Assembly: GCA_046329105.1 (NCBI GenBank)
Contig: JAXLVH010000004.1
Coordinates: 29,938-93,937, forward strand
Origin: Flavobacteriales bacterium
Lineage (GTDB): Bacteria > Bacteroidota > Bacteroidia > Flavobacteriales_F > PHOS-HE28
Reading direction: 5' to 3'
Length of the DNA stretch: 64,000 nucleotides
Made by a program: the position numbers and the translations under genes. A model generated the notes under the pieces. It saw only the letters and a list, made by a program, of their open reading frames with translations, ran no database searches and had not been told where the DNA came from. Positions 1 through 64,000 of the stretch are shown here, one piece after another; positions within the stretch are counted from its first letter, which is position 1; the number at the start of each line of letters is the position of its first letter.

Positions 1-202
1 TCTTGTACTCGTTGCTCCACTGCCCGTCCGCCGAGTGCATGCGGATGTACAGCAGGTGATCGCCCTCGGCAGGTGACGGTACGCTGGCCATACCCGTCTC
101 CACGGCCGCGTTCCAATCGCCATCGAAGGCCAGCAACGCCGTGGCGTTCCCCTCGCCCGGATTGACTCGTCCTGAAATGGGTTTACGCAACAGCGTAGAC
201 CA

Positions 203-592
203 ATGGCACGGAAAGAAAAGGACAAAAGAGGCCGCTCGAAGCGGTATGATGAAGCCTTCAAACGGATGGTGATCGGCGAATACCGCAGTGGTCGCTGGAG
301 CATGGAGCAACTGCGCCGACGGTACGGGCTTGCTGGGAAGAGCTGCATCAGCGAATGGATCGCGCAACTGGAACGCTTGAGCGGACCGATCGAGCGCGAA
401 GTTTGGCGCGAACCACCACCGATGGCCAAAAGCACCAAGAAGGAGAACGTAGAGGACCTGCGCAGGCGGATCAAGGAATTGGAGCGGCAACTGGATGATG
501 AACAGTTGCGCAGCGAGGCCTACTCGCGCCTGATCGACCTGGCCGAGCGCGAACACCGGATCGCGATCCGAAAAAAGGACAGTACCAAGTGA
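203..592 (+). CDS. IS3-family transposase OrfA (helix-turn-helix DNA-binding part)
   Basis: 129 aa. N-terminal HTH-like region and leucine-zipper-like C-terminus (LRRRIKELERQLDDEQL) typical of IS3 OrfA. Ends in slippery heptamer. Confidence 0.85.
   Translation: MARKEKDKRGRSKRYDEAFKRMVIGEYRSGRWSMEQLRRRYGLAGKSCISEWIAQLERLSGPIEREVWREPPPMAKSTKKENVEDLRRRIKELERQLDDEQLRSEAYSRLIDLAEREHRIAIRKKDSTK
571..577 (+). other. Programmed -1 ribosomal frameshift heptamer A_AAA_AAG producing OrfAB fusion transposase
   Basis: AAAAAAG lies in the OrfA zero frame (cgA AAA AAG). The -1 frame is open from here into orfB (KGQYQVIREMK...). Confidence 0.7.
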
Positions 593-1557
593 TCCGTGAG
601 ATGAAGGACAGCTATCCGCATATCGCTTTGGTGCGGTTCTGTCGGTCATTTGGTGTTACGCGACAGGCGTACTACCAGCACTTCTGGAACGCGCAGGCGC
701 TGGGGATCGAGCAGGAACTGGTGATCAAGGAAGTGCTCGCCATCCGGAAGGACCACAAGCGCTTGGGCACACGCAAGATGCTGGTGAAGCTCGATGGCTT
801 CCTGCACCGGCACGCTATCAAGATGGGGCGCGATGCGCTATTCGATCTGTTGGCCGACCACGGCTTGCTGGTGAAGCGTTTGCGCAAGTACGTGCATACA
901 ACGCGCAGTACGCACTGGTTGCGCAAGTGGCCCAACCTGATCAAGGGTATGGCGATCAACAAGCCAGGGCAGGTCTGGGTCAGCGACATCACCTACTTCA
1001 AGACCGGAAAAGAGGGCTACGTGTACATCACGCTCATCACCGATGCCTACTCCCACAAGATCATGGGCCACCACCTCTCCACCGACCTGGAGACCGCCTC
1101 TTGCATCCAAGCCTTGCACATGGCTGTGCATAACGAGGGCAAGGTGACCAAGGGGTTGATCCACCACAGCGACCGAGGCGTGCAATACTGCTCCAACGCT
1201 TACGTGGAGCTGCTCCAAGAGCATGGCATCGCGATCAGCATGACCGAGAACGGAGACCCCTTGGAGAACGCCATCGCAGAGCGCATCAACGGCATCCTCA
1301 AGCAGGAATACCTCGACCAGTGGAACCTGACCACAATGGCGGAAACCGTCGTGGCCCTGGACCGCGCCGTGCTGCTCTACAACTCGGATCGGCCCCACAA
1401 CAGCATCGCCAACCACACTCCGGATGAGGCACACAAAGGCCCAGGTGGACTCACCCGCTTGTGGAAGAACTACTATCCCCAACGACCTGCTGTAAACCCA
1501 GAACAGGACATCGTCCGACCTGTAAACCTATCTTCGGACACAACCCTAAACCTGTAA
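589..1557 (+). CDS. IS3-family transposase OrfB (DDE integrase catalytic core)
   Basis: 322 aa. Motifs ...VWVSDITY..., HHSDRGVQYCS, and ENAIAERINGILKQE (DDE(K) signature of IS3/retroviral integrase fold). GTG start overlaps OrfA stop (GTGA). Confidence 0.85.
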   Translation: MIREMKDSYPHIALVRFCRSFGVTRQAYYQHFWNAQALGIEQELVIKEVLAIRKDHKRLGTRKMLVKLDGFLHRHAIKMGRDALFDLLADHGLLVKRLRKYVHTTRSTHWLRKWPNLIKGMAINKPGQVWVSDITYFKTGKEGYVYITLITDAYSHKIMGHHLSTDLETASCIQALHMAVHNEGKVTKGLIHHSDRGVQYCSNAYVELLQEHGIAISMTENGDPLENAIAERINGILKQEYLDQWNLTTMAETVVALDRAVLLYNSDRPHNSIANHTPDEAHKGPGGLTRLWKNYYPQRPAVNPEQDIVRPVNLSSDTTLNL

Positions 1558-2166
1558 ACCCAGATTAGGACGGGTCAGATCGCTGTCGAAGAAGAACTCC
1601 CCCGCCTGCACATGTATATCGCGTGCGCTCAGCGGAGTATTCACCTGCACCACTTGGGTGAAGAGCGCGCTCCATCCGGTATCGGCACCTCGGACCCGGA
1701 CATACAAACGATGCGCGCCGGTGGTGATCGAATTGTCTGAGGCCATGGCCTGCTCCAGCGCATCGTTGAAGTCGCCATCAAAGGCCAGCAACGGTGTACC
1801 AGCTCCCTCGCCGGGATCCGTGTCCCAGAAATACTCGCCCTGCTGCACGTTCACCGATCGCGCGGGCAGGGCAGCACTGGTATGGATCACTGATGTGAAA
1901 GCACTGCTCCAATAGCCGTTCGCGCCCTTTACCCGCACACCGAGCGTTGTGCTTCCTGGTGCTTGGGGGGGCAGCGTTGCGAGCACCGCTTCCATCGCTT
2001 CATCCCATGCACCGTCGGCCACTTGCATGGCCGTTCCAAGTCCTTCGCCGGGATCGGGGCCGATGAACCATTCCGCCTGGATCACGTGCGGGTTCTGTGC
2101 GCACACGCCCAGTGCGAGATTGATGGCAATGAGAAGGAGGCAACAACGCTTCATGGTTTTCGAGGT

Positions 2167-3294
2167 TCAACGGTCGAAACCGGTTGCTGAGATGTTCACC
2201 GTTTCGCCCTGCGCCACCACGCGCGGTGCGTTCATGAAGCCCACTACGGCGCTGCCCATGGGCGTGGTGAAATTCGCGCGGCTGTTGCTGCCGCCGTAGC
2301 AGCCCGCATCGTTCACAGTGAGGTCGAGGTCCAGGTAGCGCGGATCGGGATCGCCGGCATTGATCAAGGGCGAGCCAATCACCGGTTGCCCGGTCGACGG
2401 GCTCAGCCATGTGGGGCTGGCAAGCACATTATGCGACTGGGTCAATTGCGGCCAGCTGGGTAGCGCGTTGATGACACCGCCGCTGAACCGGACCACGGCG
2501 TTGTTCTTCAGGATCAGGTTGAACACGGTGCCAGTTGAGTTCATTACGGCCGGGAAGTTTTCCGTCGTCCATTTGATGAACGAGTTGTTCAGGATGGAAG
2601 AGACCGGACCGGCCTGATCCCCGGGAAGTGCGAGGTCGACGGCACTCGATGCGCTTTGATTGTCGATAAAGACATTGTTCTCGATATGGAAGGCCTTGGT
2701 CGAGGTGACCAGGATACCCTTCTTGACGCTGGTTTCCGAACCCAGGATGTTGCCCACGATCCAGATGTCCTCCGGTAGTGTGGAGGAGCCTTGCAGCCTG
2801 ATGAGCGTGCTGATTAAGGCGGTACCGAGCAACGTGCATCCGGCGATGGTACCTGAAGAGAACCGGAGATCCCCGACCAGGCTGTCGCCGTACATCTCCA
2901 CACGTATGCCTGGCTCGTCCAGGTCACAAAAGCCGGTATACGAGTCCAGGATGCCGATCACCGTGCGGTTCAGGTAGCTCCCAGTGCTGCGTACCCCGCC
3001 GAGTATCCGAGCGCCGGAGAGCGTGACCGACTTGCCATCCGCGTTCTGCAGCGTCAGGGATCCGGTCACCGTGTAGCGTACGCCTTCCTGGTTGGAAAGG
3101 ATGGAGAGAGCGGTGGAGACGACCAGGTTCTCGTTATAGGTCGCTGGTGTCACCAGAACCCTGTCCCCATCACTGCTCGCCGCGATGGCGCTGCTGATGG
3201 TGTTGTAGGTGCCGTTCGGGCTCACCACGCGGTCGGTGGCGTTCGTGCTCATCGCAGCGAGTAGCAGGAAGCAGGATGTGATGTATCGGTTCAT
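2167..3294 (-). CDS. Secreted right-handed parallel beta-helix (pectin-lyase-fold) protein
   Basis: 375 aa. Signal peptide. Repetitive N/G/S/T-rich beta-helix-like repeats (NNVFIDNQSAS, NNSFIKW, NNAVVRFSGG). No T9SS C-terminal sorting domain (CTD). Confidence 0.5.
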   Translation of the reverse strand: MNRYITSCFLLLAAMSTNATDRVVSPNGTYNTISSAIAASSDGDRVLVTPATYNENLVVSTALSILSNQEGVRYTVTGSLTLQNADGKSVTLSGARILGGVRSTGSYLNRTVIGILDSYTGFCDLDEPGIRVEMYGDSLVGDLRFSSGTIAGCTLLGTALISTLIRLQGSSTLPEDIWIVGNILGSETSVKKGILVTSTKAFHIENNVFIDNQSASSAVDLALPGDQAGPVSSILNNSFIKWTTENFPAVMNSTGTVFNLILKNNAVVRFSGGVINALPSWPQLTQSHNVLASPTWLSPSTGQPVIGSPLINAGDPDPRYLDLDLTVNDAGCYGGSNSRANFTTPMGSAVVGFMNAPRVVAQGETVNISATGFDR

Positions 3295-3306
3295 GATCTG
3301 TCGGGG

Positions 3307-4932
3307 TTATCGGATGATCAGCCGCTCGTTCGTCAACACGCCGCCGCTCGTGCAGCGCACCACATACGCACCGGGCTGGAGCGATGTGGCATCCACCTGC
3401 ACCAGTCCTGCGTTGGCATTGCGCGTGGTGTTCAACACGGAGCGTGCAGAGGCATCGATCACAGTGATCACCACGTAGGAGCTGCCGTTCGACCGTAGCG
3501 TGAACACACCGTCCGTTGGGTTCGGGTAGATCGCCGGTTGGCCGGAAGACAATGTGCTCTCCGCGAGCCCAACGCCGCTGCCGAGACCTTCCACCACGCA
3601 CAGGTCGTAGCCTGGTTCTGCATATGCGTACTGGCTGCGGAAGTCATACACCCGGAAGTAGTAGGTATCCCCAACGGTCAGCCCTGTGGCGTACATGTCA
3701 TCGGCTACACCCGATCCGCCCACATCCCCGCAAGCGATGGAGGTGAGTAAACCGCAGGCACCGGAGAACAGTTCCATCACGATGTCCATGTTGCCGTGCG
3801 GGGCACCGCCCACGGTCATATCCGGCGCTGTGGCGGTGAAGCTGTACCATACGTCATCCCCGGCATCGCCAGTGAACGAGCCGCAGGTGACCGCAACCAG
3901 GCTCTGCGTGGCGCACGGGTTCGTGAAGTAGGTCGGGTCGCAGGTCGGTTGTGCGGTCAACGGAATGGCCCCGTCGCATTCATCGTTCGGCGCTTGATCA
4001 GAGCCACACGCGGCGGCCGAGACGACCAGGGTATAAGGGCCGATCGGTCCGGCAACGACGGGGAAATAGTATGTGCCCGCGGGTAATTGGGGAAAGCACA
4101 GCGTGAAGTTGCCATCGCCACAGGACGTGCTGTCATAAGAGCTCACCTCCACCGCCGTTGAGGGCGGGCAACTCGAGTACAAGAGGATCCAGAAACCGTC
4201 CCAGGCAGGCGTGCTCCCGCAATAGCTGAGGTGCACATCCGCGCAAGCGGCCAGTGTAAAAGCCTCCCAAGCGGAGGTATAGCCCAATCCTTCCGAATCC
4301 GTTGCTCCCGTATTATCCCCGTTGAATGTGATCGTTCCACCGATGGAGAGGGCCTGTTCGATCGCGCCGGAGCAGAGGTCGTTCACCGGAGGTGCTGGTG
4401 TGGTGTTCCCGACCGTTACGCACAAGGTGAAATCCCCGCCTACGCCATAGTCGGTATTGGAATGTACGCGGATCCAATAGTCCACACCGGGCTCCACATC
4501 CAAGGCGATGGGGCCGGGTGGAGCGATAGCGCAGAGGAGTTCATCGCCGCCGCAGGCATCGTATACGGCCAGCACGCGGTCGGTCATTCCAGCGCCGGGC
4601 GTCAGGGTGATCGTTACCGTATCCGCTGCGCCACTGTTGAACGTGTACCACACGTCCAACCAAGTGCCGGTGTTATCGCACGAGGGAATGCCACCGTCCT
4701 GGGTCGCTTCCGCGTTATTCCCGCTCACCGGCGAAGCGCAATCCGTCGTGACGGTGATCGCTTCGGCGTTGGCGCAATCGTCGTTCGCGGGTGCGTTGCC
4801 GCGGTCGGGGTGGTGCGCCGCGAGGTGCATCGGCTTGGCGGGCGCGGTGAGACGCGTCCAAGCGCCCCGATGCTGAGCGTTCCCGTGCAGCGCGATGAGC
4901 AGGGTAGCGATGAGGAGTACGATGTGTTTCAT
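3307..4932 (-). CDS. T9SS cargo protein with three PPC (pre-peptidase C-terminal)-like beta-sandwich repeats
   Basis: 541 aa. Signal peptide. Repeats of PANDDCANAEAITV...DVWYTF...YWIRV...GDFTL pattern. C-terminal type-A T9SS sorting domain (AIYPNPTDGVFTL...LIIR). Confidence 0.75.
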   Translation of the reverse strand: MKHIVLLIATLLIALHGNAQHRGAWTRLTAPAKPMHLAAHHPDRGNAPANDDCANAEAITVTTDCASPVSGNNAEATQDGGIPSCDNTGTWLDVWYTFNSGAADTVTITLTPGAGMTDRVLAVYDACGGDELLCAIAPPGPIALDVEPGVDYWIRVHSNTDYGVGGDFTLCVTVGNTTPAPPVNDLCSGAIEQALSIGGTITFNGDNTGATDSEGLGYTSAWEAFTLAACADVHLSYCGSTPAWDGFWILLYSSCPPSTAVEVSSYDSTSCGDGNFTLCFPQLPAGTYYFPVVAGPIGPYTLVVSAAACGSDQAPNDECDGAIPLTAQPTCDPTYFTNPCATQSLVAVTCGSFTGDAGDDVWYSFTATAPDMTVGGAPHGNMDIVMELFSGACGLLTSIACGDVGGSGVADDMYATGLTVGDTYYFRVYDFRSQYAYAEPGYDLCVVEGLGSGVGLAESTLSSGQPAIYPNPTDGVFTLRSNGSSYVVITVIDASARSVLNTTRNANAGLVQVDATSLQPGAYVVRCTSGGVLTNERLIIR

Positions 4933-5011
4933 GGTATCGGCGATGTTCGGTCCTTGGCTACGGCAAACGTTCGGCGATCCGGATGGTGCCGAAACCCCAT
5001 GAATGGGGGGC

Positions 5012-7174
5012 TCACCGTTTCACGAAGCGGTGTGCCGTGTGTTCGTTCCCGTTGGTGATCCGCAACAGGTACGTCCCGGGTGCGAGCGATCGCACATCGA
5101 TGGTCGGACTCGCCCGGTTCACGTTCCCTTCGCTCACCAGCCGACCGGTCAGGTCCAGCACCGCGAACTGGGCGTGGTCCAATGCCCCTTCAAGCGTCAC
5201 ATGCAGGACTTCATCGGCCGGATTGGGCCATATCCGTGCGCCATCATTCACGATGTCCGAGACCCCGGCGAAGGGCATCAACGCGGTGACCGCCTGGTAG
5301 GCGTTGATCTTGCCCATGCCCCAGAGCGTGCTCCCGCTTGGCGGTATCGGTCCGGTGAATGCGTCAGTGCGCGCGTTATCTGTGATTGCCGACCTGATTT
5401 GGAACGGTGTCGCATAGGGGAACGCCTCCAATAGCAAAGCCGCCACTCCCGCACCCACAGGGCTGCTCATGCTGGTGCCCTCCCAACTCGCGAACATGTA
5501 GCCTCGGCCTTGAAAGACGAGCACGGCGACTGGTGTCACCGACTCCGTGGTATACGAGCTCACACAGGACACCACATGTACGCCGGGCGCGGTGATGTCG
5601 GGCTTCAATCGACCATCTAACGTGGGACCCTTCACCGAGAAGTCGCCGATCTCGCCACCCTGCCAATTGCCTCCGGTCTGATAGGACGCACGATACGCGC
5701 CCACGGCAAGCACACCGTTGCCACAAGCCGGTTCTCCCACACCGTAGTCGAGGTCGCCTGCTGCGTAACCGGGCATCGCCGCTTGGAAGGGCTCGCCCCA
5801 GATGCCCACGAAGTCGCCGGTGGACTCGGCGTTCCATCCGTGCACCGTGCCGCCCGGCGCGGTCACGTTCAGGTCCACACGCAAGAGCGTGCTCGTCTTG
5901 CGCACATGCACCCGCAGGTGCGGGCGCTGGTTCTGCGGATGTGCGGCATCAGCGAGGATGCGGAGCTCCACGGTATCCGTCCCGAAGACCATGAGCGTAT
6001 CGGTGTATGCGGCTTGCGTGGCCGTGGACATCCAGGGCGTTTGACCGATGATGGCATTGCTCGCATCGCGGATAAGGATGCGCCCTTCGAACGGCGCCCC
6101 CGGCTGTCCCAAGAGGATGATGCCGCGCCAGTCGAAGCCGGGGTCGCTGAACACCGGGAAGGCGATGCGCGTGCGCAACGTATCGCCCGCGAACGCGCGC
6201 TGCATGTGGAAGGGAACGCCGCCATTGTTGCCGTTGGCAGCGCAGAAGACAATGCCCTGGTCCGCGAACGCATCGATGGCCTGGCAGAAGAGCGAGGTGC
6301 CATCCTGCAGGTCCATCGACGACCAGCTCATGTTGATCACCAACCGCTTCTGCTGCTGCTGTGCGACCTCGTTCATCCAGGCGAAGCCATCGAGGATGCC
6401 GGCATCATCGTTCAGCGTGACGAACAGCAAGCCCGCGCCGTACGCGACGCCCCGGTACGGCGTACCTGCGCCGGCCCCTCCGGCGATACCGGCCACGTGC
6501 GTGCCGTGTGTCCAGCGCCCACCGTAGGTGGCGGTATCGCCTTCGGCGGCGATGAGCTCGGCCGCCGTGGTATAGGTCGCACCGTAACCGTAGCCCGTCG
6601 GCGGCGGACCGCTCTGCTTGAACTGGTCCCACGCGGCGACGATGCGCGTGGCGCTCATGGCCGTGTCATAGAACGCCGGGTGGGTGAAGTCGAAGCCGAC
6701 ATCGCTGATCCCCAGCAGCACATCCTGGCCGGTGTAGCCCTGCGGCAGAGCGATGCCCCAATGCACGCTATCGGCACGGATGTCCGGGATCACCTGGTTG
6801 AGGGCCGGACGCCTGCGCTGCGCGATCTCCACCTGATCGAACGCGATGATCGAACGCACGCTGGCCAGGTGATGCGCATCCACCCGGAAGGAGACGATCT
6901 CGCCAGCGCGCGCGCCTACGCTGATATGCTCGTCCGCGATGGTCTCCGCATCCGTGGCACGGCCGAGGAAACCGACCATGCAACGTCCAGCGATGTACAT
7001 CACCGGGAACCGGGCCTGCGCCTGTTCGGTCAGCTTGCGGGCATCAGGTTGCTCCTTGGCGAGCTGCTCCAGCACCGCGATCGCGCGCTGCGTGGTGGCC
7101 GACATGCGCGGCTGTGCCAGCACATGCAGGGGAAGCGCGATGAGAACCAGTGACAGGAAGCGTTGCATGGGCAT
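5012..7174 (-). CDS. S8-family subtilisin-like serine peptidase with T9SS C-terminal sorting domain
   Basis: 720 aa. Signal peptide. Catalytic motifs GISDVGFD (Asp), GTHVAGIAGG (His), GTSMSSPVGAGVAALLL (Ser). C-terminal RIWPNPADEVLHVTL...RFVKR T9SS CTD. Confidence 0.85.
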   Translation of the reverse strand: MPMQRFLSLVLIALPLHVLAQPRMSATTQRAIAVLEQLAKEQPDARKLTEQAQARFPVMYIAGRCMVGFLGRATDAETIADEHISVGARAGEIVSFRVDAHHLASVRSIIAFDQVEIAQRRRPALNQVIPDIRADSVHWGIALPQGYTGQDVLLGISDVGFDFTHPAFYDTAMSATRIVAAWDQFKQSGPPPTGYGYGATYTTAAELIAAEGDTATYGGRWTHGTHVAGIAGGAGAGTPYRGVAYGAGLLFVTLNDDAGILDGFAWMNEVAQQQQKRLVINMSWSSMDLQDGTSLFCQAIDAFADQGIVFCAANGNNGGVPFHMQRAFAGDTLRTRIAFPVFSDPGFDWRGIILLGQPGAPFEGRILIRDASNAIIGQTPWMSTATQAAYTDTLMVFGTDTVELRILADAAHPQNQRPHLRVHVRKTSTLLRVDLNVTAPGGTVHGWNAESTGDFVGIWGEPFQAAMPGYAAGDLDYGVGEPACGNGVLAVGAYRASYQTGGNWQGGEIGDFSVKGPTLDGRLKPDITAPGVHVVSCVSSYTTESVTPVAVLVFQGRGYMFASWEGTSMSSPVGAGVAALLLEAFPYATPFQIRSAITDNARTDAFTGPIPPSGSTLWGMGKINAYQAVTALMPFAGVSDIVNDGARIWPNPADEVLHVTLEGALDHAQFAVLDLTGRLVSEGNVNRASPTIDVRSLAPGTYLLRITNGNEHTAHRFVKR

Positions 7175-7187
7175 TGGATGCTGTTGA

Positions 7188-8822
7188 TCAATGGATGACC
7201 AAACGGGCCGAACGAGCGCTCCGTGGATCGCTCACCTTCACCGTGTAAAGACCTTTCGCCAGCATCCCGCCTTCCGCCAGTTGCACGGTCCCACTGGCAT
7301 CGGCACGCCCGGTCGTGTTGATCACGGTCCTTCCTGCGGCATCGATCACCGCCAGCGAGAAGGTGGAACCGGGCGATCCAGTGCGGATGCTGAACGATCC
7401 CGCTGCCGGATTGGGGAACACATCGAGCGCGGGCAGGCCCCCAGCGGCTTCCTCGATCCCGATCGCGATGCCGAAGCCCTCGGCCACACAAAGCGAATAA
7501 CCGGCATCATCGTAGGGCGTGTTGGAGTAGCCATTGTACACCCGCACGTAGTAGGTGTTCCCCGGCACCATCCCGTTCAAGGGGAGTTGCACAGGATCAC
7601 CATCGAAACCATTGGCGCAGGCCGTGGAGACCAAGGCGCCGCAAACGCCCGCGTACAATTCCATGACGGCGCCGAACTGCGTGCTGTTCGGGAACACGCC
7701 GATGGTCATCAGCGACTGGGTGGCGACGAAGGAGTACCAGACGTCGTCGGAGGCATCACCGAGCCCATCGGCACAACCCGGTTGTATGGTGGAGGCCGAT
7801 GCGCAGGTGGGCGAGAAGGCCACGGGAGCGCAGGTCGCAGAGACCGGCACCGTGATGGCTCCCGCACAGTCGTCGTTCGCCGGTTGATGTGAGCCGACCG
7901 GATCGGCTTTCACATGCAGGGTGTAGGTCCCGGGCGCATCGCCGTTGGTCACGGCATAGTAGTAGGTGCCCGCCGGCAACGCCGGATAGCACAACGTGGG
8001 CCGGTTCCCCGTGCAGTCGGTGATGTTCTCATAGCCCGCGTAGCGGCGCTGGGCCAGATCTGCCGGGCAGGTGAAGTACAGTGCGCGGAAGTAGTACGGG
8101 AAGAAGGCCGCGCTCCCGCAGAGGTCGATCGTCACATCGGCCGCCTCGCTCAAGGTGAAGGCATGCCACACCGAAGGCAGCGGCAGGCCCTCGGTGTTCT
8201 GCGCGTTGGTGGAGTTGCCCGTGAAGGTGATGGTAGTGCCCATGGGCAGGGCTTGCATCGACGCGTTCGTGCACAGATCGTTCGCGGGAACATTCACCAG
8301 AGCAAGGTCCTGAACGCACAGCTCGAAGTCGCCTGCATCGCCGTAGTCAGGATTGGAGAAGACACGCAGGAAGTAGGTGGTGGAAGGCGTGAGGTACTCA
8401 GCCGTAGGGCCGGAAGGCTGGATCCGGCAGGCCACTTCGGTGCCACTGCATGCACCTTCGAGGAGCACGTAGGCCCAATCCGTCATGTTGGCCTCCGGTG
8501 TCAACGTGATGATCACGGTATCGGCCGTGCCGGTGGTGAACGTGTACCATACATCGGGTTCCGTGGATCCGGGATCATCGCAGGATGGCACGATGCCGTC
8601 CATGGTGGCGCCTGCGTTCGTCCCGTTCAAAGCCCCGGTGCAGTCGGCACCAAGCGTGATCGGTGCGGCATTGGCGCAATCGTCGTTGGCGGGTGGACCA
8701 CCGCGCTCAGGGCTGCTTCCCGAAGGCCGTTCGATCGGCGTCCCATAGGGAGACGGGAGAGGTCGTTGCGCCAGAAGTGTCAGGCTGCAGGAGATCAGGA
8801 GGAGGGCGATGAGGTGGCGCAT
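7188..8822 (-). CDS. T9SS cargo protein with PPC-like repeats (paralog of 3307-4932)
   Basis: 544 aa. Same repeat architecture (PANDDCANAAPITLGADCTG..., DVWYTF..., YFLRVFSN...) and C-terminal T9SS CTD (DVFPNPAAGSFSIRT...RLVIH). Confidence 0.75.
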   Translation of the reverse strand: MRHLIALLLISCSLTLLAQRPLPSPYGTPIERPSGSSPERGGPPANDDCANAAPITLGADCTGALNGTNAGATMDGIVPSCDDPGSTEPDVWYTFTTGTADTVIITLTPEANMTDWAYVLLEGACSGTEVACRIQPSGPTAEYLTPSTTYFLRVFSNPDYGDAGDFELCVQDLALVNVPANDLCTNASMQALPMGTTITFTGNSTNAQNTEGLPLPSVWHAFTLSEAADVTIDLCGSAAFFPYYFRALYFTCPADLAQRRYAGYENITDCTGNRPTLCYPALPAGTYYYAVTNGDAPGTYTLHVKADPVGSHQPANDDCAGAITVPVSATCAPVAFSPTCASASTIQPGCADGLGDASDDVWYSFVATQSLMTIGVFPNSTQFGAVMELYAGVCGALVSTACANGFDGDPVQLPLNGMVPGNTYYVRVYNGYSNTPYDDAGYSLCVAEGFGIAIGIEEAAGGLPALDVFPNPAAGSFSIRTGSPGSTFSLAVIDAAGRTVINTTGRADASGTVQLAEGGMLAKGLYTVKVSDPRSARSARLVIH

Positions 8823-8963
8823 GTGTCGGGACTATGGGCTGCAAACGTGCTCATGCCCGCACTGCACGGAAACCCCATGAATGGGGGGCCACCCAATCAT
8901 GGGGTTTTCCCTGAGGTCACAGCGCCCGATCCTTGCATCGGACGATCATTCCTTCCATCACGC

Positions 8964-10964
8964 ATGCGGATCCCGCGCACCCTTGCCATCATCGGATGCC
9001 TCCTCATGGTCCACGCAGCGTTCAGCGGAACGATTGACAGCGTGGAGGCGCGCTTGCGCACCGAGGGCCGCACCACAACGCGCGTGGACCTGCTCATCCG
9101 CAAGGCCATGCAGCACATCAATGACCCGGAGTTGGACGTGAGCCCCATTTGGAAGGAAGCGCATCAGTTGGCCGAAGAGCTGAAGTATGAACGCGGCCAG
9201 GCATACGCGCCCATGGGGCCGGCCGTTGAGCGCTGGCATGCTGGCGAACATGCCGCTGCGATCGACAGCATGAAGACGTGCATCGAACGCCTCGACGCCC
9301 TCGGCGTGGACCAGGAGTTTGTTTCGCCATTGGGATGGCTGCGCGAGGTGTACAGTTCCGCCGGCATGCAACAGGAGCGACTGCGTTACTACACCCAAGC
9401 CGTGGATCGTTACCGGAAGGGACCGCTGCGCATGAGCCTGGGCACCAGCTACCATGCGCTTGCCGGATACTACACGCGCATCCGGCAGTACGGTGCGGCC
9501 ATCGAACACTACATCCGCGCCCGCGAGTGCTTTCCAACGCGGCCGGATATCGCATGCAACGAGACCATGGTGATCGGCTGGGCCTACGAGCAATGGGGCA
9601 ATCCCGCGCGTGCGATACCCTTCATCCAGGAGGCGCTGCCATGCCTGACCGCACAGGGCGATACCGGCTTGCTGGCGGACTGCCACATGCGCCTGGCCAC
9701 CGATCGGTTGGCCTTGGGCGATACGCTGGGTGCGCTGCGCGATCTTGAGCGCTCGAGGTCCCTCGTGGCCAACTTGGACAGTTCCAACCCGTTGTTCCGG
9801 TCCAAGTACATTCCCATGCTCGTACAACTGGGCCGGATCGAAGAGGCGGGGATCCAGTATGCGCGGATGATCCAGGAATGCCAGCGCGAAGAGGTGCCAT
9901 TGAACTCGTTCAATGGCGCTTGCGAGCCGGACTACTGCGGGTACATCCTCTACAGCGCGACAGGCCGCCTCGCACAAGCCGATAGCAGTTTGCGCGAGGC
10001 GCTGACCAAGGCGCTTCGGATCAACGATCTGCCACTGGTGCTCAAGTACCGCAAGGCCTTGATGGAACGGCTTTGGACGTCCGGTGATGCGGCCGGATCG
10101 GCGCGGGAGGCCGCGTTGTATGTGCGCATGAACGACTCCCTGCAAGCCGTGGCCAACGCCGATGCCGTGGCGGCTTACGAAGGGCTGGTGAAGGAACGGG
10201 AGAGCGCCCTGGAGATCCAGCGCCAACAAGCGCGGGTGAAGCAACAACGCGTGGTGTTGCTCGGCATTGCCTTCGTGCTGCTGCTCCTTGCGGCGCTCGC
10301 CTGGTCCGTGTACAAGGGCAAGAAGCGCTCGGATGAATTGCTGCTCAACATCCTTCCCGCGGAGGTCGCCAAGGAACTGAAGGCGACCGGGGCCAGCGCC
10401 GCGCGCCACATCGAACAGGCCACCATCCTCTTCACCGATTTCAAAGGCTTCACCGAGGCGAGCGAGCTGCTGACACCGCAGGAGCTGGTGGAAGAGCTGG
10501 ACACCTGCTTCAAGGCCTTCGATGCCATCATCACCGCGCGTGGCATCGAGAAGATCAAGACCATCGGTGATGCGTACATGGCGGCCGGTGGCCTGCCCCG
10601 CAAAGTGGCCAGCGGCGTGGGGGATGTGGTGCAGGCCGCGCTCGACATGCAGGACTTCATGCTGAGGCGGAAGACCGAACGCACCGCGCTGGGGAGGCCC
10701 GCGTTCGACATGCGGGTTGGCGTGCATACCGGCCCCGTGGTCGCGGGCATCGTCGGCGTGAAGAAGTTCCAGTACGACATCTGGGGCGATACGGTGAACA
10801 CCGCCAGCCGCATGGAATCCTCCGGCGAAGTGGGCCGCGTGAACATCAGCGGAAGCACCTACCGCGAGATCGCCGCGCAGCCCGGCTTGGTCTTCACCCC
10901 GCGCGGAAAGGTGCAGGCCAAGGGCAAAGGGGAACTGGAGATGTACTTTGTCCAACGCAATTGA
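8964..10964 (+). CDS. Membrane-anchored class III adenylate cyclase with periplasmic TPR-like sensor domain
   Basis: Start chosen at MRIPRTLAIIGCLLMVHAAFS (signal peptide). The upstream part of ORF 7914-10964 overlaps the opposite-strand gene. Order is TPR-like region, coiled coil, TM helix (VVLLGIAFVLLLLAALAW), cyclase domain with FTDFKGFT, EKIKTIGDAYM, QYDIWGDTVNTASRME. Lys and Asp at purine-specifying positions suggest ATP. Confidence 0.8.
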   Translation: MRIPRTLAIIGCLLMVHAAFSGTIDSVEARLRTEGRTTTRVDLLIRKAMQHINDPELDVSPIWKEAHQLAEELKYERGQAYAPMGPAVERWHAGEHAAAIDSMKTCIERLDALGVDQEFVSPLGWLREVYSSAGMQQERLRYYTQAVDRYRKGPLRMSLGTSYHALAGYYTRIRQYGAAIEHYIRARECFPTRPDIACNETMVIGWAYEQWGNPARAIPFIQEALPCLTAQGDTGLLADCHMRLATDRLALGDTLGALRDLERSRSLVANLDSSNPLFRSKYIPMLVQLGRIEEAGIQYARMIQECQREEVPLNSFNGACEPDYCGYILYSATGRLAQADSSLREALTKALRINDLPLVLKYRKALMERLWTSGDAAGSAREAALYVRMNDSLQAVANADAVAAYEGLVKERESALEIQRQQARVKQQRVVLLGIAFVLLLLAALAWSVYKGKKRSDELLLNILPAEVAKELKATGASAARHIEQATILFTDFKGFTEASELLTPQELVEELDTCFKAFDAIITARGIEKIKTIGDAYMAAGGLPRKVASGVGDVVQAALDMQDFMLRRKTERTALGRPAFDMRVGVHTGPVVAGIVGVKKFQYDIWGDTVNTASRMESSGEVGRVNISGSTYREIAAQPGLVFTPRGKVQAKGKGELEMYFVQRN

Positions 10965-10970
10965 ACACGC

Positions 10971-11360
10971 ATGCATAAGGCGCTGATCCTGTTCACGCTC
11001 CTCTTGATGGTGGCACCGTGTGCGGCCCAGTCCGGTGCGGATGCCGGTCCCGTGAAGGACATCACACCGCAGGAACTCTTCGCCGGGCTGCCCAGGATGC
11101 ACGTCATCGATGTGAACGAAGCGGACAACTATGCCTTCGCCCATGTGCCCGGGGCGAAGCTCCTGGACTACGACGCCATCACACCAGAAGTTCTTCCGGC
11201 CGACAAGTCGGGCGCGCTGGTGTTCTACTGCTGGAGCCCGGAATGCCCCGCTGCCGGCATGGCCGCTGAAAGCGCCGTGAAGCTGGGATACACCGATGTG
11301 CGCTGCATGCACGCGGGCATCACCGGCTGGCAGGATGCGGGGTTGCCCACCGAGCCATGA
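10971..11360 (+). CDS. Periplasmic single-domain rhodanese (sulfurtransferase-like)
   Basis: 129 aa. Signal peptide. Rhodanese fold with active-site Cys loop (FYCWSPECP). Confidence 0.7.
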   Translation: MHKALILFTLLLMVAPCAAQSGADAGPVKDITPQELFAGLPRMHVIDVNEADNYAFAHVPGAKLLDYDAITPEVLPADKSGALVFYCWSPECPAAGMAAESAVKLGYTDVRCMHAGITGWQDAGLPTEP

Positions 11361-11762
11361 GGACAACGGAGCTCGTGGCTCCATCATCGGCTCCAGGTAA
11401 ATACGCTCCTCTTCTCCGGCGGCGGGTAGCTCGCGCTCTGCCATTTCCCGGTCGTTTCCCCCGAGCTGGCAGTGCCGAAGCCTACGCACCAGATGCTCTG
11501 GATGACGGTTCTTGCAGGGTCGGTGTTGGCCCTTGCTTCGGCTATTCTGCCGGCTTCCCAGCTCCGCTGACCGTACATCAGGCGGTTGCCGGTGCTGGGC
11601 TCCGTCGGTTGCGCATTGGCCTTCAACGCTGCCCTGGTGCTCCGGTACAAGCAGCCACGCTTCGGCATCCATCACGATGGCCTGCTCCAGCGCTGCTTGG
11701 TGCTCCGTGGGTTTGCCTTCACCATCTGGGGCCGTGTCACGAACAAGGCGTAATCAACCGAC

Positions 11763-13724
11763 TCAAAGCGGGATGGCCAGATGGATCGTGGTCCCCTTTC
11801 CCGGGGAGCAATCCGTTCGCAGTTCCGCCTTCACCTCCTCAGCCCGCGCGCGCATGTTGCGCAAGCCGTTCCCGCCCATCGCCCCGGCGCTGTTCGTTCT
11901 CGGCAGTCCCGTCCCGTTATCGCTGATGGTCATGCGCAAGCGGTTGTGATTGTGGTCGATCACGGCGGCCACTTCGGTGGCCTGTGCGTGCTTGGCCGCA
12001 TTGTTCACCGCTTCCTTGAAGATGAGGTAGAGGTTCTTCTTCACCTCCACGGAAAGTTCACGCGCCAGCACGTTCTCCGGAGCGTTGAAGTGGAAGGCGA
12101 TGCCCTTCGGCTCCAGCACCGAGGTCCCGAACTCGCGCATACGGCCGATCAGGTCGATCACCGAATCCTTGCCCGGATCGACACTCCAAACGATGTCGCT
12201 CATGTCGCGCATGAGGCGCTGGCTGCGCTCACTGATCTTCTCCATCGAAGCCGCCGCATCCGTATCGCCGCTGGCCTCGGCGCGCTTCTTCACCACGTTG
12301 CTCAGGATGCTGATGCTGCTCAGTGTGCCGCCGATGTCATCGTGCAGGTCGCGGCTCAGGCTGGAGCGCAGTTGTTCCAAGTGGATGCGGCGTTTCAAGC
12401 GCGCGCGATTGATGAGCAGTGCCGCTATCAACGTGATGAAACCGAGGAGCATCAGGAACAGGAACCGTTGCCAGCGGTTCTCGGACGCGACCATCTCGAA
12501 CCTCAACCGTTCGCGTTCGTTCACTGTTGCCACGGAGTCGCGCAAGTGTGACATCCTGGAGGTTTCCTCCAATCGCCGCATGCGCTCGTCAAGATGCCAT
12601 TCTTGGATCGTCTTCTCACTCGTTCTGAGCGCTTGCTGATAATGCAGCGCCGTCTTCAGATCGCCCTGCATCTCCGCGATCCGGGCAAGGCCCTCATAGA
12701 TCGCCGGACCGTTAACCGCGCAGTTCGCGCATGTGTCCAAACGCCTTTCGCAATCGCGGAAAGCCCGCCAGGCCTCGTTCGTTGAGCCTCTTGAGAGCAG
12801 CATCTGCGCGAAGGGCAGAAGGTCCGCGGTCCGGTTCCAGTTGGCCCATGGGAACTCATGGTCCATCATGTGGTGGTATTGCACAAGTGCGCGCCGCAGC
12901 GTGTCCAGCGTGATGGACGTATCGTTGACCGCAGCCTGGGTCATGAGCCGGAACCGAAGGCGCCTTCGAATGCCGGAGGTCCATGGGTCGTTAGGGACGA
13001 GCTGATCTGCTAGGGCGCTGTCCAGCTCCAAGCGGCGCACATACAGCTCTGTGGAATCCCATGCGCCCGATAAACTGTGCGCCACGGCCATTTCCACATG
13101 CAACTTATACCGCTGGTCCAACGTTCGGGCCAGGTGCAATGCACGCCGCAGATCTGGAAGCGCCTGCTGGGGATCCAGGTACATCTCGCTCCTGAAGCTG
13201 CCCAGCCGGTACGCCGTGTAGAAAGCACCCAAGGTGTCATGGTCCGCCAGAAACCGGTCGACGAGGGGTTCGTACAGGGACATGGTCGAGTCCAACTGCC
13301 CCCTTTGGTAGGCCGCTGCACCATGGAAGTAGGTGGACCAATCCGCCAGCACTGGATCGCTGTCCGGCCCGATGAGGCGGTCGAAGCGTGCGATGAATTC
13401 CGGCGTGGTGCGCTGTAGCGCGTAGCGATAGTGTTGGAATGCTCGCCCTGTGGGAATTGGAGCAGCGGCAGCCACGGCAGGGTCATCGAAACGAGTGAGC
13501 GCGCTGGCACAAAAAAGAGTGTCCTTCTTCAATGCGCGTAACCGCATATGCTCAACCAGCGTGGCGAGCCCTGTCGTGTCCGCGTTGGCCTTCGCATCGC
13601 TGGTCCGCTCAATTGAAAGGTCGCATGAGGAAGACATGCCCATCAGGGCGATGCAGACCATCACGTTTCGGCGCTTCACAGTTCGAATTAAGCCGGATCG
13701 TCGGGACCGTGATGACCTTCTCAC
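11763..13724 (-). CDS. Sensor histidine kinase (NarX/HisKA_3 type) with periplasmic TPR-like sensor
   Basis: H-box LSRDLHDDIGGTLSSISIL. HATPase N/G boxes (EAVNNAAKHA, DNGTGL, GNGLRNMRARAE). TM helix then kinase core. Start ATG overlaps the response regulator (RR) stop (ATGA). Confidence 0.8.
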   Translation of the reverse strand: MRRSSRSRRSGLIRTVKRRNVMVCIALMGMSSSCDLSIERTSDAKANADTTGLATLVEHMRLRALKKDTLFCASALTRFDDPAVAAAAPIPTGRAFQHYRYALQRTTPEFIARFDRLIGPDSDPVLADWSTYFHGAAAYQRGQLDSTMSLYEPLVDRFLADHDTLGAFYTAYRLGSFRSEMYLDPQQALPDLRRALHLARTLDQRYKLHVEMAVAHSLSGAWDSTELYVRRLELDSALADQLVPNDPWTSGIRRRLRFRLMTQAAVNDTSITLDTLRRALVQYHHMMDHEFPWANWNRTADLLPFAQMLLSRGSTNEAWRAFRDCERRLDTCANCAVNGPAIYEGLARIAEMQGDLKTALHYQQALRTSEKTIQEWHLDERMRRLEETSRMSHLRDSVATVNERERLRFEMVASENRWQRFLFLMLLGFITLIAALLINRARLKRRIHLEQLRSSLSRDLHDDIGGTLSSISILSNVVKKRAEASGDTDAAASMEKISERSQRLMRDMSDIVWSVDPGKDSVIDLIGRMREFGTSVLEPKGIAFHFNAPENVLARELSVEVKKNLYLIFKEAVNNAAKHAQATEVAAVIDHNHNRLRMTISDNGTGLPRTNSAGAMGGNGLRNMRARAEEVKAELRTDCSPGKGTTIHLAIPL

Positions 13725-14353
13725 ACCACCCGGTTCTGCAAGGCCTTCGCCACCGCCTCGCTCTTGCTGTTCACGTGCAGCTTGGCGTAGATGTTCTTGA
13801 TGTGGAAGCGCAGGGTCTCCACGCCGATGTCCAATTGCGCGGCGGCCATTTTGTAGCTGTGGCCACGCACCAGCAGCGAGAGTACATCATGCTCCCGCGC
13901 GGTGAGCTTCTGCAGGTCGTCGCTCTTCTTGAAGGGCTGCGCGAAGAGCGTGAGCACCTTGCGCGCGATGCTCGGGGTCATGGGTGCGCCGCCACCCATG
14001 GCCTCGCGGATGCCCTCCAGGATCTTCTCGGGCGCGGTCTGCTTCAGCAGGTAGCCGCTGGCGCCGTGGCAGATGGCCTGGAACACGTTCTCGTTGTCCT
14101 CCATCACGGTGAACATGAGCACCATCACCCCGCTGCCCGCCGCACGGATGGCGCGCAAGCCCTGCAACCCGTTCTCCACCGGCATGTCGATGTCCATGAG
14201 CACCACGTCCGGGTGGTGGTAGGCCACATGGCGTTCGGCCCGCTCCGCGTTGGTGTAGTGCGCGACCAGGCGGATGTCATCCGAATCCTTTATCAGTTCG
14301 GCCAGGCTTTCGGCCAGGTCGTTGTTGTCCTCGAAGAGCAGTACGCGGATCAT
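13721..14353 (-). CDS. NarL/LuxR-family response regulator
   Basis: REC domain (MIRVLLFEDNND...VVLMDIDMP) plus C-terminal LuxR HTH (LTAREHDVLSLLVRGHSYKMAAAQLDIGVETLRFHIKNIYAKL). ORF table start at 14386. MIRVLL start preferred. Confidence 0.85.
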   Translation of the reverse strand: MIRVLLFEDNNDLAESLAELIKDSDDIRLVAHYTNAERAERHVAYHHPDVVLMDIDMPVENGLQGLRAIRAAGSGVMVLMFTVMEDNENVFQAICHGASGYLLKQTAPEKILEGIREAMGGGAPMTPSIARKVLTLFAQPFKKSDDLQKLTAREHDVLSLLVRGHSYKMAAAQLDIGVETLRFHIKNIYAKLHVNSKSEAVAKALQNRVV

Positions 14354-14444
14354 GGTGGATACAAAGAACGGATGGGTGCTGGTCACGACGCACCCCCCAG
14401 TTCGTGGGGGACGCTAACTTCACGCCACGCCGGAAACTTGCCTT

Positions 14445-15737
14445 ATGCAAGCCGGGGTCCTGCGCATGGAGAAAGACGGCACCATCCGGGAGCCGACCGC
14501 GACCGAGACGGAAGTGCTCGCCGTGCATGACCAGTTCTGGCAGTGCTATGCGCGTCGCGACCTCGATGGGCGCTTCGCTGTGGCGGCGGATGACATCACC
14601 TTCTTCGGTACCGCGCTGCACGAGCGCGCCGTTGGCAAAGCGCAATACCGGGCGTTCAATGAGAAGGGCGTGGAACAGTATCCGCATGCGTTCACCATCG
14701 AGTACATCTGGAAGGAAGTGCGTATTTGGCACGAAACCGCCTGGGTGGAGGGCGATACGTACTGGACCATGGGCAGTGGGCCCGAAGCCACGCGTGACCT
14801 CTTGCGGCAGACCACCATCCTGAAGCGCGTTGCCGGCAATTGGCTGGTGACGCACGTACATGGCAGCGACCCCGACTACCGGCTGCGCGAGGGCGAGTAC
14901 ATGACCTACGGCGACATCCACACCCGCAACAAGGACCTGGAGCGGGAGGTGATGCAGCGCACCGAGGAACTGCGCGCCGAGAAGAAGCGCAGCGATGCCC
15001 TGCTGCTGAACATCCTGCCGGAGGAAGTGGCCGAAGAGTTGAAGGCCAAGGGCGAAGCCGACGCCAAGCTCATCGACCAGGTCACCATCCTCTTCACCGA
15101 CTTCAAGGGGTTCACGGCCATGAGCGAGCATATGGCTCCTCGTGACCTGGTACGCGACCTGAACGAGTGCTTCAGCGCCTTCGACCGCATCTGCGAAAAG
15201 CACAACATAGAGAAGATCAAGACCATCGGTGATGCATACATGGCCGTCGGCGGCTTGCCGATGGCCAACACCACCCATGCCGTGGATGCGATCAACGCCG
15301 CGCTGGAAATTCGCGACTTCATTGCTGAAGGCAGAGCGAAGAAGGCCGCGGCGGGTCTGCCCTGGTTCGAGATCCGCATCGGCGTGCACTCGGGACCGGT
15401 GGTGGCGGGGATCGTGGGCGTGAAGAAGTTCCAGTACGACATCTGGGGCGATACGGTGAACACCGCCAGCCGGATGGAGAGCAGCGGCGAAGTGGGACAG
15501 GTGAACATCAGTGAGGCGACGTATGCGTTGGTGAATGACGCGAGGAAGGTGAATGGCGAATGGTCAATAGTGAATGGGGGATCCACCCATTCACCAACTC
15601 CCGATCACCATTCGCCCGCAACGGCCCATTCACCATTCACCAACTCCCATTCACCCGCATTCGCATTCACCCCGCGCGGAAAAGTGCAGGCGAAGGGCAA
15701 GGGGGAACTGGAGATGTACTTCGTGAGCAGGGCATGA
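14445..15737 (+). CDS. Cytoplasmic SnoaL/NTF2-like domain - coiled coil - class III adenylate cyclase
   Basis: 430 aa. N-terminal SnoaL-like fold. Cyclase motifs identical to neighbours. C-terminal low-complexity insert (NGEWSIVNGGSTHSPTPDHHSPATAHSPFTNSHSPAFA) encoded by a palindromic repeat. Confidence 0.8.
   Translation: MQAGVLRMEKDGTIREPTATETEVLAVHDQFWQCYARRDLDGRFAVAADDITFFGTALHERAVGKAQYRAFNEKGVEQYPHAFTIEYIWKEVRIWHETAWVEGDTYWTMGSGPEATRDLLRQTTILKRVAGNWLVTHVHGSDPDYRLREGEYMTYGDIHTRNKDLEREVMQRTEELRAEKKRSDALLLNILPEEVAEELKAKGEADAKLIDQVTILFTDFKGFTAMSEHMAPRDLVRDLNECFSAFDRICEKHNIEKIKTIGDAYMAVGGLPMANTTHAVDAINAALEIRDFIAEGRAKKAAAGLPWFEIRIGVHSGPVVAGIVGVKKFQYDIWGDTVNTASRMESSGEVGQVNISEATYALVNDARKVNGEWSIVNGGSTHSPTPDHHSPATAHSPFTNSHSPAFAFTPRGKVQAKGKGELEMYFVSRA
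15549..15671. repeat. ~120-bp palindromic (hairpin-forming) element inserted in frame in cyclase gene, copy 1
   Basis: GTGAATGGCGAATGGTCAATAGTGAATGGGGGATCCACCCATTCACC...CCATTCGCC...CCCATTCACC. GAATGG-rich left arm and CCATTC-rich right arm. Perfect core palindrome GTGAATGGGGGATCCACCCATTCAC. Confidence 0.8.
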
Positions 15738-17815
15738 GATATCCGCTTCCGATCCTCATGGTGCTGGCCCTGGTCGTGAACGTACACGGCCAGGACCGGA
15801 TCCTTGATTCGCTGCGGAACGCGCTTGACACCACGCGGCAGGACACCGTGCAGCTACGGACCCTGGTGTCGATCTCGCAGATCGCCTCCCTATCGAGCCG
15901 GGACACCGCCTACGCGCGGCCGATGGCGCGCATGATCGCAAAGCTGGAGCAGGACCCGCACCCGTCCGTCAAGGCCGTGGCCGAGGAAGCGAAGTTCCAT
16001 TGGCTGCTCTGGCGCGGTGCAATGCGACTGCGTGTTTCCGACTATCGCGGCGCCGTGCGTCTCTACAATGAGGCTGGACGACTGGCCACGGAGCGCGCCG
16101 ACACCGCACGCATCCTGGACTACGAAGTGGCCATGGGTGACCTCTATGGCCGCATCAATGATACCGTTAACGGCCTGCGATGGGGCTATCGTGCGTTCGA
16201 ACACGCGCTGATGTTGGGCGACAGCGCGTTCGCGGTGCGGATCCTTCTCGGGCTGGGCGAGTCCGACACCACGCATGCCCGCTTCCGCTCGTCGCTTGAC
16301 TTCATTGATGCGTATGCTTCGACGGCCCGATGGCAGCACGAACCCTCCTACCACATGTTCCGCGGACGGCTCCTGCAAACACATGGAGAACACGCGCAGG
16401 CCATCGCCGAAATGGAACTGGCCGACAGTCTTTTCCAGGGCACCGGGGATAGGAGGAACGCTCTGAACGCATGGTTCCTGGGCGGGGCGTACCAAAGCGC
16501 TGGTCGTTCTAGCGATGCCATAGCCGCGTTCCATAATTCCCTCAAAGCCTCCAAGCACTTCGGGATCAGAGGATGGCACGCCGGCTGCGCGCTGGACCTC
16601 GGAAAGGAACTGCGGAATACGGGTGATCCGGCAGGTGCTGAAGCGGCATGGCGGGATGCCTTGGAACAGGCACGTCTCGGGAATTTCCCGGATCACCTGA
16701 GCAACGCGCTGGATCATTTGAAGGACTTGTACACTGAACAACGACGCTATCGCGAAGCATTGGAGCTCACCGCGGAATGGCTCGCGCTGAAGGACAGTTC
16801 GAACGCCGAGGAAGCGCGCAGGGAATTGCTCCAACTCGAGTTCGGAGCGGAACAACGCGCGGACAGTTTGCAGTTCGCGCTCGAACGCGAGGAGGCATCG
16901 CGACGGCTCGCTAAGGAGCGCACGCAACGGAAGGTGCTTATCGGCTTTGGTGCTTTCGCCCTCGTCTTCGCCGCCGTGGACTACCGCCGCCGCCGCCGCA
17001 TCAAGAAGGAACATGCACGCAGCGAGGCCCTGCTGCTCAACATCCTGCCGCAGGAAGTCGCCACCGAACTGAAGGCGAAAGGCCACGCCGACGCGAAGCA
17101 CTTCGAAAAGGTCACCATCCTCTTCACCGATTTCAAAGGATTCACCTCGGTGAGTGAACAGCTATCTCCTGCGGAACTGGTCGAGGAGCTGAACACCTGC
17201 TTCAAGGCGTTCGACGGGATCATCACCGCACGTGGCATTGAGAAGATCAAGACCATTGGTGATGCCTACATGTGCGCGGGCGGACTGCCCACACCCAATA
17301 CCACGCACGCCACCGATGTGATCAACGCCGCATTCGAAATGCGTGACTTCATCGCTGAAGGCAAAGCGCACAAGATCGCGGCAAGCCTCCCCTACTTCGA
17401 GATCAGGATCGGTATCCACACCGGTCCTGTGGTGGCGGGCATCGTGGGCGTGAAGAAGTTCCAGTACGACATCTGGGGCGATACGGTGAACACGGCCAGC
17501 CGCATGGAGAGCAGTGGTGAGGTGGGGCAAGTGAACATCAGCGAGGCGACGTATGCGTTGGTGAAGGATGTGAAGAAGGTGAGGGAGGTGAATGGCGAAT
17601 GGTCAATAGTGAATGGGGGATCCACCCATTCACCAACTCCCGATCACCATTCGCCCGCAACGGCCCATTCACCATTCACCAACTCCCATTCACCCGCATT
17701 CGCATTCACTCCGCGCGGAAAAGTGCAGGCCAAGGGCAAGGGGGAGATGGAGATGTACTTCGTGCAGAGGTCATCGGGAACGTCCGACAGCGCACCGACA
17801 TCTACTGGTACATGA
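15734..17815 (+). CDS. Membrane-anchored class III adenylate cyclase with periplasmic TPR-like sensor (tandem paralog 1)
   Basis: Start MRYPLPILMVLALVVNVHGQ overlaps the upstream stop (ATGA). TPR-like region, TM (VLIGFGAFALVFAAV), cyclase domain. Same palindromic in-frame insert near the C-terminus. Confidence 0.8.
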   Translation: MRYPLPILMVLALVVNVHGQDRILDSLRNALDTTRQDTVQLRTLVSISQIASLSSRDTAYARPMARMIAKLEQDPHPSVKAVAEEAKFHWLLWRGAMRLRVSDYRGAVRLYNEAGRLATERADTARILDYEVAMGDLYGRINDTVNGLRWGYRAFEHALMLGDSAFAVRILLGLGESDTTHARFRSSLDFIDAYASTARWQHEPSYHMFRGRLLQTHGEHAQAIAEMELADSLFQGTGDRRNALNAWFLGGAYQSAGRSSDAIAAFHNSLKASKHFGIRGWHAGCALDLGKELRNTGDPAGAEAAWRDALEQARLGNFPDHLSNALDHLKDLYTEQRRYREALELTAEWLALKDSSNAEEARRELLQLEFGAEQRADSLQFALEREEASRRLAKERTQRKVLIGFGAFALVFAAVDYRRRRRIKKEHARSEALLLNILPQEVATELKAKGHADAKHFEKVTILFTDFKGFTSVSEQLSPAELVEELNTCFKAFDGIITARGIEKIKTIGDAYMCAGGLPTPNTTHATDVINAAFEMRDFIAEGKAHKIAASLPYFEIRIGIHTGPVVAGIVGVKKFQYDIWGDTVNTASRMESSGEVGQVNISEATYALVKDVKKVREVNGEWSIVNGGSTHSPTPDHHSPATAHSPFTNSHSPAFAFTPRGKVQAKGKGEMEMYFVQRSSGTSDSAPTSTGT
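17588..17710. repeat. Palindromic in-frame element, copy 2
   Basis: Near-identical DNA to copy 1, at the same position in the paralogous cyclase. Confidence 0.8.
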
Positions 17816-19848
17816 ACCTCCGTCGCACGGCCCTTTTCATATTGCTCTTGGCCGCGCAAGCCCACGGCCAGGACCGTGCGCTCGACTCCCTCAGGAGCGC
17901 GCTCGACACCACCAGGCAGGACACCACGCAGCTTCGCACCCTGGTGAGGTTCTCGCAGATCGCCTCCCTCTCCAGCCCCGACACGGTGTACGCCCGGTTC
18001 ATGGCCAGGTTGATCGGCAAGCTGGAACAGGATCCGGCTGCCTCGGTAAGGGCGGTCGCGGAGGAAGCGAAGTTCAATTGGCTCATCTGGAAGGGCCAGA
18101 TGCGGCGGCGTGTATCGGACTATCGCGGCGCCGTGCGCATGTTCGAAGAGGCTGGTCGACTGGCCGAAGCGCGGGCCGACACCGCTCGCCTCCTGGACTA
18201 CGAGATGGAACTGGGTGACCTCTACGGGCGGATCAACGATACGATCACCGGCTTGCGACATGGCTATCGCGCGATGGAATACGCCATTGCGTTGGGCGAT
18301 AGCGCGCTGGCGGCGCGGATCCTTTTCGGTGTGGCCCGCTTCGATACTTCACGCGTCCGCCTCCTTTCATCTCTGGAATACGTCGATGCGTACGCGAAGA
18401 AGGCCCGATGGGAGAACAACGCTGGCTACTACGCCGCTCGTGGATGGATGCTGCAAGCTCACGGTGAACATGACCAGGCCATCGCCAACCTGGAACGGGC
18501 CGATAGCCTGTTGTCGGATCCCGATAGCCGGATGATCGCCCTGTACGCCTGGTTCCTTGGCGAAGCATATCTGAGCGTTGGTCGATCGGATGACGCCATT
18601 GCATCGTTCCGGCGTGCGCTCTCCGCTGCTGAACGCCATGGGATCAATGGATGGCACGCAGGCTGCGCCTTGGCATTGGGTTCCGAACTGAAGAGAACAG
18701 GTGACCAAGCCGGGGCCGAAGCGGCATGGTTGGATGCCTTGGCGCACGCGCGCCTCGGGAATTTCCCGGACCACAAGCTCACCGCGCTGGGCCACTTGAA
18801 AGACCTGTACACGGATCAACACCGCTATCGAGAGGCTTTGGAGACCACGGCACAATGGCTGGTGCTGAAGGACAGCTCGAACGTGGATGAAGCACGCAAG
18901 GACCTGCTACGTCTTGAATTTGGCACCGAGCAACGGGCGGACAGTCTGCAATTTGCACTTGAGCGTCAGGAAGCCTCGCGGGTTGTCGCACAGGAACGTA
19001 CCCGTCGCAACATTTTCCTTTTCTCTGGGATCGGCTTGCTGGCCTTCGGAGTGGTCGTATTCCGCCAGCGCAACCGGATCAGCAAGGCGCGCAAGCGCAG
19101 CGACGAATTGCTGTTGAACATCCTGCCGGAGGAAGTCGCGGAGGAATTGAAGGACACCGGTGCCGCACAAGCAAAACACTTCGATACGGCCACCATCCTC
19201 TTCACCGACTTCAAGGGTTTTACCCAGTTGAGCGAGAAGGTGACACCCGCCGAACTGGTCGCGGAACTGAACACCTGCTTCAAGGAGTTCGATCTGCTCA
19301 TGACCAAGTACCGCATCGAGAAGATCAAGACCATCGGCGACGCCTACATGGCCGCCGGTGGATTGCCCGATCCGCAGCATGGCTCACCGGCCGACGTAGT
19401 GCGCGCAGCCTTGGAGATGCAGGACTTCATGAAGCGCCATAAGGCCGAACGCGAAGCCGCTGGCAAGCCGTTCTTCGAGATGCGCGTGGGCATCCACACC
19501 GGCCCCGTAGTCGCCGGCATTGTGGGCGTGAAGAAATTCCAGTACGACATCTGGGGCGATACGGTGAACACGGCCAGCCGCATGGAGAGCAGCGGCGAGG
19601 TAGGGCAGGTCAATATCAGCGAGGCGACCTATGCGTTGGTGAAGGATGCGAAGAAGGTGAATGGCGAATGGTCAATAGTGAATGGGGGATCCACCCATTC
19701 ACCAACTCCCATTCACCATTCGCCCGCAACGGCCCATTCACCATTCACCAACTCCCATTCACCCGCATTCGTATTCACCCCGCGCGGCAAGGTGCAGGCC
19801 AAGGGCAAGGGGGAACTGGAGATGTATTTCGTGGAGCGCAAGGCTTGA
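17812..19848 (+). CDS. Membrane-anchored class III adenylate cyclase with periplasmic TPR-like sensor (tandem paralog 2)
   Basis: Start MNLRRTALFILLLAAQAHGQ overlaps the upstream stop (ATGA). Same architecture and the same in-frame insert. Confidence 0.8.
   Translation: MNLRRTALFILLLAAQAHGQDRALDSLRSALDTTRQDTTQLRTLVRFSQIASLSSPDTVYARFMARLIGKLEQDPAASVRAVAEEAKFNWLIWKGQMRRRVSDYRGAVRMFEEAGRLAEARADTARLLDYEMELGDLYGRINDTITGLRHGYRAMEYAIALGDSALAARILFGVARFDTSRVRLLSSLEYVDAYAKKARWENNAGYYAARGWMLQAHGEHDQAIANLERADSLLSDPDSRMIALYAWFLGEAYLSVGRSDDAIASFRRALSAAERHGINGWHAGCALALGSELKRTGDQAGAEAAWLDALAHARLGNFPDHKLTALGHLKDLYTDQHRYREALETTAQWLVLKDSSNVDEARKDLLRLEFGTEQRADSLQFALERQEASRVVAQERTRRNIFLFSGIGLLAFGVVVFRQRNRISKARKRSDELLLNILPEEVAEELKDTGAAQAKHFDTATILFTDFKGFTQLSEKVTPAELVAELNTCFKEFDLLMTKYRIEKIKTIGDAYMAAGGLPDPQHGSPADVVRAALEMQDFMKRHKAEREAAGKPFFEMRVGIHTGPVVAGIVGVKKFQYDIWGDTVNTASRMESSGEVGQVNISEATYALVKDAKKVNGEWSIVNGGSTHSPTPIHHSPATAHSPFTNSHSPAFVFTPRGKVQAKGKGELEMYFVERKA
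19657..19779. repeat. Palindromic in-frame element, copy 3
   Basis: Near-identical DNA to copies 1 and 2 (one GAT->ATT type difference). Lies just upstream of menA. Confidence 0.8.
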
Positions 19849-19883
19849 AGACGGTCGTGCGCGTTGGTGTTCCTTTGCCCGGC

Positions 19884-20774
19884 ATGAAGCACTGGCTCCA
19901 CGCCTTCCGCCTGCGCACACTTCCGCTCGCGGTGAGCAGCATTCTGGTTGGAAGTGCACTCGCCTCTTTCCACGGTGCGTTCCATTGGCCCGTGCTGGCG
20001 TTTGCCCTGCTGACCGCGGTGTTGTTGCAGATCCTCAGCAACCTGGCCAACGACCTGGGCGACCACCAGCACGGTACGGACAACGTGGAGCGCATCGGCC
20101 CGCAACGTGCGGTGCAGAGCGGGGCGATCGCCCCGGACATCATGAAGCGCGGCATGCTGGTGTGCGGATCCCTGGCCTTCCTGAGTGGCTGCGCATTGAT
20201 CACGGTGGCGCTCGGCTTCACATGGGGCGCCCTGATCTTCCTGCTGCTCGGTCTGCTCGCCATCGGTGCCGCGGTGAAGTACACCTTCGGGAAGGATCCG
20301 TACGGCTACGCCGGGTATGGCGACGCGAGTGTGTTCCTGTTTTTCGGTATTGTCGGAGTATGTGGAACCTTCTGCCTCCACACCCGCGTGTTCTTCCCGG
20401 CCGTGCTGCTGCCGGCGGTGGCCTTCGGGCTGTTGAGCACGGGTGTGCTCAACGTGAACAACATGCGCGACATCGCCAACGATGCGGCCAGTGGAAAGCG
20501 CACGCTGGTGGTGCGCATGGGCGGTGCCAACGCCAGGGTGTACCACACCTTGCTCGTGCTGGGTGGGATCGCCGGACTTGTCGGCTTCGCGGTGTTCACC
20601 CGGGATCGGTCAACCTTGCTGCCTTTGCTTGCCGCACCGGTTTTTCTCTGGCATCTTCGCCAGGTCTGGACGAACACGGAACCCCGGTTGTTGGATCCCC
20701 AGTTGAAAGTACTGGCCTTGGGCACCTTCCTCACCGCGCTGCTGTTCGCCGCAGGTCTCATCTTCGCGGCATGA
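19884..20774 (+). CDS. menA: 1,4-dihydroxy-2-naphthoate polyprenyltransferase
   Basis: ~296 aa polytopic UbiA-family protein (MKHWLHAFRLRTLPLAVSSILVGSAL...NDLGDHQHGTDN...). The upstream part of ORF 19668 overlaps the cyclase 3' end and is rejected. Confidence 0.8.
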   Translation: MKHWLHAFRLRTLPLAVSSILVGSALASFHGAFHWPVLAFALLTAVLLQILSNLANDLGDHQHGTDNVERIGPQRAVQSGAIAPDIMKRGMLVCGSLAFLSGCALITVALGFTWGALIFLLLGLLAIGAAVKYTFGKDPYGYAGYGDASVFLFFGIVGVCGTFCLHTRVFFPAVLLPAVAFGLLSTGVLNVNNMRDIANDAASGKRTLVVRMGGANARVYHTLLVLGGIAGLVGFAVFTRDRSTLLPLLAAPVFLWHLRQVWTNTEPRLLDPQLKVLALGTFLTALLFAAGLIFAA

Positions 20775-21826
20775 TGCAGGCAGCTTGGAAAGAGGTCCAT
20801 CTTACACCCCGGTTCCCGTTGGGCACCTCGAAAGGCACCATCACCTCGCGCACGCTGTGGTACCTGATCGCTTGGGATCCGGCTCGGCCGGGGATCAAGG
20901 GCATTGGCGAGGCCGCGCTGTTCCCCGGTCATAGCAAGGAGTTCCCCGCCGATGTGCGTGTGAAGCTGATGGAGCTGTGCACGAACACGTCCGACTGGAC
21001 GGACCGGCTGACCGGCGATCTGGTGGATCGGCCCAGTGTGCGGTTCGCCGTGGAGCAATGCCTGAAGGACCTCGACGCGGGTGGCAGCAAGGTGCTCTTC
21101 CCATCGGACTTCACGCTGGGGCGGAAGGGCGTGCCCATCAACGGGCTCGTATGGATGGGCGACAAGGCGAGGATGCGGGCGGACATCCGATCGCGCATCG
21201 ACACCGGTTTTTCCACCGTGAAGATGAAGATCGGCGCCCTTGCCATTGAAGAGGAGCTCGCGTTGTTGGCGGATGTGCGGCGTGAGTTCGGCGCCGGGAA
21301 CATCACCCTGCGGGTGGACGCGAACGGTGCATTCGACGCGCATACTGCACCTGAGGTATTGAAGCGCTTGGCGGACCTGCGGGTGGAGAGTATCGAGCAG
21401 CCGGTACCGCCGGGCTTGTATGAGCTGATGGCCGAACTGTGCGTCGCATCGCCACTGCCGATCGCGCTGGACGAGGACCTGATCGGCCTGAACACGGTAC
21501 AGGCCAAGCGCGACCTGCTGGACAACGTGCGGCCGCAGCGCATCGTGATCAAGCCCGGCCTGGTGGGCGGATGGACAGCGGCCGAGGAGTGGATCGCACT
21601 GGCCGATGCGCGCGGCATCGGCTGGTGGGTCACCAGTGCGCTGGAGAGCAACATCGGGCTGAACGCCATCGCCCAATGGGCGGCCATGATCGGCGTGAAA
21701 GGCACACAGGGCCTGGGCACCGGGAGTGTGTTCCTGGACAACATCCCCGCGCCGCTCGAGGTGGAGCGTGGTGCCCTGCACTACCGTCCCGAGCGGCCAT
21801 GGGACCTGTCCCGCATCATCGACTGA
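20771..21826 (+). CDS. menC: o-succinylbenzoate synthase (enolase superfamily)
   Basis: 351 aa. ATG overlaps the menA stop (GCATGATG). MR/MLE-type fold motifs (KMKIG, IEQP, LDEDL..KPGLVGG). Confidence 0.75.
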   Translation: MMQAAWKEVHLTPRFPLGTSKGTITSRTLWYLIAWDPARPGIKGIGEAALFPGHSKEFPADVRVKLMELCTNTSDWTDRLTGDLVDRPSVRFAVEQCLKDLDAGGSKVLFPSDFTLGRKGVPINGLVWMGDKARMRADIRSRIDTGFSTVKMKIGALAIEEELALLADVRREFGAGNITLRVDANGAFDAHTAPEVLKRLADLRVESIEQPVPPGLYELMAELCVASPLPIALDEDLIGLNTVQAKRDLLDNVRPQRIVIKPGLVGGWTAAEEWIALADARGIGWWVTSALESNIGLNAIAQWAAMIGVKGTQGLGTGSVFLDNIPAPLEVERGALHYRPERPWDLSRIID

Positions 21827-21832
21827 CCCGGG

Positions 21833-22945
21833 TTGCCCACCGTGATGTCGACCGGACCGGACACTTTCAACAGGCTCACCGTGGATGGGATCACCCGGCG
21901 CGGCCCGGAGATGCTGCGCTGGGCGGATGAGCTCGTGGAACGCCACGGCTCGGCATCCTGGGCTCTGGACCTGCGGGCCACATTGGCGAGGCTCATGGCC
22001 GATGGTTCGATCGACGTGCGCACGAGCGGGACCACAGGCGCACCGCGCGCTTTCCGATCCGGCATCCAGGATATCCTGGCGAGCGTTGCTCTGACACGGG
22101 ATGCGTTCGGCCTCGTTGAAGGGGACCGCGCGCTTCTCTGCGTGCCGTCCGGATTCGTGGCCGGGAAAATGATGCTGGCCCGGGCCATGGTGCTGGGCCT
22201 CGACCTGCACGTGATCGATCCCCAAGGGGGTGTACTGAACAACCTGCGCACAACGGATCGTTTCCGGTTCGCGGCCATGATCCCGCTGCAGTTGCATACC
22301 GCGTTGATGCACGATCGGGCCCGCATCGACGAACAGTTCGATACCATCCTGTTGGGAGGCGGCCCGGTGAGCGACGGCCTGGTGGCCATGCTCCGGGGTA
22401 TGCGTACACGCATCGTGCTGGGCTATGCCAGCACGGAGACGCTCACGCATGTGGCGTTGCGTCCGTTGAACGGCCCGGATGCCTCGGACGTGTACACCGC
22501 GCAACGCGATGTCACCTTCGCATCAGGCGGGCAAGGATGCCTGGTGGTGAGGACCCCGCATCTTTCGGTGAAGGAGCATGTGACCAACGACGCCGTCGAG
22601 GTGTTGGACGAACGGCACATGCGCTGGCTGGGCCGGCTCGACCATGTGATCCTGAGTGGTGGCCGCAAGATCCATCCCGAACGGCTGGAGGCCACTACGG
22701 AAGGTATTATTCCGATCCCGCACTTCTTCGCCGCACTGCCGGACGAACGTTTGGGTCAGGCGGTAGTGCTTGTGCTGGAAACCGGGGCTCCCGGCAGCGC
22801 ACCATCGATGGAACTGATGGAACGGATCAATGCCGCGCTGCACGAGCACGACCGCCCACGCCGGGTGATCACGCTGCGCAGCTTCATCAGAACGGGCACA
22901 GGAAAAGTGGACCGCAACAGCACATTGGCGTTGGCGGTGGGCTGA
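21833..22945 (+). CDS. menE: o-succinylbenzoate--CoA ligase (short AMP-binding enzyme)
   Basis: 370 aa. AMP-binding P-loop TSGTTGAPR, YASTE, C-terminal GKVDR. Position after menC. Confidence 0.7.
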   Translation: MPTVMSTGPDTFNRLTVDGITRRGPEMLRWADELVERHGSASWALDLRATLARLMADGSIDVRTSGTTGAPRAFRSGIQDILASVALTRDAFGLVEGDRALLCVPSGFVAGKMMLARAMVLGLDLHVIDPQGGVLNNLRTTDRFRFAAMIPLQLHTALMHDRARIDEQFDTILLGGGPVSDGLVAMLRGMRTRIVLGYASTETLTHVALRPLNGPDASDVYTAQRDVTFASGGQGCLVVRTPHLSVKEHVTNDAVEVLDERHMRWLGRLDHVILSGGRKIHPERLEATTEGIIPIPHFFAALPDERLGQAVVLVLETGAPGSAPSMELMERINAALHEHDRPRRVITLRSFIRTGTGKVDRNSTLALAVG

Positions 22946-22960
22946 GCAGGGCTCGTGATC

Positions 22961-23107
22961 CTACTTGCCCAGGATCTTGAACATGCCCGTGCCGCACTTG
23001 GTGCACGTGCCCTTCATGGCCTTGCGGCCGTTCGCCATCGTGTTCTCTTTGGCGTCCTTCATCTCACGTTTCGCCTTGCACTTCACGCAGTATCCTTCAA
23101 CGGCCAT
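22961..23107 (-). CDS. Small Cys-rich zinc-ribbon-like protein (DUF5679-like), 48 aa
   Basis: Not in ORF track (<60 aa). Translation MAVEGYCVKCKAKREMKDAKENTMANGRKAMKGTCTKCGTGMFKILGK with CxxC...CxxC. Confidence 0.55.
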   Translation of the reverse strand: MAVEGYCVKCKAKREMKDAKENTMANGRKAMKGTCTKCGTGMFKILGK

Positions 23108-23244
23108 GGTTCACTTCGGGTGTTGTTCCGCCGGATCCGGACGCGTTGCCGGAGCCGATGGATGGTTGGTTCGGAGCCAATGTAGGCGCGTATTCGACCG
23201 GAACGGTGCATGTGTGCCGGCAGTTGTCAACAATGACTGTGCGT

Positions 23245-23700
23245 TCACGCCAGGTCGTGCTCCATGTCCACGTGTGCGATCCCGTCCCACAGATAGGATC
23301 CGCCCACGGCGCGGAAACCGAAGGAGTTGTAGAAGCCCACCAGGTATTCCTGTGCGGCCAGCGCACTGCGACGGCTGCCGTACAACATTTCCAAGGCCGC
23401 CATCGTGCGGTGCATCAGGGCGCGCCCGAGTTGCTGGCCGCGGTGTTCCGGGTGAACGACCACGCGTCCGATGTGTGGAAGCCCATCCCCGTGCGGCGGA
23501 AGAATGCGCGCGTAGGCGACCAGTCCACCATCACCCGCTTGTCCCATCACATGGACGGCCTCCGTGTCCTGCCCGTCCACCTCGGCGTACACGCAGCGTT
23601 GCTCCACCACGAACACGTCCACGCGCAGGCGCAGGATGTCGTGGACCTCAGAACCAGTAAGCTCGGAGAAATGTTTCGTGTGCCAGGTGATCGTATGCAT
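23245..23700 (-). CDS. GNAT-family N-acetyltransferase
   Basis: 151 aa. Acetyl-CoA binding motif A region (RVVVHPEHRGQQLGRALM) and ...YNSFGF. Confidence 0.8.
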   Translation of the reverse strand: MHTITWHTKHFSELTGSEVHDILRLRVDVFVVEQRCVYAEVDGQDTEAVHVMGQAGDGGLVAYARILPPHGDGLPHIGRVVVHPEHRGQQLGRALMHRTMAALEMLYGSRRSALAAQEYLVGFYNSFGFRAVGGSYLWDGIAHVDMEHDLA

Positions 23701-23859
23701 ACGGGATATCCCGGTCGGGTCTGCGGTTCGTTCGGTGGCCCCGAGCGGTCATCAGCTCCGCGCTGACCGGACCGGTTCCGGTGGAATGTCGCAGTGGGCA
23801 CAAGGTATGGGGATGTGCAGGTGCCTTGGTGAGTTACGCGCCCGGCTTGAAGAACCCCT

Positions 23860-24200
23860 TCACCCTTGCCACGTTGAGTGACCTTGTCCTGACGAAGGAA
23901 GGGCCGAAGCGCCCATACACTGCCACGCTGAGCCTGCCGAAGCAGTAGCCAATGCCATGCACGCTCCTCTGCAGTGTCACGCTGAGCTTGCCGAAGCGCC
24001 CATGTTCTGTCACGCTGAGCACCTCGAAGTACCACCAGGCAATTGCCGCACTGATTTCAACGGATCGGGTCTGAGCCGTTCTGTGGTGTACAGCGCTTCG
24101 GCGCGCTCAGCGTGACAGCTCATAAAAATCCCCAAAGCTGTGTCACGCTGAGCCTGCCGAAGCGCTACCATACTCCTCACGACTGTCACGCTGAGCGCAT
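23860..24200. repeat. Array of degenerate ~27-bp TGTCACGCTGAGC(N)TGCCGAAGCGC repeats with ~25-110 bp variable spacers (hairpin/REP-like family), locus A
   Basis: At least 6 copies in both orientations. Includes a long imperfect palindrome (TGTCACGCTGAGC...GCTCAGCGTGACA spanning ~24009-24118). Confidence 0.8.
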
Positions 24201-24292
24201 TGACCCGTCCTATTCTGGGTTTACAGGTTTAGGGTTGTGTCCGAAGATAGGTTTACAGTTGCGATGATGACCTGGCCTAGGTTTACAGCAGG
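24201..24292 (-). mobile_element. Truncated right-end fragment (92 bp) of the same IS3-family element, inverted orientation
   Basis: Reverse complement matches 1481-1577 of the complete IS (TGACCCGTCCTA(T/A)TCTGGGTTTACAGGTTTAGGGTTGTGTCCGAAGATAGGTTTACAG...GGTTTACAGCAGG, ~90% identity). Similarity stops exactly at the ATG of the downstream gene. Confidence 0.85.
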
Positions 24293-25978
24293 ATGAGAAC
24301 CGCTATCCTACTACTGATCTGCTGTGCCCTGTTCGTAACACAGCGCATTAGCGCACAAGTCATTGATTGGCTCCATCACTATGGCGAACCCGGGGGATTG
24401 CGGGTTTCGGGGGGCTTCAGACTTGCCGCCGATGGAGAAGGCCATGTCTTCGCAGCCGGGGAATTTTTTGGATCGGATTTTGACCTCGGCGGTGTGCAGT
24501 TCGTCTCGGATGATGATGACTGGGCGCTCTTGAAGTATGACGCGGCCGGCAACCTTCTTTGGGCTCGCCACATACTGAGCACTTGTTGGTACAGCGATCT
24601 CGTGGATATACGCGACTTGGACTATGATCCGGTAAATGAGCAGATCGTGGTGACGGGATATTACAGCGCACCGCAACAGTTCCCGATCGACACATTGTGG
24701 GGGGGCTGTTTGGAGGAGTCGTACTTCGGCTTCGTGGTCTGCTTCGATACGGAGGGGAACACTCTATGGGCGAAGCAGATCACCGGAGGCCAGATCTCCA
24801 TAATGGAGACATCCATTGCGAGTGACGGATCCGTGCATGTGTTCGGTATTTCGCGATACGGAAGCGCCACATTCCAAGAATCACCTATCCTGAGCACCCC
24901 GCAAGGCAGTTTCCATGCGGTGTACTCCTCCACGGGAATGCTGAATAGTGCGCAACACCTGAGCGGCTCGGCCGTTGATGTGTACGGAGGCGCCGTTTGT
25001 GCGGACGGTAGTTTGGTGCTCTGTGGCTGGATAAAGCAGGCCGGTAGCATACTCGGCGAGCCATTCGCACCCAGCGAGGGTGATACAGCCGCGTTTGTTT
25101 TGAAGAGCGACACCTCGGGAAGCAACATTGATTGGATAGATGTACTTCCTTCAACAGCTTCGGCCTCCACTGGGAAGTGCATCATCCTGCCCAATGGACC
25201 GATCATCATTGCCGGCGGATTCCAAGACGATGTCATTGTGCAGTCCGACACGCTTCAATCCCCTGCGGGCATCTCCAACGGATTCATTACCGCAATTCAA
25301 CTCGATGGCGAGATCCGTTGGGTGCGACAGCTGGAGTCTACCGGAGTTGGGGGTTACGCATCCGCCCTTGATTATGATGGTGCGGACCAATTGTATCTTT
25401 CCACAGGGTACACTGGTGAAATGCGGTTGGGCGGCACCATTGAGCTTCCCTCGGTCGCCCAACGGAATGGGTTGATCGCACGCATCGACACCCTCGGGAA
25501 TTGGCAGGCCGCGTGCGTCATGGGAGGCACCTACCGTGGTAACTTCGTGTCCATTGGCCCAGATGGTCTCTTCTTCTCGTGTGGATATGACTCCACTTGG
25601 ACCATGGGGACCACCACCGTACCGTATCCAGTAGGATCCAACGAACTGTACCGTACCTTCCTCATCATTGGCAAGCTTGACAGCCTCAGCGGCTTCACAG
25701 GCATCAGCACGATGCCCCTGCAACAGGAAGGCGGCCTGCACATCTACGCCAACCCCAACAAGGGCACCTGCACCATCGACCTGCCGGATCAATTGCAGCT
25801 CACCCCTGGTCTGGTGCTCAATATTGTGGACCAGAACGGGCAACTGGTGCAACGGGTCCCGGTGGTGTACAGCCCCCAAGGCGTAGCCATCGACATACGC
25901 GCCCAGGCCAGAGGCATCTACCACGTGGAACTGAGCGATGGGCGGCAGCGCTACACGGGAAAGATCGTGTTCGAGTAG
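24293..25978 (+). CDS. Secreted beta-propeller repeat (SBBP-like) protein with T9SS C-terminal sorting domain
   Basis: 561 aa. Signal peptide. Repeated ...GN.LWA...G...D..Y units. C-terminal HIYANPNKGTCTIDL...GKIVFE type-A CTD. Confidence 0.7.
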   Translation: MRTAILLLICCALFVTQRISAQVIDWLHHYGEPGGLRVSGGFRLAADGEGHVFAAGEFFGSDFDLGGVQFVSDDDDWALLKYDAAGNLLWARHILSTCWYSDLVDIRDLDYDPVNEQIVVTGYYSAPQQFPIDTLWGGCLEESYFGFVVCFDTEGNTLWAKQITGGQISIMETSIASDGSVHVFGISRYGSATFQESPILSTPQGSFHAVYSSTGMLNSAQHLSGSAVDVYGGAVCADGSLVLCGWIKQAGSILGEPFAPSEGDTAAFVLKSDTSGSNIDWIDVLPSTASASTGKCIILPNGPIIIAGGFQDDVIVQSDTLQSPAGISNGFITAIQLDGEIRWVRQLESTGVGGYASALDYDGADQLYLSTGYTGEMRLGGTIELPSVAQRNGLIARIDTLGNWQAACVMGGTYRGNFVSIGPDGLFFSCGYDSTWTMGTTTVPYPVGSNELYRTFLIIGKLDSLSGFTGISTMPLQQEGGLHIYANPNKGTCTIDLPDQLQLTPGLVLNIVDQNGQLVQRVPVVYSPQGVAIDIRAQARGIYHVELSDGRQRYTGKIVFE

Positions 25979-26018
25979 ATCGACCATCGTATCATTTGCT
26001 CAGCAGGATCCCAAAGTC

Positions 26019-26632
26019 GGATCACGCTGAGCGCGTCGAAGCACCACCAAGCAATTGCCGCACTGTTTTCAACGGATCGGGTCTGGACCGTTCTATGGTG
26101 TATTGCGCTTTGGCGCGCTCAGCGTGACAGTTCATAAAGATCCCCAAAGCCGTGTCACGCTGAGCATGCCGAAGCGCTACCCCAATGTCACGCACGCTCC
26201 CCTGCAATGTCACGTGGAGCATGCCGACGCGCTATTCCGATACCGTTCGCTCTCCCATGTGCTGTCACGCTGAGCCTGCCGTAGCGCTACTTCGATGCCT
26301 TGCAAAATCCCAAGCAATGTCACGCTGAGCATGCCGAAGCGCTATCCCGATGTCATGCACGCTCCCCTGCAATGTCACGCTGAGTGCGCCTGTCCTGACA
26401 AAGGAAGGACCGAAGCGCTATTCCGATACCGATCGCTCTCCCATGTTCTGTCACGCTGAGCTTGTCGAACCGGTCCTCGCTTCGCAGTCTTCGCCGCCGC
26501 GAAGCGCTTTTTGCGCCTGCATCGCCTTCGAGTAGCCGCTTCGGCGCAGCAAGGCGCCAGAGCGCTCCGGCGTCGACGCTTGGAGCGCGGAGCGGCTACG
26601 CATAGGCGCGGTCGGCAGGCTCACTATGACAT
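26019..26632. repeat. Array of TGTCACGCTGAGC-family repeats, locus B (about 5 tandem ~55-bp units plus a long terminal hairpin)
   Basis: Units are a 27-bp repeat plus ~28-bp spacer-like segment falling into two related classes. Terminal ~180-bp imperfect palindrome TGTCACGCTGAGCTTGTCGAACCGG...GGCTCACTATGACA. First ~160 bp is a direct repeat of 24010-24169. Confidence 0.8.
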
Positions 26633-26789
26633 TCAATAGGGATCATGATGGAGGTATGATAGGATCCTTGCCTGCCATCAGCGGGATGACGCAGGTTCAT
26701 CGAGGTAGCCTTCGCATGGCTGCGGCTACTGAAAGCGGGAGACCCGGCGGGCGAGATACAGAATGATCCCGTAGAACCGGATGATGCGT

Positions 26790-29700
26790 TCAGAGCACCT
26801 CCACCAGACCACCGTCACTCACGTAAAGCAGGTACCCGCTAACACTCGCTTCACCGAGTTCGCGGAGCAGGCGCATGTACAGGGCCACTTGTTCGTGATG
26901 CGCAGGTGAAGGCGCGCCGGTCTTGATGTCGAGCACGCGAGTGCCGGTGCCATCGGTGGTGAGGCGATCGGGGCGATGGGCATGGCCATGGGCATCGATC
27001 AAGGTGGCTTCGGTACGCGTGCGCAGCCCGGGTGCGAAGAAGGGTGCCACATCGGGGCGGGCCAGGAGGGCGGCCAGGCGTTGGTGAATGGCGTCCTTGT
27101 CCTGTGGGGCGACCCCGGCGGCCGCGGCCTCGCTTTCCACCGCTGCCGCAAGGTCTTCGGTCACGTGCGTGCGTGCCAGGATGGCGTGCAGCAGCTTGCC
27201 ATGGGCGCGGAAGGGATCGGGATCGACGGGATCCCAGTTGGTGGGAGCCTCCTGACGAATGCGGATGCGTACAGGTTCAGCGGGCATGGGCGCATGCAGA
27301 TCCAAGAGGCCTTCCCGGTCACGTTCCGTGTGCGTGGGTGCGGGTGACCGGGTTCCACGTTCCAGGCGGTCGCCGGGGCCGAGGCCAAGGATCGTGCAGG
27401 CCGCATGGCCCGCGCCGCTCTTGCGGCGGCCATCGAAGGCGGCGTACAGTCGCAGCACGGGCCGGGTGAAGGCCACATAGATGAGGTCCATCACATCGAG
27501 TGCGCCCAGTTCCTTCTCCTCCTCGATCGCGGGGATGCCCAGCGCGTCCAGCACCTTGTTGGGCGTTACGAGCGCGGCAGGGAGTTCAGGTACCGTTGGG
27601 CGGGGATCGATCCATTGTCGGTCGCGCTTGTTGGATCCCAGCATGTCGGCGAAGGGGACGATGACCACCGGGAACTCCAGCCCCTTGCTCTTGTGTACGG
27701 TCATCACCTGCACGGCGGCCTTGTTGGTCGCGCCGCCCACCGGGCGTTTCCGGGCCGTGCGTTCCCAATGTTCCAGGAAAGCGGGTATGGCACTGCCGTG
27801 CTCCTGGGCGAAGGTGTGGGCCTCGTTGAGCAGGCCGAGGGCGAAGGCATCACGCGAGGGATCGAGGTCCAGCGCGCGCAGGATGGCGTGCAACAGGGCA
27901 TGGAGCGGTGCGCGGGGATGGATGGCCGGACGGGTGCTGCACCATGTGCGCATCTGCTCCGCGGGGTGCCCGCGCTCGGGCGCCGTGCCGTGGTCGGGTC
28001 GCAGCAGGGCGAGCAGTTGCACGGCCTGTGCGGCGCTCACGTCATCGGGTCTGCAGGTCCAGGCCAGCAGCGCCATGGCGGTGCGCGCACCGGGATCGGC
28101 GCCCAAGGACAAGGCATCTGGCGACACCACCTGGTGGCCCTGCACCACGAGGTGCGCGGCCACGGCATTGCCCTGGTTGCCCGAGCGCACCAGTACGGCG
28201 ATGTCGCCCGGTTTGAAGCCATCGGCCAGCGCTTCGCGCACGGCTCCGGCCGTGAATACCAGAGGGTCAGGATCGATATGTTCGTCATCCCCGGGAGCAT
28301 CGTTCTTCTCCGGCTTCGCGAAGCACGCCACCCGGACAAGGCCCTCATGGTCGTTCACGGCGAGCTGGGCGGGCGCGTCGTACACGATCCGGTATTTTTC
28401 CGGCAGGGTATCGCGGAGCGCGGCGAAGAGGTCATTGTTGAAGGCGATGACGGCTCGCGCGCTGCGGCGGTTCTCCAGCAGCGGGTCGATGGGCGCCCAG
28501 GTGCGCAGGAGGATGCCTTCGTGGCCGTCGCCGTCGGCCAGGCGCTCCTTGCCGAAGAGGTGGGGCAGGGCGGTGAACTGGCGGGCTTCACCATTGCGCC
28601 AGCGGTAGATGGCCTGCTTGGCATCGCCCACCAGCAGGGCCGTTCCACCGGTGCTGAGGGCGTTGGTGATGAGCGGAAGCAGGGCGTGCCATTGCAGCAG
28701 CGAGGTGTCCTGGAACTCGTCGATCAAGAAGTGCCGGTATTTTTCTCCGAGCCGTTCGTACAGGAAGGGCGCCGGTTCACGCTGCACGATCGCGGCCACC
28801 TTTTTCACCAGGTCGCTGAAGAAGACGAGGGCCTCCTCCCGTTTCACCGTTTCGAGCCGGTCACTCAGCAGATGCAGGCCGGCCGCGGGGAGCAGGTCCT
28901 CCAGCACGGCGCAGCGCAAGGTGTGCGCTCCCAGTTCACCCGACCCCCGTAGATCCTCCACTTCCTGTATCGTTTTTCGCAGCAGCGGGGCTGTCCGCTC
29001 CACGGCAGCCTTCACTGATGCCGATGCTTTGCCGCTGGTCCATGCGTCCTTCGCCATGGCTTTCCGCACGTGATCGTTCGGGTCCAGCGCCACGTCAAAT
29101 ACGGCGAGCTTGTTCAAGTACGACCAAGGGCCGTTCTTGCCATAGGCCAGGTCGTCCGCGTTGATGCCTTCGGCAGCCAGTGCGGCCAAGGCGTTGCGGC
29201 CGAGGGTGCGCAGGCGCTCGCGGAAGGTGTGCGTGGCACGGCGCAGGTCGCGCTGGATCGCCACGAAGTCCTGGTCCTGTGAGTCTTGCAGTTTCAGCAA
29301 GGGATCGATGGCGGCCTCCTTGGTAAGCTGGTCCGAGAGGTTGAGGAGGGGCCGATCGACGCGCCAGACATCCTCGTTCTCCACCAGGTCCGACCCGATG
29401 GAGGTGAGCAATGTGGTGAGCGCGGGGTCGCTACCGGCATCCTCCAGCAGGCGGTCCACGGCCCGGGCGCGCATTTCCTTTTCCTCGGTTGTCATGCGCA
29501 GTTCGCTGTCCATCTGCAGGTCACGGGCGAAGGGCATCACCACGCGGCGGGTGAAGGCGTCAATGGTGCTCACGGCGAACTGCGGCCAGTGATGCAGGAT
29601 GTGGGTGAGTGTGCGGGCAGCGCGCTCGCGCACGGTGGCCGGGTCAAGGCCCGCCTCGCGAACGATGGTGTCGCGCACGTTGGCCAGGGCACCGGTCAGT

Positions 29701-29897
29701 TCCGTTCCGGCCGCGAGTCCTTCCAGGTAGGTGATGATGCGTTCGCGCATCTCGCCGGCGGCCTTGTTGGTGAAGGTGAGCGCCAGGATGCGACCGTACG
29801 CGCCGGGTTCGTCTTCCCGCAACGCCAGCAGCAGGTAGTGCCGCACCAGTGCGTGGGTCTTGCCGGCACCGGCCGAGCTATGGAGTGCTTGGAACAC
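26790..29897 (-). CDS. AddA/RecB-like helicase-nuclease (UvrD-family helicase with C-terminal PD-(D/E)xK nuclease)
   Basis: 1035 aa. N-terminal SSAGAGKTHALV Walker A and ILALTFTNKAAGEMRERI (UvrD motif I/Ia). C-terminal nuclease motif ...VLDIKTG...EQVALYMRLL.... No adjacent AddB-like partner. Confidence 0.8.
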   Translation of the reverse strand: MFQALHSSAGAGKTHALVRHYLLLALREDEPGAYGRILALTFTNKAAGEMRERIITYLEGLAAGTELTGALANVRDTIVREAGLDPATVRERAARTLTHILHHWPQFAVSTIDAFTRRVVMPFARDLQMDSELRMTTEEKEMRARAVDRLLEDAGSDPALTTLLTSIGSDLVENEDVWRVDRPLLNLSDQLTKEAAIDPLLKLQDSQDQDFVAIQRDLRRATHTFRERLRTLGRNALAALAAEGINADDLAYGKNGPWSYLNKLAVFDVALDPNDHVRKAMAKDAWTSGKASASVKAAVERTAPLLRKTIQEVEDLRGSGELGAHTLRCAVLEDLLPAAGLHLLSDRLETVKREEALVFFSDLVKKVAAIVQREPAPFLYERLGEKYRHFLIDEFQDTSLLQWHALLPLITNALSTGGTALLVGDAKQAIYRWRNGEARQFTALPHLFGKERLADGDGHEGILLRTWAPIDPLLENRRSARAVIAFNNDLFAALRDTLPEKYRIVYDAPAQLAVNDHEGLVRVACFAKPEKNDAPGDDEHIDPDPLVFTAGAVREALADGFKPGDIAVLVRSGNQGNAVAAHLVVQGHQVVSPDALSLGADPGARTAMALLAWTCRPDDVSAAQAVQLLALLRPDHGTAPERGHPAEQMRTWCSTRPAIHPRAPLHALLHAILRALDLDPSRDAFALGLLNEAHTFAQEHGSAIPAFLEHWERTARKRPVGGATNKAAVQVMTVHKSKGLEFPVVIVPFADMLGSNKRDRQWIDPRPTVPELPAALVTPNKVLDALGIPAIEEEKELGALDVMDLIYVAFTRPVLRLYAAFDGRRKSGAGHAACTILGLGPGDRLERGTRSPAPTHTERDREGLLDLHAPMPAEPVRIRIRQEAPTNWDPVDPDPFRAHGKLLHAILARTHVTEDLAAAVESEAAAAGVAPQDKDAIHQRLAALLARPDVAPFFAPGLRTRTEATLIDAHGHAHRPDRLTTDGTGTRVLDIKTGAPSPAHHEQVALYMRLLRELGEASVSGYLLYVSDGGLVEVL

Positions 29898-30054
29898 GGC
29901 GCAAAGTAGGATGGGAGCACAAGGCTGGTGGGAAAATGACCGGGCTCATTGCGTGGAGCGTGGGTCACGGGACTACTTTCGCCGGAAGCACCTGGTCAAA
30001 CGTGCAACGGGACCGTCCGCTCGCGCGTATCAACAAGGAACGAAACCCGATCAC

Positions 30055-30810
30055 ATGAAGAAGACGATCCTGGCCATGTTCGGCACCGCGATCCTGCTGG
30101 CCGGCTGCGAAAAGGACGATCTGGAGGAGACGCATGAGAACCTCGTGGGCCCCGATGGTGCCAACACCGTGGTGGCCATGAGCATGAGCTTCACGCACGA
30201 CGGTGCGGCCTTCGATACGAGCATGGTCCTCACCGACGTTCAAGGTGTGCGATACAAGCTCGAACAGCTCCGTTTCTACATGGGCCACTTCGACTTCACC
30301 AACGACAACCACGACAGTGTGGCATCGTTCCCGAACAAGTATTTGAAAGTGGACCTGGCCGAGGGGGGCACGATCCGCAACATCGGCCAGCTCAGCGGGC
30401 ATTTGCACGACATGAGCTTCGGCCTCGGAGTGGACAGTGTGAACAATCACGCTGATCCGGCAACGGTGGAAGCACCCCTGGGCGTGAACGGCATGTACTG
30501 GACATGGAACCAGGGCTACATCTTCCTGGCGATCGATGGTCGCTGGGACAGTAATAACGACGGGCAAGTAGGTGAAGGCGATCAGATGCTGAGTTACCAC
30601 CCGGGTCGGGATTCCCTGTACACGCCGATGGTGTTGCAAGTGCATACCGACGCGGACCAGGGAGGCAACGTGGTGCTGCCTTTGGACCTGAACATCGACA
30701 CCTTGATGGCGGGCATTGATATCCAGGCCTTGCCGGTATCGCATGATGTCAGCGATCATACCGTCCGCCTGATGCATCAGCTCTCGACCGCGATCACCCA
30801 CGTGCAGTAG
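30055..30810 (+). CDS. Periplasmic lipoprotein, putative MbnP-like copper-binding protein (partner of downstream di-heme peroxidase)
   Basis: 252 aa. Lipobox LLAGC. Paralog of the next gene with conserved GMYWTW..Y.FL..GR.D motif. Identity as MbnP is inferred from size and context only. Confidence 0.4.
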   Translation: MKKTILAMFGTAILLAGCEKDDLEETHENLVGPDGANTVVAMSMSFTHDGAAFDTSMVLTDVQGVRYKLEQLRFYMGHFDFTNDNHDSVASFPNKYLKVDLAEGGTIRNIGQLSGHLHDMSFGLGVDSVNNHADPATVEAPLGVNGMYWTWNQGYIFLAIDGRWDSNNDGQVGEGDQMLSYHPGRDSLYTPMVLQVHTDADQGGNVVLPLDLNIDTLMAGIDIQALPVSHDVSDHTVRLMHQLSTAITHVQ

Positions 30811-31572
30811 ATGAAGAATGCAGTGCTCCTCCTCGCTTCGGCGATGCTCGTCGGATGCCGTCACGACCCACCGGTGGAACCCGAGCCGTTGCCGCCACCC
30901 GGCGGTACGCCCAGCGGCGTATTGCGGATCACGTTCCGGCCCATTTGGGACGGAACAGCCTTCGACAAGACCAACGTGTACCTGAGCGCGGCGAACGAGC
31001 GCGTACTGATCCAGCAGGTGAAATTCTACCTGAGCCCATTGGTGTTCTCGGGCGACACCACCGCTCGCGCCACCGATGCGGTGCTGCTCGATCTGGTGAA
31101 CGGACCGGAAGCACGGAGCTACAGCCTGCCGGTGGGCACGTACGACAGCCTGCATTACGGCCTCGGTCTGCCGTACAATCTGAACCATGCGGATGTCACG
31201 GGGATCGATCCCGGATCGGACCTCGGCGCGGGCTCCGGCATGTACTGGACCTGGGCCACCATGTACCGCTTTTTGATCTTCGAGGGGCGGTACGATACGG
31301 ATCCAGCGGGAACGGGCACGCCGCCCTACCAGTTCAGCCTGCACACCGGTCGTGATGAATGCTACCGTGAACGGACCATCGCCACGCCGCTCGCGATGAC
31401 GGACGGCGACACCACGGACCTGATCATCGATGTGGATGTGGCGCGTTTCTTCACCGACGGGAACCAACTGCTGGACCTGTCGCAAGGCCCGCAAGCGCAC
31501 GGGGAGGTGGAGAACCTGGGGCCCGCGCTGCGGCTGAGTGATCTCGCGGTGAAGGCCATCAACGCGGAATGA
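30811..31572 (+). CDS. Periplasmic lipoprotein, second putative MbnP-like paralog
   Basis: 253 aa. Lipobox MLVGC. Same conserved tryptophan-rich motif. Immediately follows the previous stop. Confidence 0.4.
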   Translation: MKNAVLLLASAMLVGCRHDPPVEPEPLPPPGGTPSGVLRITFRPIWDGTAFDKTNVYLSAANERVLIQQVKFYLSPLVFSGDTTARATDAVLLDLVNGPEARSYSLPVGTYDSLHYGLGLPYNLNHADVTGIDPGSDLGAGSGMYWTWATMYRFLIFEGRYDTDPAGTGTPPYQFSLHTGRDECYRERTIATPLAMTDGDTTDLIIDVDVARFFTDGNQLLDLSQGPQAHGEVENLGPALRLSDLAVKAINAE

Positions 31573-31575
31573 GCG

Positions 31576-32592
31576 ATGCCGCGGCGGTCCCTCCTTCTGC
31601 TGCTCTGCATCGCCAGCATCGGCTGCCGCAAGGAGGAGGCCGTTCCGGACAAGGAGGTGGACGAGGCGTTCGTGGTGCTCATGCCGCCCGGGGCTCCATC
31701 CCTGCCGGTGCCCTCCGGGAATGAACCTACCGTTGCAAGGGTAACATTGGGCAAGGCGCTGTTCTTCGATGAGCGCTTGTCCACGGGCAACGGCATCTCC
31801 TGCGCGAGCTGTCATCATGCGGACCGAGCCTTCGGCGACACCTTGCCGTTGAGCATCGGTGCGCAGGGCCTGCATGGACTGCGCAATGCGCCCACCCTGG
31901 CCAATGTGGCGTGGCAGCCGTACCTGTTCGCGGATGGCGGCATGCCCACCCTTGAACAACAAGTGCTCTCGCCCATCCACACCGAAGAGGAGATGGCCAG
32001 CAACATCGTGGACGCGGCCGCGGCGCTGGAGGGCGATGAGCGTTATGCCGCGTTGAGCCGGTTGGGCTACGGCCGCGAATTGGATCCCTTCGTCATCACC
32101 CGGGCCATCGCCTGTTACGAACGCACGCTGGTGAGTGGGTGGTCGCGTTACGATCGTTACGTGTACGAAGGGGATCAGAACGCACTCACGGATCAGGAAC
32201 GCCACGGGTACGAACTGTTCACGAGCGCGTCCATCGGCTGTTCCGGTTGCCACAGCGGCTACAGCCTCAGCGATCACAGCTTCCGCAACGTGGGCCTGGC
32301 CTCTGACCTGGTGGCCGATCCGGGTCGGCAGCGCATCACGTTGGACCCGGCCGACCGGGGCAAATTCAAAGTGCCCACTTTGCGCAACGTGGCCCTCACC
32401 GCACCGTACATGCACGATGGTTCGCTGGCCACGCTCGATGCGGTGGTGGCGCATTTCGTCGGCGGTGGAACAGAGGACCCGTTGAAGGATCCGCTTGTAC
32501 ACCCCTTGGACCTCAGCGCCCAGGACCAGGCGGACCTTGTGGCCTTCCTGCACACGCTGACCGATGACCGATCTTTGGACCAGGTACCATGA
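31576..32592 (+). CDS. Di-heme cytochrome c peroxidase family protein (CCP/MauG/MbnH-like)
   Basis: 338 aa. Two CXXCH motifs (CASCHH, CSGCHS) ~145 aa apart. Conserved PYMHDGS segment. Lipoprotein-like N-terminus. Confidence 0.8.
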   Translation: MPRRSLLLLLCIASIGCRKEEAVPDKEVDEAFVVLMPPGAPSLPVPSGNEPTVARVTLGKALFFDERLSTGNGISCASCHHADRAFGDTLPLSIGAQGLHGLRNAPTLANVAWQPYLFADGGMPTLEQQVLSPIHTEEEMASNIVDAAAALEGDERYAALSRLGYGRELDPFVITRAIACYERTLVSGWSRYDRYVYEGDQNALTDQERHGYELFTSASIGCSGCHSGYSLSDHSFRNVGLASDLVADPGRQRITLDPADRGKFKVPTLRNVALTAPYMHDGSLATLDAVVAHFVGGGTEDPLKDPLVHPLDLSAQDQADLVAFLHTLTDDRSLDQVP

Positions 32593-33776
32593 AGAAGAGA
32601 CACCACCTGCTCGTTGCTATCCTGACCATGGTATTTTTCTCGGCCTCGTGCCGCGAAGAGGAACCAGCGGTGCCCGACCCCCCGTCGGGGAACGAAGGGG
32701 GTAACGGCTACGGATTCGCGCCACATACGCCCGTACCGGTGGTGCTGGACATCCCGGCCAACATGCCGCCGATGCCCATACCACCCGACAATCCGCTCAC
32801 GGAGGAAGGCATTGCCCTGGGCCGATTCCTGTTCTATGAGGAACGCCTCAGCGGGGACAACACCATGAGTTGCGCGCAATGCCACGCTCCGGCCCATGCG
32901 TTCACCGATGGCAATGCGGTCAGCGTGGGGATCGATGGCATCGCCGGTAACCGGTCCTCCATGCCGCTCATCAACCTCGGCTATGCGCAGAGCTTCTTCT
33001 GGGACGGCCGCGTGGCGACCTTGGAGGAGCAGATCCTCAATCCGGTCCGGAATCCCATCGAGATGCACGAGATCTGGCCCGATGTCGTATCCAAGCTGCA
33101 GGCGGATACCGCGTACGTCAAGTTGTTCTGGGATGCGTTCGGAACGACCACCGTGGACTCCTTGCTCGCCGCGAAAGCGGTCGCTCAGTTCCTGCGTACA
33201 CTGATCAGCGCGAACAGTCCCTGGGACAAGTGGCGGCGCTTCGAGGGCACCATTCCGCTGGATGCCCAGATCGGCTACGACCTGTTCAAGATGGAAGGCG
33301 GTCCGGTGGGCATGCCATTCCAGTTGCCGGGTATGGATTCAACGATCATCGGGCAGGGAGGCGCGGATTGTTTCCACTGCCACGTGGAGGCGGCCGGGCT
33401 GTTCACCGATGAGCAGTTCCACAACAACGGGCTGGACAGCGAACCCTTCGCTGACCTGGGCCGCGGCGGCTTCAACAACGATCCGTTCGACAACGGGAAG
33501 TTCAAGACGCCCACGCTGCGCAACATCATGCTTTCCGCACCCTACATGCACGATGGCCGTTTCGCCACCATCGAGGAGGTGCTGGATCACTACAACGACG
33601 GCGGGCATCCGAGTTCCACGGTGGATCCCTTCATGAAATTCACCGACCCGGACCTGACCCTGGAGTTGGACGCCACGAAGCGCGCGCAGATCCTGGCCTT
33701 CCTGAATACGCTCACGGACACGGAGTTCATCGAGAACCCCGCGTTCGCCGATCCCGGACCGCCGCATTGGCCGTAG
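32589..33776 (+). CDS. Di-heme cytochrome c peroxidase family protein (second copy)
   Basis: 395 aa. CAQCHAP and CFHCHVE heme motifs. PYMHDGR. Start overlaps the upstream stop (ATGA). Confidence 0.8.
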   Translation: MKKRHHLLVAILTMVFFSASCREEEPAVPDPPSGNEGGNGYGFAPHTPVPVVLDIPANMPPMPIPPDNPLTEEGIALGRFLFYEERLSGDNTMSCAQCHAPAHAFTDGNAVSVGIDGIAGNRSSMPLINLGYAQSFFWDGRVATLEEQILNPVRNPIEMHEIWPDVVSKLQADTAYVKLFWDAFGTTTVDSLLAAKAVAQFLRTLISANSPWDKWRRFEGTIPLDAQIGYDLFKMEGGPVGMPFQLPGMDSTIIGQGGADCFHCHVEAAGLFTDEQFHNNGLDSEPFADLGRGGFNNDPFDNGKFKTPTLRNIMLSAPYMHDGRFATIEEVLDHYNDGGHPSSTVDPFMKFTDPDLTLELDATKRAQILAFLNTLTDTEFIENPAFADPGPPHWP

Positions 33777-34090
33777 GAACGGGACCGGCCCGGTCCATGT
33801 GTGCGTTCCGGAACAGGTAAGGGATGAGATGAGGGTGAAGGGTCCGGCCGAAGCCATTGTACCTCCTGCAGTAAAATATACTCGGGTCTGATCGCGCGTT
33901 CCGCATGCGGAATGAAGAATTCTCCGCACTACTTCACCGCGCAGGTCGTTCCGTAGCACCTGCTCCGCAGGTCGTCCTGCAGAAGGATCGGAACGTATCA
34001 TCGGACCACCCCTTATCGTGTATTGGTATAATACCCCTTCGCAATCCAGCATCGTCCGATCGAACCATGAAATCCCATGCTGGATCCGAC

Positions 34091-34281
34091 GAAGCGCTTC
34101 GACGGGCTCAGCGTGACATATTGGATGGCCCCTTACTGCGAAATGGTTTGACCCCTTCACTAGACCTCCGTCCCAATTGCCCGGAGGAATGAATAAGACG
34201 TGTCACGGTGAGCCTGCCGAACCGGTCCCTGCTTCGCCGTAGCGGCTACGCAAAGGCGCGGTCGACGGACTCACCGTGACA
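34091..34281. repeat. TGTCACGCTGAGC-family repeats, locus C: one inverted single copy plus an 81-bp imperfect palindromic hairpin element
   Basis: 34091-34118 is a reverse-oriented copy (GAAGCGCTTCGACGGGCTCAGCGTGACA). 34201-34281 is TGTCACGGTGAGCC...GACTCACCGTGACA with arms complementary, related to the terminal hairpin of locus B. Confidence 0.75.
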
Positions 34282-34428
34282 CGCTGATGGAAGTACGACG
34301 GAGGTTTACTTCCTCCTCCCGGTCGGATCTGTGGACAGGGTGCGCTTGAGGAGGAGGGTTGAAGCGGGAGCCTTGGCCTTGGCGCACCTTTGCTTCCGAG
34401 TATATCCCATTCCCGGAGCAACAGGCTC

Positions 34429-35943
34429 TCAGGCCGCAAGGACCTTGGCGCCATCCTTGGTGCCGGTGCCGGGCCTCCATGTACCCAGGTACATTTTGTC
34501 GCCGAAGACGGGGCTCTTGAAGATGGAGGTGCCCAACAGCATGCGGGCGCATTCCTGCAACCCCTCTGTGATGCTGGGGTGCGGGTGCGTGAGGTCGGCC
34601 AGTTCGCGCACGCCCAGTCCGGTGCGCATCATCAGGGCCACGGATTGGATGGCGCTGCTGGCGTGCTCGCCCACGGCGCGCATGCCGAGCACGTTCATGT
34701 GATCGTCGTCAGTGACGATGAGTTTGAAGAAGCCGCGCGTGCGACGCATGGCGATGGCGCGGGCCACGCAGGCGTAGTCGATGCGCGCGGTACGGTGGGC
34801 GATGCCCTGGCGTACGCATTCCTGTTCGTTCAGTCCCACCCCGGCCACCTCGGGGTCCAGGAACATGATGGTACTGACATTGTCGTAGCTGATGGGGCGC
34901 TCGGCCTTTCCGCAGAGGAGTTCCACCGCGTGCCGGCCTTCCAGTTCGCCGAGGTTCACCAGCATGTGCGAGCCTGTCGCATCGCCCACCACGTGGATGT
35001 GCGGTACGCTGGTGCGGGTATCGTTCACAACGATCCGGCCGCTGGCGGTATCGCGCTCCACACCGGTGTGCTCCAGTCCCAGGCCATCGGTGTTGGGCAC
35101 ACGACCAACGGAAAGGAGGGCCAGCTCGGTGGTCACGGTGTTACGTCCGTCCTGGCCGGAAATGGTGTACTCCACACCGTGCGGCATGGCTTCCATCCGC
35201 TCGAGACGGGCGCCGTGGTGGATGATGACACCTTTGCGTTCGAGTTCGCGGGTGATGGTGCCACTGACGTCGGCATCCTCAAAGGGCAGGATCCGGTCGG
35301 CACGGTCGATCATGTGGACACGGGTGCGCCCGAAGTTGCTGAAGATGGTGGCGAACTCGCACCCGATCACGCCGGCGCCCACGATCACGATGCTCTCGGG
35401 CAGGTCGTTGATCGCGAAGATGCCGTCGCTCGAGAGGATGCGGCGCTCGTCGACACGGACGTCGGGCATGGATCGCGGGCGGCTTCCCGTGGCGATCACG
35501 AAATGATCGGCGTGGACGGTGGTCCGGGCATCGCTCCGGCTCACCATCACGGTGTGAGGCCCGGTGAAGTGGGCCGTGCCGCGCATATGTTTGAACCGGT
35601 CGCCGCTGTTCTCCAGCAGTTGCAAGTGGCAGGCGTAGAGGTATTTCCGCTCGAACACCGCCTCGTTCAACACCTTGGAGATCTCGGGCCACGAGAGCCG
35701 GAAGGGCTGGCGGCTGCGTTCGCGGATCACCTCATTGGCGCTGGTGACGCGCTGGCTGAGTTCCCAGAGCGTCTTGCTCATGAGCGCACCGTTGAAGATG
35801 CCGGTGCCACCGATGCGCTCGCGTTCCACGAGCACGGTGCGCAGGCCGAGGTCGATCGCGCGCATGGCCGCGGCATAGCCCGCAGGTCCGCCACCGATCA
35901 CGCAAAGGTCGAAGTGTTCCATGGTGTGAAGTGGCGCGTTCAT
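34429..35943 (-). CDS. Dihydrolipoyl-dehydrogenase-family FAD/NAD(P) flavoprotein lacking the redox-active CxxxxC disulfide
   Basis: 504 aa. FAD motif DLCVIGGGPAGYAAA, NAD motif VIVGAGVIGCE, C-terminal HPHPSITEG (His-Glu dyad region). Canonical GGTCLNVGCIPSK replaced by GGTGIFNGALMSK. Confidence 0.7.
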   Translation of the reverse strand: MNAPLHTMEHFDLCVIGGGPAGYAAAMRAIDLGLRTVLVERERIGGTGIFNGALMSKTLWELSQRVTSANEVIRERSRQPFRLSWPEISKVLNEAVFERKYLYACHLQLLENSGDRFKHMRGTAHFTGPHTVMVSRSDARTTVHADHFVIATGSRPRSMPDVRVDERRILSSDGIFAINDLPESIVIVGAGVIGCEFATIFSNFGRTRVHMIDRADRILPFEDADVSGTITRELERKGVIIHHGARLERMEAMPHGVEYTISGQDGRNTVTTELALLSVGRVPNTDGLGLEHTGVERDTASGRIVVNDTRTSVPHIHVVGDATGSHMLVNLGELEGRHAVELLCGKAERPISYDNVSTIMFLDPEVAGVGLNEQECVRQGIAHRTARIDYACVARAIAMRRTRGFFKLIVTDDDHMNVLGMRAVGEHASSAIQSVALMMRTGLGVRELADLTHPHPSITEGLQECARMLLGTSIFKSPVFGDKMYLGTWRPGTGTKDGAKVLAA

Positions 35944-36103
35944 ACGTCCTCCGGTGCCAATGGTTCATGAGCGTGGTCCGGATCCGGCAGGGTAACCCGG
36001 CCGGTATCGGAAACGTAGCAGGGTGGCTGCCCCGGATCCCCATGTGCCACGGTCCGAACCGTCACCGGGACTTGGCGGCCACGAAACGATCCTCCAACCT
36101 CCG

Positions 36104-37696
36104 ATGACCAGGCAACGCTCCTCCATCCTGATCTGCACACTCGTCGCCACCATTTCGGTGAGAGCACAGACCGTCCGCTCCAACGCATATGCACGGATGC
36201 TCGATGATGCCGGTGGCCTGTTGACGGCCGAACGGTGGGAGGATGCGGCGAAAGTATACCGTCGTTTGGAGATCATGGACAGCACCTCCGCCGAAGTGGC
36301 GTACGGTCTCGGTGTCTGCCTGGGTCACATCCCGGGGCAGCGAACGGCCGCTACCGAGCGTTTCGCCCGGGCATCCCGCTATGGCCATCTGGAGGCGAAG
36401 TACCAGCTGGCCTTGGTGCTCCACCGGCAGCAGCGTTTCGATGAGGCCCTGGCCCTGCTGGCCTACTACAAGTCGGCCGCGGAGCACGAGGTTCCCGATG
36501 CGGAGGTGGATCGCCAGGTGCGCATGGTGGCCACGGCGCGCGAGCTGCAGGCCGATCCTGTGCAGGTGAACATCGCCAACATGGGCCCGCGCATCAACAG
36601 CAAGGACAACGATTACAGTCCGGTCACCACGGCCGATGGTGCCACATTGTACTTCACCAGCCGGCGCAAGGGGAGTACGGGCGAGGCACGCGACCCCAGC
36701 GGGCAGTACCTGGAGGACATCTACATGGCCCGGAAGGAGGGTGGCGAGTGGGGCAGCGCCATGAACGTGGGTGTTCCGCTGAACACCTTCGTGCATGATG
36801 CCACGGTGGGTCTGAGTCCCGATGGCGGCTCCATGATCATCTATCGGACCGCGCAGAATCTGGTGAGCGGGGACCTGTACGAGTGCGTGAAACATCTCGG
36901 CGCGTGGGAGCCCCCGACGAAAATGACCGAGCGCATCAACAGCAGCAGCCATGAACCCAGCGCCACGATAGCGCCCGATGGTTCGGAGATCTACTTCACC
37001 AGCGATCGCCCGGGCGGCATGGGCGGCCGCGATATCTACCGGATCCGCAAGCTGCCCGGCGGGGAATGGAGCCTGCCGCTCAACCTCGGGCCGGTCATCA
37101 ACACGCCGTTCGACGAGGACGCGCCCTTCATGCACAGCGATGGCAAGACGCTCTTCTTCAGCAGCAACGGGCACGCCACCATGGGCGGGTATGATATATT
37201 CAAGAGCACGTTGACGGACCCGGACATGAACGGATGGACCGCTCCGGAGAACATGGGCCATCCGCTCAACACGGTGAACGACGACATTTTCTTCTGCCTC
37301 AGCGAGGACGGGCGAACAGGGTATTTCAGCAGCGAACGGGCCGATGGCCTCGGTGGTCAGGACATCTACAGCATCGTGTTCCCCGAGAGCCAGCTGGAGG
37401 AGATCGTGGTGCGCGGTGTGGTCACCGACGGGATGGAGGAGCCCGTGCAAGCCCGCATCGTGCTCACGGGTGAGGCGGACGGGGAGATGGTCGGCGTGTA
37501 CAACACCAACGCGCGCACGGGACGTTACCTGATGGTGGTGAAACCAGGAGAACGGTATAATATGACCGTGGAGGCCCCCGGCTTCGTTCCGCGGTCCGAT
37601 GCGCTGAGCACGGTGGGGAAAAGCGGCGGTCTTACCGAGATCCCGCTCGACATCATCCTCGTGCGGGATGAGAAGACGGCCCGGGTGAAGCCCTGA
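36104..37696 (+). CDS. Secreted TPR / TolB-like PD40 beta-propeller / carboxypeptidase-regulatory-like domain protein
   Basis: Start MTRQRSSILICTLVATISVRAQ. TPR-like N-terminus. Repeated PD40 units (DYSPVTTADGATLYFTS, SPDGGSMII, APDGSEIYFTSDR, HSDGKTLFFSS, SEDGRTGYFSSER). C-terminal CarboxypepD_reg-like beta-sandwich. No OmpA domain. Confidence 0.6.
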   Translation: MTRQRSSILICTLVATISVRAQTVRSNAYARMLDDAGGLLTAERWEDAAKVYRRLEIMDSTSAEVAYGLGVCLGHIPGQRTAATERFARASRYGHLEAKYQLALVLHRQQRFDEALALLAYYKSAAEHEVPDAEVDRQVRMVATARELQADPVQVNIANMGPRINSKDNDYSPVTTADGATLYFTSRRKGSTGEARDPSGQYLEDIYMARKEGGEWGSAMNVGVPLNTFVHDATVGLSPDGGSMIIYRTAQNLVSGDLYECVKHLGAWEPPTKMTERINSSSHEPSATIAPDGSEIYFTSDRPGGMGGRDIYRIRKLPGGEWSLPLNLGPVINTPFDEDAPFMHSDGKTLFFSSNGHATMGGYDIFKSTLTDPDMNGWTAPENMGHPLNTVNDDIFFCLSEDGRTGYFSSERADGLGGQDIYSIVFPESQLEEIVVRGVVTDGMEEPVQARIVLTGEADGEMVGVYNTNARTGRYLMVVKPGERYNMTVEAPGFVPRSDALSTVGKSGGLTEIPLDIILVRDEKTARVKP

Positions 37697-37699
37697 TCG

Positions 37700-38683
37700 T
37701 CAGGCGCTGCGACCGTATCCTGCCCGTTCCCGCACGCGCGCCAAGGTGCGGTCGGCCACTTCGCGGGCCTTCTCCGCACCGATGCGCAACAACCGGTCGA
37801 GTTCGCCCCTGTCGTTCATCAGATCGTGGAAGAGGGTGCGCTCCTTGGCGAACGCGGTGATGAGCACATCCAGCAGTTCCTTCTTGGCATGACCGTATCC
37901 GTAACCGCCGCGTAGGTAGTTTTCGCGCATCGCCGTGGTGCGTTCGGGCGTTGCCGTCAGTGCGAACAGCTTGAACGTGTTGTCGTTGCCCGGGTCCTTG
38001 GGCTCCTCCAGCGTGCGGCTGTCGCTCACGATGCCCATCACCTGCTTCTTCAATTCCTTCTCCGGGAGGAAGACGTTGATGGTGTTGCCGTAGCTCTTGC
38101 TCATCTTCCTGCCATCGGTGCCGGGGATGGTCATGAGCTGCTCATCGATGCGCGCCTTGGGCACCACGAAGGTGTCCTCCCCGTAAGCCCGGTTGAAGGC
38201 GCTGGCGATGTCGCGCGTGATCTCCAAGTGCTGCTTCTGGTCCTTGCCCACCGGCACCACCTCGCTGTCGTAAAGCAGGATGTCGGCGGCCATCAGCACG
38301 GGATAGTTGAACACCCCGGCGTTGGGCACTGACCCCTTGGCCAGGGCATCCTTGTAGGAGTGGGCATTCTCCAGCATCGGGCAGGGCGTCAGGCATTCCA
38401 GGTACCAGGTCAGCTCGGTCACCTCGGGCACGTCGCTCTGGCGGTAGAAGGTGGTCCGCTCCAGGTCCAGCCCCATGGCGATCCAGGCCGCGGCCACGGC
38501 GTACGTGTTCTCGCGTCGCAGTTGCGGGTCGCGCAGTTGGGTGAAGGAGTGCAGGTCCGCGATGAAGAGGAATGCGTCATTGCCCGGCAGGCGGCCCATG
38601 GCGATGGCCGGGACGATGGCGCCCATCAGGTTGCCCAGGTGCGGTGTGCCGGTGCTCTGGATGCCGGTGAGGATGCGGGGCAT
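37700..38683 (-). CDS. trpS: Tryptophan--tRNA ligase
   Basis: 327 aa. HIGH-type motif TGTPHLGN and KMSKS. Confidence 0.9.
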   Translation of the reverse strand: MPRILTGIQSTGTPHLGNLMGAIVPAIAMGRLPGNDAFLFIADLHSFTQLRDPQLRRENTYAVAAAWIAMGLDLERTTFYRQSDVPEVTELTWYLECLTPCPMLENAHSYKDALAKGSVPNAGVFNYPVLMAADILLYDSEVVPVGKDQKQHLEITRDIASAFNRAYGEDTFVVPKARIDEQLMTIPGTDGRKMSKSYGNTINVFLPEKELKKQVMGIVSDSRTLEEPKDPGNDNTFKLFALTATPERTTAMRENYLRGGYGYGHAKKELLDVLITAFAKERTLFHDLMNDRGELDRLLRIGAEKAREVADRTLARVRERAGYGRSA

Positions 38684-38798
38684 GTGCGTGGGAAGGGGCC
38701 GAAGATAGGAGGGGGCGTCGCGCGGCCTTGAGCGGGCATCGGGGACCTACTTTCGCGCCCTTCATCACCCGCCAGGGCACAAGCGAAGACGGGTCCGC

Positions 38799-39635
38799 AT
38801 GTCCATGCACCAACACCACGATCAGCTCGTTGTTTGCGACGGGGAGTCGATGCGGGCACCGGTACTGAAGTGGTTGTTCGTGGTGCCGCGTGTGCTGTTC
38901 AAACTGTGGATGTTCCTCGTTTTCTTCACATCGTTGGCGGTGTTGTACGTGCCGTTCCGCCTTCGGCTCAGGAAGGAAGAGGAGCATCCGCGTGCGTTCC
39001 GTTTGATGAACGCCTGGAACCGCTTCCTCAACGTGTTCCTTCTGGTGCCGGTGAAGCGCGTGTCCATGGCGCCGCTGCCACCACCGCCGTACGTGATCTG
39101 CGCCAACCACGGCAGCTACCTGGACATCCTGCACATGTACAGCATGGGACTGGATTTTTTCCTGTTCATGGGTAAGTATGAATTGCTGAAATGGCCGCTG
39201 CTGGGCATGTTCTTTCGCCGGATGAACATCGCCGTGAACCGGGGTAATCGCACGGAGGCGGTGAAGGCCCTGGCCCATGCGGCGCGGTCGATCGACAAGG
39301 GGATCTGCGTGGCGCTGTTTCCCGAAGGCACCATACCGGTCTCGGCGCCGCGCATGCAGCGCTTCAAGGACGGCGCCTTCAAGCTCGCCATCGAGAAGCA
39401 GGTGCCCATCGTGCCGATCACCTTCCTGGACCACTGGAAACTGTTCGGCGAGCCGGGTGAGTTGTGCAGCCGCGGTCACCCCGGCTTCGCGCACGTGGTA
39501 CGGCATCCGTTCATCAGCACCGCGGGCTTGACCATGGCCGACAAGGAGGCGCTGCGCCGCCGGGTACACGACACCATTGAGGCACCCCTGCGGAAATACG
39601 CACCCCGGCACGATGGACCGCCCGTGGTCATCTGA
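38799..39635 (+). CDS. plsC: 1-acyl-sn-glycerol-3-phosphate acyltransferase family protein
   Basis: HX4D motif (CANHGSYLDILHMY). FPEGT motif. N-terminal TM segments. Confidence 0.75.
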   Translation: MSMHQHHDQLVVCDGESMRAPVLKWLFVVPRVLFKLWMFLVFFTSLAVLYVPFRLRLRKEEEHPRAFRLMNAWNRFLNVFLLVPVKRVSMAPLPPPPYVICANHGSYLDILHMYSMGLDFFLFMGKYELLKWPLLGMFFRRMNIAVNRGNRTEAVKALAHAARSIDKGICVALFPEGTIPVSAPRMQRFKDGAFKLAIEKQVPIVPITFLDHWKLFGEPGELCSRGHPGFAHVVRHPFISTAGLTMADKEALRRRVHDTIEAPLRKYAPRHDGPPVVI

Positions 39636-39667
39636 ACCGTTTTCCTCACCACTTTCGCACCTCCGCC

Positions 39668-39964
39668 ATGAAGATCGACAACGCCACCCTGGACCGTATC
39701 GCCGAACTGGCCCGTTTGGACGTGAGCGACCCTGCTGAACGCGAGCGACTGTTGACGGACATGCAGCGCGTTCTCGATTTCGTTGAGAAGCTCAATGAGG
39801 TGGATACCACGGGCGTGGAACCATTGATCCACATGAGCGAAGAGCACGATGTGCTGCGCGAGGATGTCGCACTCCCCGGCCTGAGCAAGCAGGAGACCTT
39901 GATGAACGCGCCCGTGAAGGACAGCGACTACTTCAAGGTGCCCAAGGTGGTGGACAAGGGCTGA
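39668..39964 (+). CDS. gatC: Asp-tRNA(Asn)/Glu-tRNA(Gln) amidotransferase subunit C
   Basis: 98 aa, typical GatC size and sequence (MKIDNATLDRIAELARLDVSD...). Confidence 0.8.
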   Translation: MKIDNATLDRIAELARLDVSDPAERERLLTDMQRVLDFVEKLNEVDTTGVEPLIHMSEEHDVLREDVALPGLSKQETLMNAPVKDSDYFKVPKVVDKG

Positions 39965-40163
39965 GCCCTCGATCGCTGTTTTCGGGAGGGCGGACCGGAT
40001 CGCGCACCGGACGGGTGGGTGAACACCCTTTTTATGAACAGTCGGGCAAACAGGTGTTTCTACTGGTATCGGTGTAACGGCGGGCCGTCTACATTGCGTG
40101 CCCTTTTGTACCCTGAACGAAGGGACCTTCCCGAACCACGAACCTGTTTCCCCATCCCTTACG

Positions 40164-43100
40164 ATGAGTATCACCACGACCCTGCGCGGCATGATGACGC
40201 GCGTTGCGCTGCTCGCCTCCCTGTTCGGCCCCGGCAACATGCTCTCGGCCCAGGAACTCCGGACGGTGCCCCTGCCCGGCTGCGGATTCGATGAAGGCCA
40301 CCAGCAACGGATGCGACTGGATCCGCTGTACCGGCAGCGCGTGGAGGCGTTCAACGCGGCCGCCCGGCATGCCGCACCCGGCGAGGACAGGGGTGCGCTC
40401 ACGTACACGGTGCCGGTGGTGGTGCACGTGATGGACATCGGCACGGCGGCCACGGCGATCAGCGACGAGCAGATCAGGGCGGGGATCGAACGCCTCAACG
40501 AGAACTGGCGCAAGGTCGCGGGAACACAAGGCGACGGCACGGGTGTGGACATGGGTATCCAATTCGCGCTGGCCGTGCGCGACCCGCAGGGGAATTGCAC
40601 ATCGGGCATCACCCGGCGCGACATGACGTTCAGCGCGACGTATGTGGCCAACGGCGTGATGCACAATGGTGCGGTGGGCATGCCGGACGCGGAACTGAAG
40701 TCCTACGACAACTGGGATCCGACGCGGTACTACAACATCTGGCTGGTGGGCGAGATCGACAACGGTGGACCGGTGGCGGGCTATGCGTACTTCGCCAGCA
40801 GCCATGGATCCTCGATCGACGGTACGATCCTGCTTACCGGCTACATGCCCGGAAGTAATGTGTTGTCGCACGAATTGGGACACGCGTTCAACCTGTACCA
40901 CACCTTCGAAGGGGACGTGAACGGGACGACCTGTCCGCCGAACGGGGACTGCACCTCCGATGGCGATCATGTGTGCGACATACCGCCGCACATCCGTCCG
41001 AGCGCGTGCAACCCCACCGGGACCAACGCGTGCGATGGTGGATCATTGAACAGCCTGCACCTGTTCAACTACATGAACTACACCACGTGTACCGACAATA
41101 TGTTCACCGCGGATCAGCGGACGCGCGCGCAGCTCGCCATGACCAGCGAGCGCGCTTCGTTCCTGGCCAGTAACGGCAACATGTCACTGGTGCCGCCCGG
41201 CGCGCCACAACTCGATTTCCGGGCATCGGCATCGGTGTTGTGCGGTACCGGTCAATCGGTAACTATGGAGGATGTTTCCTCCTGCCTGCCGAACACCTAC
41301 CTGGCCGATGCTGAATTCCCCGGGATCAGCTTCGCCTGGACCCTCACCAACGGCATATTCACGTACAACTCGACCTTCCGCAGGCCGACCTTCATCGTGA
41401 ACGGCACGGGCGTGTACAATGCGACGCTGACGGTGACCACCTCGTTGGGCACGTACACCCGCACGGAGAACGGGATCGTGGTTGTGGCCGGCACGCCGGT
41501 GGCCGCCTGCACACCGACATCGAGCAACGAATGCAACTGCGCCCAGACGGTGAACAATGTGGTTTTCGGTTCCATCTCCAACGCTACCAGCACCGGGACC
41601 AATGTGGCGTACACGGACTTCACCTGCACGCGCAACACGGTGGTCGCGTCGGGTGGCACCTATCCGCTCGCCGTTTCCATCCGTGCGGGAGGCAGCGCGG
41701 CCGAGGTGCTCAACGGGTACATCGATTGGAACAACAACGGTGTGTTCGAGGATCCAAGCGAGCGCGTCATTCAGGGCTCGACACCGGCGAATTCCAGCAC
41801 CACGGTGAATGCGAACGTCACGGTGCCCGGTGGGGCGGTGACCAATACCCTCCTGCGTATGCGCATGTACGGTGAGGCTGGTACGTTCACATCCGCTGAA
41901 CGGACGTGCGGTGCCGCCTTCTTCGTTGGCGATGTGGAGGACTACGGTGTGTATGTCTCGAGCAATGTGGCGGGTGTCTCGATCGCGGCTTCGCCGGGCA
42001 GTACCATCACGTACGGCACGAACGTCACCTTCACGCCCACCCCGGTGAACGGCGGGGCATCGCCCGTGTACACCTGGTTCCGCAACGGGATCAATGTGGG
42101 GAATGGCGCCACCTACCAGAGCAACAACCTGATGCCAGGCACCACCATCCGCTGCGAAATGGCGTCGAACATGGCCAACGTTCTTTCCTCGCCCGCGCTG
42201 TCGAACACGATCACCATGACCGTTACCGGTCCACCGCTCACGGAGTTCAGTGGGACTCCCGTGGCCCTGTGCGCCGGAGGAACCGTGACGTATACGGATG
42301 CCTCGTTGCTTTCACCGACAAGCTGGTCGTGGTCGTTCCCCGGGGGGACGCCTTCAACATCCACCGCGCAGAACCCGGTGATCACGTACAACACGCCCGG
42401 CACGTACAACGTGACATTGGTCGCGAGCAATGCGAACGGTACGGGCACCACCATGACCAAGACGGGCTACATCAACGTTTTCGCGGCTCCCGTGGCGGCC
42501 TGTACACATACGCGGACCTCGGCGCCGGGCTCGGGCATCGGCATCACCAACGTCACGGTGAACACCATCGACAACAACACCGTTTATGATGGTGCGGCGA
42601 TGAACAATTATACCTGCGCTCAGACGACCGGGCTGCAGATCAACACCACCTACGCCATCTCGATTACGGGCGGTACGTTCAACAACCAGTGGTTCCGGGC
42701 GTACATCGACTACAACAACAACGGGGTCTTCACCGATACGGGCGAGCAGGTTTTCGCACCGGCCAATGCCATGGGTACGGTATCGGGCAATTTCACCACG
42801 CCATCGAGCCCCACCTTGAATACCCTGTTGCGCATGCGGGTGATCAGCGACTTCGTGAACACCACGCCCGGCCCCTGCACGAACCTCCAGTACGGCCAGT
42901 CGGAGGACTACGGCATCTACTTCATCCCGCCGAATTGCACGCCGCCAACGGCCACGGCCACGGCCACTTGCGCGAACGCGTCGCAGTACAACGTGGGTGT
43001 GAACATCAGCAGCATGGGCAGTGCCGGCAGCATCACGATCGAGGTTGACAACGACGCCGGCGGCCCCAACGGGTACGTGGCCATGTTGACCGTGGCGGCA

Positions 43101-44414
43101 CCGGGCAACTACGGACCTTACGGGCCTTATGCGACCGGTTCGCCGGTGAACGTGCGGCTCGTACACAACGTGAACGCGCTCTGCAACCTGAACTTCAACG
43201 GCGTGGTGGGCAATTGCGATGGTCCGGGCGGACTGTGCGCGTACAGCAGCTCCGGTGCCACGAACATCCTGGACAACCAGACGGTGACCAACACCATCAC
43301 CGTGCCGCCCAACGGCGGACAGACCCTTACCGACCTGAACGTTTACGTGAACATCACGCACACCTACACATCGGACCTCCGGCTCACCCTGCAGAGTCCA
43401 TCAGGAACGTCCGTGGCGCTCATCAACACGGGTGTGTGCGGTTCCAACGACAACATGACCGTGGAGTTCGATCAACAAGCCGCGTCCACGATCGGTACGG
43501 TATGTCCGATGACCGGCATTTTCGCCATCCCGTCGGCGTCGTTGGCGTCGTTCAACGGACAGGCGATCCAAGGTACATGGACGCTGAGTGTTCAGGATGT
43601 GGCTGGCGGTGATGAGGGCACGATCAACAGTTGGTGCTTGATCCCCGCACTGTCCGCTCCCGCTGTGCAGGTATCGCCCAAGGTGTTCCTGGAAGGTCCC
43701 TATAGTACGGCCAACGGCCTCATGAGCGACGCGATGCGAAGCGCTGCGCTGGTACCGAATGCCCAGCCCTACACCGGTCTCGGGTACGGTTTCACCGGCT
43801 CTCCGGGCGCGGGTGGAACGTTGGGCGGGGGGGTGCTGGCGGTAACGGGCAGCAACGCCATTGTGGACTGGGTCATCGTAGAACTGCGCAGTACGGCCAC
43901 GCCGACCACGGTGGTGGCCAGTTGTGCCGCACTGGTGCAACGCGATGGTGATGTGGTAGCGCTGGACGGTACATCCCCGGTAAGCATTGCGGTAGCCTCC
44001 GGCGCTTATCACGTGGCCATCCGCCACCGCAATCATCTGGGCGTGATGACGCAGAACGGAGTGGCACTGAGCAATACGCCCTCCACGGTGGACTTCACCT
44101 CGGTGGCCACGAGCACATACGGCACCAACGCGCGCAAGAGCATGGCCGGGGCATTCCCCGCACAGGCGCTCTGGGCCGGCGATGTCACGTTCAACGGCCA
44201 AGTGAAGTACACGGGTGGTGGCAACGATCGCGATCCGGTCCTGACCACGGTGGGCAGCGCTACGCCCGGCAACACGGTGAACGCGTACAGCACCCGCGAC
44301 GTGAACCTGAACGGTCAGGTGAAGTACACGGGCAGCAGCAACGACCGTGATCCGATCCTGTTGAACGTGGGCAGCGCCACACCGAACAACATCCGGTCGG
44401 CACAGTTGCCGTAA
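40164..44414 (+). CDS. Giant secreted M43 (pappalysin/cytophagalysin-type) zinc metalloprotease with PKD-like, GEVED, proprotein-convertase P-domain and a shared ~250-aa C-terminal module
   Basis: Start MSITTTLRGMMTRVALLASLFG. Metzincin motif HELGHAFNLYHTFEG. GEVED motifs (GDVEDYGVYVS, QSEDYGIYFIP). P-domain (DLNVYVNITHTYTSDLRLTLQSPSGTSVALI...GTWTLSVQDVAGGDEGTINSWCL). C-terminal module 43670-44414 ending ...[31 protein letters not shown]. Confidence 0.8.
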   Translation: MSITTTLRGMMTRVALLASLFGPGNMLSAQELRTVPLPGCGFDEGHQQRMRLDPLYRQRVEAFNAAARHAAPGEDRGALTYTVPVVVHVMDIGTAATAISDEQIRAGIERLNENWRKVAGTQGDGTGVDMGIQFALAVRDPQGNCTSGITRRDMTFSATYVANGVMHNGAVGMPDAELKSYDNWDPTRYYNIWLVGEIDNGGPVAGYAYFASSHGSSIDGTILLTGYMPGSNVLSHELGHAFNLYHTFEGDVNGTTCPPNGDCTSDGDHVCDIPPHIRPSACNPTGTNACDGGSLNSLHLFNYMNYTTCTDNMFTADQRTRAQLAMTSERASFLASNGNMSLVPPGAPQLDFRASASVLCGTGQSVTMEDVSSCLPNTYLADAEFPGISFAWTLTNGIFTYNSTFRRPTFIVNGTGVYNATLTVTTSLGTYTRTENGIVVVAGTPVAACTPTSSNECNCAQTVNNVVFGSISNATSTGTNVAYTDFTCTRNTVVASGGTYPLAVSIRAGGSAAEVLNGYIDWNNNGVFEDPSERVIQGSTPANSSTTVNANVTVPGGAVTNTLLRMRMYGEAGTFTSAERTCGAAFFVGDVEDYGVYVSSNVAGVSIAASPGSTITYGTNVTFTPTPVNGGASPVYTWFRNGINVGNGATYQSNNLMPGTTIRCEMASNMANVLSSPALSNTITMTVTGPPLTEFSGTPVALCAGGTVTYTDASLLSPTSWSWSFPGGTPSTSTAQNPVITYNTPGTYNVTLVASNANGTGTTMTKTGYINVFAAPVAACTHTRTSAPGSGIGITNVTVNTIDNNTVYDGAAMNNYTCAQTTGLQINTTYAISITGGTFNNQWFRAYIDYNNNGVFTDTGEQVFAPANAMGTVSGNFTTPSSPTLNTLLRMRVISDFVNTTPGPCTNLQYGQSEDYGIYFIPPNCTPPTATATATCANASQYNVGVNISSMGSAGSITIEVDNDAGGPNGYVAMLTVAAPGNYGPYGPYATGSPVNVRLVHNVNALCNLNFNGVVGNCDGPGGLCAYSSSGATNILDNQTVTNTITVPPNGGQTLTDLNVYVNITHTYTSDLRLTLQSPSGTSVALINTGVCGSNDNMTVEFDQQAASTIGTVCPMTGIFAIPSASLASFNGQAIQGTWTLSVQDVAGGDEGTINSWCLIPALSAPAVQVSPKVFLEGPYSTANGLMSDAMRSAALVPNAQPYTGLGYGFTGSPGAGGTLGGGVLAVTGSNAIVDWVIVELRSTATPTTVVASCAALVQRDGDVVALDGTSPVSIAVASGAYHVAIRHRNHLGVMTQNGVALSNTPSTVDFTSVATSTYGTNARKSMAGAFPAQALWAGDVTFNGQVKYTGGGNDRDPVLTTVGSATPGNTVNAYSTRDVNLNGQVKYTGSSNDRDPILLNVGSATPNNIRSAQLP

Positions 44415-44431
44415 GCCGGTTCAATAGGTCA

Positions 44432-44466
44432 GCGAAGGGCCCCGGTCATCGACCGTGGCCCTTCGC
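44432..44466 (+). terminator. Putative transcription terminator hairpin
   Basis: GCGAAGGGCC-(15 nt loop)-GGCCCTTCGC followed by ATTTCC, 18 bp after the stop codon. No strong U-tract. Confidence 0.4.
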
Positions 44467-44620
44467 ATTTCCGCGCATGCAGGGCGCTCCATGGATGTCA
44501 CTGCGGCCACCCGATGGACAGGAGTTGAGCGATGGGCACTGGATGGATCACCGATCTTCCGCACGTCCCGTTGGGGGCTCCGGCCTTGCGGGTATTTTCG
44601 CCACAACAAGAATGTGAGCA

Positions 44621-47600
44621 ATGAAAAGGTCCTTCGCGATCGCGGCCGCGTGCATATCTGCCATTGCAGCCACAGCCCAACTGGAACAGAACCGGTACAG
44701 TGCCGATCCGCACGGGCTGCCCGACTGGGTGCAACTGATGTACGCGCCTGATGCCGATCCGGGTGCGGTACAAGCGGCGTACACCGCGTACTACGCCACG
44801 CACCCGTTCGTGAAGAACAGCCACACGCAGTATTTCAAGCGGTGGAAACGGGAACTGGGTCATGCATTGGTGCCCAGGGACCCTGGTCAGCTGGCGCAGT
44901 ATGAACAGACCTCACGCGCCTACCTCGATGCGACCGGAGCGCTGCTTGGCGATCGTGCCGCGAACTGGTCGTGCATCGGGCCGTTCGACTGGGATCATGG
45001 TGCGGTGGCCAAGAGCTACGCCTGCGGGGCCGCGCACGTGTACACGGTGGAGCAGGCCAATTCCGATGGCAATACGGTGTATGCGGGAACGGCGAACGCC
45101 GGCGTGTGGAAGAGCACGGACAAGGGGCTGAACTGGACGAACATGACCAAGGACATGCTCGTGGGCGAAGTGCTCAGCGTGGAGATCGATCACACCAATG
45201 CGAACGTTGTATGGTTCGGTGGTGCGGGGAAGCTGTACAAGACCACGAACGGCGGTACGACCTGGTCCACCGCCGGTGATGCGGCCTTCAATGCGGTATC
45301 CCACACCATCCGCGACATCGTGCTGCACCCCACGAACAACCAGAAGCTATTCGTTTGCAGCAACCAGGGCCTGTACCGCAGCGACAACGGCGGCACTACC
45401 TTCACCCAGGTACAGGCGGGCACATGGCAGGAGCTCGAGTTCAAGCCCGGCGACCCGACGTACGTGTACGCGGTGAAGCAGACCGGCATCGTCACGCAGT
45501 TCTGGCGCAGTACCAACAGCGGGAGCACGTTCACGCAGATGACCACGGGCTGGCCGGTCGCCGTGGCACCCTCGGAGCAGGAACGCACCGAGATCGCGGT
45601 GAGCGCGGCGGCGCCCAACATGGTGTACGCCCTGTGTACCGGTGTGGCGGATGGAGGGAGCGGGCTGTACGGAGTGTACCGGAGTACCGACAGTGGCGCG
45701 AGCTGGACCTTCCAATGTTGCGGCACCGGCCCCGGTGGTGTGCCCTCACCGACCAACTTCAACCTGATGGGCTGGGACGATGGCGGCCAGGACGATGGCG
45801 GACAATACTACTATGATCTCGCTTTCGCGGTAGACCCAACGAATGCCTCCAAGGTCAACGTGTGCGCGGTGAACCGCTGGGTGAGCACGGATGGCGGGGT
45901 CAATTTCACCTGCCCGGCGAAGTGGAGCCACAGCAACAAGGTGGACTACCTGCATGCGGATATCCATGACATCCGCTACTATGGCGGGTCGGAGATCTGG
46001 GCGGCGTGTGATGGCGGTGTCTTCTACAGCAACGATGGAGGGGCCACCTTCAACCGGCGCATGTTCGGCATCGCGGGTACGGACTTCTGGGGCTTCGGTG
46101 TCGGCGGCTGGACCGGCAGCCAGGTGATGCTCGGGGGTACCTATCACAACGGGACCCTGCTCAAGGACAACAACGTGTACACCAATGGCTGGGTGAGCAC
46201 GGACGGTGGCGACAACTACCGGGGCTTCGTACATCCCCAGTACGATCGCCGGGCCTTGAGCGACTACGGTTACAAGGTGCTGAGCGGCGACCGCACGGTG
46301 AACAACACCAACGGCTCGTGGGGCAAGCAACCCAATGCCGATTACACCACCGGGCACAGCAGCGAAGTGGTGTGGCATCCGAACCTGGTGAACACCGCGT
46401 ACGTGGGCAACGGCAATTCGATCTGGCGCACCGACGACAACGGGGTCTCCTTCGTGGAGGTGTACAACTTCGGGGAGTACGTCACGAGTATCGAGGTGGC
46501 CTTCAGCGATCCCAACATCATGTACGCCTGCACGTATGTGGATTGGTGGGGAGCTAAGAAGGTCTGGAAAAGCACCACCGCTGGCGCCAGTTGGACCGAC
46601 GTCACGCCGACGCCCGCGCAGCTCAACGGCAATGAATGGGTGCCGTACGACATCGCGGTGAGCGCGACGGACCCCCAAACGATCTGGCTGGTGCGCACCT
46701 CGCAGTACGGCGACTACCCGGACCATGATGGCTACGTCGTTTTCCGCAGCATCAACGGTGGCACGAGCTGGACGAACATCACCTCGCCCGCGTTGAACGG
46801 CGAATGGCCCACGGGCATCGCGCACCAGATCGGGAGTAACGGTGGATTGTACATCGGTACACGGCGTTCGGTATACTATCGCAGCGACGCGACCGGCTCA
46901 TGGGGCTTGTGGAACGCCGGCCTGCCCGCTCGTATCTACAGCACCCGACTGCTCATCAACTACCGCGACCAGAAGATCCGCAACGGAACGGACCGCAGCG
47001 TGTGGGAGAGCGCCCTCGAGTCCCCGGCACCGCCGGTGGCCAATTTCGCCGCCGACAAGCGCGCGTTGAGCTGCCTCGCGCCGACGGTGCAGTTCTGGGA
47101 CAACAGTGCGCTGGCCAACACCGCCGCCACCTGGAGTTGGAGCTTCCCCGGAGGGAGCCCGGCAACGGCATCGGTGCGCAGCCCAGTGGTGACCTACTCC
47201 ACGCCCGGTACATTCGACGTGTCGCTCACCGTTACAGATGCGAACGGTACGAACACGCGCACGATCCCCGGTTTCATCACCGTTTCCAACAGCGCTGCGG
47301 CCACGCCGGTGATCGCCAACGCCGAGGACCAGGCGGTGCTGCCCAACGGCTGGGGCCTGCAGAACCCCGACGGGCAGGCCACCTGGACCAACGAGAGCGT
47401 GACCGGGGCCGATGGCAACACCACCCGCGCCTGGCGCATGGACTATTACTACTACAACGCACCCGGCCAGGAGGACCGGCTCGTCACGCCGGTGATCACG
47501 CTCGGGGGCAGTGCCGGAACGCGGTTGAATTTCCACCATGCGTACAAGCCCTATGGTGCCAATTACACCGATGGCCTGCGGGTGGAGATCAGTGCCGATT

Positions 47601-48568
47601 GCGGGACGAACTGGACCACCCTCTATTACGAGGAGGCCCTGGCCCTGGGAACGACCACCACAGGAAGCAGCCCGTGGTCGCCTACGGCCGCGAACCAATG
47701 GGAGCCGCATGAGATCGATCTGAGCGCGTACGACGGGCAGAGCGTGGTGCTCCGGTTCACCGGGGTGTGCGACTATGGTGACCGGTTGTACCTGGACAAT
47801 ATCGCCGTGACCAACAGCGGCGTGCGCGTGGCGCTAAAATTAATGCTTGAAGGCGCGTATGATAGCGGTACCGGGAAGATGCGCGATGACCTGCGCCTGG
47901 CGGGCCTTGTGCCGGGCAGCGAGCCGTATACCGCATTGGGATTCACGCAAGCGGCCGGAGGTGGGGGAGAGGTGACCCAGGCCGGGGTCACCAGTGTCAC
48001 CGGCGACAATGCCGTTGTGGATTGGGTGCTGGTCGAATTGCGCAACGCTGCGACACCGGCCACGATCGTGGCCACCCGTGCGGCGCTGTTGCAGCGCGAC
48101 GGTGATGTGGTGGCCGAGGATGGTGTCTCGCCCGTGGCCTTGCTGGCGACCGCGGGCAGCTACAATGTGGCGGTGCGGCACCGCAACCACCTGGGCGTGA
48201 TGACGCTGAACCCGATGACGCTGGGTAATACGCCCATGGCCATCGACCTCACCCAGACCAGCACCTCGACCTACGGCACCAACGCGCGCAAGAGCGTGAG
48301 CGGAGCCTTTCCTGCACAGGTGCTCTGGGCGGGCGATGTCACGTACAACGGCCAGGTGAAGTACACGGGTGGTGGCAACGACCGCGATCCCGTCCTGATC
48401 ACGGTGGGCAGCACCACCCCCAACAACAGCGCGAACGCGTACAGCACCCGCGATGTGAACCTGAATGGCCAGGTGAAGTACACGGGCAGCAGCAACGACC
48501 GCGATCCGATATTGCTGAACGTCGGCAGCGCCACGCCGAACAACGTGCGTTCGGAACAATTGCCGTAG
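44621..48568 (+). CDS. Giant secreted BNR/Asp-box beta-propeller protein with PKD and MAM-like domains and the shared C-terminal module
   Basis: 1315 aa. Signal peptide. About 11 Asp-box motifs (S-x-D-x-G-x-T-W/F). PKD domain ([39 protein letters not shown]). MAM-like jelly-roll. C-terminal module 47821-48568 ending ...[31 protein letters not shown]. Confidence 0.7.
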
Positions 48569-48614
48569 GGGTCGTCCGCGTTTGATACGTTCGCGCTCCC
48601 ATTCCACCGACCCC

Positions 48615-49817
48615 ATGAGCATCTCGACCACCACGCCCTTCTACCGCCACATCCAGCAGGAACTCGATTCCATCCGCGAGGCGGGGCTCTTCAAGCGCGA
48701 GCGCGTCATCACCAGTGAGCAGGGTGCCGAGATCATGGTGAACGGGCGCACAGCGCTGAACTTCTGCGCGAACAACTACCTCGGCCTGTCCTCGCATCCC
48801 GACGTGATCGCTGCGGCGCATCGTACGCTCGATTCGCACGGCTACGGCATGAGCAGCGTGCGGTTCATCTGCGGCACGCAGGACATCCACAAGGAGCTCG
48901 AGCAGAAACTCGCGCAATTCCACGGTACGGAAGATACCATACTGTATGCGGCCTGCTTCGATGCCAATGGCGGGGTATTCGAGCCCTTGTTGCAGGAGAC
49001 CGACGCCATCATCAGTGATTCGCTCAACCACGCCAGCATCATCGATGGGGTGCGGCTGTGCAAGGCCATGCGCTACCGGTACGCCAACAACGACATGGCC
49101 GATCTGGAGCTGCAGCTGAAGACCGCGCGCAAGGACGGGGCCCGACACATCATCGTGGTCACCGACGGCGTCTTCAGCATGGACGGCATCGTGGCCGATC
49201 TGAAGGGCGTGTGCGATCTGGCTGAAAAATACCAGGCATTGGTGATGGTGGACGAGTGCCACGCGGCGGGCTTCATCGGGAAGACGGGCCGTGGCAGTGT
49301 TGAAGCGTGCGGCGTATCGGGGCGTGTGGACATCATCACGGGCACCTTGGGCAAGGCGCTGGGCGGGGCCATGGGCGGTTACACCACCGGGCGCAAGGAG
49401 ATCATCGAAATGCTGCGGCAGCGCTCGAGGCCCTACCTCTTCAGCAACTCGCTCACGCCCGCCATCGTGGGTGCCAGCATCGCTGTGGTGGACCTGCTGA
49501 TGAAAAGTACCGAATTGCGCGACAAGTTGGAGCGGAATGTGGCCCGGTTCAAGAACGGGATCGAGGCGCTCGGTTTCAGGACCCGCGGCGATCGCAGCGC
49601 CATTGTTCCGGTGATGCTGGGCGATGCCAAACTCAGCCAGGTGATGGCCGACAAGCTGCTGGACGAGGGCATCTACGTCATCGGCTTCTTCTACCCCGTG
49701 GTGCCCAAGGACACCGCCCGCATCCGGGTGCAGTTGAGCGCCGCGCACAGCGAGGCGCACGTCGATCACGCGTTGGCGGCCTTCGGGAAAGTGGGGAAGG
49801 AATTGGGGGTGGTCTGA
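48615..49817 (+). CDS. kbl: Glycine C-acetyltransferase (2-amino-3-ketobutyrate CoA ligase)
   Basis: 400 aa. Alpha-oxoamine synthase family. PLP-lysine motif GTLGKALGG. Start [10 protein letters not shown] chosen within ORF 48582. Confidence 0.8.
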
Positions 49818-49932
49818 GGGGTGGGGGTTTGCACCGTTCGCCGATCGGACTATCTTGGGCTGCCCGTTCCCGTTCCGCCCGTCTGGGTGGAACGACCTTG
49901 TCGCCCTCCAAGGTAACCAGATCCGCTCCACC

Positions 49933-52900
49933 ATGTCCATCATTACCCGCCGGAAAAAGTCCCTTGTCGTACTGACCGCCCTTGGCGCGTCGGTATCATT
50001 CTTCGCGTTCCAGCCCTTCGAGCTGCCCAACGCGGGCTCGGCCGTGCCGGTGAGCACCTTCGCCAACTTCGAGAGCGCGCACGTGCATCCGCTGGACATG
50101 ACGGCGGACGGCGCCAAGCTCCTGGCGGTGAACACGGCCAACAACACCTTGGAGGTCTTCCAGCTCGGCGGCCCCATGTTGCTGAACACCGCCAGCATAC
50201 CGGTGGGTCTGGACCCGGTCACCGTACGGGTGCGCACAAATACCGAGGCGTGGGTGGTGGATCAGGTGAGCGACGAGATCAGCATCATTGATCTGGCCAC
50301 CAACCGCGTGGTGCGCAGCCTGATCACCGAGGACGAACCGGCCGATGTGGTCTTCGCGCAGGGCAAGGCCTTCGTCTCGTGCGCGGGCCGCGAGAGCATC
50401 CAGGTGTTCAACCTGGCCGACCTGAACGCGGCGCCAACGGAGGTATTGTTGAAGGGTGAGCAACCGCGCGCGCTCGCGGTGAGCCCCGATGGGAACACGG
50501 TGTACTGCGCCTTCTTCGAGAGCGGCAACGCCACCACCGTCCTGAACGGCAACGACTTCTTCAGCTTCGCCCACGGGAGCAACAATGGCGTGTGCTCGCC
50601 GCAGGGCGGCTGCACGCAGATCCCGAACGACGTGCTCAATCCCAACGGACCTTACGGCGGTGCCGTGGATGCGAGTGCGGGCATCGTGCCCAACGCGGGC
50701 ACCGGCTTTGAACCGCCGCTCAATCCGGTGAACCCGCCCACCACCGACAGCAAGAGCCTCATTGTGCGCAAGAACGCCAGTGGGCAGTGGCTGGACGACA
50801 ACGGCGGCGACTGGACCAACATGGTGTCGGGCTCCGCGGCCGGCAAGGCGCGCATGACGGGCTGGGACATGCCCGACCGGGACGTGGCGGTCCTCAACGC
50901 CAGCAACCCCACCACGGCGGGCGTCACCTACCAGACGCGCTTGGGCAACATCCTCATGGCCATGGCCGTGCGGCCCGATGGCGAAGTGACGCTGGTGGGC
51001 ACCGATGCCATGAACGAGGTACGTTTTGAGCCCAACCTGAAAGGCCGCTTCGTGAAAGTGAACCTTTCGCGCTTCGCCAGCGTGGGTGGAGCGAACACCA
51101 TCAGCGACCTGAACCCGCATATCAACTACGCGAACGCCTCGCTACCACTGGCCCAGCGCATGCTGAGCATCGGCGACCCGCGCGGCATCGCCTGGAAGGC
51201 CGATGGCAGCAAGGCGTACATCACAGGCATGGGCTCCAACAACGTGGTCACGATCACGTCCACGGGCACGCGCGCCGGTACACCCGTCAAGGTGGGCGAG
51301 GGGCCCACAGGTATCGTGCTCGATGAAACGCGCGGCCTGGCGTACGTGCTCAACAAGTTCGAGGGCACGGTGAGCACGGTGGACATGGCCAACGACAGCG
51401 AGAAGGCGCGGACCAATTTCTTCGATCCCACCCCGCAGGTGATCAAGGCCGGCCGGAAGCACTTGTACGACACCCACCGCGGCAGCGGGAACGGCCATCT
51501 CTCGTGCGGGAGCTGTCACGTGGACACCCGCTGGGACCGCTTGGGCTGGGACCTGGGCAACCCGGCCGGCGACGTGAACATCGTGGACGGAAAAAGCTAC
51601 CACCCGCTCAAGGGCGTGAAGACCACGCAATTCCTCATCGACATCATCGGACGGGGCCGTGGCAACCTGCACTGGAGGGGCGACAAGCACGAGTTCGCCG
51701 ACTTCGCGGGGACTTTCCACGACCTGCAGGGACTCGATGCCCCCGCATCGCCGGCCGAGATGCAGGAATTGCAGGACTTCGTGGGCGCCACGTGGTACGT
51801 GCCCAACCCCTACCGCACGTACCGGCCGGAGAGCACCGTGGCCGCCGCTACCGAGCGTTGCAACCCGAGCAGGGTGCGTGGTACGGGAACCACCTTTCAA
51901 ACAATACCAAGTGCCGGTGTGAAATTGTGGGTGAGCGTGAACATCAACTGCGCGCACTGCCACAACGCGCAGACCGGTAGGGGCGAACTGCCCGGGAACG
52001 GGAATGTCGCGGGCACGGGTGCGGGCACCTTGGTCGATTTCACCCCCAACCGGAACATGGCGGCGGACCTGCGCAGCGTGTACCGGAAGGTCGGTTTCTT
52101 TTACAACACCACGGAATGCAACGCGGGCTTCGGCATGCTGAGCGAGGGCGTGATGGAGACCTGGTTCAACCAGGGTGGCACGGGCAATTACCTGGGCGAC
52201 TACGAGCCCGAACTCCTCTCGTGGTCCGGCGGCATCACCCAGACCAACTGTGCGGCGTGCTTCAACACCAACAACTTCCCACTGGCCAGCACCACCGTGC
52301 AGGACGCCATGCCGGCCGTGGGCCTGCGTGAAACGATCAACGGTGCCAGCATAGGCAGTACGGCCCGCTTGAACACCATGAAGGCCCTGGTGGACGAGGC
52401 CGCGCACAGCAGCGAATACGGCATGATCGTGAAGGGCATGTACGGCGGCGAGATGCGCGGCTTCTACTACACGGGTAGTAACAACTACCAGAGCGACATC
52501 ACCGGGCAGACCGTCACCCACACGCAACTGGTGAACAGTGCACAGGGCAGTGGCGGACCGCTCAGTTGGACCCTGGTGGTGCCGCAAACGAAGGTGCGCC
52601 TGGGTGTGGATGCGGACGCCGACGGCATTCTCGACCACGACGACCTGAACGCCCGCGTGAACGTGCGTGCCGTGCTGGAAGGACCCTTCGACGGCACGGC
52701 CATGAAGAGCGACCTGAACGATGCGGACCTGTTGCCCGCCACCGATCCCTTCGGCCTGGGCGAAACGATGAACCCGGCGGTGAAGAGTTTCACCGGCCTT
52801 TCGACCCCGGTGGATTGGGCGCGCGTGGAACTGCGCAGCAACGCCGACCCCGCCGTGGTGGTGGCACAGCGGGCCGTGCTGGTACAGCGCTCGGGCAACC

Positions 52901-53355
52901 TGATGCAACCCACCGGCGAGCAGATCATCACCTTCCCCGGCGTGGCGGCGGGCAACTACCACGTGGCCGTGCGGCACCGCAATCACTTGGGCATCATGAG
53001 CCTGTCGCCCTACATGCTGCGCGATGCGAACACTTTGGTGGACTTCACCACGGCCGCCACGGCCACCTACGGCACCAACGCGCGCAAGACCGTTGGTGGC
53101 ACCATGGTCATGTGGATGGGCGATGTGACCGGGAATGGCACCATCAAATACACCGGCAGTGGTAACGACCGCGATCCGGTGCTGGTGAAGGTGGGCAGCA
53201 CCGCGCCCAATGCCACGATGAACGGCTACTGGCCCGAGGACATCAACCTGAACGGCACGGTGAAATACACGGGCAGCGCGAACGACCGGGACCCCATCCT
53301 GCAGAACGTGGGGGCCACCGTCCCGACGAACTCGCGTACCGAGCAGCTGCCCTGA
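49933..53355 (+). CDS. Giant secreted YVTN/NHL-type beta-propeller protein with two CXXCH heme-binding motifs and the shared C-terminal module
   Basis: Start MSIITRRKKSLVVLTALGASVSFFA. YVTN-like repeats (LAVNTANNTLEVF, ALAVSPDGNTVYCA, ITGMGSNNVVTI, YVLNKFEGTVSTV). CGSCH and CAHCH motifs ~150 aa apart. C-terminal module 52651-53355 ending ...VKYTGSANDRDPILQNVGATVPTNSRTEQLP. Confidence 0.65.
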   Translation: MSIITRRKKSLVVLTALGASVSFFAFQPFELPNAGSAVPVSTFANFESAHVHPLDMTADGAKLLAVNTANNTLEVFQLGGPMLLNTASIPVGLDPVTVRVRTNTEAWVVDQVSDEISIIDLATNRVVRSLITEDEPADVVFAQGKAFVSCAGRESIQVFNLADLNAAPTEVLLKGEQPRALAVSPDGNTVYCAFFESGNATTVLNGNDFFSFAHGSNNGVCSPQGGCTQIPNDVLNPNGPYGGAVDASAGIVPNAGTGFEPPLNPVNPPTTDSKSLIVRKNASGQWLDDNGGDWTNMVSGSAAGKARMTGWDMPDRDVAVLNASNPTTAGVTYQTRLGNILMAMAVRPDGEVTLVGTDAMNEVRFEPNLKGRFVKVNLSRFASVGGANTISDLNPHINYANASLPLAQRMLSIGDPRGIAWKADGSKAYITGMGSNNVVTITSTGTRAGTPVKVGEGPTGIVLDETRGLAYVLNKFEGTVSTVDMANDSEKARTNFFDPTPQVIKAGRKHLYDTHRGSGNGHLSCGSCHVDTRWDRLGWDLGNPAGDVNIVDGKSYHPLKGVKTTQFLIDIIGRGRGNLHWRGDKHEFADFAGTFHDLQGLDAPASPAEMQELQDFVGATWYVPNPYRTYRPESTVAAATERCNPSRVRGTGTTFQTIPSAGVKLWVSVNINCAHCHNAQTGRGELPGNGNVAGTGAGTLVDFTPNRNMAADLRSVYRKVGFFYNTTECNAGFGMLSEGVMETWFNQGGTGNYLGDYEPELLSWSGGITQTNCAACFNTNNFPLASTTVQDAMPAVGLRETINGASIGSTARLNTMKALVDEAAHSSEYGMIVKGMYGGEMRGFYYTGSNNYQSDITGQTVTHTQLVNSAQGSGGPLSWTLVVPQTKVRLGVDADADGILDHDDLNARVNVRAVLEGPFDGTAMKSDLNDADLLPATDPFGLGETMNPAVKSFTGLSTPVDWARVELRSNADPAVVVAQRAVLVQRSGNLMQPTGEQIITFPGVAAGNYHVAVRHRNHLGIMSLSPYMLRDANTLVDFTTAATATYGTNARKTVGGTMVMWMGDVTGNGTIKYTGSGNDRDPVLVKVGSTAPNATMNGYWPEDINLNGTVKYTGSANDRDPILQNVGATVPTNSRTEQLP

Positions 53356-53524
53356 TGGCTTGCGGCTGAACCACCCCGCCCCGGAGGGGTGTGTAAAGGA
53401 TTTCTCCACGGCTTTTTGTGGGATCGGGCCGTCGATCTATCTTCGCGCCCCGTTTTACCCGCCATAGCCCCGCTCAGGGGTGGGGGCGGGTGCGGGGCGA
53501 ACAGACAAAAAACCCAGGCGTACC

Positions 53525-53979
53525 GTGGCTTCCACGACCCTCATCACCTCCATGGCCAACAAGGCCACCGTGCAGAAAGAATGGCTGCTGGTGGACGCTG
53601 AGAACGAGGTTCTCGGCCGCGTGGCCAGCAAGATCGCCATGCTGGTGCGTGGCAAGCACAAGCCCACCTTCACCCCGCACGTCGACACCGGCGACCATGT
53701 GGTGGTGATCAATGCCGACAAGGTTCGTCTCACCGGCGCCAAGTGGGAGGACAAGACCTACCTGCGCTACAGCCTGTACCCGGGCGGCCAGCGCGCCGAA
53801 ACGGCCAAGGCCCTGCTGCGCCGCAAGCCGCACAGCGTATTGGAGGAGGCCGTGCGCGGCATGCTCCCCAAGACGCGCTTGGGCGAAGCGCAATTCGGCA
53901 ACCTGCACGTGAACGTGGGCGGAACCCACAAGCACGAAGCGCAGAAGCCCCGCAAGATCGACCTCAACAGCATCAAGTA
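53525..53979 (+). CDS. rplM: 50S ribosomal protein L13
   Basis: GTG start giving VASTTLITSMANKATVQKEWLLVDAENEVLGR, which matches Bacteroidota L13 N-termini. GKHKPTFTPHVDTGDHVVVINA core. Confidence 0.85.
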
Positions 53980-53981
53980 AA

Positions 53982-54368
53982 ATGGCATCAGTGAACAGCC
54001 TGGGCCGCCGCAAGAGCAGCGTGGCGCGCGTGATCCTCAGCGATGGCAACGGGGATATCAAGGTGAACGGCGTGGAAGGCAAGGAGTACTTCCCCATCAC
54101 CATGCAGCAGTTCAAGCTGATGCAGCCTTTCAAACTCACCGATACCGAGGGCAAGTACGACGTCACCATCAGGGTGGACGGCGGCGGCATCACCGGCCAG
54201 GTGGAAGCCGTGCGTCTGGGCATCGCCCGTGCGCTGGTGAAGCTCGATCCCGAGCACAAGCCCAAGCTCAAGGCCGAGGACCTCATGACGCGCAACCCCC
54301 GCGAGGTGGAGCGCAAGAAGTTCGGACGCAAGAAGGCGCGCAAGCGCTACCAGTTCAGCAAGCGTTAA
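53982..54368 (+). CDS. rpsI: 30S ribosomal protein S9
   Basis: 128 aa. C-terminal KKFGRKKARKRYQFSKR. Confidence 0.9.
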   Translation: MASVNSLGRRKSSVARVILSDGNGDIKVNGVEGKEYFPITMQQFKLMQPFKLTDTEGKYDVTIRVDGGGITGQVEAVRLGIARALVKLDPEHKPKLKAEDLMTRNPREVERKKFGRKKARKRYQFSKR

Positions 54369-54448
54369 GTCCCACGCTTGCGTGCCCACCCAAGTCCGCG
54401 GCAGTGCGGACGAAGGAGGGTTCAGCATCCAATCCCTCCGGACTGTTG

Positions 54449-54473
54449 TTGTCGCCCTGAGCCCGTCGAAGCG
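54449..54473. repeat. Degenerate single copy of the TGTCACGCTGAGC-family repeat in the rpsI-rpsB spacer
   Basis: TGTCGCCCTGAGCCCGTCGAAGCGC vs consensus TGTCACGCTGAGCCTGCCGAAGCGC. Adjacent stem-loop GGAGGGTTCAGCATCCAATCCCTCC. Confidence 0.5.
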
Positions 54474-54539
54474 CGACGACACGCTACCGGAGAGATGCCT
54501 GCACAACGGGAACAAGGAAAGTGAACCAAAAGAAGGAAC

Positions 54540-55325
54540 ATGGCACGTACTGATTTCAAGCAACTGCTCGACGCCGGCGTTCATTTCGGCCATCTGCGCC
54601 GCAAGTGGAACCCCAACATGGCGCCCTACATCTTCGGCGAGAAGAAGGGCATCCACATCATCGACCTGAACAAGACGGCGGTGAAGTTGGACGAGGCCGC
54701 CAACGCGATGAAGAACATCGCCCGCAGCGGCAAGAAAGTGCTCTTCGTGGCAACGAAGAAGCAGGCCAAGGACATCGTCACCGAGAAGGTGAAGCCCACC
54801 GGCATGCCGTACGTCACCGAGCGTTGGAGCGGTGGTATGCTCACCAACTTCGGCACCATCCGCCGGGCCATCAAGAAAATGGCGGCCATCGACCGCATGA
54901 AGGTGGACGGCACCTTCAACCACATGAGCAAGCGCGAGCGCCTGCAGGTGAGCCGCCAGCGCGAGAAGATGGAGAAGAACTTGGGCTCTATCGCCGACCT
55001 CAGCCGCCTGCCGAGCGCGTTGTTCATCGTGGACATCGTGAAGGAGCACATCGCCGTGGCCGAGGCCCGCAAGCTGAACATCCCCACCTTCGCGATGGTG
55101 GACACCAACAGCGATCCGGACCTGATCGACTTCCCCATCCCGGCCAACGACGATGCCACCAAGAGCATCGAGCTGATCGTGGACACCATGATCGCCGCCA
55201 TCAACGAGGGCATCGAGGAGCGCAAGAGCGACAAGGAGCGCGGCGAGGCCATCGACGAGGCGGAAGAAGGTGCCGAAGAGGCCACCGAAGAGGCACCCGC
55301 CAGCGAGGAGGAGGCCAAGGCCTGA
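54540..55325 (+). CDS. rpsB: 30S ribosomal protein S2
   Basis: 261 aa. MARTDFKQLLDAGVHFGHLRRKWNPNMAPYIF.... Acidic C-terminal tail. Confidence 0.9.
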   Translation: MARTDFKQLLDAGVHFGHLRRKWNPNMAPYIFGEKKGIHIIDLNKTAVKLDEAANAMKNIARSGKKVLFVATKKQAKDIVTEKVKPTGMPYVTERWSGGMLTNFGTIRRAIKKMAAIDRMKVDGTFNHMSKRERLQVSRQREKMEKNLGSIADLSRLPSALFIVDIVKEHIAVAEARKLNIPTFAMVDTNSDPDLIDFPIPANDDATKSIELIVDTMIAAINEGIEERKSDKERGEAIDEAEEGAEEATEEAPASEEEAKA

Positions 55326-55430
55326 TCCGCGTACCGCACGCCCTCCCATCGTTCCGGAGCACCCGTGGCCCTGGGACGTGAACAAAGACAAGAAAGATAC
55401 CCAACCTGCAATAGCACCGTGAGCAACACC

Positions 55431-56261
55431 ATGGCGATCACCGCTGCCGATGTGAACAAGCTCCGCCAGATCACTGGCGCGGGCATGATGGACTGCAAGA
55501 AGGCCCTTACCGAGGCCAATGGCGACTTCGATGCCGCCATCGACATCCTGCGCAAACAGGGCCAGAAGGTGGCCGCCAAGCGCGCCGACCGCGACGCCTC
55601 CGAAGGTGTGGTCCTCGGGCTGGTGTCCGCCGACGGCAGGCGCGGCGTGCTGGTGTGTACCAACTGCGAGACCGACTTCGTGGCCAAGAACGCCGACTTC
55701 GTGGCCATGGCCACCCGCATCGCCGAGACGGCACTGGCCAAGGGTGCCGACAGCGTGGACGCGCTGAAAACCCAGGCGTACGACACCAACGGCCTCACCA
55801 TTGCCGAGAAGCTCATCGAGCAGACCGGCGTGATCGGCGAGAAGATCGAGGTGAGCGCCTGCCACCTGCTGGACGGCGCCTACGTGTTCGCCTACAACCA
55901 CCCCGGCAACAAGGTGGGCAGCTTGGTGGCCTTGAACAAGGCAGGCTTCGAGACCGCGGCCAAGGACGTGGCCATGCAGGTAGCGGCCATGGGCCCCATC
56001 GCCCTGGACAAGGCCAGCACCCCGCAAAGCGTGATCGACAAGGAACTGGAGATCGGCAAGGAACTCGCCATCCAGGAGGGCAAGCCCGCCGACATGGCCG
56101 AGAAGATCGCCCAGGGCCGCCTCAACAAGTTCTTCAAGGAGAGCACCCTGCTCGCCCAGGAGTTCATCAAGGACAACAAGCTCAGCGTGGAACAATACCT
56201 CAAGAGCGTGGACAAGGAGCTCACCTGCACGGGCTTCAAACGCCACTCGCTCACGGTGTGA
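55431..56261 (+). CDS. tsf: Translation elongation factor Ts
   Basis: 276 aa. UBA-like N-terminus (ITAADVNKLRQITGAGMMDCKKAL). Follows rpsB. Confidence 0.9.
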   Translation: MAITAADVNKLRQITGAGMMDCKKALTEANGDFDAAIDILRKQGQKVAAKRADRDASEGVVLGLVSADGRRGVLVCTNCETDFVAKNADFVAMATRIAETALAKGADSVDALKTQAYDTNGLTIAEKLIEQTGVIGEKIEVSACHLLDGAYVFAYNHPGNKVGSLVALNKAGFETAAKDVAMQVAAMGPIALDKASTPQSVIDKELEIGKELAIQEGKPADMAEKIAQGRLNKFFKESTLLAQEFIKDNKLSVEQYLKSVDKELTCTGFKRHSLTV

Positions 56262-56287
56262 TCCGCTGACCTGTCAGAAGCATCGAA

Positions 56288-56325
56288 AAGCCCCCTGCCG
56301 CGCGGCAGGGGGCTTTCCATTTCTG
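56288..56325 (+). terminator. Rho-independent terminator after tsf
   Basis: AAAAGCCCCCTGCCG-CGC-GGCAGGGGGCTTTCCATTTC: 11-bp GC stem, 3-nt loop, T-rich tail. Confidence 0.75.
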
Positions 56326-56383
56326 GTAAGCGGGTAGCTTCGTGCAGCAGCAGGGCTGGCATCAAGACCACCTGCCGGGCATC

Positions 56384-58123
56384 ATGAGCTGGAGCGTCTT
56401 TCCTGTTCTGCGGTATCTCTGCGCGCTCCTCTTCGCGGGCAGTGTATCGCTCCTTAACGCCCAAGTGGATTGCCTCGGTGTGAATGGTGGGGCGGCACTG
56501 CCGGGGACGCCGTGCGATGATGGGCAGGCGTTCACCGTCGGTGACATCTGGAATGTGGACTGCACCTGTATCGGATACTGCGGCGGCGGCCCTTTTGGGC
56601 AAGCCATGGTCGGCGGAGCATGCGATGACATGGATCCCGCAACCGTTAACGATTTCTGGTGGCCCGGCTGCATCTGCCACGGCTTTTGTGTGATGCAATA
56701 TGGGCTGCCCGGCGCATCGTGTGATGATGGGAGCCCTGCGACCAACGATGACATCGTGGACCAATGGGGCTGCACTTGCACCGGTTGGCAGAACCTGATC
56801 ACGGGTCAGGTCTTCTTGGACGTGGACCTTGATGGCGTGTTCGGCGGGCCGGACATGCCGATCCAGAACAGAACTGTACAGGCGGGTTTTTCTTGGCTGC
56901 ATACCACCACGGACTCGAACGGCGAGTTCGAGTTCCGCGTCGGCCCCGGCTTTTATACCCTCTTGGCGGCATCCGGAAACTACGACGCTCCGGCCCAAGT
57001 GAACCCGCCGATCGACCTGAGCGTGCCCGGCTCGTCCAGCACAGGCAATCCGTTGGCTATGAACCCTTCCGCGTCGCTGGCGGACCTTGCAGTGGACCTG
57101 ACCACCACACCGGCCCGCCCTATTTACCGCAACTGGATCACCGTGGTCTGCACCAACGAGGGCACCTTGCCCGCCGATGGCGAATTGACGCTCACTCTTG
57201 ATGCACAGCAGGTGTACGAGGACTCTTATCCTGCGGGGAACGTGGTCGGCAACACCGTCAGTTGGACGTTACCGTTGATGCAACTGGGCGAGACTTTCGT
57301 GGCGGAGGTGCGCGTCCGGACACCGAACGGCACACCGCTCGGGACCAGCTTGACCTACGCGGCGCAAGTGGTCGCGCCATCCGATGCGGAGCCCGCCAAC
57401 AATACGGACGGCTTCGACCATCAGGTGGTCGGTTCCTTCGACCCGAACGATATCGCGGTCCATCCGGCACTGTTGTCGAGCGGGGATATCGCGCAGGGGA
57501 CGCCCGTAACGTACACCATCCGCTTCCAGAACACGGGTACCTGGTTGGCGGAGAACGTTCGCATCGCCGATGTGCTTCCCCCGCTGGTGCGCCCCGGATC
57601 GTTCGAGTTCGTAGCCAGCAGCCACCCGTGCCATGCGCAACTGGACAACAGCCTGCTCGAGTTCCGTTTCGACAATATCATGCTCCCGGACAGCAATGCC
57701 AACGAGCCGGAGAGCCACGGCTGGGTGATGTTCCGCGTGACGCCGCAGAACTTCCTGCAGCCCGGCGCCTCGGTGGGCAACAGCGCGAGCATCTTCTTCG
57801 ACTTCAACGAACCCGTGATCACCAACACGGCGGTCTTCAGCGTCGAGTTGAGCACTGGCGTGGCCGAACCCCCACGCGAAGAGTTGACGCTCTGGCCCAA
57901 CCCATCGACCGATGTGCTGCACGTTTCGTTGCCACCTGCGACGGGCCCGGGCGCACGGCTGTCGCTCGTGGACATGGGCGGTCGCACGGTGCGCCGTGTG
58001 AACACCACAGGCCAGGGCACGGTGGAGATCCCGGTGGCGAACCTGCCGGACGGCCTGTACGCGGTACGGTTGGAGGGCGCGGGCGGCGGCATCCTCACGC
58101 GGCGGTTCCTGAAGTTGCGCTGA
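56384..58123 (+). CDS. T9SS cargo protein with N-terminal Cys-rich repeats and DUF11-like (conserved repeat) domain
   Basis: Signal peptide ([27 protein letters not shown]). Three C-D-D-G/C-x-C repeats. DUF11-like [10 protein letters not shown]...[11 protein letters not shown]-terminal [16 protein letters not shown]...RFLKLR T9SS CTD. Inserted between tsf and pyrH. Confidence 0.7.
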
Positions 58124-58187
58124 GGCACAACGCGGAGTTGACCTCGGCCCGCGCCTTTTTCATTGCTTTGGGCCCGAACCCCACCAC

Positions 58188-58916
58188 ATGGCCAAGGCGA
58201 AAACGGAACGCACGTACAAGCGCATCCTTCTGAAGCTCTCCGGCGAAAGCCTCATGGGCGGCAAGAACTACGGTATCGACGATGCGATGCTGAAGGCTTA
58301 CGCCGACGAGATCATCGCCGTGGCCAAGGGCGGCACACAGGTGGCGGTGGTCATCGGCGGGGGCAACATCTACCGGGGCATGAACGCCAGCGGCAGCGGT
58401 ATCGACCGGGTGCAGGGCGACCACATGGGCATGCTGGCCACCATGATCAACAGCCTGGCCCTGCAGAGCGCCCTGGAGGCCAAGGGGCAGAGCACGCGCC
58501 TGCAGAGCGCCATCAAGATGGAGCAGATCGCCGAGCCCTTCATCCGTCGCCGGGCCGTGCGCCACTTGGAAAAGGGCCGCATCGTGATCTTCGGTGCCGG
58601 CACGGGCAATCCCTACTTCACCACCGACACCGCCGCCAGTTTGCGCGCCATCGAGATCGAGGCCGACGTGATCCTCAAGGGCACGCGTGTGGACGGCATC
58701 TACACCGCCGATCCCGAGAAGGACAAGAAGGCGAAGAAGTACGACCGCATCACCTTCGACGAGGCCTACGACAAGGGCCTCAGCGTGATGGACCTCACGG
58801 CCTTCACGCTCTGCCGCGAGAACAACCTGCCCATCATCGTCTTCGACATGAACAAGCGCGGCAACCTGCGCAAGGTGGTGGCCGGCGAGAAGGTGGGCAC
58901 GTTGGTGGAGGTGTGA
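58188..58916 (+). CDS. pyrH: UMP kinase
   Basis: 242 aa. [38 protein letters not shown] motifs. Confidence 0.9.
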
Positions 58917-58957
58917 AGGCCATGTGCGCATGCGCGCATGAGAAAGGATGCGTAATT

Positions 58958-58975
58958 TTGGATTTGCAAATCCAA
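58958..58975. promoter_or_regulatory. Perfect 18-bp palindrome TTGGATTTGCAAATCCAA (candidate operator) upstream of the putative TA pair, preceded by palindrome CATGCGCGCATG (58929-58940)
   Basis: Perfect dyad symmetry, AT-rich in a 65% GC background, ~35-50 bp upstream of the next gene start. Confidence 0.4.
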
Positions 58976-59009
58976 TATCGACATGCGCGCCAGCACCGGA
59001 CCCGCCCCC

Positions 59010-59501
59010 ATGAAACCACAGGACATCGTGGTCCTATTGAGCATTGCCTTGCGTGAGCGCGGCACGTGGAAGGCCAAGGATCTGGCGGCGGACCTGGTGA
59101 TCAGCCCGGCGGAGATCGGCTATTCTCTGAAACGGTCGATCCAGAGCGGATTGCTGAGCGAGGACCAGGAGCTGATGTCCAAAGGGTTCCTGGACATGCT
59201 GTACCATGCCGTGCGGTATGTGTTCCCGGCAAGGCCCGGGGCCGAGGTACGCGGTGTCCCGACAGCCCACTCCGCACCACCCTTGAAGCAGACCATCGTG
59301 AGCGGTCCCCTCTTCGTTTGGCCCGATCCGATGGGCAAGGTGCGCGGGGCGGCGATACGGCCCTTGTACCCCACCGTTCCGCAAGCGGCGGCGAAGAACA
59401 AGGAGCTGTACGCGTTGCTGGCGCTCACCGATGCGCTGCGCACAGGCCGGGCGCGCGAACGGGAGCTGGCCATGAAGGAACTGCGGGAACGCATCGGTTG
59501 A
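59010..59501 (+). CDS. Hypothetical protein with winged-HTH-like N-terminus (candidate antitoxin/transcriptional regulator of downstream nucleotidyltransferase)
   Basis: Start MKPQDIVVLL (alternative upstream ATG at 58983). Putative recognition helix ISPAEIGYSLKRSIQSGLL. Stop is 1 nt before the next start. Confidence 0.35.
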   Translation: MKPQDIVVLLSIALRERGTWKAKDLAADLVISPAEIGYSLKRSIQSGLLSEDQELMSKGFLDMLYHAVRYVFPARPGAEVRGVPTAHSAPPLKQTIVSGPLFVWPDPMGKVRGAAIRPLYPTVPQAAAKNKELYALLALTDALRTGRARERELAMKELRERIG

Positions 59502-59502
59502 A

Positions 59503-60195
59503 ATGGCCACGAACGTCCCGATGAACCTGGAGATGCTCCAGCGTGTGGCGGAAGCGCTGGGTGGGGATCTGGAACGGGCCGTTTTCGTTGGCGGCGCTGT
59601 GGTCTCCGTGTATGCCGACGATCCCGCCGCTTCGGAAGCCCGGCCCACGTACGATATCGACCTTGCGGTCTCGGTGGCCACCGCCGGAGAACTGGAGACT
59701 TTGCGCGGCCGGTTGATAGCGAAGGGCTTCACGCAAAGCGCCGCCGACCCCGTTATGTGCCGCTTCCGGATCGACGGGATCATGGTGGATGTGATGGCCC
59801 TGGAGCCGGTCGGGTGGGCACCGGGGAACCGTTGGTACGCCAGCGGGTTCCCCAAGCGCGAGAGCCACGTATTAGCGGGCGGGCCACATATCCCGGTACT
59901 GCCATTGGCGTATTTCTTGGCCAGCAAGTTCGATGCGCATGCGGACCGGGGTGGGCATTCGCTCGCGAGCCGGGACCTGGAGGACATCGTCCATGTGCTC
60001 GACAACCGCTTGGACATCCCTTCGGTATGGCGGAACGCCGATCCGGCCGTGAGCGTGTATCTGCGGGACCGATTGTCCTGGTTGGTCCATCCGGACCAGA
60101 AGGAAGCCGTGTTGGGCCACATGGGGTTTTCCGCCAGCGAGGCCCGCTACCAGCGTATGCGGCGGGAGGTCAGGATGGCGATAGGAGGTCTGTGA
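59503..60195 (+). CDS. Nucleotidyltransferase-fold protein, AbiEii/DUF1814-like (putative type IV TA toxin)
   Basis: 230 aa. Pol-beta-type NTase motif near the N-terminus (FVGGAVVSVYADDPAASEARPTYDIDLAV = G[GS]...D.D). Size and tight pairing with an upstream small wHTH gene fit AbiEi/AbiEii-type operons. Confidence 0.5.
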   Translation: MATNVPMNLEMLQRVAEALGGDLERAVFVGGAVVSVYADDPAASEARPTYDIDLAVSVATAGELETLRGRLIAKGFTQSAADPVMCRFRIDGIMVDVMALEPVGWAPGNRWYASGFPKRESHVLAGGPHIPVLPLAYFLASKFDAHADRGGHSLASRDLEDIVHVLDNRLDIPSVWRNADPAVSVYLRDRLSWLVHPDQKEAVLGHMGFSASEARYQRMRREVRMAIGGL

Positions 60196-60302
60196 GCCGT
60201 ATCCGGATAGGAACGGAGGTCCGTCAACGGGCGCGTCCTCGCCCGGTCATGGGAACGTGAACCCCCGCGTCCAGTTATTTTCGCGACCCCAACACGAATG
60301 CG

Positions 60303-60851
60303 ATGGACGCCAAGACCCTGATCGCCCCGAACGAGGACCTGATGAAGAAGGCCGTGGACCACCTGGACCACGAGCTCACGAAGATCCGCGCGGGCCGCGC
60401 CAATCCCGCCATGCTCGATGGTGTGCGCGTAGAGGCCTACGGTAGCCACATGCCGTTGAACCAGGTGGCCAATGTGAACACGCCCGATGGTCGCACGATC
60501 ATGATCCAGCCGTGGGACAAGAAGATGATCGACGCCATCGAGAAGGCCATCCAGGCGGCCAACCTCGGGTTCAACCCGAGCAACAACGGCGATGCGGTGA
60601 TCATCAATGTGCCCATGCTCACCGAGGAGCGCCGCAAGGAGCTGGTGAAGGCCGCGCACAAGGAGGGCGAGCACGCCAAGGTGAGCATCCGTGGTGCACG
60701 CCAAAAGGCCAACGAGGCCATCAAGGGCGCCAAGCTGCCGGAGGACTTTACAAAGGATGCCACCGAACAGGTGGACAAGCTCACGGGCATCTACAACAAG
60801 AAAGTGGACGTTCTGATCGAGGCGAAGGAGAAGGACATCATGAAGGTCTGA
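60303..60851 (+). CDS. frr: Ribosome recycling factor
   Basis: 182 aa. Canonical RRF sequence (LDGVRVEAYGSHMPLNQVANV...). Confidence 0.9.
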   Translation: MDAKTLIAPNEDLMKKAVDHLDHELTKIRAGRANPAMLDGVRVEAYGSHMPLNQVANVNTPDGRTIMIQPWDKKMIDAIEKAIQAANLGFNPSNNGDAVIINVPMLTEERRKELVKAAHKEGEHAKVSIRGARQKANEAIKGAKLPEDFTKDATEQVDKLTGIYNKKVDVLIEAKEKDIMKV

Positions 60852-61239
60852 CTTCCCGGCTCCGTTCGGAGTGACGCCTTCCAGTCGTCCTTCCGTGCTG
60901 GTCTGCCGTTTTGATCACGGATCGGCGGTATTCCAGAAGTTGATGTGCATGGAACTGATCGTGCGGCCGGGCGGCGTGTACTGGGGCATTGCATCGGACC
61001 GCATGTTCCTGGCGAGGGGTTGGACAATGATCCCATGGATCACTGATCAGGTCTGGAGATATACTTCTGTTCGCTGAACCACCCGAAGAGGTCGCAGGTG
61101 GCCGAGCCACGAGGCGAGATCCTCGGTGAGGTCATGCTGAAGGTGAGCAGGCGGATCGGACAGCCCAGAAGTCCATCATGGTATCGGGCCTGCAGCCATA
61201 TCCGGGAGCACCGCCACGACCGGTCGATCCCAAGGACGC

Positions 61240-62427
61240 CTACCTGTCCTCGTCCTCCGTGACCCCTCGTGACCGCTCGCGGCCAGCGCTCCCGGTGTTA
61301 TGGATGGTACCTGAACCGGTTTTAGTGGACTCCAGGTGCCCGCTACAGTCCAAGTAGGCATCACCGGATCCCATCAGGTTCACCTTTCCGCTGCCCGCCT
61401 TCAGGTTCTCCGCATGCACGTCCCCGCTGCCCATGATGTTCAAGAGGATCCGATCGGTGGTGCCTGCCACTTGCACGTTCCCGCTGCCCATCAGATCGAT
61501 CGTGGTGGTGCTGATCACTTTCAATTGAGCGCACAGCACATCTCCCGACCCCTGCACCTGGATGTTCATTTCCGTGGTTTCGATCGGACCCGCCATATCG
61601 ATGTCACCCGAGCCCATCACGGAGAGTTGAAGCGAAGGCGTGTTCTTGAACTCCGCCACATGGATGCTGCCCGAACCATGCACGATCAATTGGTCCAAGC
61701 GCGGGAGCCGCACGGTGATCAACACCTTCTCCATGCCCAGGTCCATACGGCGCCGAGCTTCGTGTTCGATGGACAGGATCCCTTGGTCCACCTTGATGTC
61801 GAGCATGTCCAAATGCTGTTGTTCGCCTTTGGCCACCACGGCGAATTCACCTTCCTCCACACGCACATCGGAACTGGATCGCAATGCGATGCCCTTGAAG
61901 CCGGACAGGTTGAAGATGCGCTCGTTGGCAACACCCGTGGTCACCGTGGTCGGCTCTGGCATCGGTGCCGTGGCCTCTTGTACAGGAGTTCCGGATCCCG
62001 GGGTTTCCTTCGGCGCCTCGGTCTCCGTTTCCACGTGGAGGTCCTCGGTCCTCCGGTTCGCAGCAGGTACGACGGACGATCCTTGCTCAGGTCGGGGCAA
62101 CGTCGGCGTGGCGGCGGTAACGGTAGTTGCTGGCACGGCCGGTGTTCGAACCACGGTATCATTCCTTCGTGGAAGGCCATTGGGGACCGGCGTGGCTGCG
62201 GGTGTGCTTCCTGAAAAGAGGTAGAGGCCGGTGCCAAGGAGAAGAGTGCCTATGCTGGTCATGAGCAAGGTGTTCAGGTTGAATTTCAGCGTATGGATCA
62301 GCCAGGCCACGGCGCCCATGCCCAAGGGGAATGCCGCCACCATGTCCCGCACCTGTTCCAAGCTGACCTCCGGGGGCAGTTCACGCAACGGGGCGAGCAC
62401 GGCTTGTTCTTCCTCTGCGCGGTTCAT
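61240..62427 (-). CDS. Membrane protein with C-terminal DUF4097-like beta-helical repeats (putative anti-sigma factor partner)
   Basis: 395 aa. One TM helix (LMTSIGTLLLGTGLYLF). Pro/Thr-rich linker. Repeated GSG[DN][IV] units (GSGSIHV, GSGDIDM, GSGDVLC, GSGNVQV, GSGDVHA, GSGDAYL). Start overlaps the sigma-factor stop (ATGA). Confidence 0.55.
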   Translation of the reverse strand: MNRAEEEQAVLAPLRELPPEVSLEQVRDMVAAFPLGMGAVAWLIHTLKFNLNTLLMTSIGTLLLGTGLYLFSGSTPAATPVPNGLPRRNDTVVRTPAVPATTVTAATPTLPRPEQGSSVVPAANRRTEDLHVETETEAPKETPGSGTPVQEATAPMPEPTTVTTGVANERIFNLSGFKGIALRSSSDVRVEEGEFAVVAKGEQQHLDMLDIKVDQGILSIEHEARRRMDLGMEKVLITVRLPRLDQLIVHGSGSIHVAEFKNTPSLQLSVMGSGDIDMAGPIETTEMNIQVQGSGDVLCAQLKVISTTTIDLMGSGNVQVAGTTDRILLNIMGSGDVHAENLKAGSGKVNLMGSGDAYLDCSGHLESTKTGSGTIHNTGSAGRERSRGVTEDEDR

Positions 62428-62969
62428 GGCAACAGGATCAATAGTGATCGGAGGAGCTCCATGCGTAAGGGTTTGGTGCGACCATCCAGCATGCTTCGGA
62501 CGGCCGCTCGCGCACGACTCACCCTGGTTTTCACCGCATTCTCATTACTGCCTTGAATAGCGGCGATCTCCGCCATGGACAGGCCGGCCACTTCGAAGAG
62601 CACGAGAGCATCCCGTTGAGCGGTGGGCAGTTTGTTGATGGCCTGGTGCAGGATCCCCGCGTCGGTGAGTTGTTCGGCCGTGGCACCCCGCTCCAACAAC
62701 CGTTCGGTCTGCTTGCTGGTGATGGCCTCATTCCTTCGGCTGATGCGCAAGGAGCTCACCATGCGGTTGCGCGCCGCGCGCATCAGATAGTGCAGCAGTT
62801 CATCCTTTTTACGGATATGGTCGAACCGTTGGAATGCGCTCAACAGGACGTCCTGCATCAGGTCCTGCACATCCATGCGCCCGTAGGCCAGTGCAGCGCA
62901 ATACCGTGCGAAGGCCGCGTGGCACGGCTCATAGGCTTGCATGAAGGCGGAACGCTCGTCGGAGGCCAC
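62424..62969 (-). CDS. ECF-subfamily RNA polymerase sigma-70 factor
   Basis: 181 aa. Region 2 (DVQDLMQDVLLSAFQRF) and region 4 HTH (LPTAQRDALVLFEVAGLSMAEIAAIQGSNENAVKTRVSRARAAV). Confidence 0.85.
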   Translation of the reverse strand: MASDERSAFMQAYEPCHAAFARYCAALAYGRMDVQDLMQDVLLSAFQRFDHIRKKDELLHYLMRAARNRMVSSLRISRRNEAITSKQTERLLERGATAEQLTDAGILHQAINKLPTAQRDALVLFEVAGLSMAEIAAIQGSNENAVKTRVSRARAAVRSMLDGRTKPLRMELLRSLLILLP

Positions 62970-63226
62970 GGTGCAGGACTTGGTTTCCTGGCAGAGAGTC
63001 GCAGAAAGGGGATAAAGGTTACAAGCTGGTTGTGATCACTGGTGATCCTGCTCAGCGCGGGGTATGTGGATGAATGCTGGAGGGTCCTGTGCGGTCGACG
63101 GTTTCATTGTTCAGTTCATCGCTCCGGACTCATGTGATCGGGAAGGCTCTGCGGTCCGGGACTGTCGGTCCGCGCAATGTCCGAGATGCGGGCCGCAGGA
63201 TGTGAGGTGACCGAGAAGCAGAGGGC

Positions 63227-64000
63227 TCAGGCCCACACCGGACTCCCCTCACTGCAGTTCCTGCACATTTCGAGCCCGCCCCGGTCGTGCAGCAGGCCCG
63301 CACGGAAGTCGCGGTAGGCATCGCTGTTCCATACCTCACGGAAAGAGTTCTTCCGCAGATCCCCGAGCACGTGGTGCGCGTCCTTGTCGAAGCAGCAGGG
63401 CACCACGCGACCGTCCCAGGTGACCACGCAGCTGTGCCACATCTTCCAGCAGTTGTCATCCAGCTTGTTCTTCACCACCCACGCACCGTCGGCGGTACGG
63501 CGGTAACGTGAATACTTGTCCTGTACCGGTATCAACGGGTGATCATCCTTCGGGTCGTACACCTGGGCGGTCTTCAGCCACAGGTCGTCCACGCCGATGC
63601 GTCTGGCTAGTGCGCGCGCCTCGGGGATCTGGTGCTCGTTCGGTTTCACCACAAGGAACTGGAACACCACGTGGGGTGAGAGGCTCTTCAGCTTCGTCTT
63701 CCACTTCACGACGCGTTCCGCCCCCTCGATCACCTTGCTCAGGGTACCTTCCTTACGGTACGCTTCATAGGTCGGCTGGTCCGTGCCATCCAGCGAGATG
63801 ATCAGGCGGGAGAGTCCACTGCGCACGGCAGCCTCCGCGTTGGCCTCGTCCAGGAAGTGGGCGTTGGTGCTCGTGCTCGTGTACACCCCGCGCTCGCTCG
63901 CGTACCGCACCATGTCCAGGAAGCCGGGGTTGATGAAGGGCTCGCCCTGGAAGTAGAAGGTGAGTGCCCAGAGGTCGCGGTGCAGTTCGTCGATGATGTG
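63227..64000 (-). CDS. Radical SAM / SPASM-domain protein (5'-truncated by window end)
   Basis: Visible part includes GEPFINPGFLDMVRYASERG (radical-SAM core strand) and C-terminal Cys-rich SPASM/twitch-like region (CWKMWHSCVVTWDGRVVPCCFD...CRNC). The CxxxCxxC cluster must lie beyond coordinate 64000. Confidence 0.65.
   Translation of the reverse strand, partial: HIIDELHRDLWALTFYFQGEPFINPGFLDMVRYASERGVYTSTSTNAHFLDEANAEAAVRSGLSRLIISLDGTDQPTYEAYRKEGTLSKVIEGAERVVKWKTKLKSLSPHVVFQFLVVKPNEHQIPEARALARRIGVDDLWLKTAQVYDPKDDHPLIPVQDKYSRYRRTADGAWVVKNKLDDNCWKMWHSCVVTWDGRVVPCCFDKDAHHVLGDLRKNSFREVWNSDAYRDFRAGLLHDRGGLEMCRNCSEGSPVWA

Follow-up and report, generated by a model that had tools for sequence, protein, structure and literature searches.

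The ORF1–ORF2 gene pair, sited between pyrH and frr in an uncultured sludge Flavobacteriales bacterium, is best explained, with a probability that we put at about 70%, as a two-gene toxin–antitoxin (TA) module of the AbiE/MenAT kind, a two-gene relative of PDC-M21, inserted between pyrH and the frr promoter. In the window, i.e., the whole stretch of 64,000 nt that was analysed, the locus is organised as follows:

58188–58916, + strand: pyrH (UMP kinase; ORF list), left flank of the insertion, outside the module
59010–59501, + strand: ORF1 (163 aa), putative antitoxin and autorepressor, PADLOC PDC-M21A family
59503–60195, + strand: ORF2 (230 aa), DUF1814/AbiEii-family nucleotidyltransferase (NTase), putative toxin, PADLOC PDC-M21B family
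60276–60283, + strand: promoter-like box TATTTTCG, frr's own, some 20 nt before the frr start, right edge of the insertion, outside the module
60303–60851, + strand: frr (ribosome recycling factor; ORF list), right flank, outside the module

The initial annotation had described the pair as inserted between pyrH and frr, and comparison of the pyrH–frr spacer bears this out: the pair is found in none of 80 related species representatives, in which the gap between the two genes usually measures 50–160 nt. As 0/80 of these relatives have it, the pair is an insertion, and its reading as a pair of housekeeping genes is ruled out. Universal orthologs and the lack of a predicted NTase fold had been named as the observations that would speak against a TA module; both were looked for, and the relatives are devoid of the pair while an NTase fold is predicted for ORF2 (AF2 model, pLDDT 92.8). 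A diverged copy of the pair occupies the same pyrH–frr site in one metagenomic relative, and at least 24 contigs of several sludge metagenomes carry the pair intact, with an identical ORF2. The flanking genes share 84–87% (pyrH) and 84–91% (frr) identity with those of the closest Flavobacteriales MAGs. No GC shift was seen around the insertion, and neither flanking direct repeats, terminal inverted repeats, a target-site duplication nor an integrase was found there. The sole match of an Rfam scan of positions 56000–61500 was sub-threshold, on the tsf terminator hairpin.

frr directly follows ORF2, after a gap of 107 nt, and a TAnnTTCG box is present at the place of TATTTTCG in relatives whether or not they have the pair (L015, L017, L019–L022 and L024–L026). 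What was inserted is most likely a cassette of roughly 1.3 kb lying between pyrH and the frr promoter, which leaves frr joined to its promoter-like box. The pair had also been thought to be embedded in a core translation-factor operon; its position between pyrH and frr holds, but because frr retains its own conserved promoter-like box, the cassette need not share a single operon with its neighbours.

ORF2 is of the AbiEii/DUF1814 type, as had been proposed. It scores 38.6 bits against Pfam AbiEii/DUF1814 (PF08843; cutoff 22.5) and matches the PDC-M21B model at 2.4e-43. Its predicted fold is closest, in Foldseek, to MenT1 (8an5_B at 1.7e-5, TM 0.53/0.64) and MenT3/TglT (6j7n at 8.5e-4), and the ORF2 family profile also retrieves MenT1 from the PDB (1.6e-4). 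Two regions are built on columns that are invariant among the homologs:

59590–59664, + strand: ORF2 NTase core G30 G31 ... R47 P T49 Y D51 I D53 (46 homologs)
59926–59985, + strand: ORF2 C-terminal DUF1814 motifs K142 ... R149, S156 x D158 x E160 D161

In the 46 homologs, G30, G31, R47, T49, D53, D96, K142, R149, S156, D158, E160 and D161 are invariant, and D51 is nearly so (≥90%). The segment GGAVVSVYADDPAASEARPTYDIDL, which corresponds to residues 30–54, had been read as a Pol-beta NTase motif of the form G-x9-13-D-x-D. The NTase fold is retained, but the spacing is not, G31 and D51 being 19 residues apart, with 6 residues inserted in this family compared to MenT1. In the family profile alignment, T49 (59647–59649) aligns with MenT1 T39 and D51 with MenT1 D41, which are respectively the auto-phosphorylation site and the catalytic base of that toxin (PMC11375011). 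K142 and D158 probably correspond to K137 and D152, two conserved residues of MenT1 (PMC11375011), on the basis of residue spacing only. ORF2 therefore unites the two features by which a MenT toxin is recognised, a MenT-like fold and a T/S-x-D active-site loop (T49, D51), with those of an AbiE toxin, i.e., a PF08843 (COG2253) NTase with a GG...DxD core and C-terminal K...R and DxxD motifs.

Foldseek also aligns ORF2 with the aminoglycoside nucleotidyltransferase ANT(2'')-Ia (E 2.5e-3 to 0.1, TM about 0.48/0.58), and there is a weak Pfam match to NTP_transf_5, below the cutoff. Such matches would suit a non-toxic nucleotidyltransferase placed under a dedicated repressor, for example an ANT-like modifier of antibiotics or small molecules, in which case the pair would be neither a TA nor a defence module. 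We regard this as quite improbable, as the top sequence and fold matches are the MenT and AbiEii toxins, the DUF1814-specific C-terminal motifs and the phospho-acceptor threonine are invariant, the homologs occur in restriction-modification (RM) operons and on plasmids, and a resistance-type context is absent.

ORF1, the presumed partner of this putative toxin, is divided into the following parts:

59010–59222, + strand: ORF1 winged helix-turn-helix (wHTH) domain, residues 10–80 (172-aa numbering), by Foldseek and profile
59106–59147, + strand: ORF1 recognition helix, residues 42–55, with Y47 at 59121–59123
59223–59498, + strand: ORF1 C-terminal domain, residues 81–172, highly conserved, candidate toxin-neutralising domain

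An in-frame ATG at 58983 provides an alternative start and a 172-aa product, but the start at 59010 is the one picked by gene callers on 8/8 same-species contigs. The stop codon TGA (59499–59501) is followed by one base and then by the ORF2 ATG at 59503, so that the 1-nt gap and the 230-aa length of the second protein given initially are correct. So is the wHTH-like nature of ORF1: in its AF2 model (pLDDT 92.2), the N-terminus resembles the wHTH domains of IdeR, MntR and MarR (Foldseek probability 0.9–0.96 over 63–75 residues), and its profile finds the wHTH regulators 2d1h and 3zmd (E about 0.005). The protein matches the PDC-M21A model at 1.6e-44, covering positions 53–202 of the 205 of the profile, the N-terminal extension of the A model being absent. 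Searches of Pfam (E≤1) and NCBIfam gave no family for it.

AbiEi_4 had been among the families to be checked; it is not matched, and ORF1 is rejected as an AbiEi or COG5340 protein, with neither a Pfam match nor a fold match to AbiEi. In the C-terminal domain, residues G86, R90, G91, T94, S97, A98, P100, W113, G118, G122, P127, L128, R153, G155, R158 and E159 are invariant, and this domain is 46% identical to that of a Shewanella PDC-M21A protein; searches of the PDB and BFVD with its fold gave matches confined to the HTH. The ORF1 family is large (2386 clusters at 50% identity, E≤1e-10) and unusually conserved for an antitoxin, with about 50% identity across phyla, which counts against a TA reading. 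An antitoxin role is proposed for ORF1 by virtue of its gene position and by analogy. It is possible that ORF1 is the same as SdenA, the 174-aa antitoxin of a validated DUF1814 TA system (AbiEii preprint, 10.64898/2026.01.19.700257).

Upstream of ORF1, three elements were distinguished:

58921–58940, no strand: overlapping CATGTGCGCATGCGCGCATG dyads, including CATGCGCGCATG (58929–58940), outside the module
58953–58960, + strand: TAATTTTG, fits the Bacteroidota -7 box, shares bases with the palindrome's left arm, putative promoter of the module
58958–58975, no strand: perfect 18-bp palindrome TTGGATTTGCAAATCCAA, putative operator for ORF1

The consensus of the Bacteroidota -7 promoter box is TAnnTTTG. 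The TAATTTTG box is identical in all same-species contigs and reads TATTTTTG in L015; this -7 box alone is recognisable, no -33 TTTG element being seen upstream of the module, and a sigma-70 promoter scan gave no match. The CATGCGCGCATG dyad had been counted, together with the palindrome, as a site of autoregulation. It does exist, but it is not part of the module: the other spacer allele of this species, 110 nt long, has the mutated form CATGCGCGTGTG, and the relative L026, devoid of the pair, shows a similar CATGTGCGC...GCGCATGAG hairpin after pyrH, so that the dyad is assigned to the pyrH 3' end. The overlapping CATGTGCGCATGCGCGCATG dyads are probably the remnant of a hairpin after pyrH.

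The 18-bp palindrome reported initially is, on the contrary, an element found family-wide upstream of ORF1 homologs. In the 64 kb, only two spacerless perfect palindromes have arms of at least 9 nt, TTGGATTTGCAAATCCAA and a terminator-like hairpin after tsf, and shuffling the 150 nt before ORF1 gave arms of 9 nt in only 7/2000 cases. The palindrome is invariant in both spacer alleles of the same species, where the neighbouring spacer varies. Its core ATTTGCAAAT is retained in L015, the GATTTGCAAATC core is also found upstream of the distant homologs L106, L153 and L175, and a shorter TTTGCAAA core is retained in L180. Within 150 nt upstream, a perfect inverted repeat with arms of at least 7 nt is present in 81% of 81 homologous loci, compared to 12% of shuffles. 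These palindromes share a TYGCRA core, and hexamers are enriched accordingly upstream of the homologs (TCGCGA 33 fold, TTGCAA 8 fold, TTGCGA/TCGCAA 9 fold). Operators are also found next to promoter-like sequences elsewhere: in the gammaproteobacterial L183, the operator comes right after a TTGACA-N17-TAAAAAT promoter, and in L180 a TTGACA -35-like hexamer immediately precedes it.

The residue found at the Y47 column of the recognition helix tracks the type of operator core. A glutamate goes with TCGCGA (25/35 loci), a phenylalanine or tyrosine with TTGCAA (10/10), a glutamine with a mixed core (6/9) and a lysine with TTCGAA (4/7), L180 being an exception (K with TTTGCAAA). The association was reached in 0/10000 permutations, with a statistic that ignores phylogeny. 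The palindrome could still be a chance or structural element, such as a pyrH terminator, a promoter by-product or an insertion scar: it overlaps the -7-like box with its TTTG, part of it could be kept for promoter function, and a terminator scan places a weak hairpin just upstream, at 58934–58953. We hold this to be highly improbable, since the palindrome is AT-rich and loopless, thus not terminator-like, and is invariant where the adjoining spacer varies, since ORF1 homologs from unrelated phyla and genomic surroundings have related palindromes with this core upstream, and since the core type tracks the recognition-helix residue. The palindrome is a putative operator, to which ORF1 would bind, thereby repressing the promoter.

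The accessory nature of the module, which had been proposed at the outset, is consistent with the distribution of its homologs. Homologs are carried by 121 plasmids, and are found within type I RM operons, next to DarTG, as well as beside an integrase fragment with a PrimPol-helicase. A phage gene family is ruled out, with no match in 50,697 GenBank phages and just 3 IMG/VR contigs with homologs. In 60/68 non-redundant metagenomic loci, an ORF2-family gene directly follows the ORF1 homolog, and the two genes usually overlap by 4–14 nt. There is no conserved third gene in the window or in 45 homologous loci of the two-gene clade, in which the pair is followed by hsdR in 5 cases and by a PrimPol-helicase gene in 3.

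These features bring the pair close to PDC-M21, a PADLOC phage defence candidate (Payne et al., 2024, bioRxiv 10.1101/2024.01.29.577857) which our literature search found mentioned in the supplementary table of that study alone. ORF1 and ORF2 match the A and B models and are neighbours, with A preceding B, and their homologs occur inside type I RM operons, the criterion that defined this candidate. The pair differs in that PDC-M21C is absent from the window, whereas the cassette was defined from three families (Table S8). In bona fide PDC-M21 loci (L180, L181 and L183), the A protein is longer, at about 213 aa, and B is directly followed by a third gene, PDC-M21C, which is identified here as PP2C-phosphatase-like; the proteins of these loci score 255–282 bits, vs. 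147–150 bits for the window pair. A two-family cassette, FAM_01665>>FAM_00091, was marked 'Reject' with no reason stated (Payne et al., 10.1101/2024.01.29.577857). It appears to have the architecture of the window pair, from an inferred mapping of these families to the A and B models, and this counts against the assignment.

ORF1 could alternatively be a purely transcriptional regulator or sensor, like BrxR/WYL or CapH-type proteins, which would free expression of the NTase gene upon a signal and would not act as an antitoxin at the protein level. The operator evidence indeed speaks for regulation only, the very conserved C-terminal domain, whose fold has no relative, is what a ligand or signal sensor might have, and a few homologs stand alone (a lone copy in the viral contig L176) or before another gene (a Fic protein in L098). 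This alternative is unlikely, given the tight coupling to an ORF2-family gene, with overlapping stop and start codons, in 60/68 loci, the post-translational neutralisation of the toxin by the upstream partner in characterised relatives, and the phosphatase of the three-gene relatives, which points to control of the NTase at the protein level.

For the TA module that we favour, the family and fold assignments, the conserved residues, the insertion, and the family-wide operator motif with its link to a recognition-helix residue come from the data above; DNA binding, toxicity, tRNA targeting, phosphorylation and any defence phenotype are inferred. A course of events can be proposed. ORF1 would be made first and translationally coupled to ORF2 via the 1-nt gap. 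Its winged helix, probably as a dimer, would bind TTGGATTTGCAAATCCAA, and as this palindrome overlaps the -7-type promoter box, binding would repress the operon. From its homology with MenT1, MenT3 and AbiEii, ORF2 would add nucleotides to tRNA 3' ends, the acceptor end being its target as predicted from homology (PMC10435456, PMC7450476), and so block translation. The C-terminal domain of ORF1 would inactivate ORF2 upon binding, probably via an ORF1-induced auto-phosphorylation of the active-site residue T49, as for MenA1/MenT1 and AbiEi/AbiEii. The toxin could then be set free by loss of ORF1 or by dephosphorylation, and cells infected by phage or under stress would stop growing, as in abortive infection or addiction.

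AbiE of Lactococcus lactis and Streptococcus agalactiae is a type IV TA and abortive infection system, for which type VII is now proposed. The window pair resembles it in being bicistronic, with abutting or overlapping genes, the regulator/antitoxin gene first and the DUF1814/PF08843 NTase second, in the two-domain organisation of ORF1 with its N-terminal wHTH, and in the inverted repeat of the putative promoter region, of the kind that AbiEi uses for negative autoregulation (PMC7319586, PMC3985639). ORF2 moreover has a conserved threonine at the position of AbiEii auto-phosphorylation, which is induced by the antitoxin (10.64898/2026.01.19.700257). The pair nevertheless differs from AbiE: ORF1 has no sequence (Pfam E≤1) or fold match to AbiEi (PDB, including AbiEi 6y8q), is shorter (163–172 aa) and has a C-terminal domain unlike anything solved, and ORF2 is a short DUF1814 protein (230 aa) whose fold is nearer to MenT1 than to the longer toxins. 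As AbiE of S. agalactiae failed to protect against 32 coliphages (10.64898/2026.01.19.700257), defence cannot be assumed for the superfamily.

In structural and profile searches, ORF2 is matched best by MenAT1 (Rv0078B/Rv0078A) and MenAT3 (Rv1044/Rv1045, TakA/TglT) of Mycobacterium tuberculosis (8an5, 8an4, 8rr5 and 6j7n), and the RxT-x-D-x-D active-site loop of MenT1 aligns with that of ORF2 (T49=T39, D51=D41). MenT toxins act by lengthening tRNA 3' ends, and auto-phosphorylation, induced by the antitoxin, turns them off (PMC10435456, PMC11375011, PMC7450476). Their sequence identity to ORF2 is, however, about 20%, and ORF2 has 6 more residues than MenT1 between the GG and TxDxD motifs. ORF1 is neither like MenA1, a small helical peptide without HTH or autoregulation, nor like MenA3, a COG5340 protein. 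A third kind of system, the MNT-HEPN type VII TA, has the NTase as antitoxin and a HEPN RNase, with an Rx4-6H motif, as toxin. It shares with the window pair a minimal nucleotidyltransferase in a two-gene TA-like arrangement, but the HEPN domain is absent here and neither ORF matches HEPN or MNT families (Pfam, NCBIfam, PADLOC), so that these families, initially listed among the candidates, are rejected.

The module itself is of an ordinary kind, and its partner protein belongs to a family that is abundant yet has no name, Pfam model or structure. Beyond this locus, we suggest tentatively, and at slightly less than even confidence, that ORF1 represents a large uncharacterised family of antitoxin-regulators for DUF1814 toxins (about 2400 clusters at 50% identity, in many phyla and on plasmids), unrelated to AbiEi, MenA1 and MenA3, with a neutralisation domain of new fold, an operator code, and a PP2C in its three-gene relatives. 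If this is true, the code would consist of a TYGCRA palindrome in which a single residue of the recognition helix largely dictates the central bases (E for CGCG, F/Y for TGCA, K for TCGA), and the toxin of the three-gene relatives would be activated by their PP2C, which would undo the auto-phosphorylation induced by the antitoxin.

For this genome, the pair would be an accessory stress or defence cassette placed between two essential translation genes. It offers a clean entry into a little-explored branch of the DUF1814 (AbiE/MenT) toxin superfamily, for which the comparative data predict the DNA that is bound, the helix residue that sets specificity and the threonine to be phosphorylated, and which the PP2C gene of the three-gene relatives ties to the recently proposed auto-phosphorylation control of DUF1814 toxins.

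The two genes lying between pyrH and frr are a DUF1814 nucleotidyltransferase (NTase) toxin-antitoxin (TA)-like module, already catalogued as the candidate PDC-M21A/B. ORF1, the putative antitoxin, and ORF2, the putative toxin, are 1 base apart, and the perfect palindrome that the initial annotation had reported with them is present at 58958-58975. The window gene list gives the following array:

54540-55325, plus strand, rpsB
ending at 56261, plus strand, tsf
56342-58123, plus strand, 593-aa secreted protein, between tsf and pyrH
58188-58916, plus strand, pyrH
59010-59501 (alternative start 58983), plus strand, ORF1
59503-60195, plus strand, ORF2
60303-60851, plus strand, frr

Relatives were sampled by scanning species-representative genomes with frr, which yielded 80 loci; the nearest genomes are uncultured Flavobacteriales MAGs, many of them of activated-sludge origin. 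pyrH is found directly upstream of frr in 74 of these loci, usually with a gap of 50-160 nt, and this gap reaches 1386 nt in the window. None of the 80 loci carries a homolog of ORF1 or ORF2, and the proposed comparison of the spacer thus identifies the pair as an insertion. The order pyrH-ORF1-ORF2-frr, with an identical ORF2, is found in all same-species contigs (L001-L008, from several metagenomes). The metagenomic relative L015 harbours a diverged pair at the same site (68% identity for ORF1 and 58% for ORF2), its pyrH and frr being about 90% identical to those of the window; the cassette is therefore much faster-evolving than its flanks, or has been exchanged. No GC anomaly was detected in the window, and neither direct repeats nor terminal inverted repeats were found at the insert flanks.

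Alignment of the spacer with those of relatives places the insert edges at a hairpin 3' of pyrH and at a TAnnTTCG box about 20 nt before frr. As this box (60276-60283) is kept in L015, L017, L019-L022 and L024-L026, whether the pair is present or not, a promoter-like element is retained by frr, which suggests that frr has a promoter of its own. The TAATTTTG box of the module resembles it. Among related Bacteroidota, the spacer between pyrH and frr has repeatedly received insertions. Unrelated cargo was observed there in L016, L023, L028, L033, L036, L037, L081 and L092: a lipoprotein-like ORF, tandem repeats, a minus-strand methyltransferase-like gene, outer-membrane-like 543-aa proteins, a porin-like protein and, in a Mucilaginibacter, a RelE/YafQ-like TA pair.

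Other features of the region were also recorded. The 593-aa protein (DUF7619, DUF11 and a T9SS Por_Secre_tail sorting domain) has homologs only in L022 (51% identity) and L016 (41%), tsf and pyrH being adjacent in most related genomes; its gene is a second accessory insertion within the rpsB-tsf-pyrH-frr array. A perfect 30-bp GC-rich palindrome, AAAGCCCCCTGCCGCGCGGCAGGGGGCTTT (56287-56316), 26 nt 3' of the tsf stop, looks like the tsf terminator, and the sole Rfam match of the region, to F6 sRNA (29 bits, cutoff 46), falls on this hairpin and is probably spurious. Finally, L001 matches the window at 99% identity until about 63108. In the part of L001 beyond that point (4318-5126), a DDE_3 transposase takes the place of the radical-SAM/SPASM gene that the window carries on its minus strand at 63227-63913, the result of either a rearrangement at strain level or an IS insertion.

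ORF2 matches Pfam AbiEii (PF08843) with 38.6 bits, above the cutoff of 22.5. Its AF2 model, built from a 46-sequence alignment (pLDDT 92.8), has MenT1 (8an5_B, E 1.7e-5) and MenT3/TglT (6j7n) as top PDB matches, ANT(2'')-Ia being weaker, and MenT1 is also found by sequence with the ORF2 family profile (E 1.6e-4). In the same alignment, G30, G31, R47, T49, D53, D96, K142, R149, S156, D158, E160 and D161 are invariant, and D51 nearly so. The NTase string read in the initial annotation is real (residues 30-54), but not the G-to-D spacing of 9-13 ascribed to it, as G31 to D51 is 19. In the profile alignment with MenT1, the closest fold match, T49 and D51 fall on T39 and D41; MenT1 auto-phosphorylates T39 upon antitoxin binding, and D41 is essential (PMC11375011). 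The same auto-phosphorylation control has been reported for AbiEii (2026 preprint, 10.64898/2026.01.19.700257). The PF08843 score, the MenT-like fold and the lack of the pair in the 80 relatives' loci support the TA-pair interpretation; that ORF2, with this fold, is instead a non-toxic NTase seems quite improbable.

ORF1 has no matching family in Pfam or NCBIfam. In its predicted structure (AF2, pLDDT 92.2), residues 10-80 form a winged helix, with Foldseek matches to IdeR, MntR and MarR domains, and profile comparison gives weak matches to wHTH regulators. A small alpha/beta domain, residues 81-172, comes next; many of its positions are invariant, and neither PDB nor BFVD holds a relative. 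ORF1 could be a pure transcriptional regulator, as its conserved second domain would allow, but we consider this unlikely, given the coupling to ORF2: of 68 non-redundant metagenomic loci whose sequence extends far enough, 60 have a gene of the ORF2 family directly 3' of the ORF1 homolog, usually overlapping it by 4-14 nt. L098 (3813-5020) has a truncated ORF1 homolog followed by a 211-aa protein with a Fic motif (HPFREGNGR) rather than an NTase, which could mean that the partner was swapped or that the locus has decayed.

The 18-mer TTGGATTTGCAAATCCAA is one of only two spacerless perfect palindromes with arms of at least 9 nt in the 64 kb, and such arms were reached in only 7/2000 shuffles of the 150 nt upstream of ORF1. 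It overlaps TAATTTTG, which fits TAnnTTTG, the Bacteroidota -7 promoter consensus. The pyrH-ORF1 spacer (58917-58952) exists within the species as two alleles, of 93 and 110 nt (comparison with L001, L003, L004, L007 and L008); what distinguishes them, immediately before the -7 box and palindrome, is an indel of 17 nt together with several substitutions. Of the two dyads initially proposed, the 18-mer is invariant in both alleles, as is the preceding TAATTTTG box, but CATGCGCGCATG is not conserved. L015 retains the ATTTGCAAAT core.

In a set of 81 non-redundant loci, the 150 nt upstream contain a perfect inverted repeat with arms of at least 7 nt in 81% of cases, versus 12% of shuffles (mean best arm 9.8 versus 5.3 nt). 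These repeats share a core W-T-Y-G-C-R-A-W, often in tandem, and TCGCGA (33x), TTGCAA (8x) and TTGCGA/TCGCAA (9x) are enriched upstream relative to the rest of the loci. The core type tracks the residue aligned with Y47 of ORF1, in the predicted recognition helix: TCGCGA with E (25/35 loci), TTGCAA with F or Y (10/10), TTGCGA/TCGCAA with Q (6/9) and TTCGAA with K (4/7), an association reached in 0/10000 permutations, kinship among loci being ignored, and to which L180 is an exception. In gammaproteobacterial L183 the operator directly follows a sigma-70-type promoter, and in L180 a -35-like hexamer, TTGACA, stands just before it, arrangements that would look like those expected of a repressor site. 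That the palindrome is not an operator appears highly improbable. The two-gene homolog L182 (Arenicella xantha, 1850-1974) has two copies of a different palindrome, TTATCCTATATCCAGATATAGGATAA, upstream of its ORF1-like gene; the operator sequence has thus diverged in some branches.

ORF1 matches PADLOC PDC-M21A and ORF2 PDC-M21B. PDC systems are described as candidates identified through 'guilt by embedding'; in Supplementary Table 8, PDC-M21 is defined from a three-family cassette (166 occurrences), and the two-family cassette of its first two families (713 occurrences) is marked 'Reject' (10.1101/2024.01.29.577857). We infer that the A and B models represent these families. Tracing the most distant ORF2 homologs revealed full PDC-M21 cassettes of three overlapping genes:

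L180 2363-4378, Shewanella
L181 1860-3909, Oceanospirillum
L183 1863-3875

They encode an A protein of about 213 aa and a B protein of 235 aa, and the third gene matches PDC-M21C (6e-40). Its product scores 22.8 bits against Pfam PP2C_2, just below the cutoff of 24, with PDB matches to tPphA (E 1e-4) and S. agalactiae Stp1 (E 5e-3). PDC-M21C thus resembles PP2C Ser/Thr phosphatases, an assignment not found in the searched passages of the source paper's main text and supplement. On the A and B models the pair in the window reaches roughly half the score, and it lacks the C gene; it is a two-gene relative of the three-gene PDC-M21. That the three-gene form includes a phosphatase is consistent with control of the DUF1814 NTase by phosphorylation.

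The ORF1 family is large (2386 clusters at E<=1e-10 when 1.84 billion representatives were searched with its profile). Homologs, annotated 'hypothetical protein', are carried by 121 plasmids (Rhizobium, Pseudomonas, Acinetobacter, cyanobacteria, Deinococcus, Hymenobacter), and H10, the plasmid homolog whose neighbouring annotation was seen, adjoins an AbiEii/AbiGii gene; GenBank phages gave zero matches. The type I RM operon of L013 (1-8652), which comprises hsdM, hsdS and hsdR, has three modules embedded between hsdS and hsdR: DarT with macrodomain DarG, a HARE-HTH/GIY-YIG gene and an ORF1/ORF2-like pair. The pair is directly upstream of hsdR in four more loci, and another adjoins an integrase fragment and PrimPol-helicase. 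A defence role is suggested only by this genomic context; S. agalactiae AbiE gave protection against 0/32 coliphages.

ORF1 would bind the palindrome and repress the operon, and its C-terminal domain could neutralise ORF2, probably via induced T49 auto-phosphorylation. ORF2 would be toxic through nucleotidylating tRNA 3' ends, its release leading to growth arrest. What sets the module somewhat above an ordinary TA pair is that its partner family is uncharacterised, its operator is readable and some of its relatives bear a phosphatase.
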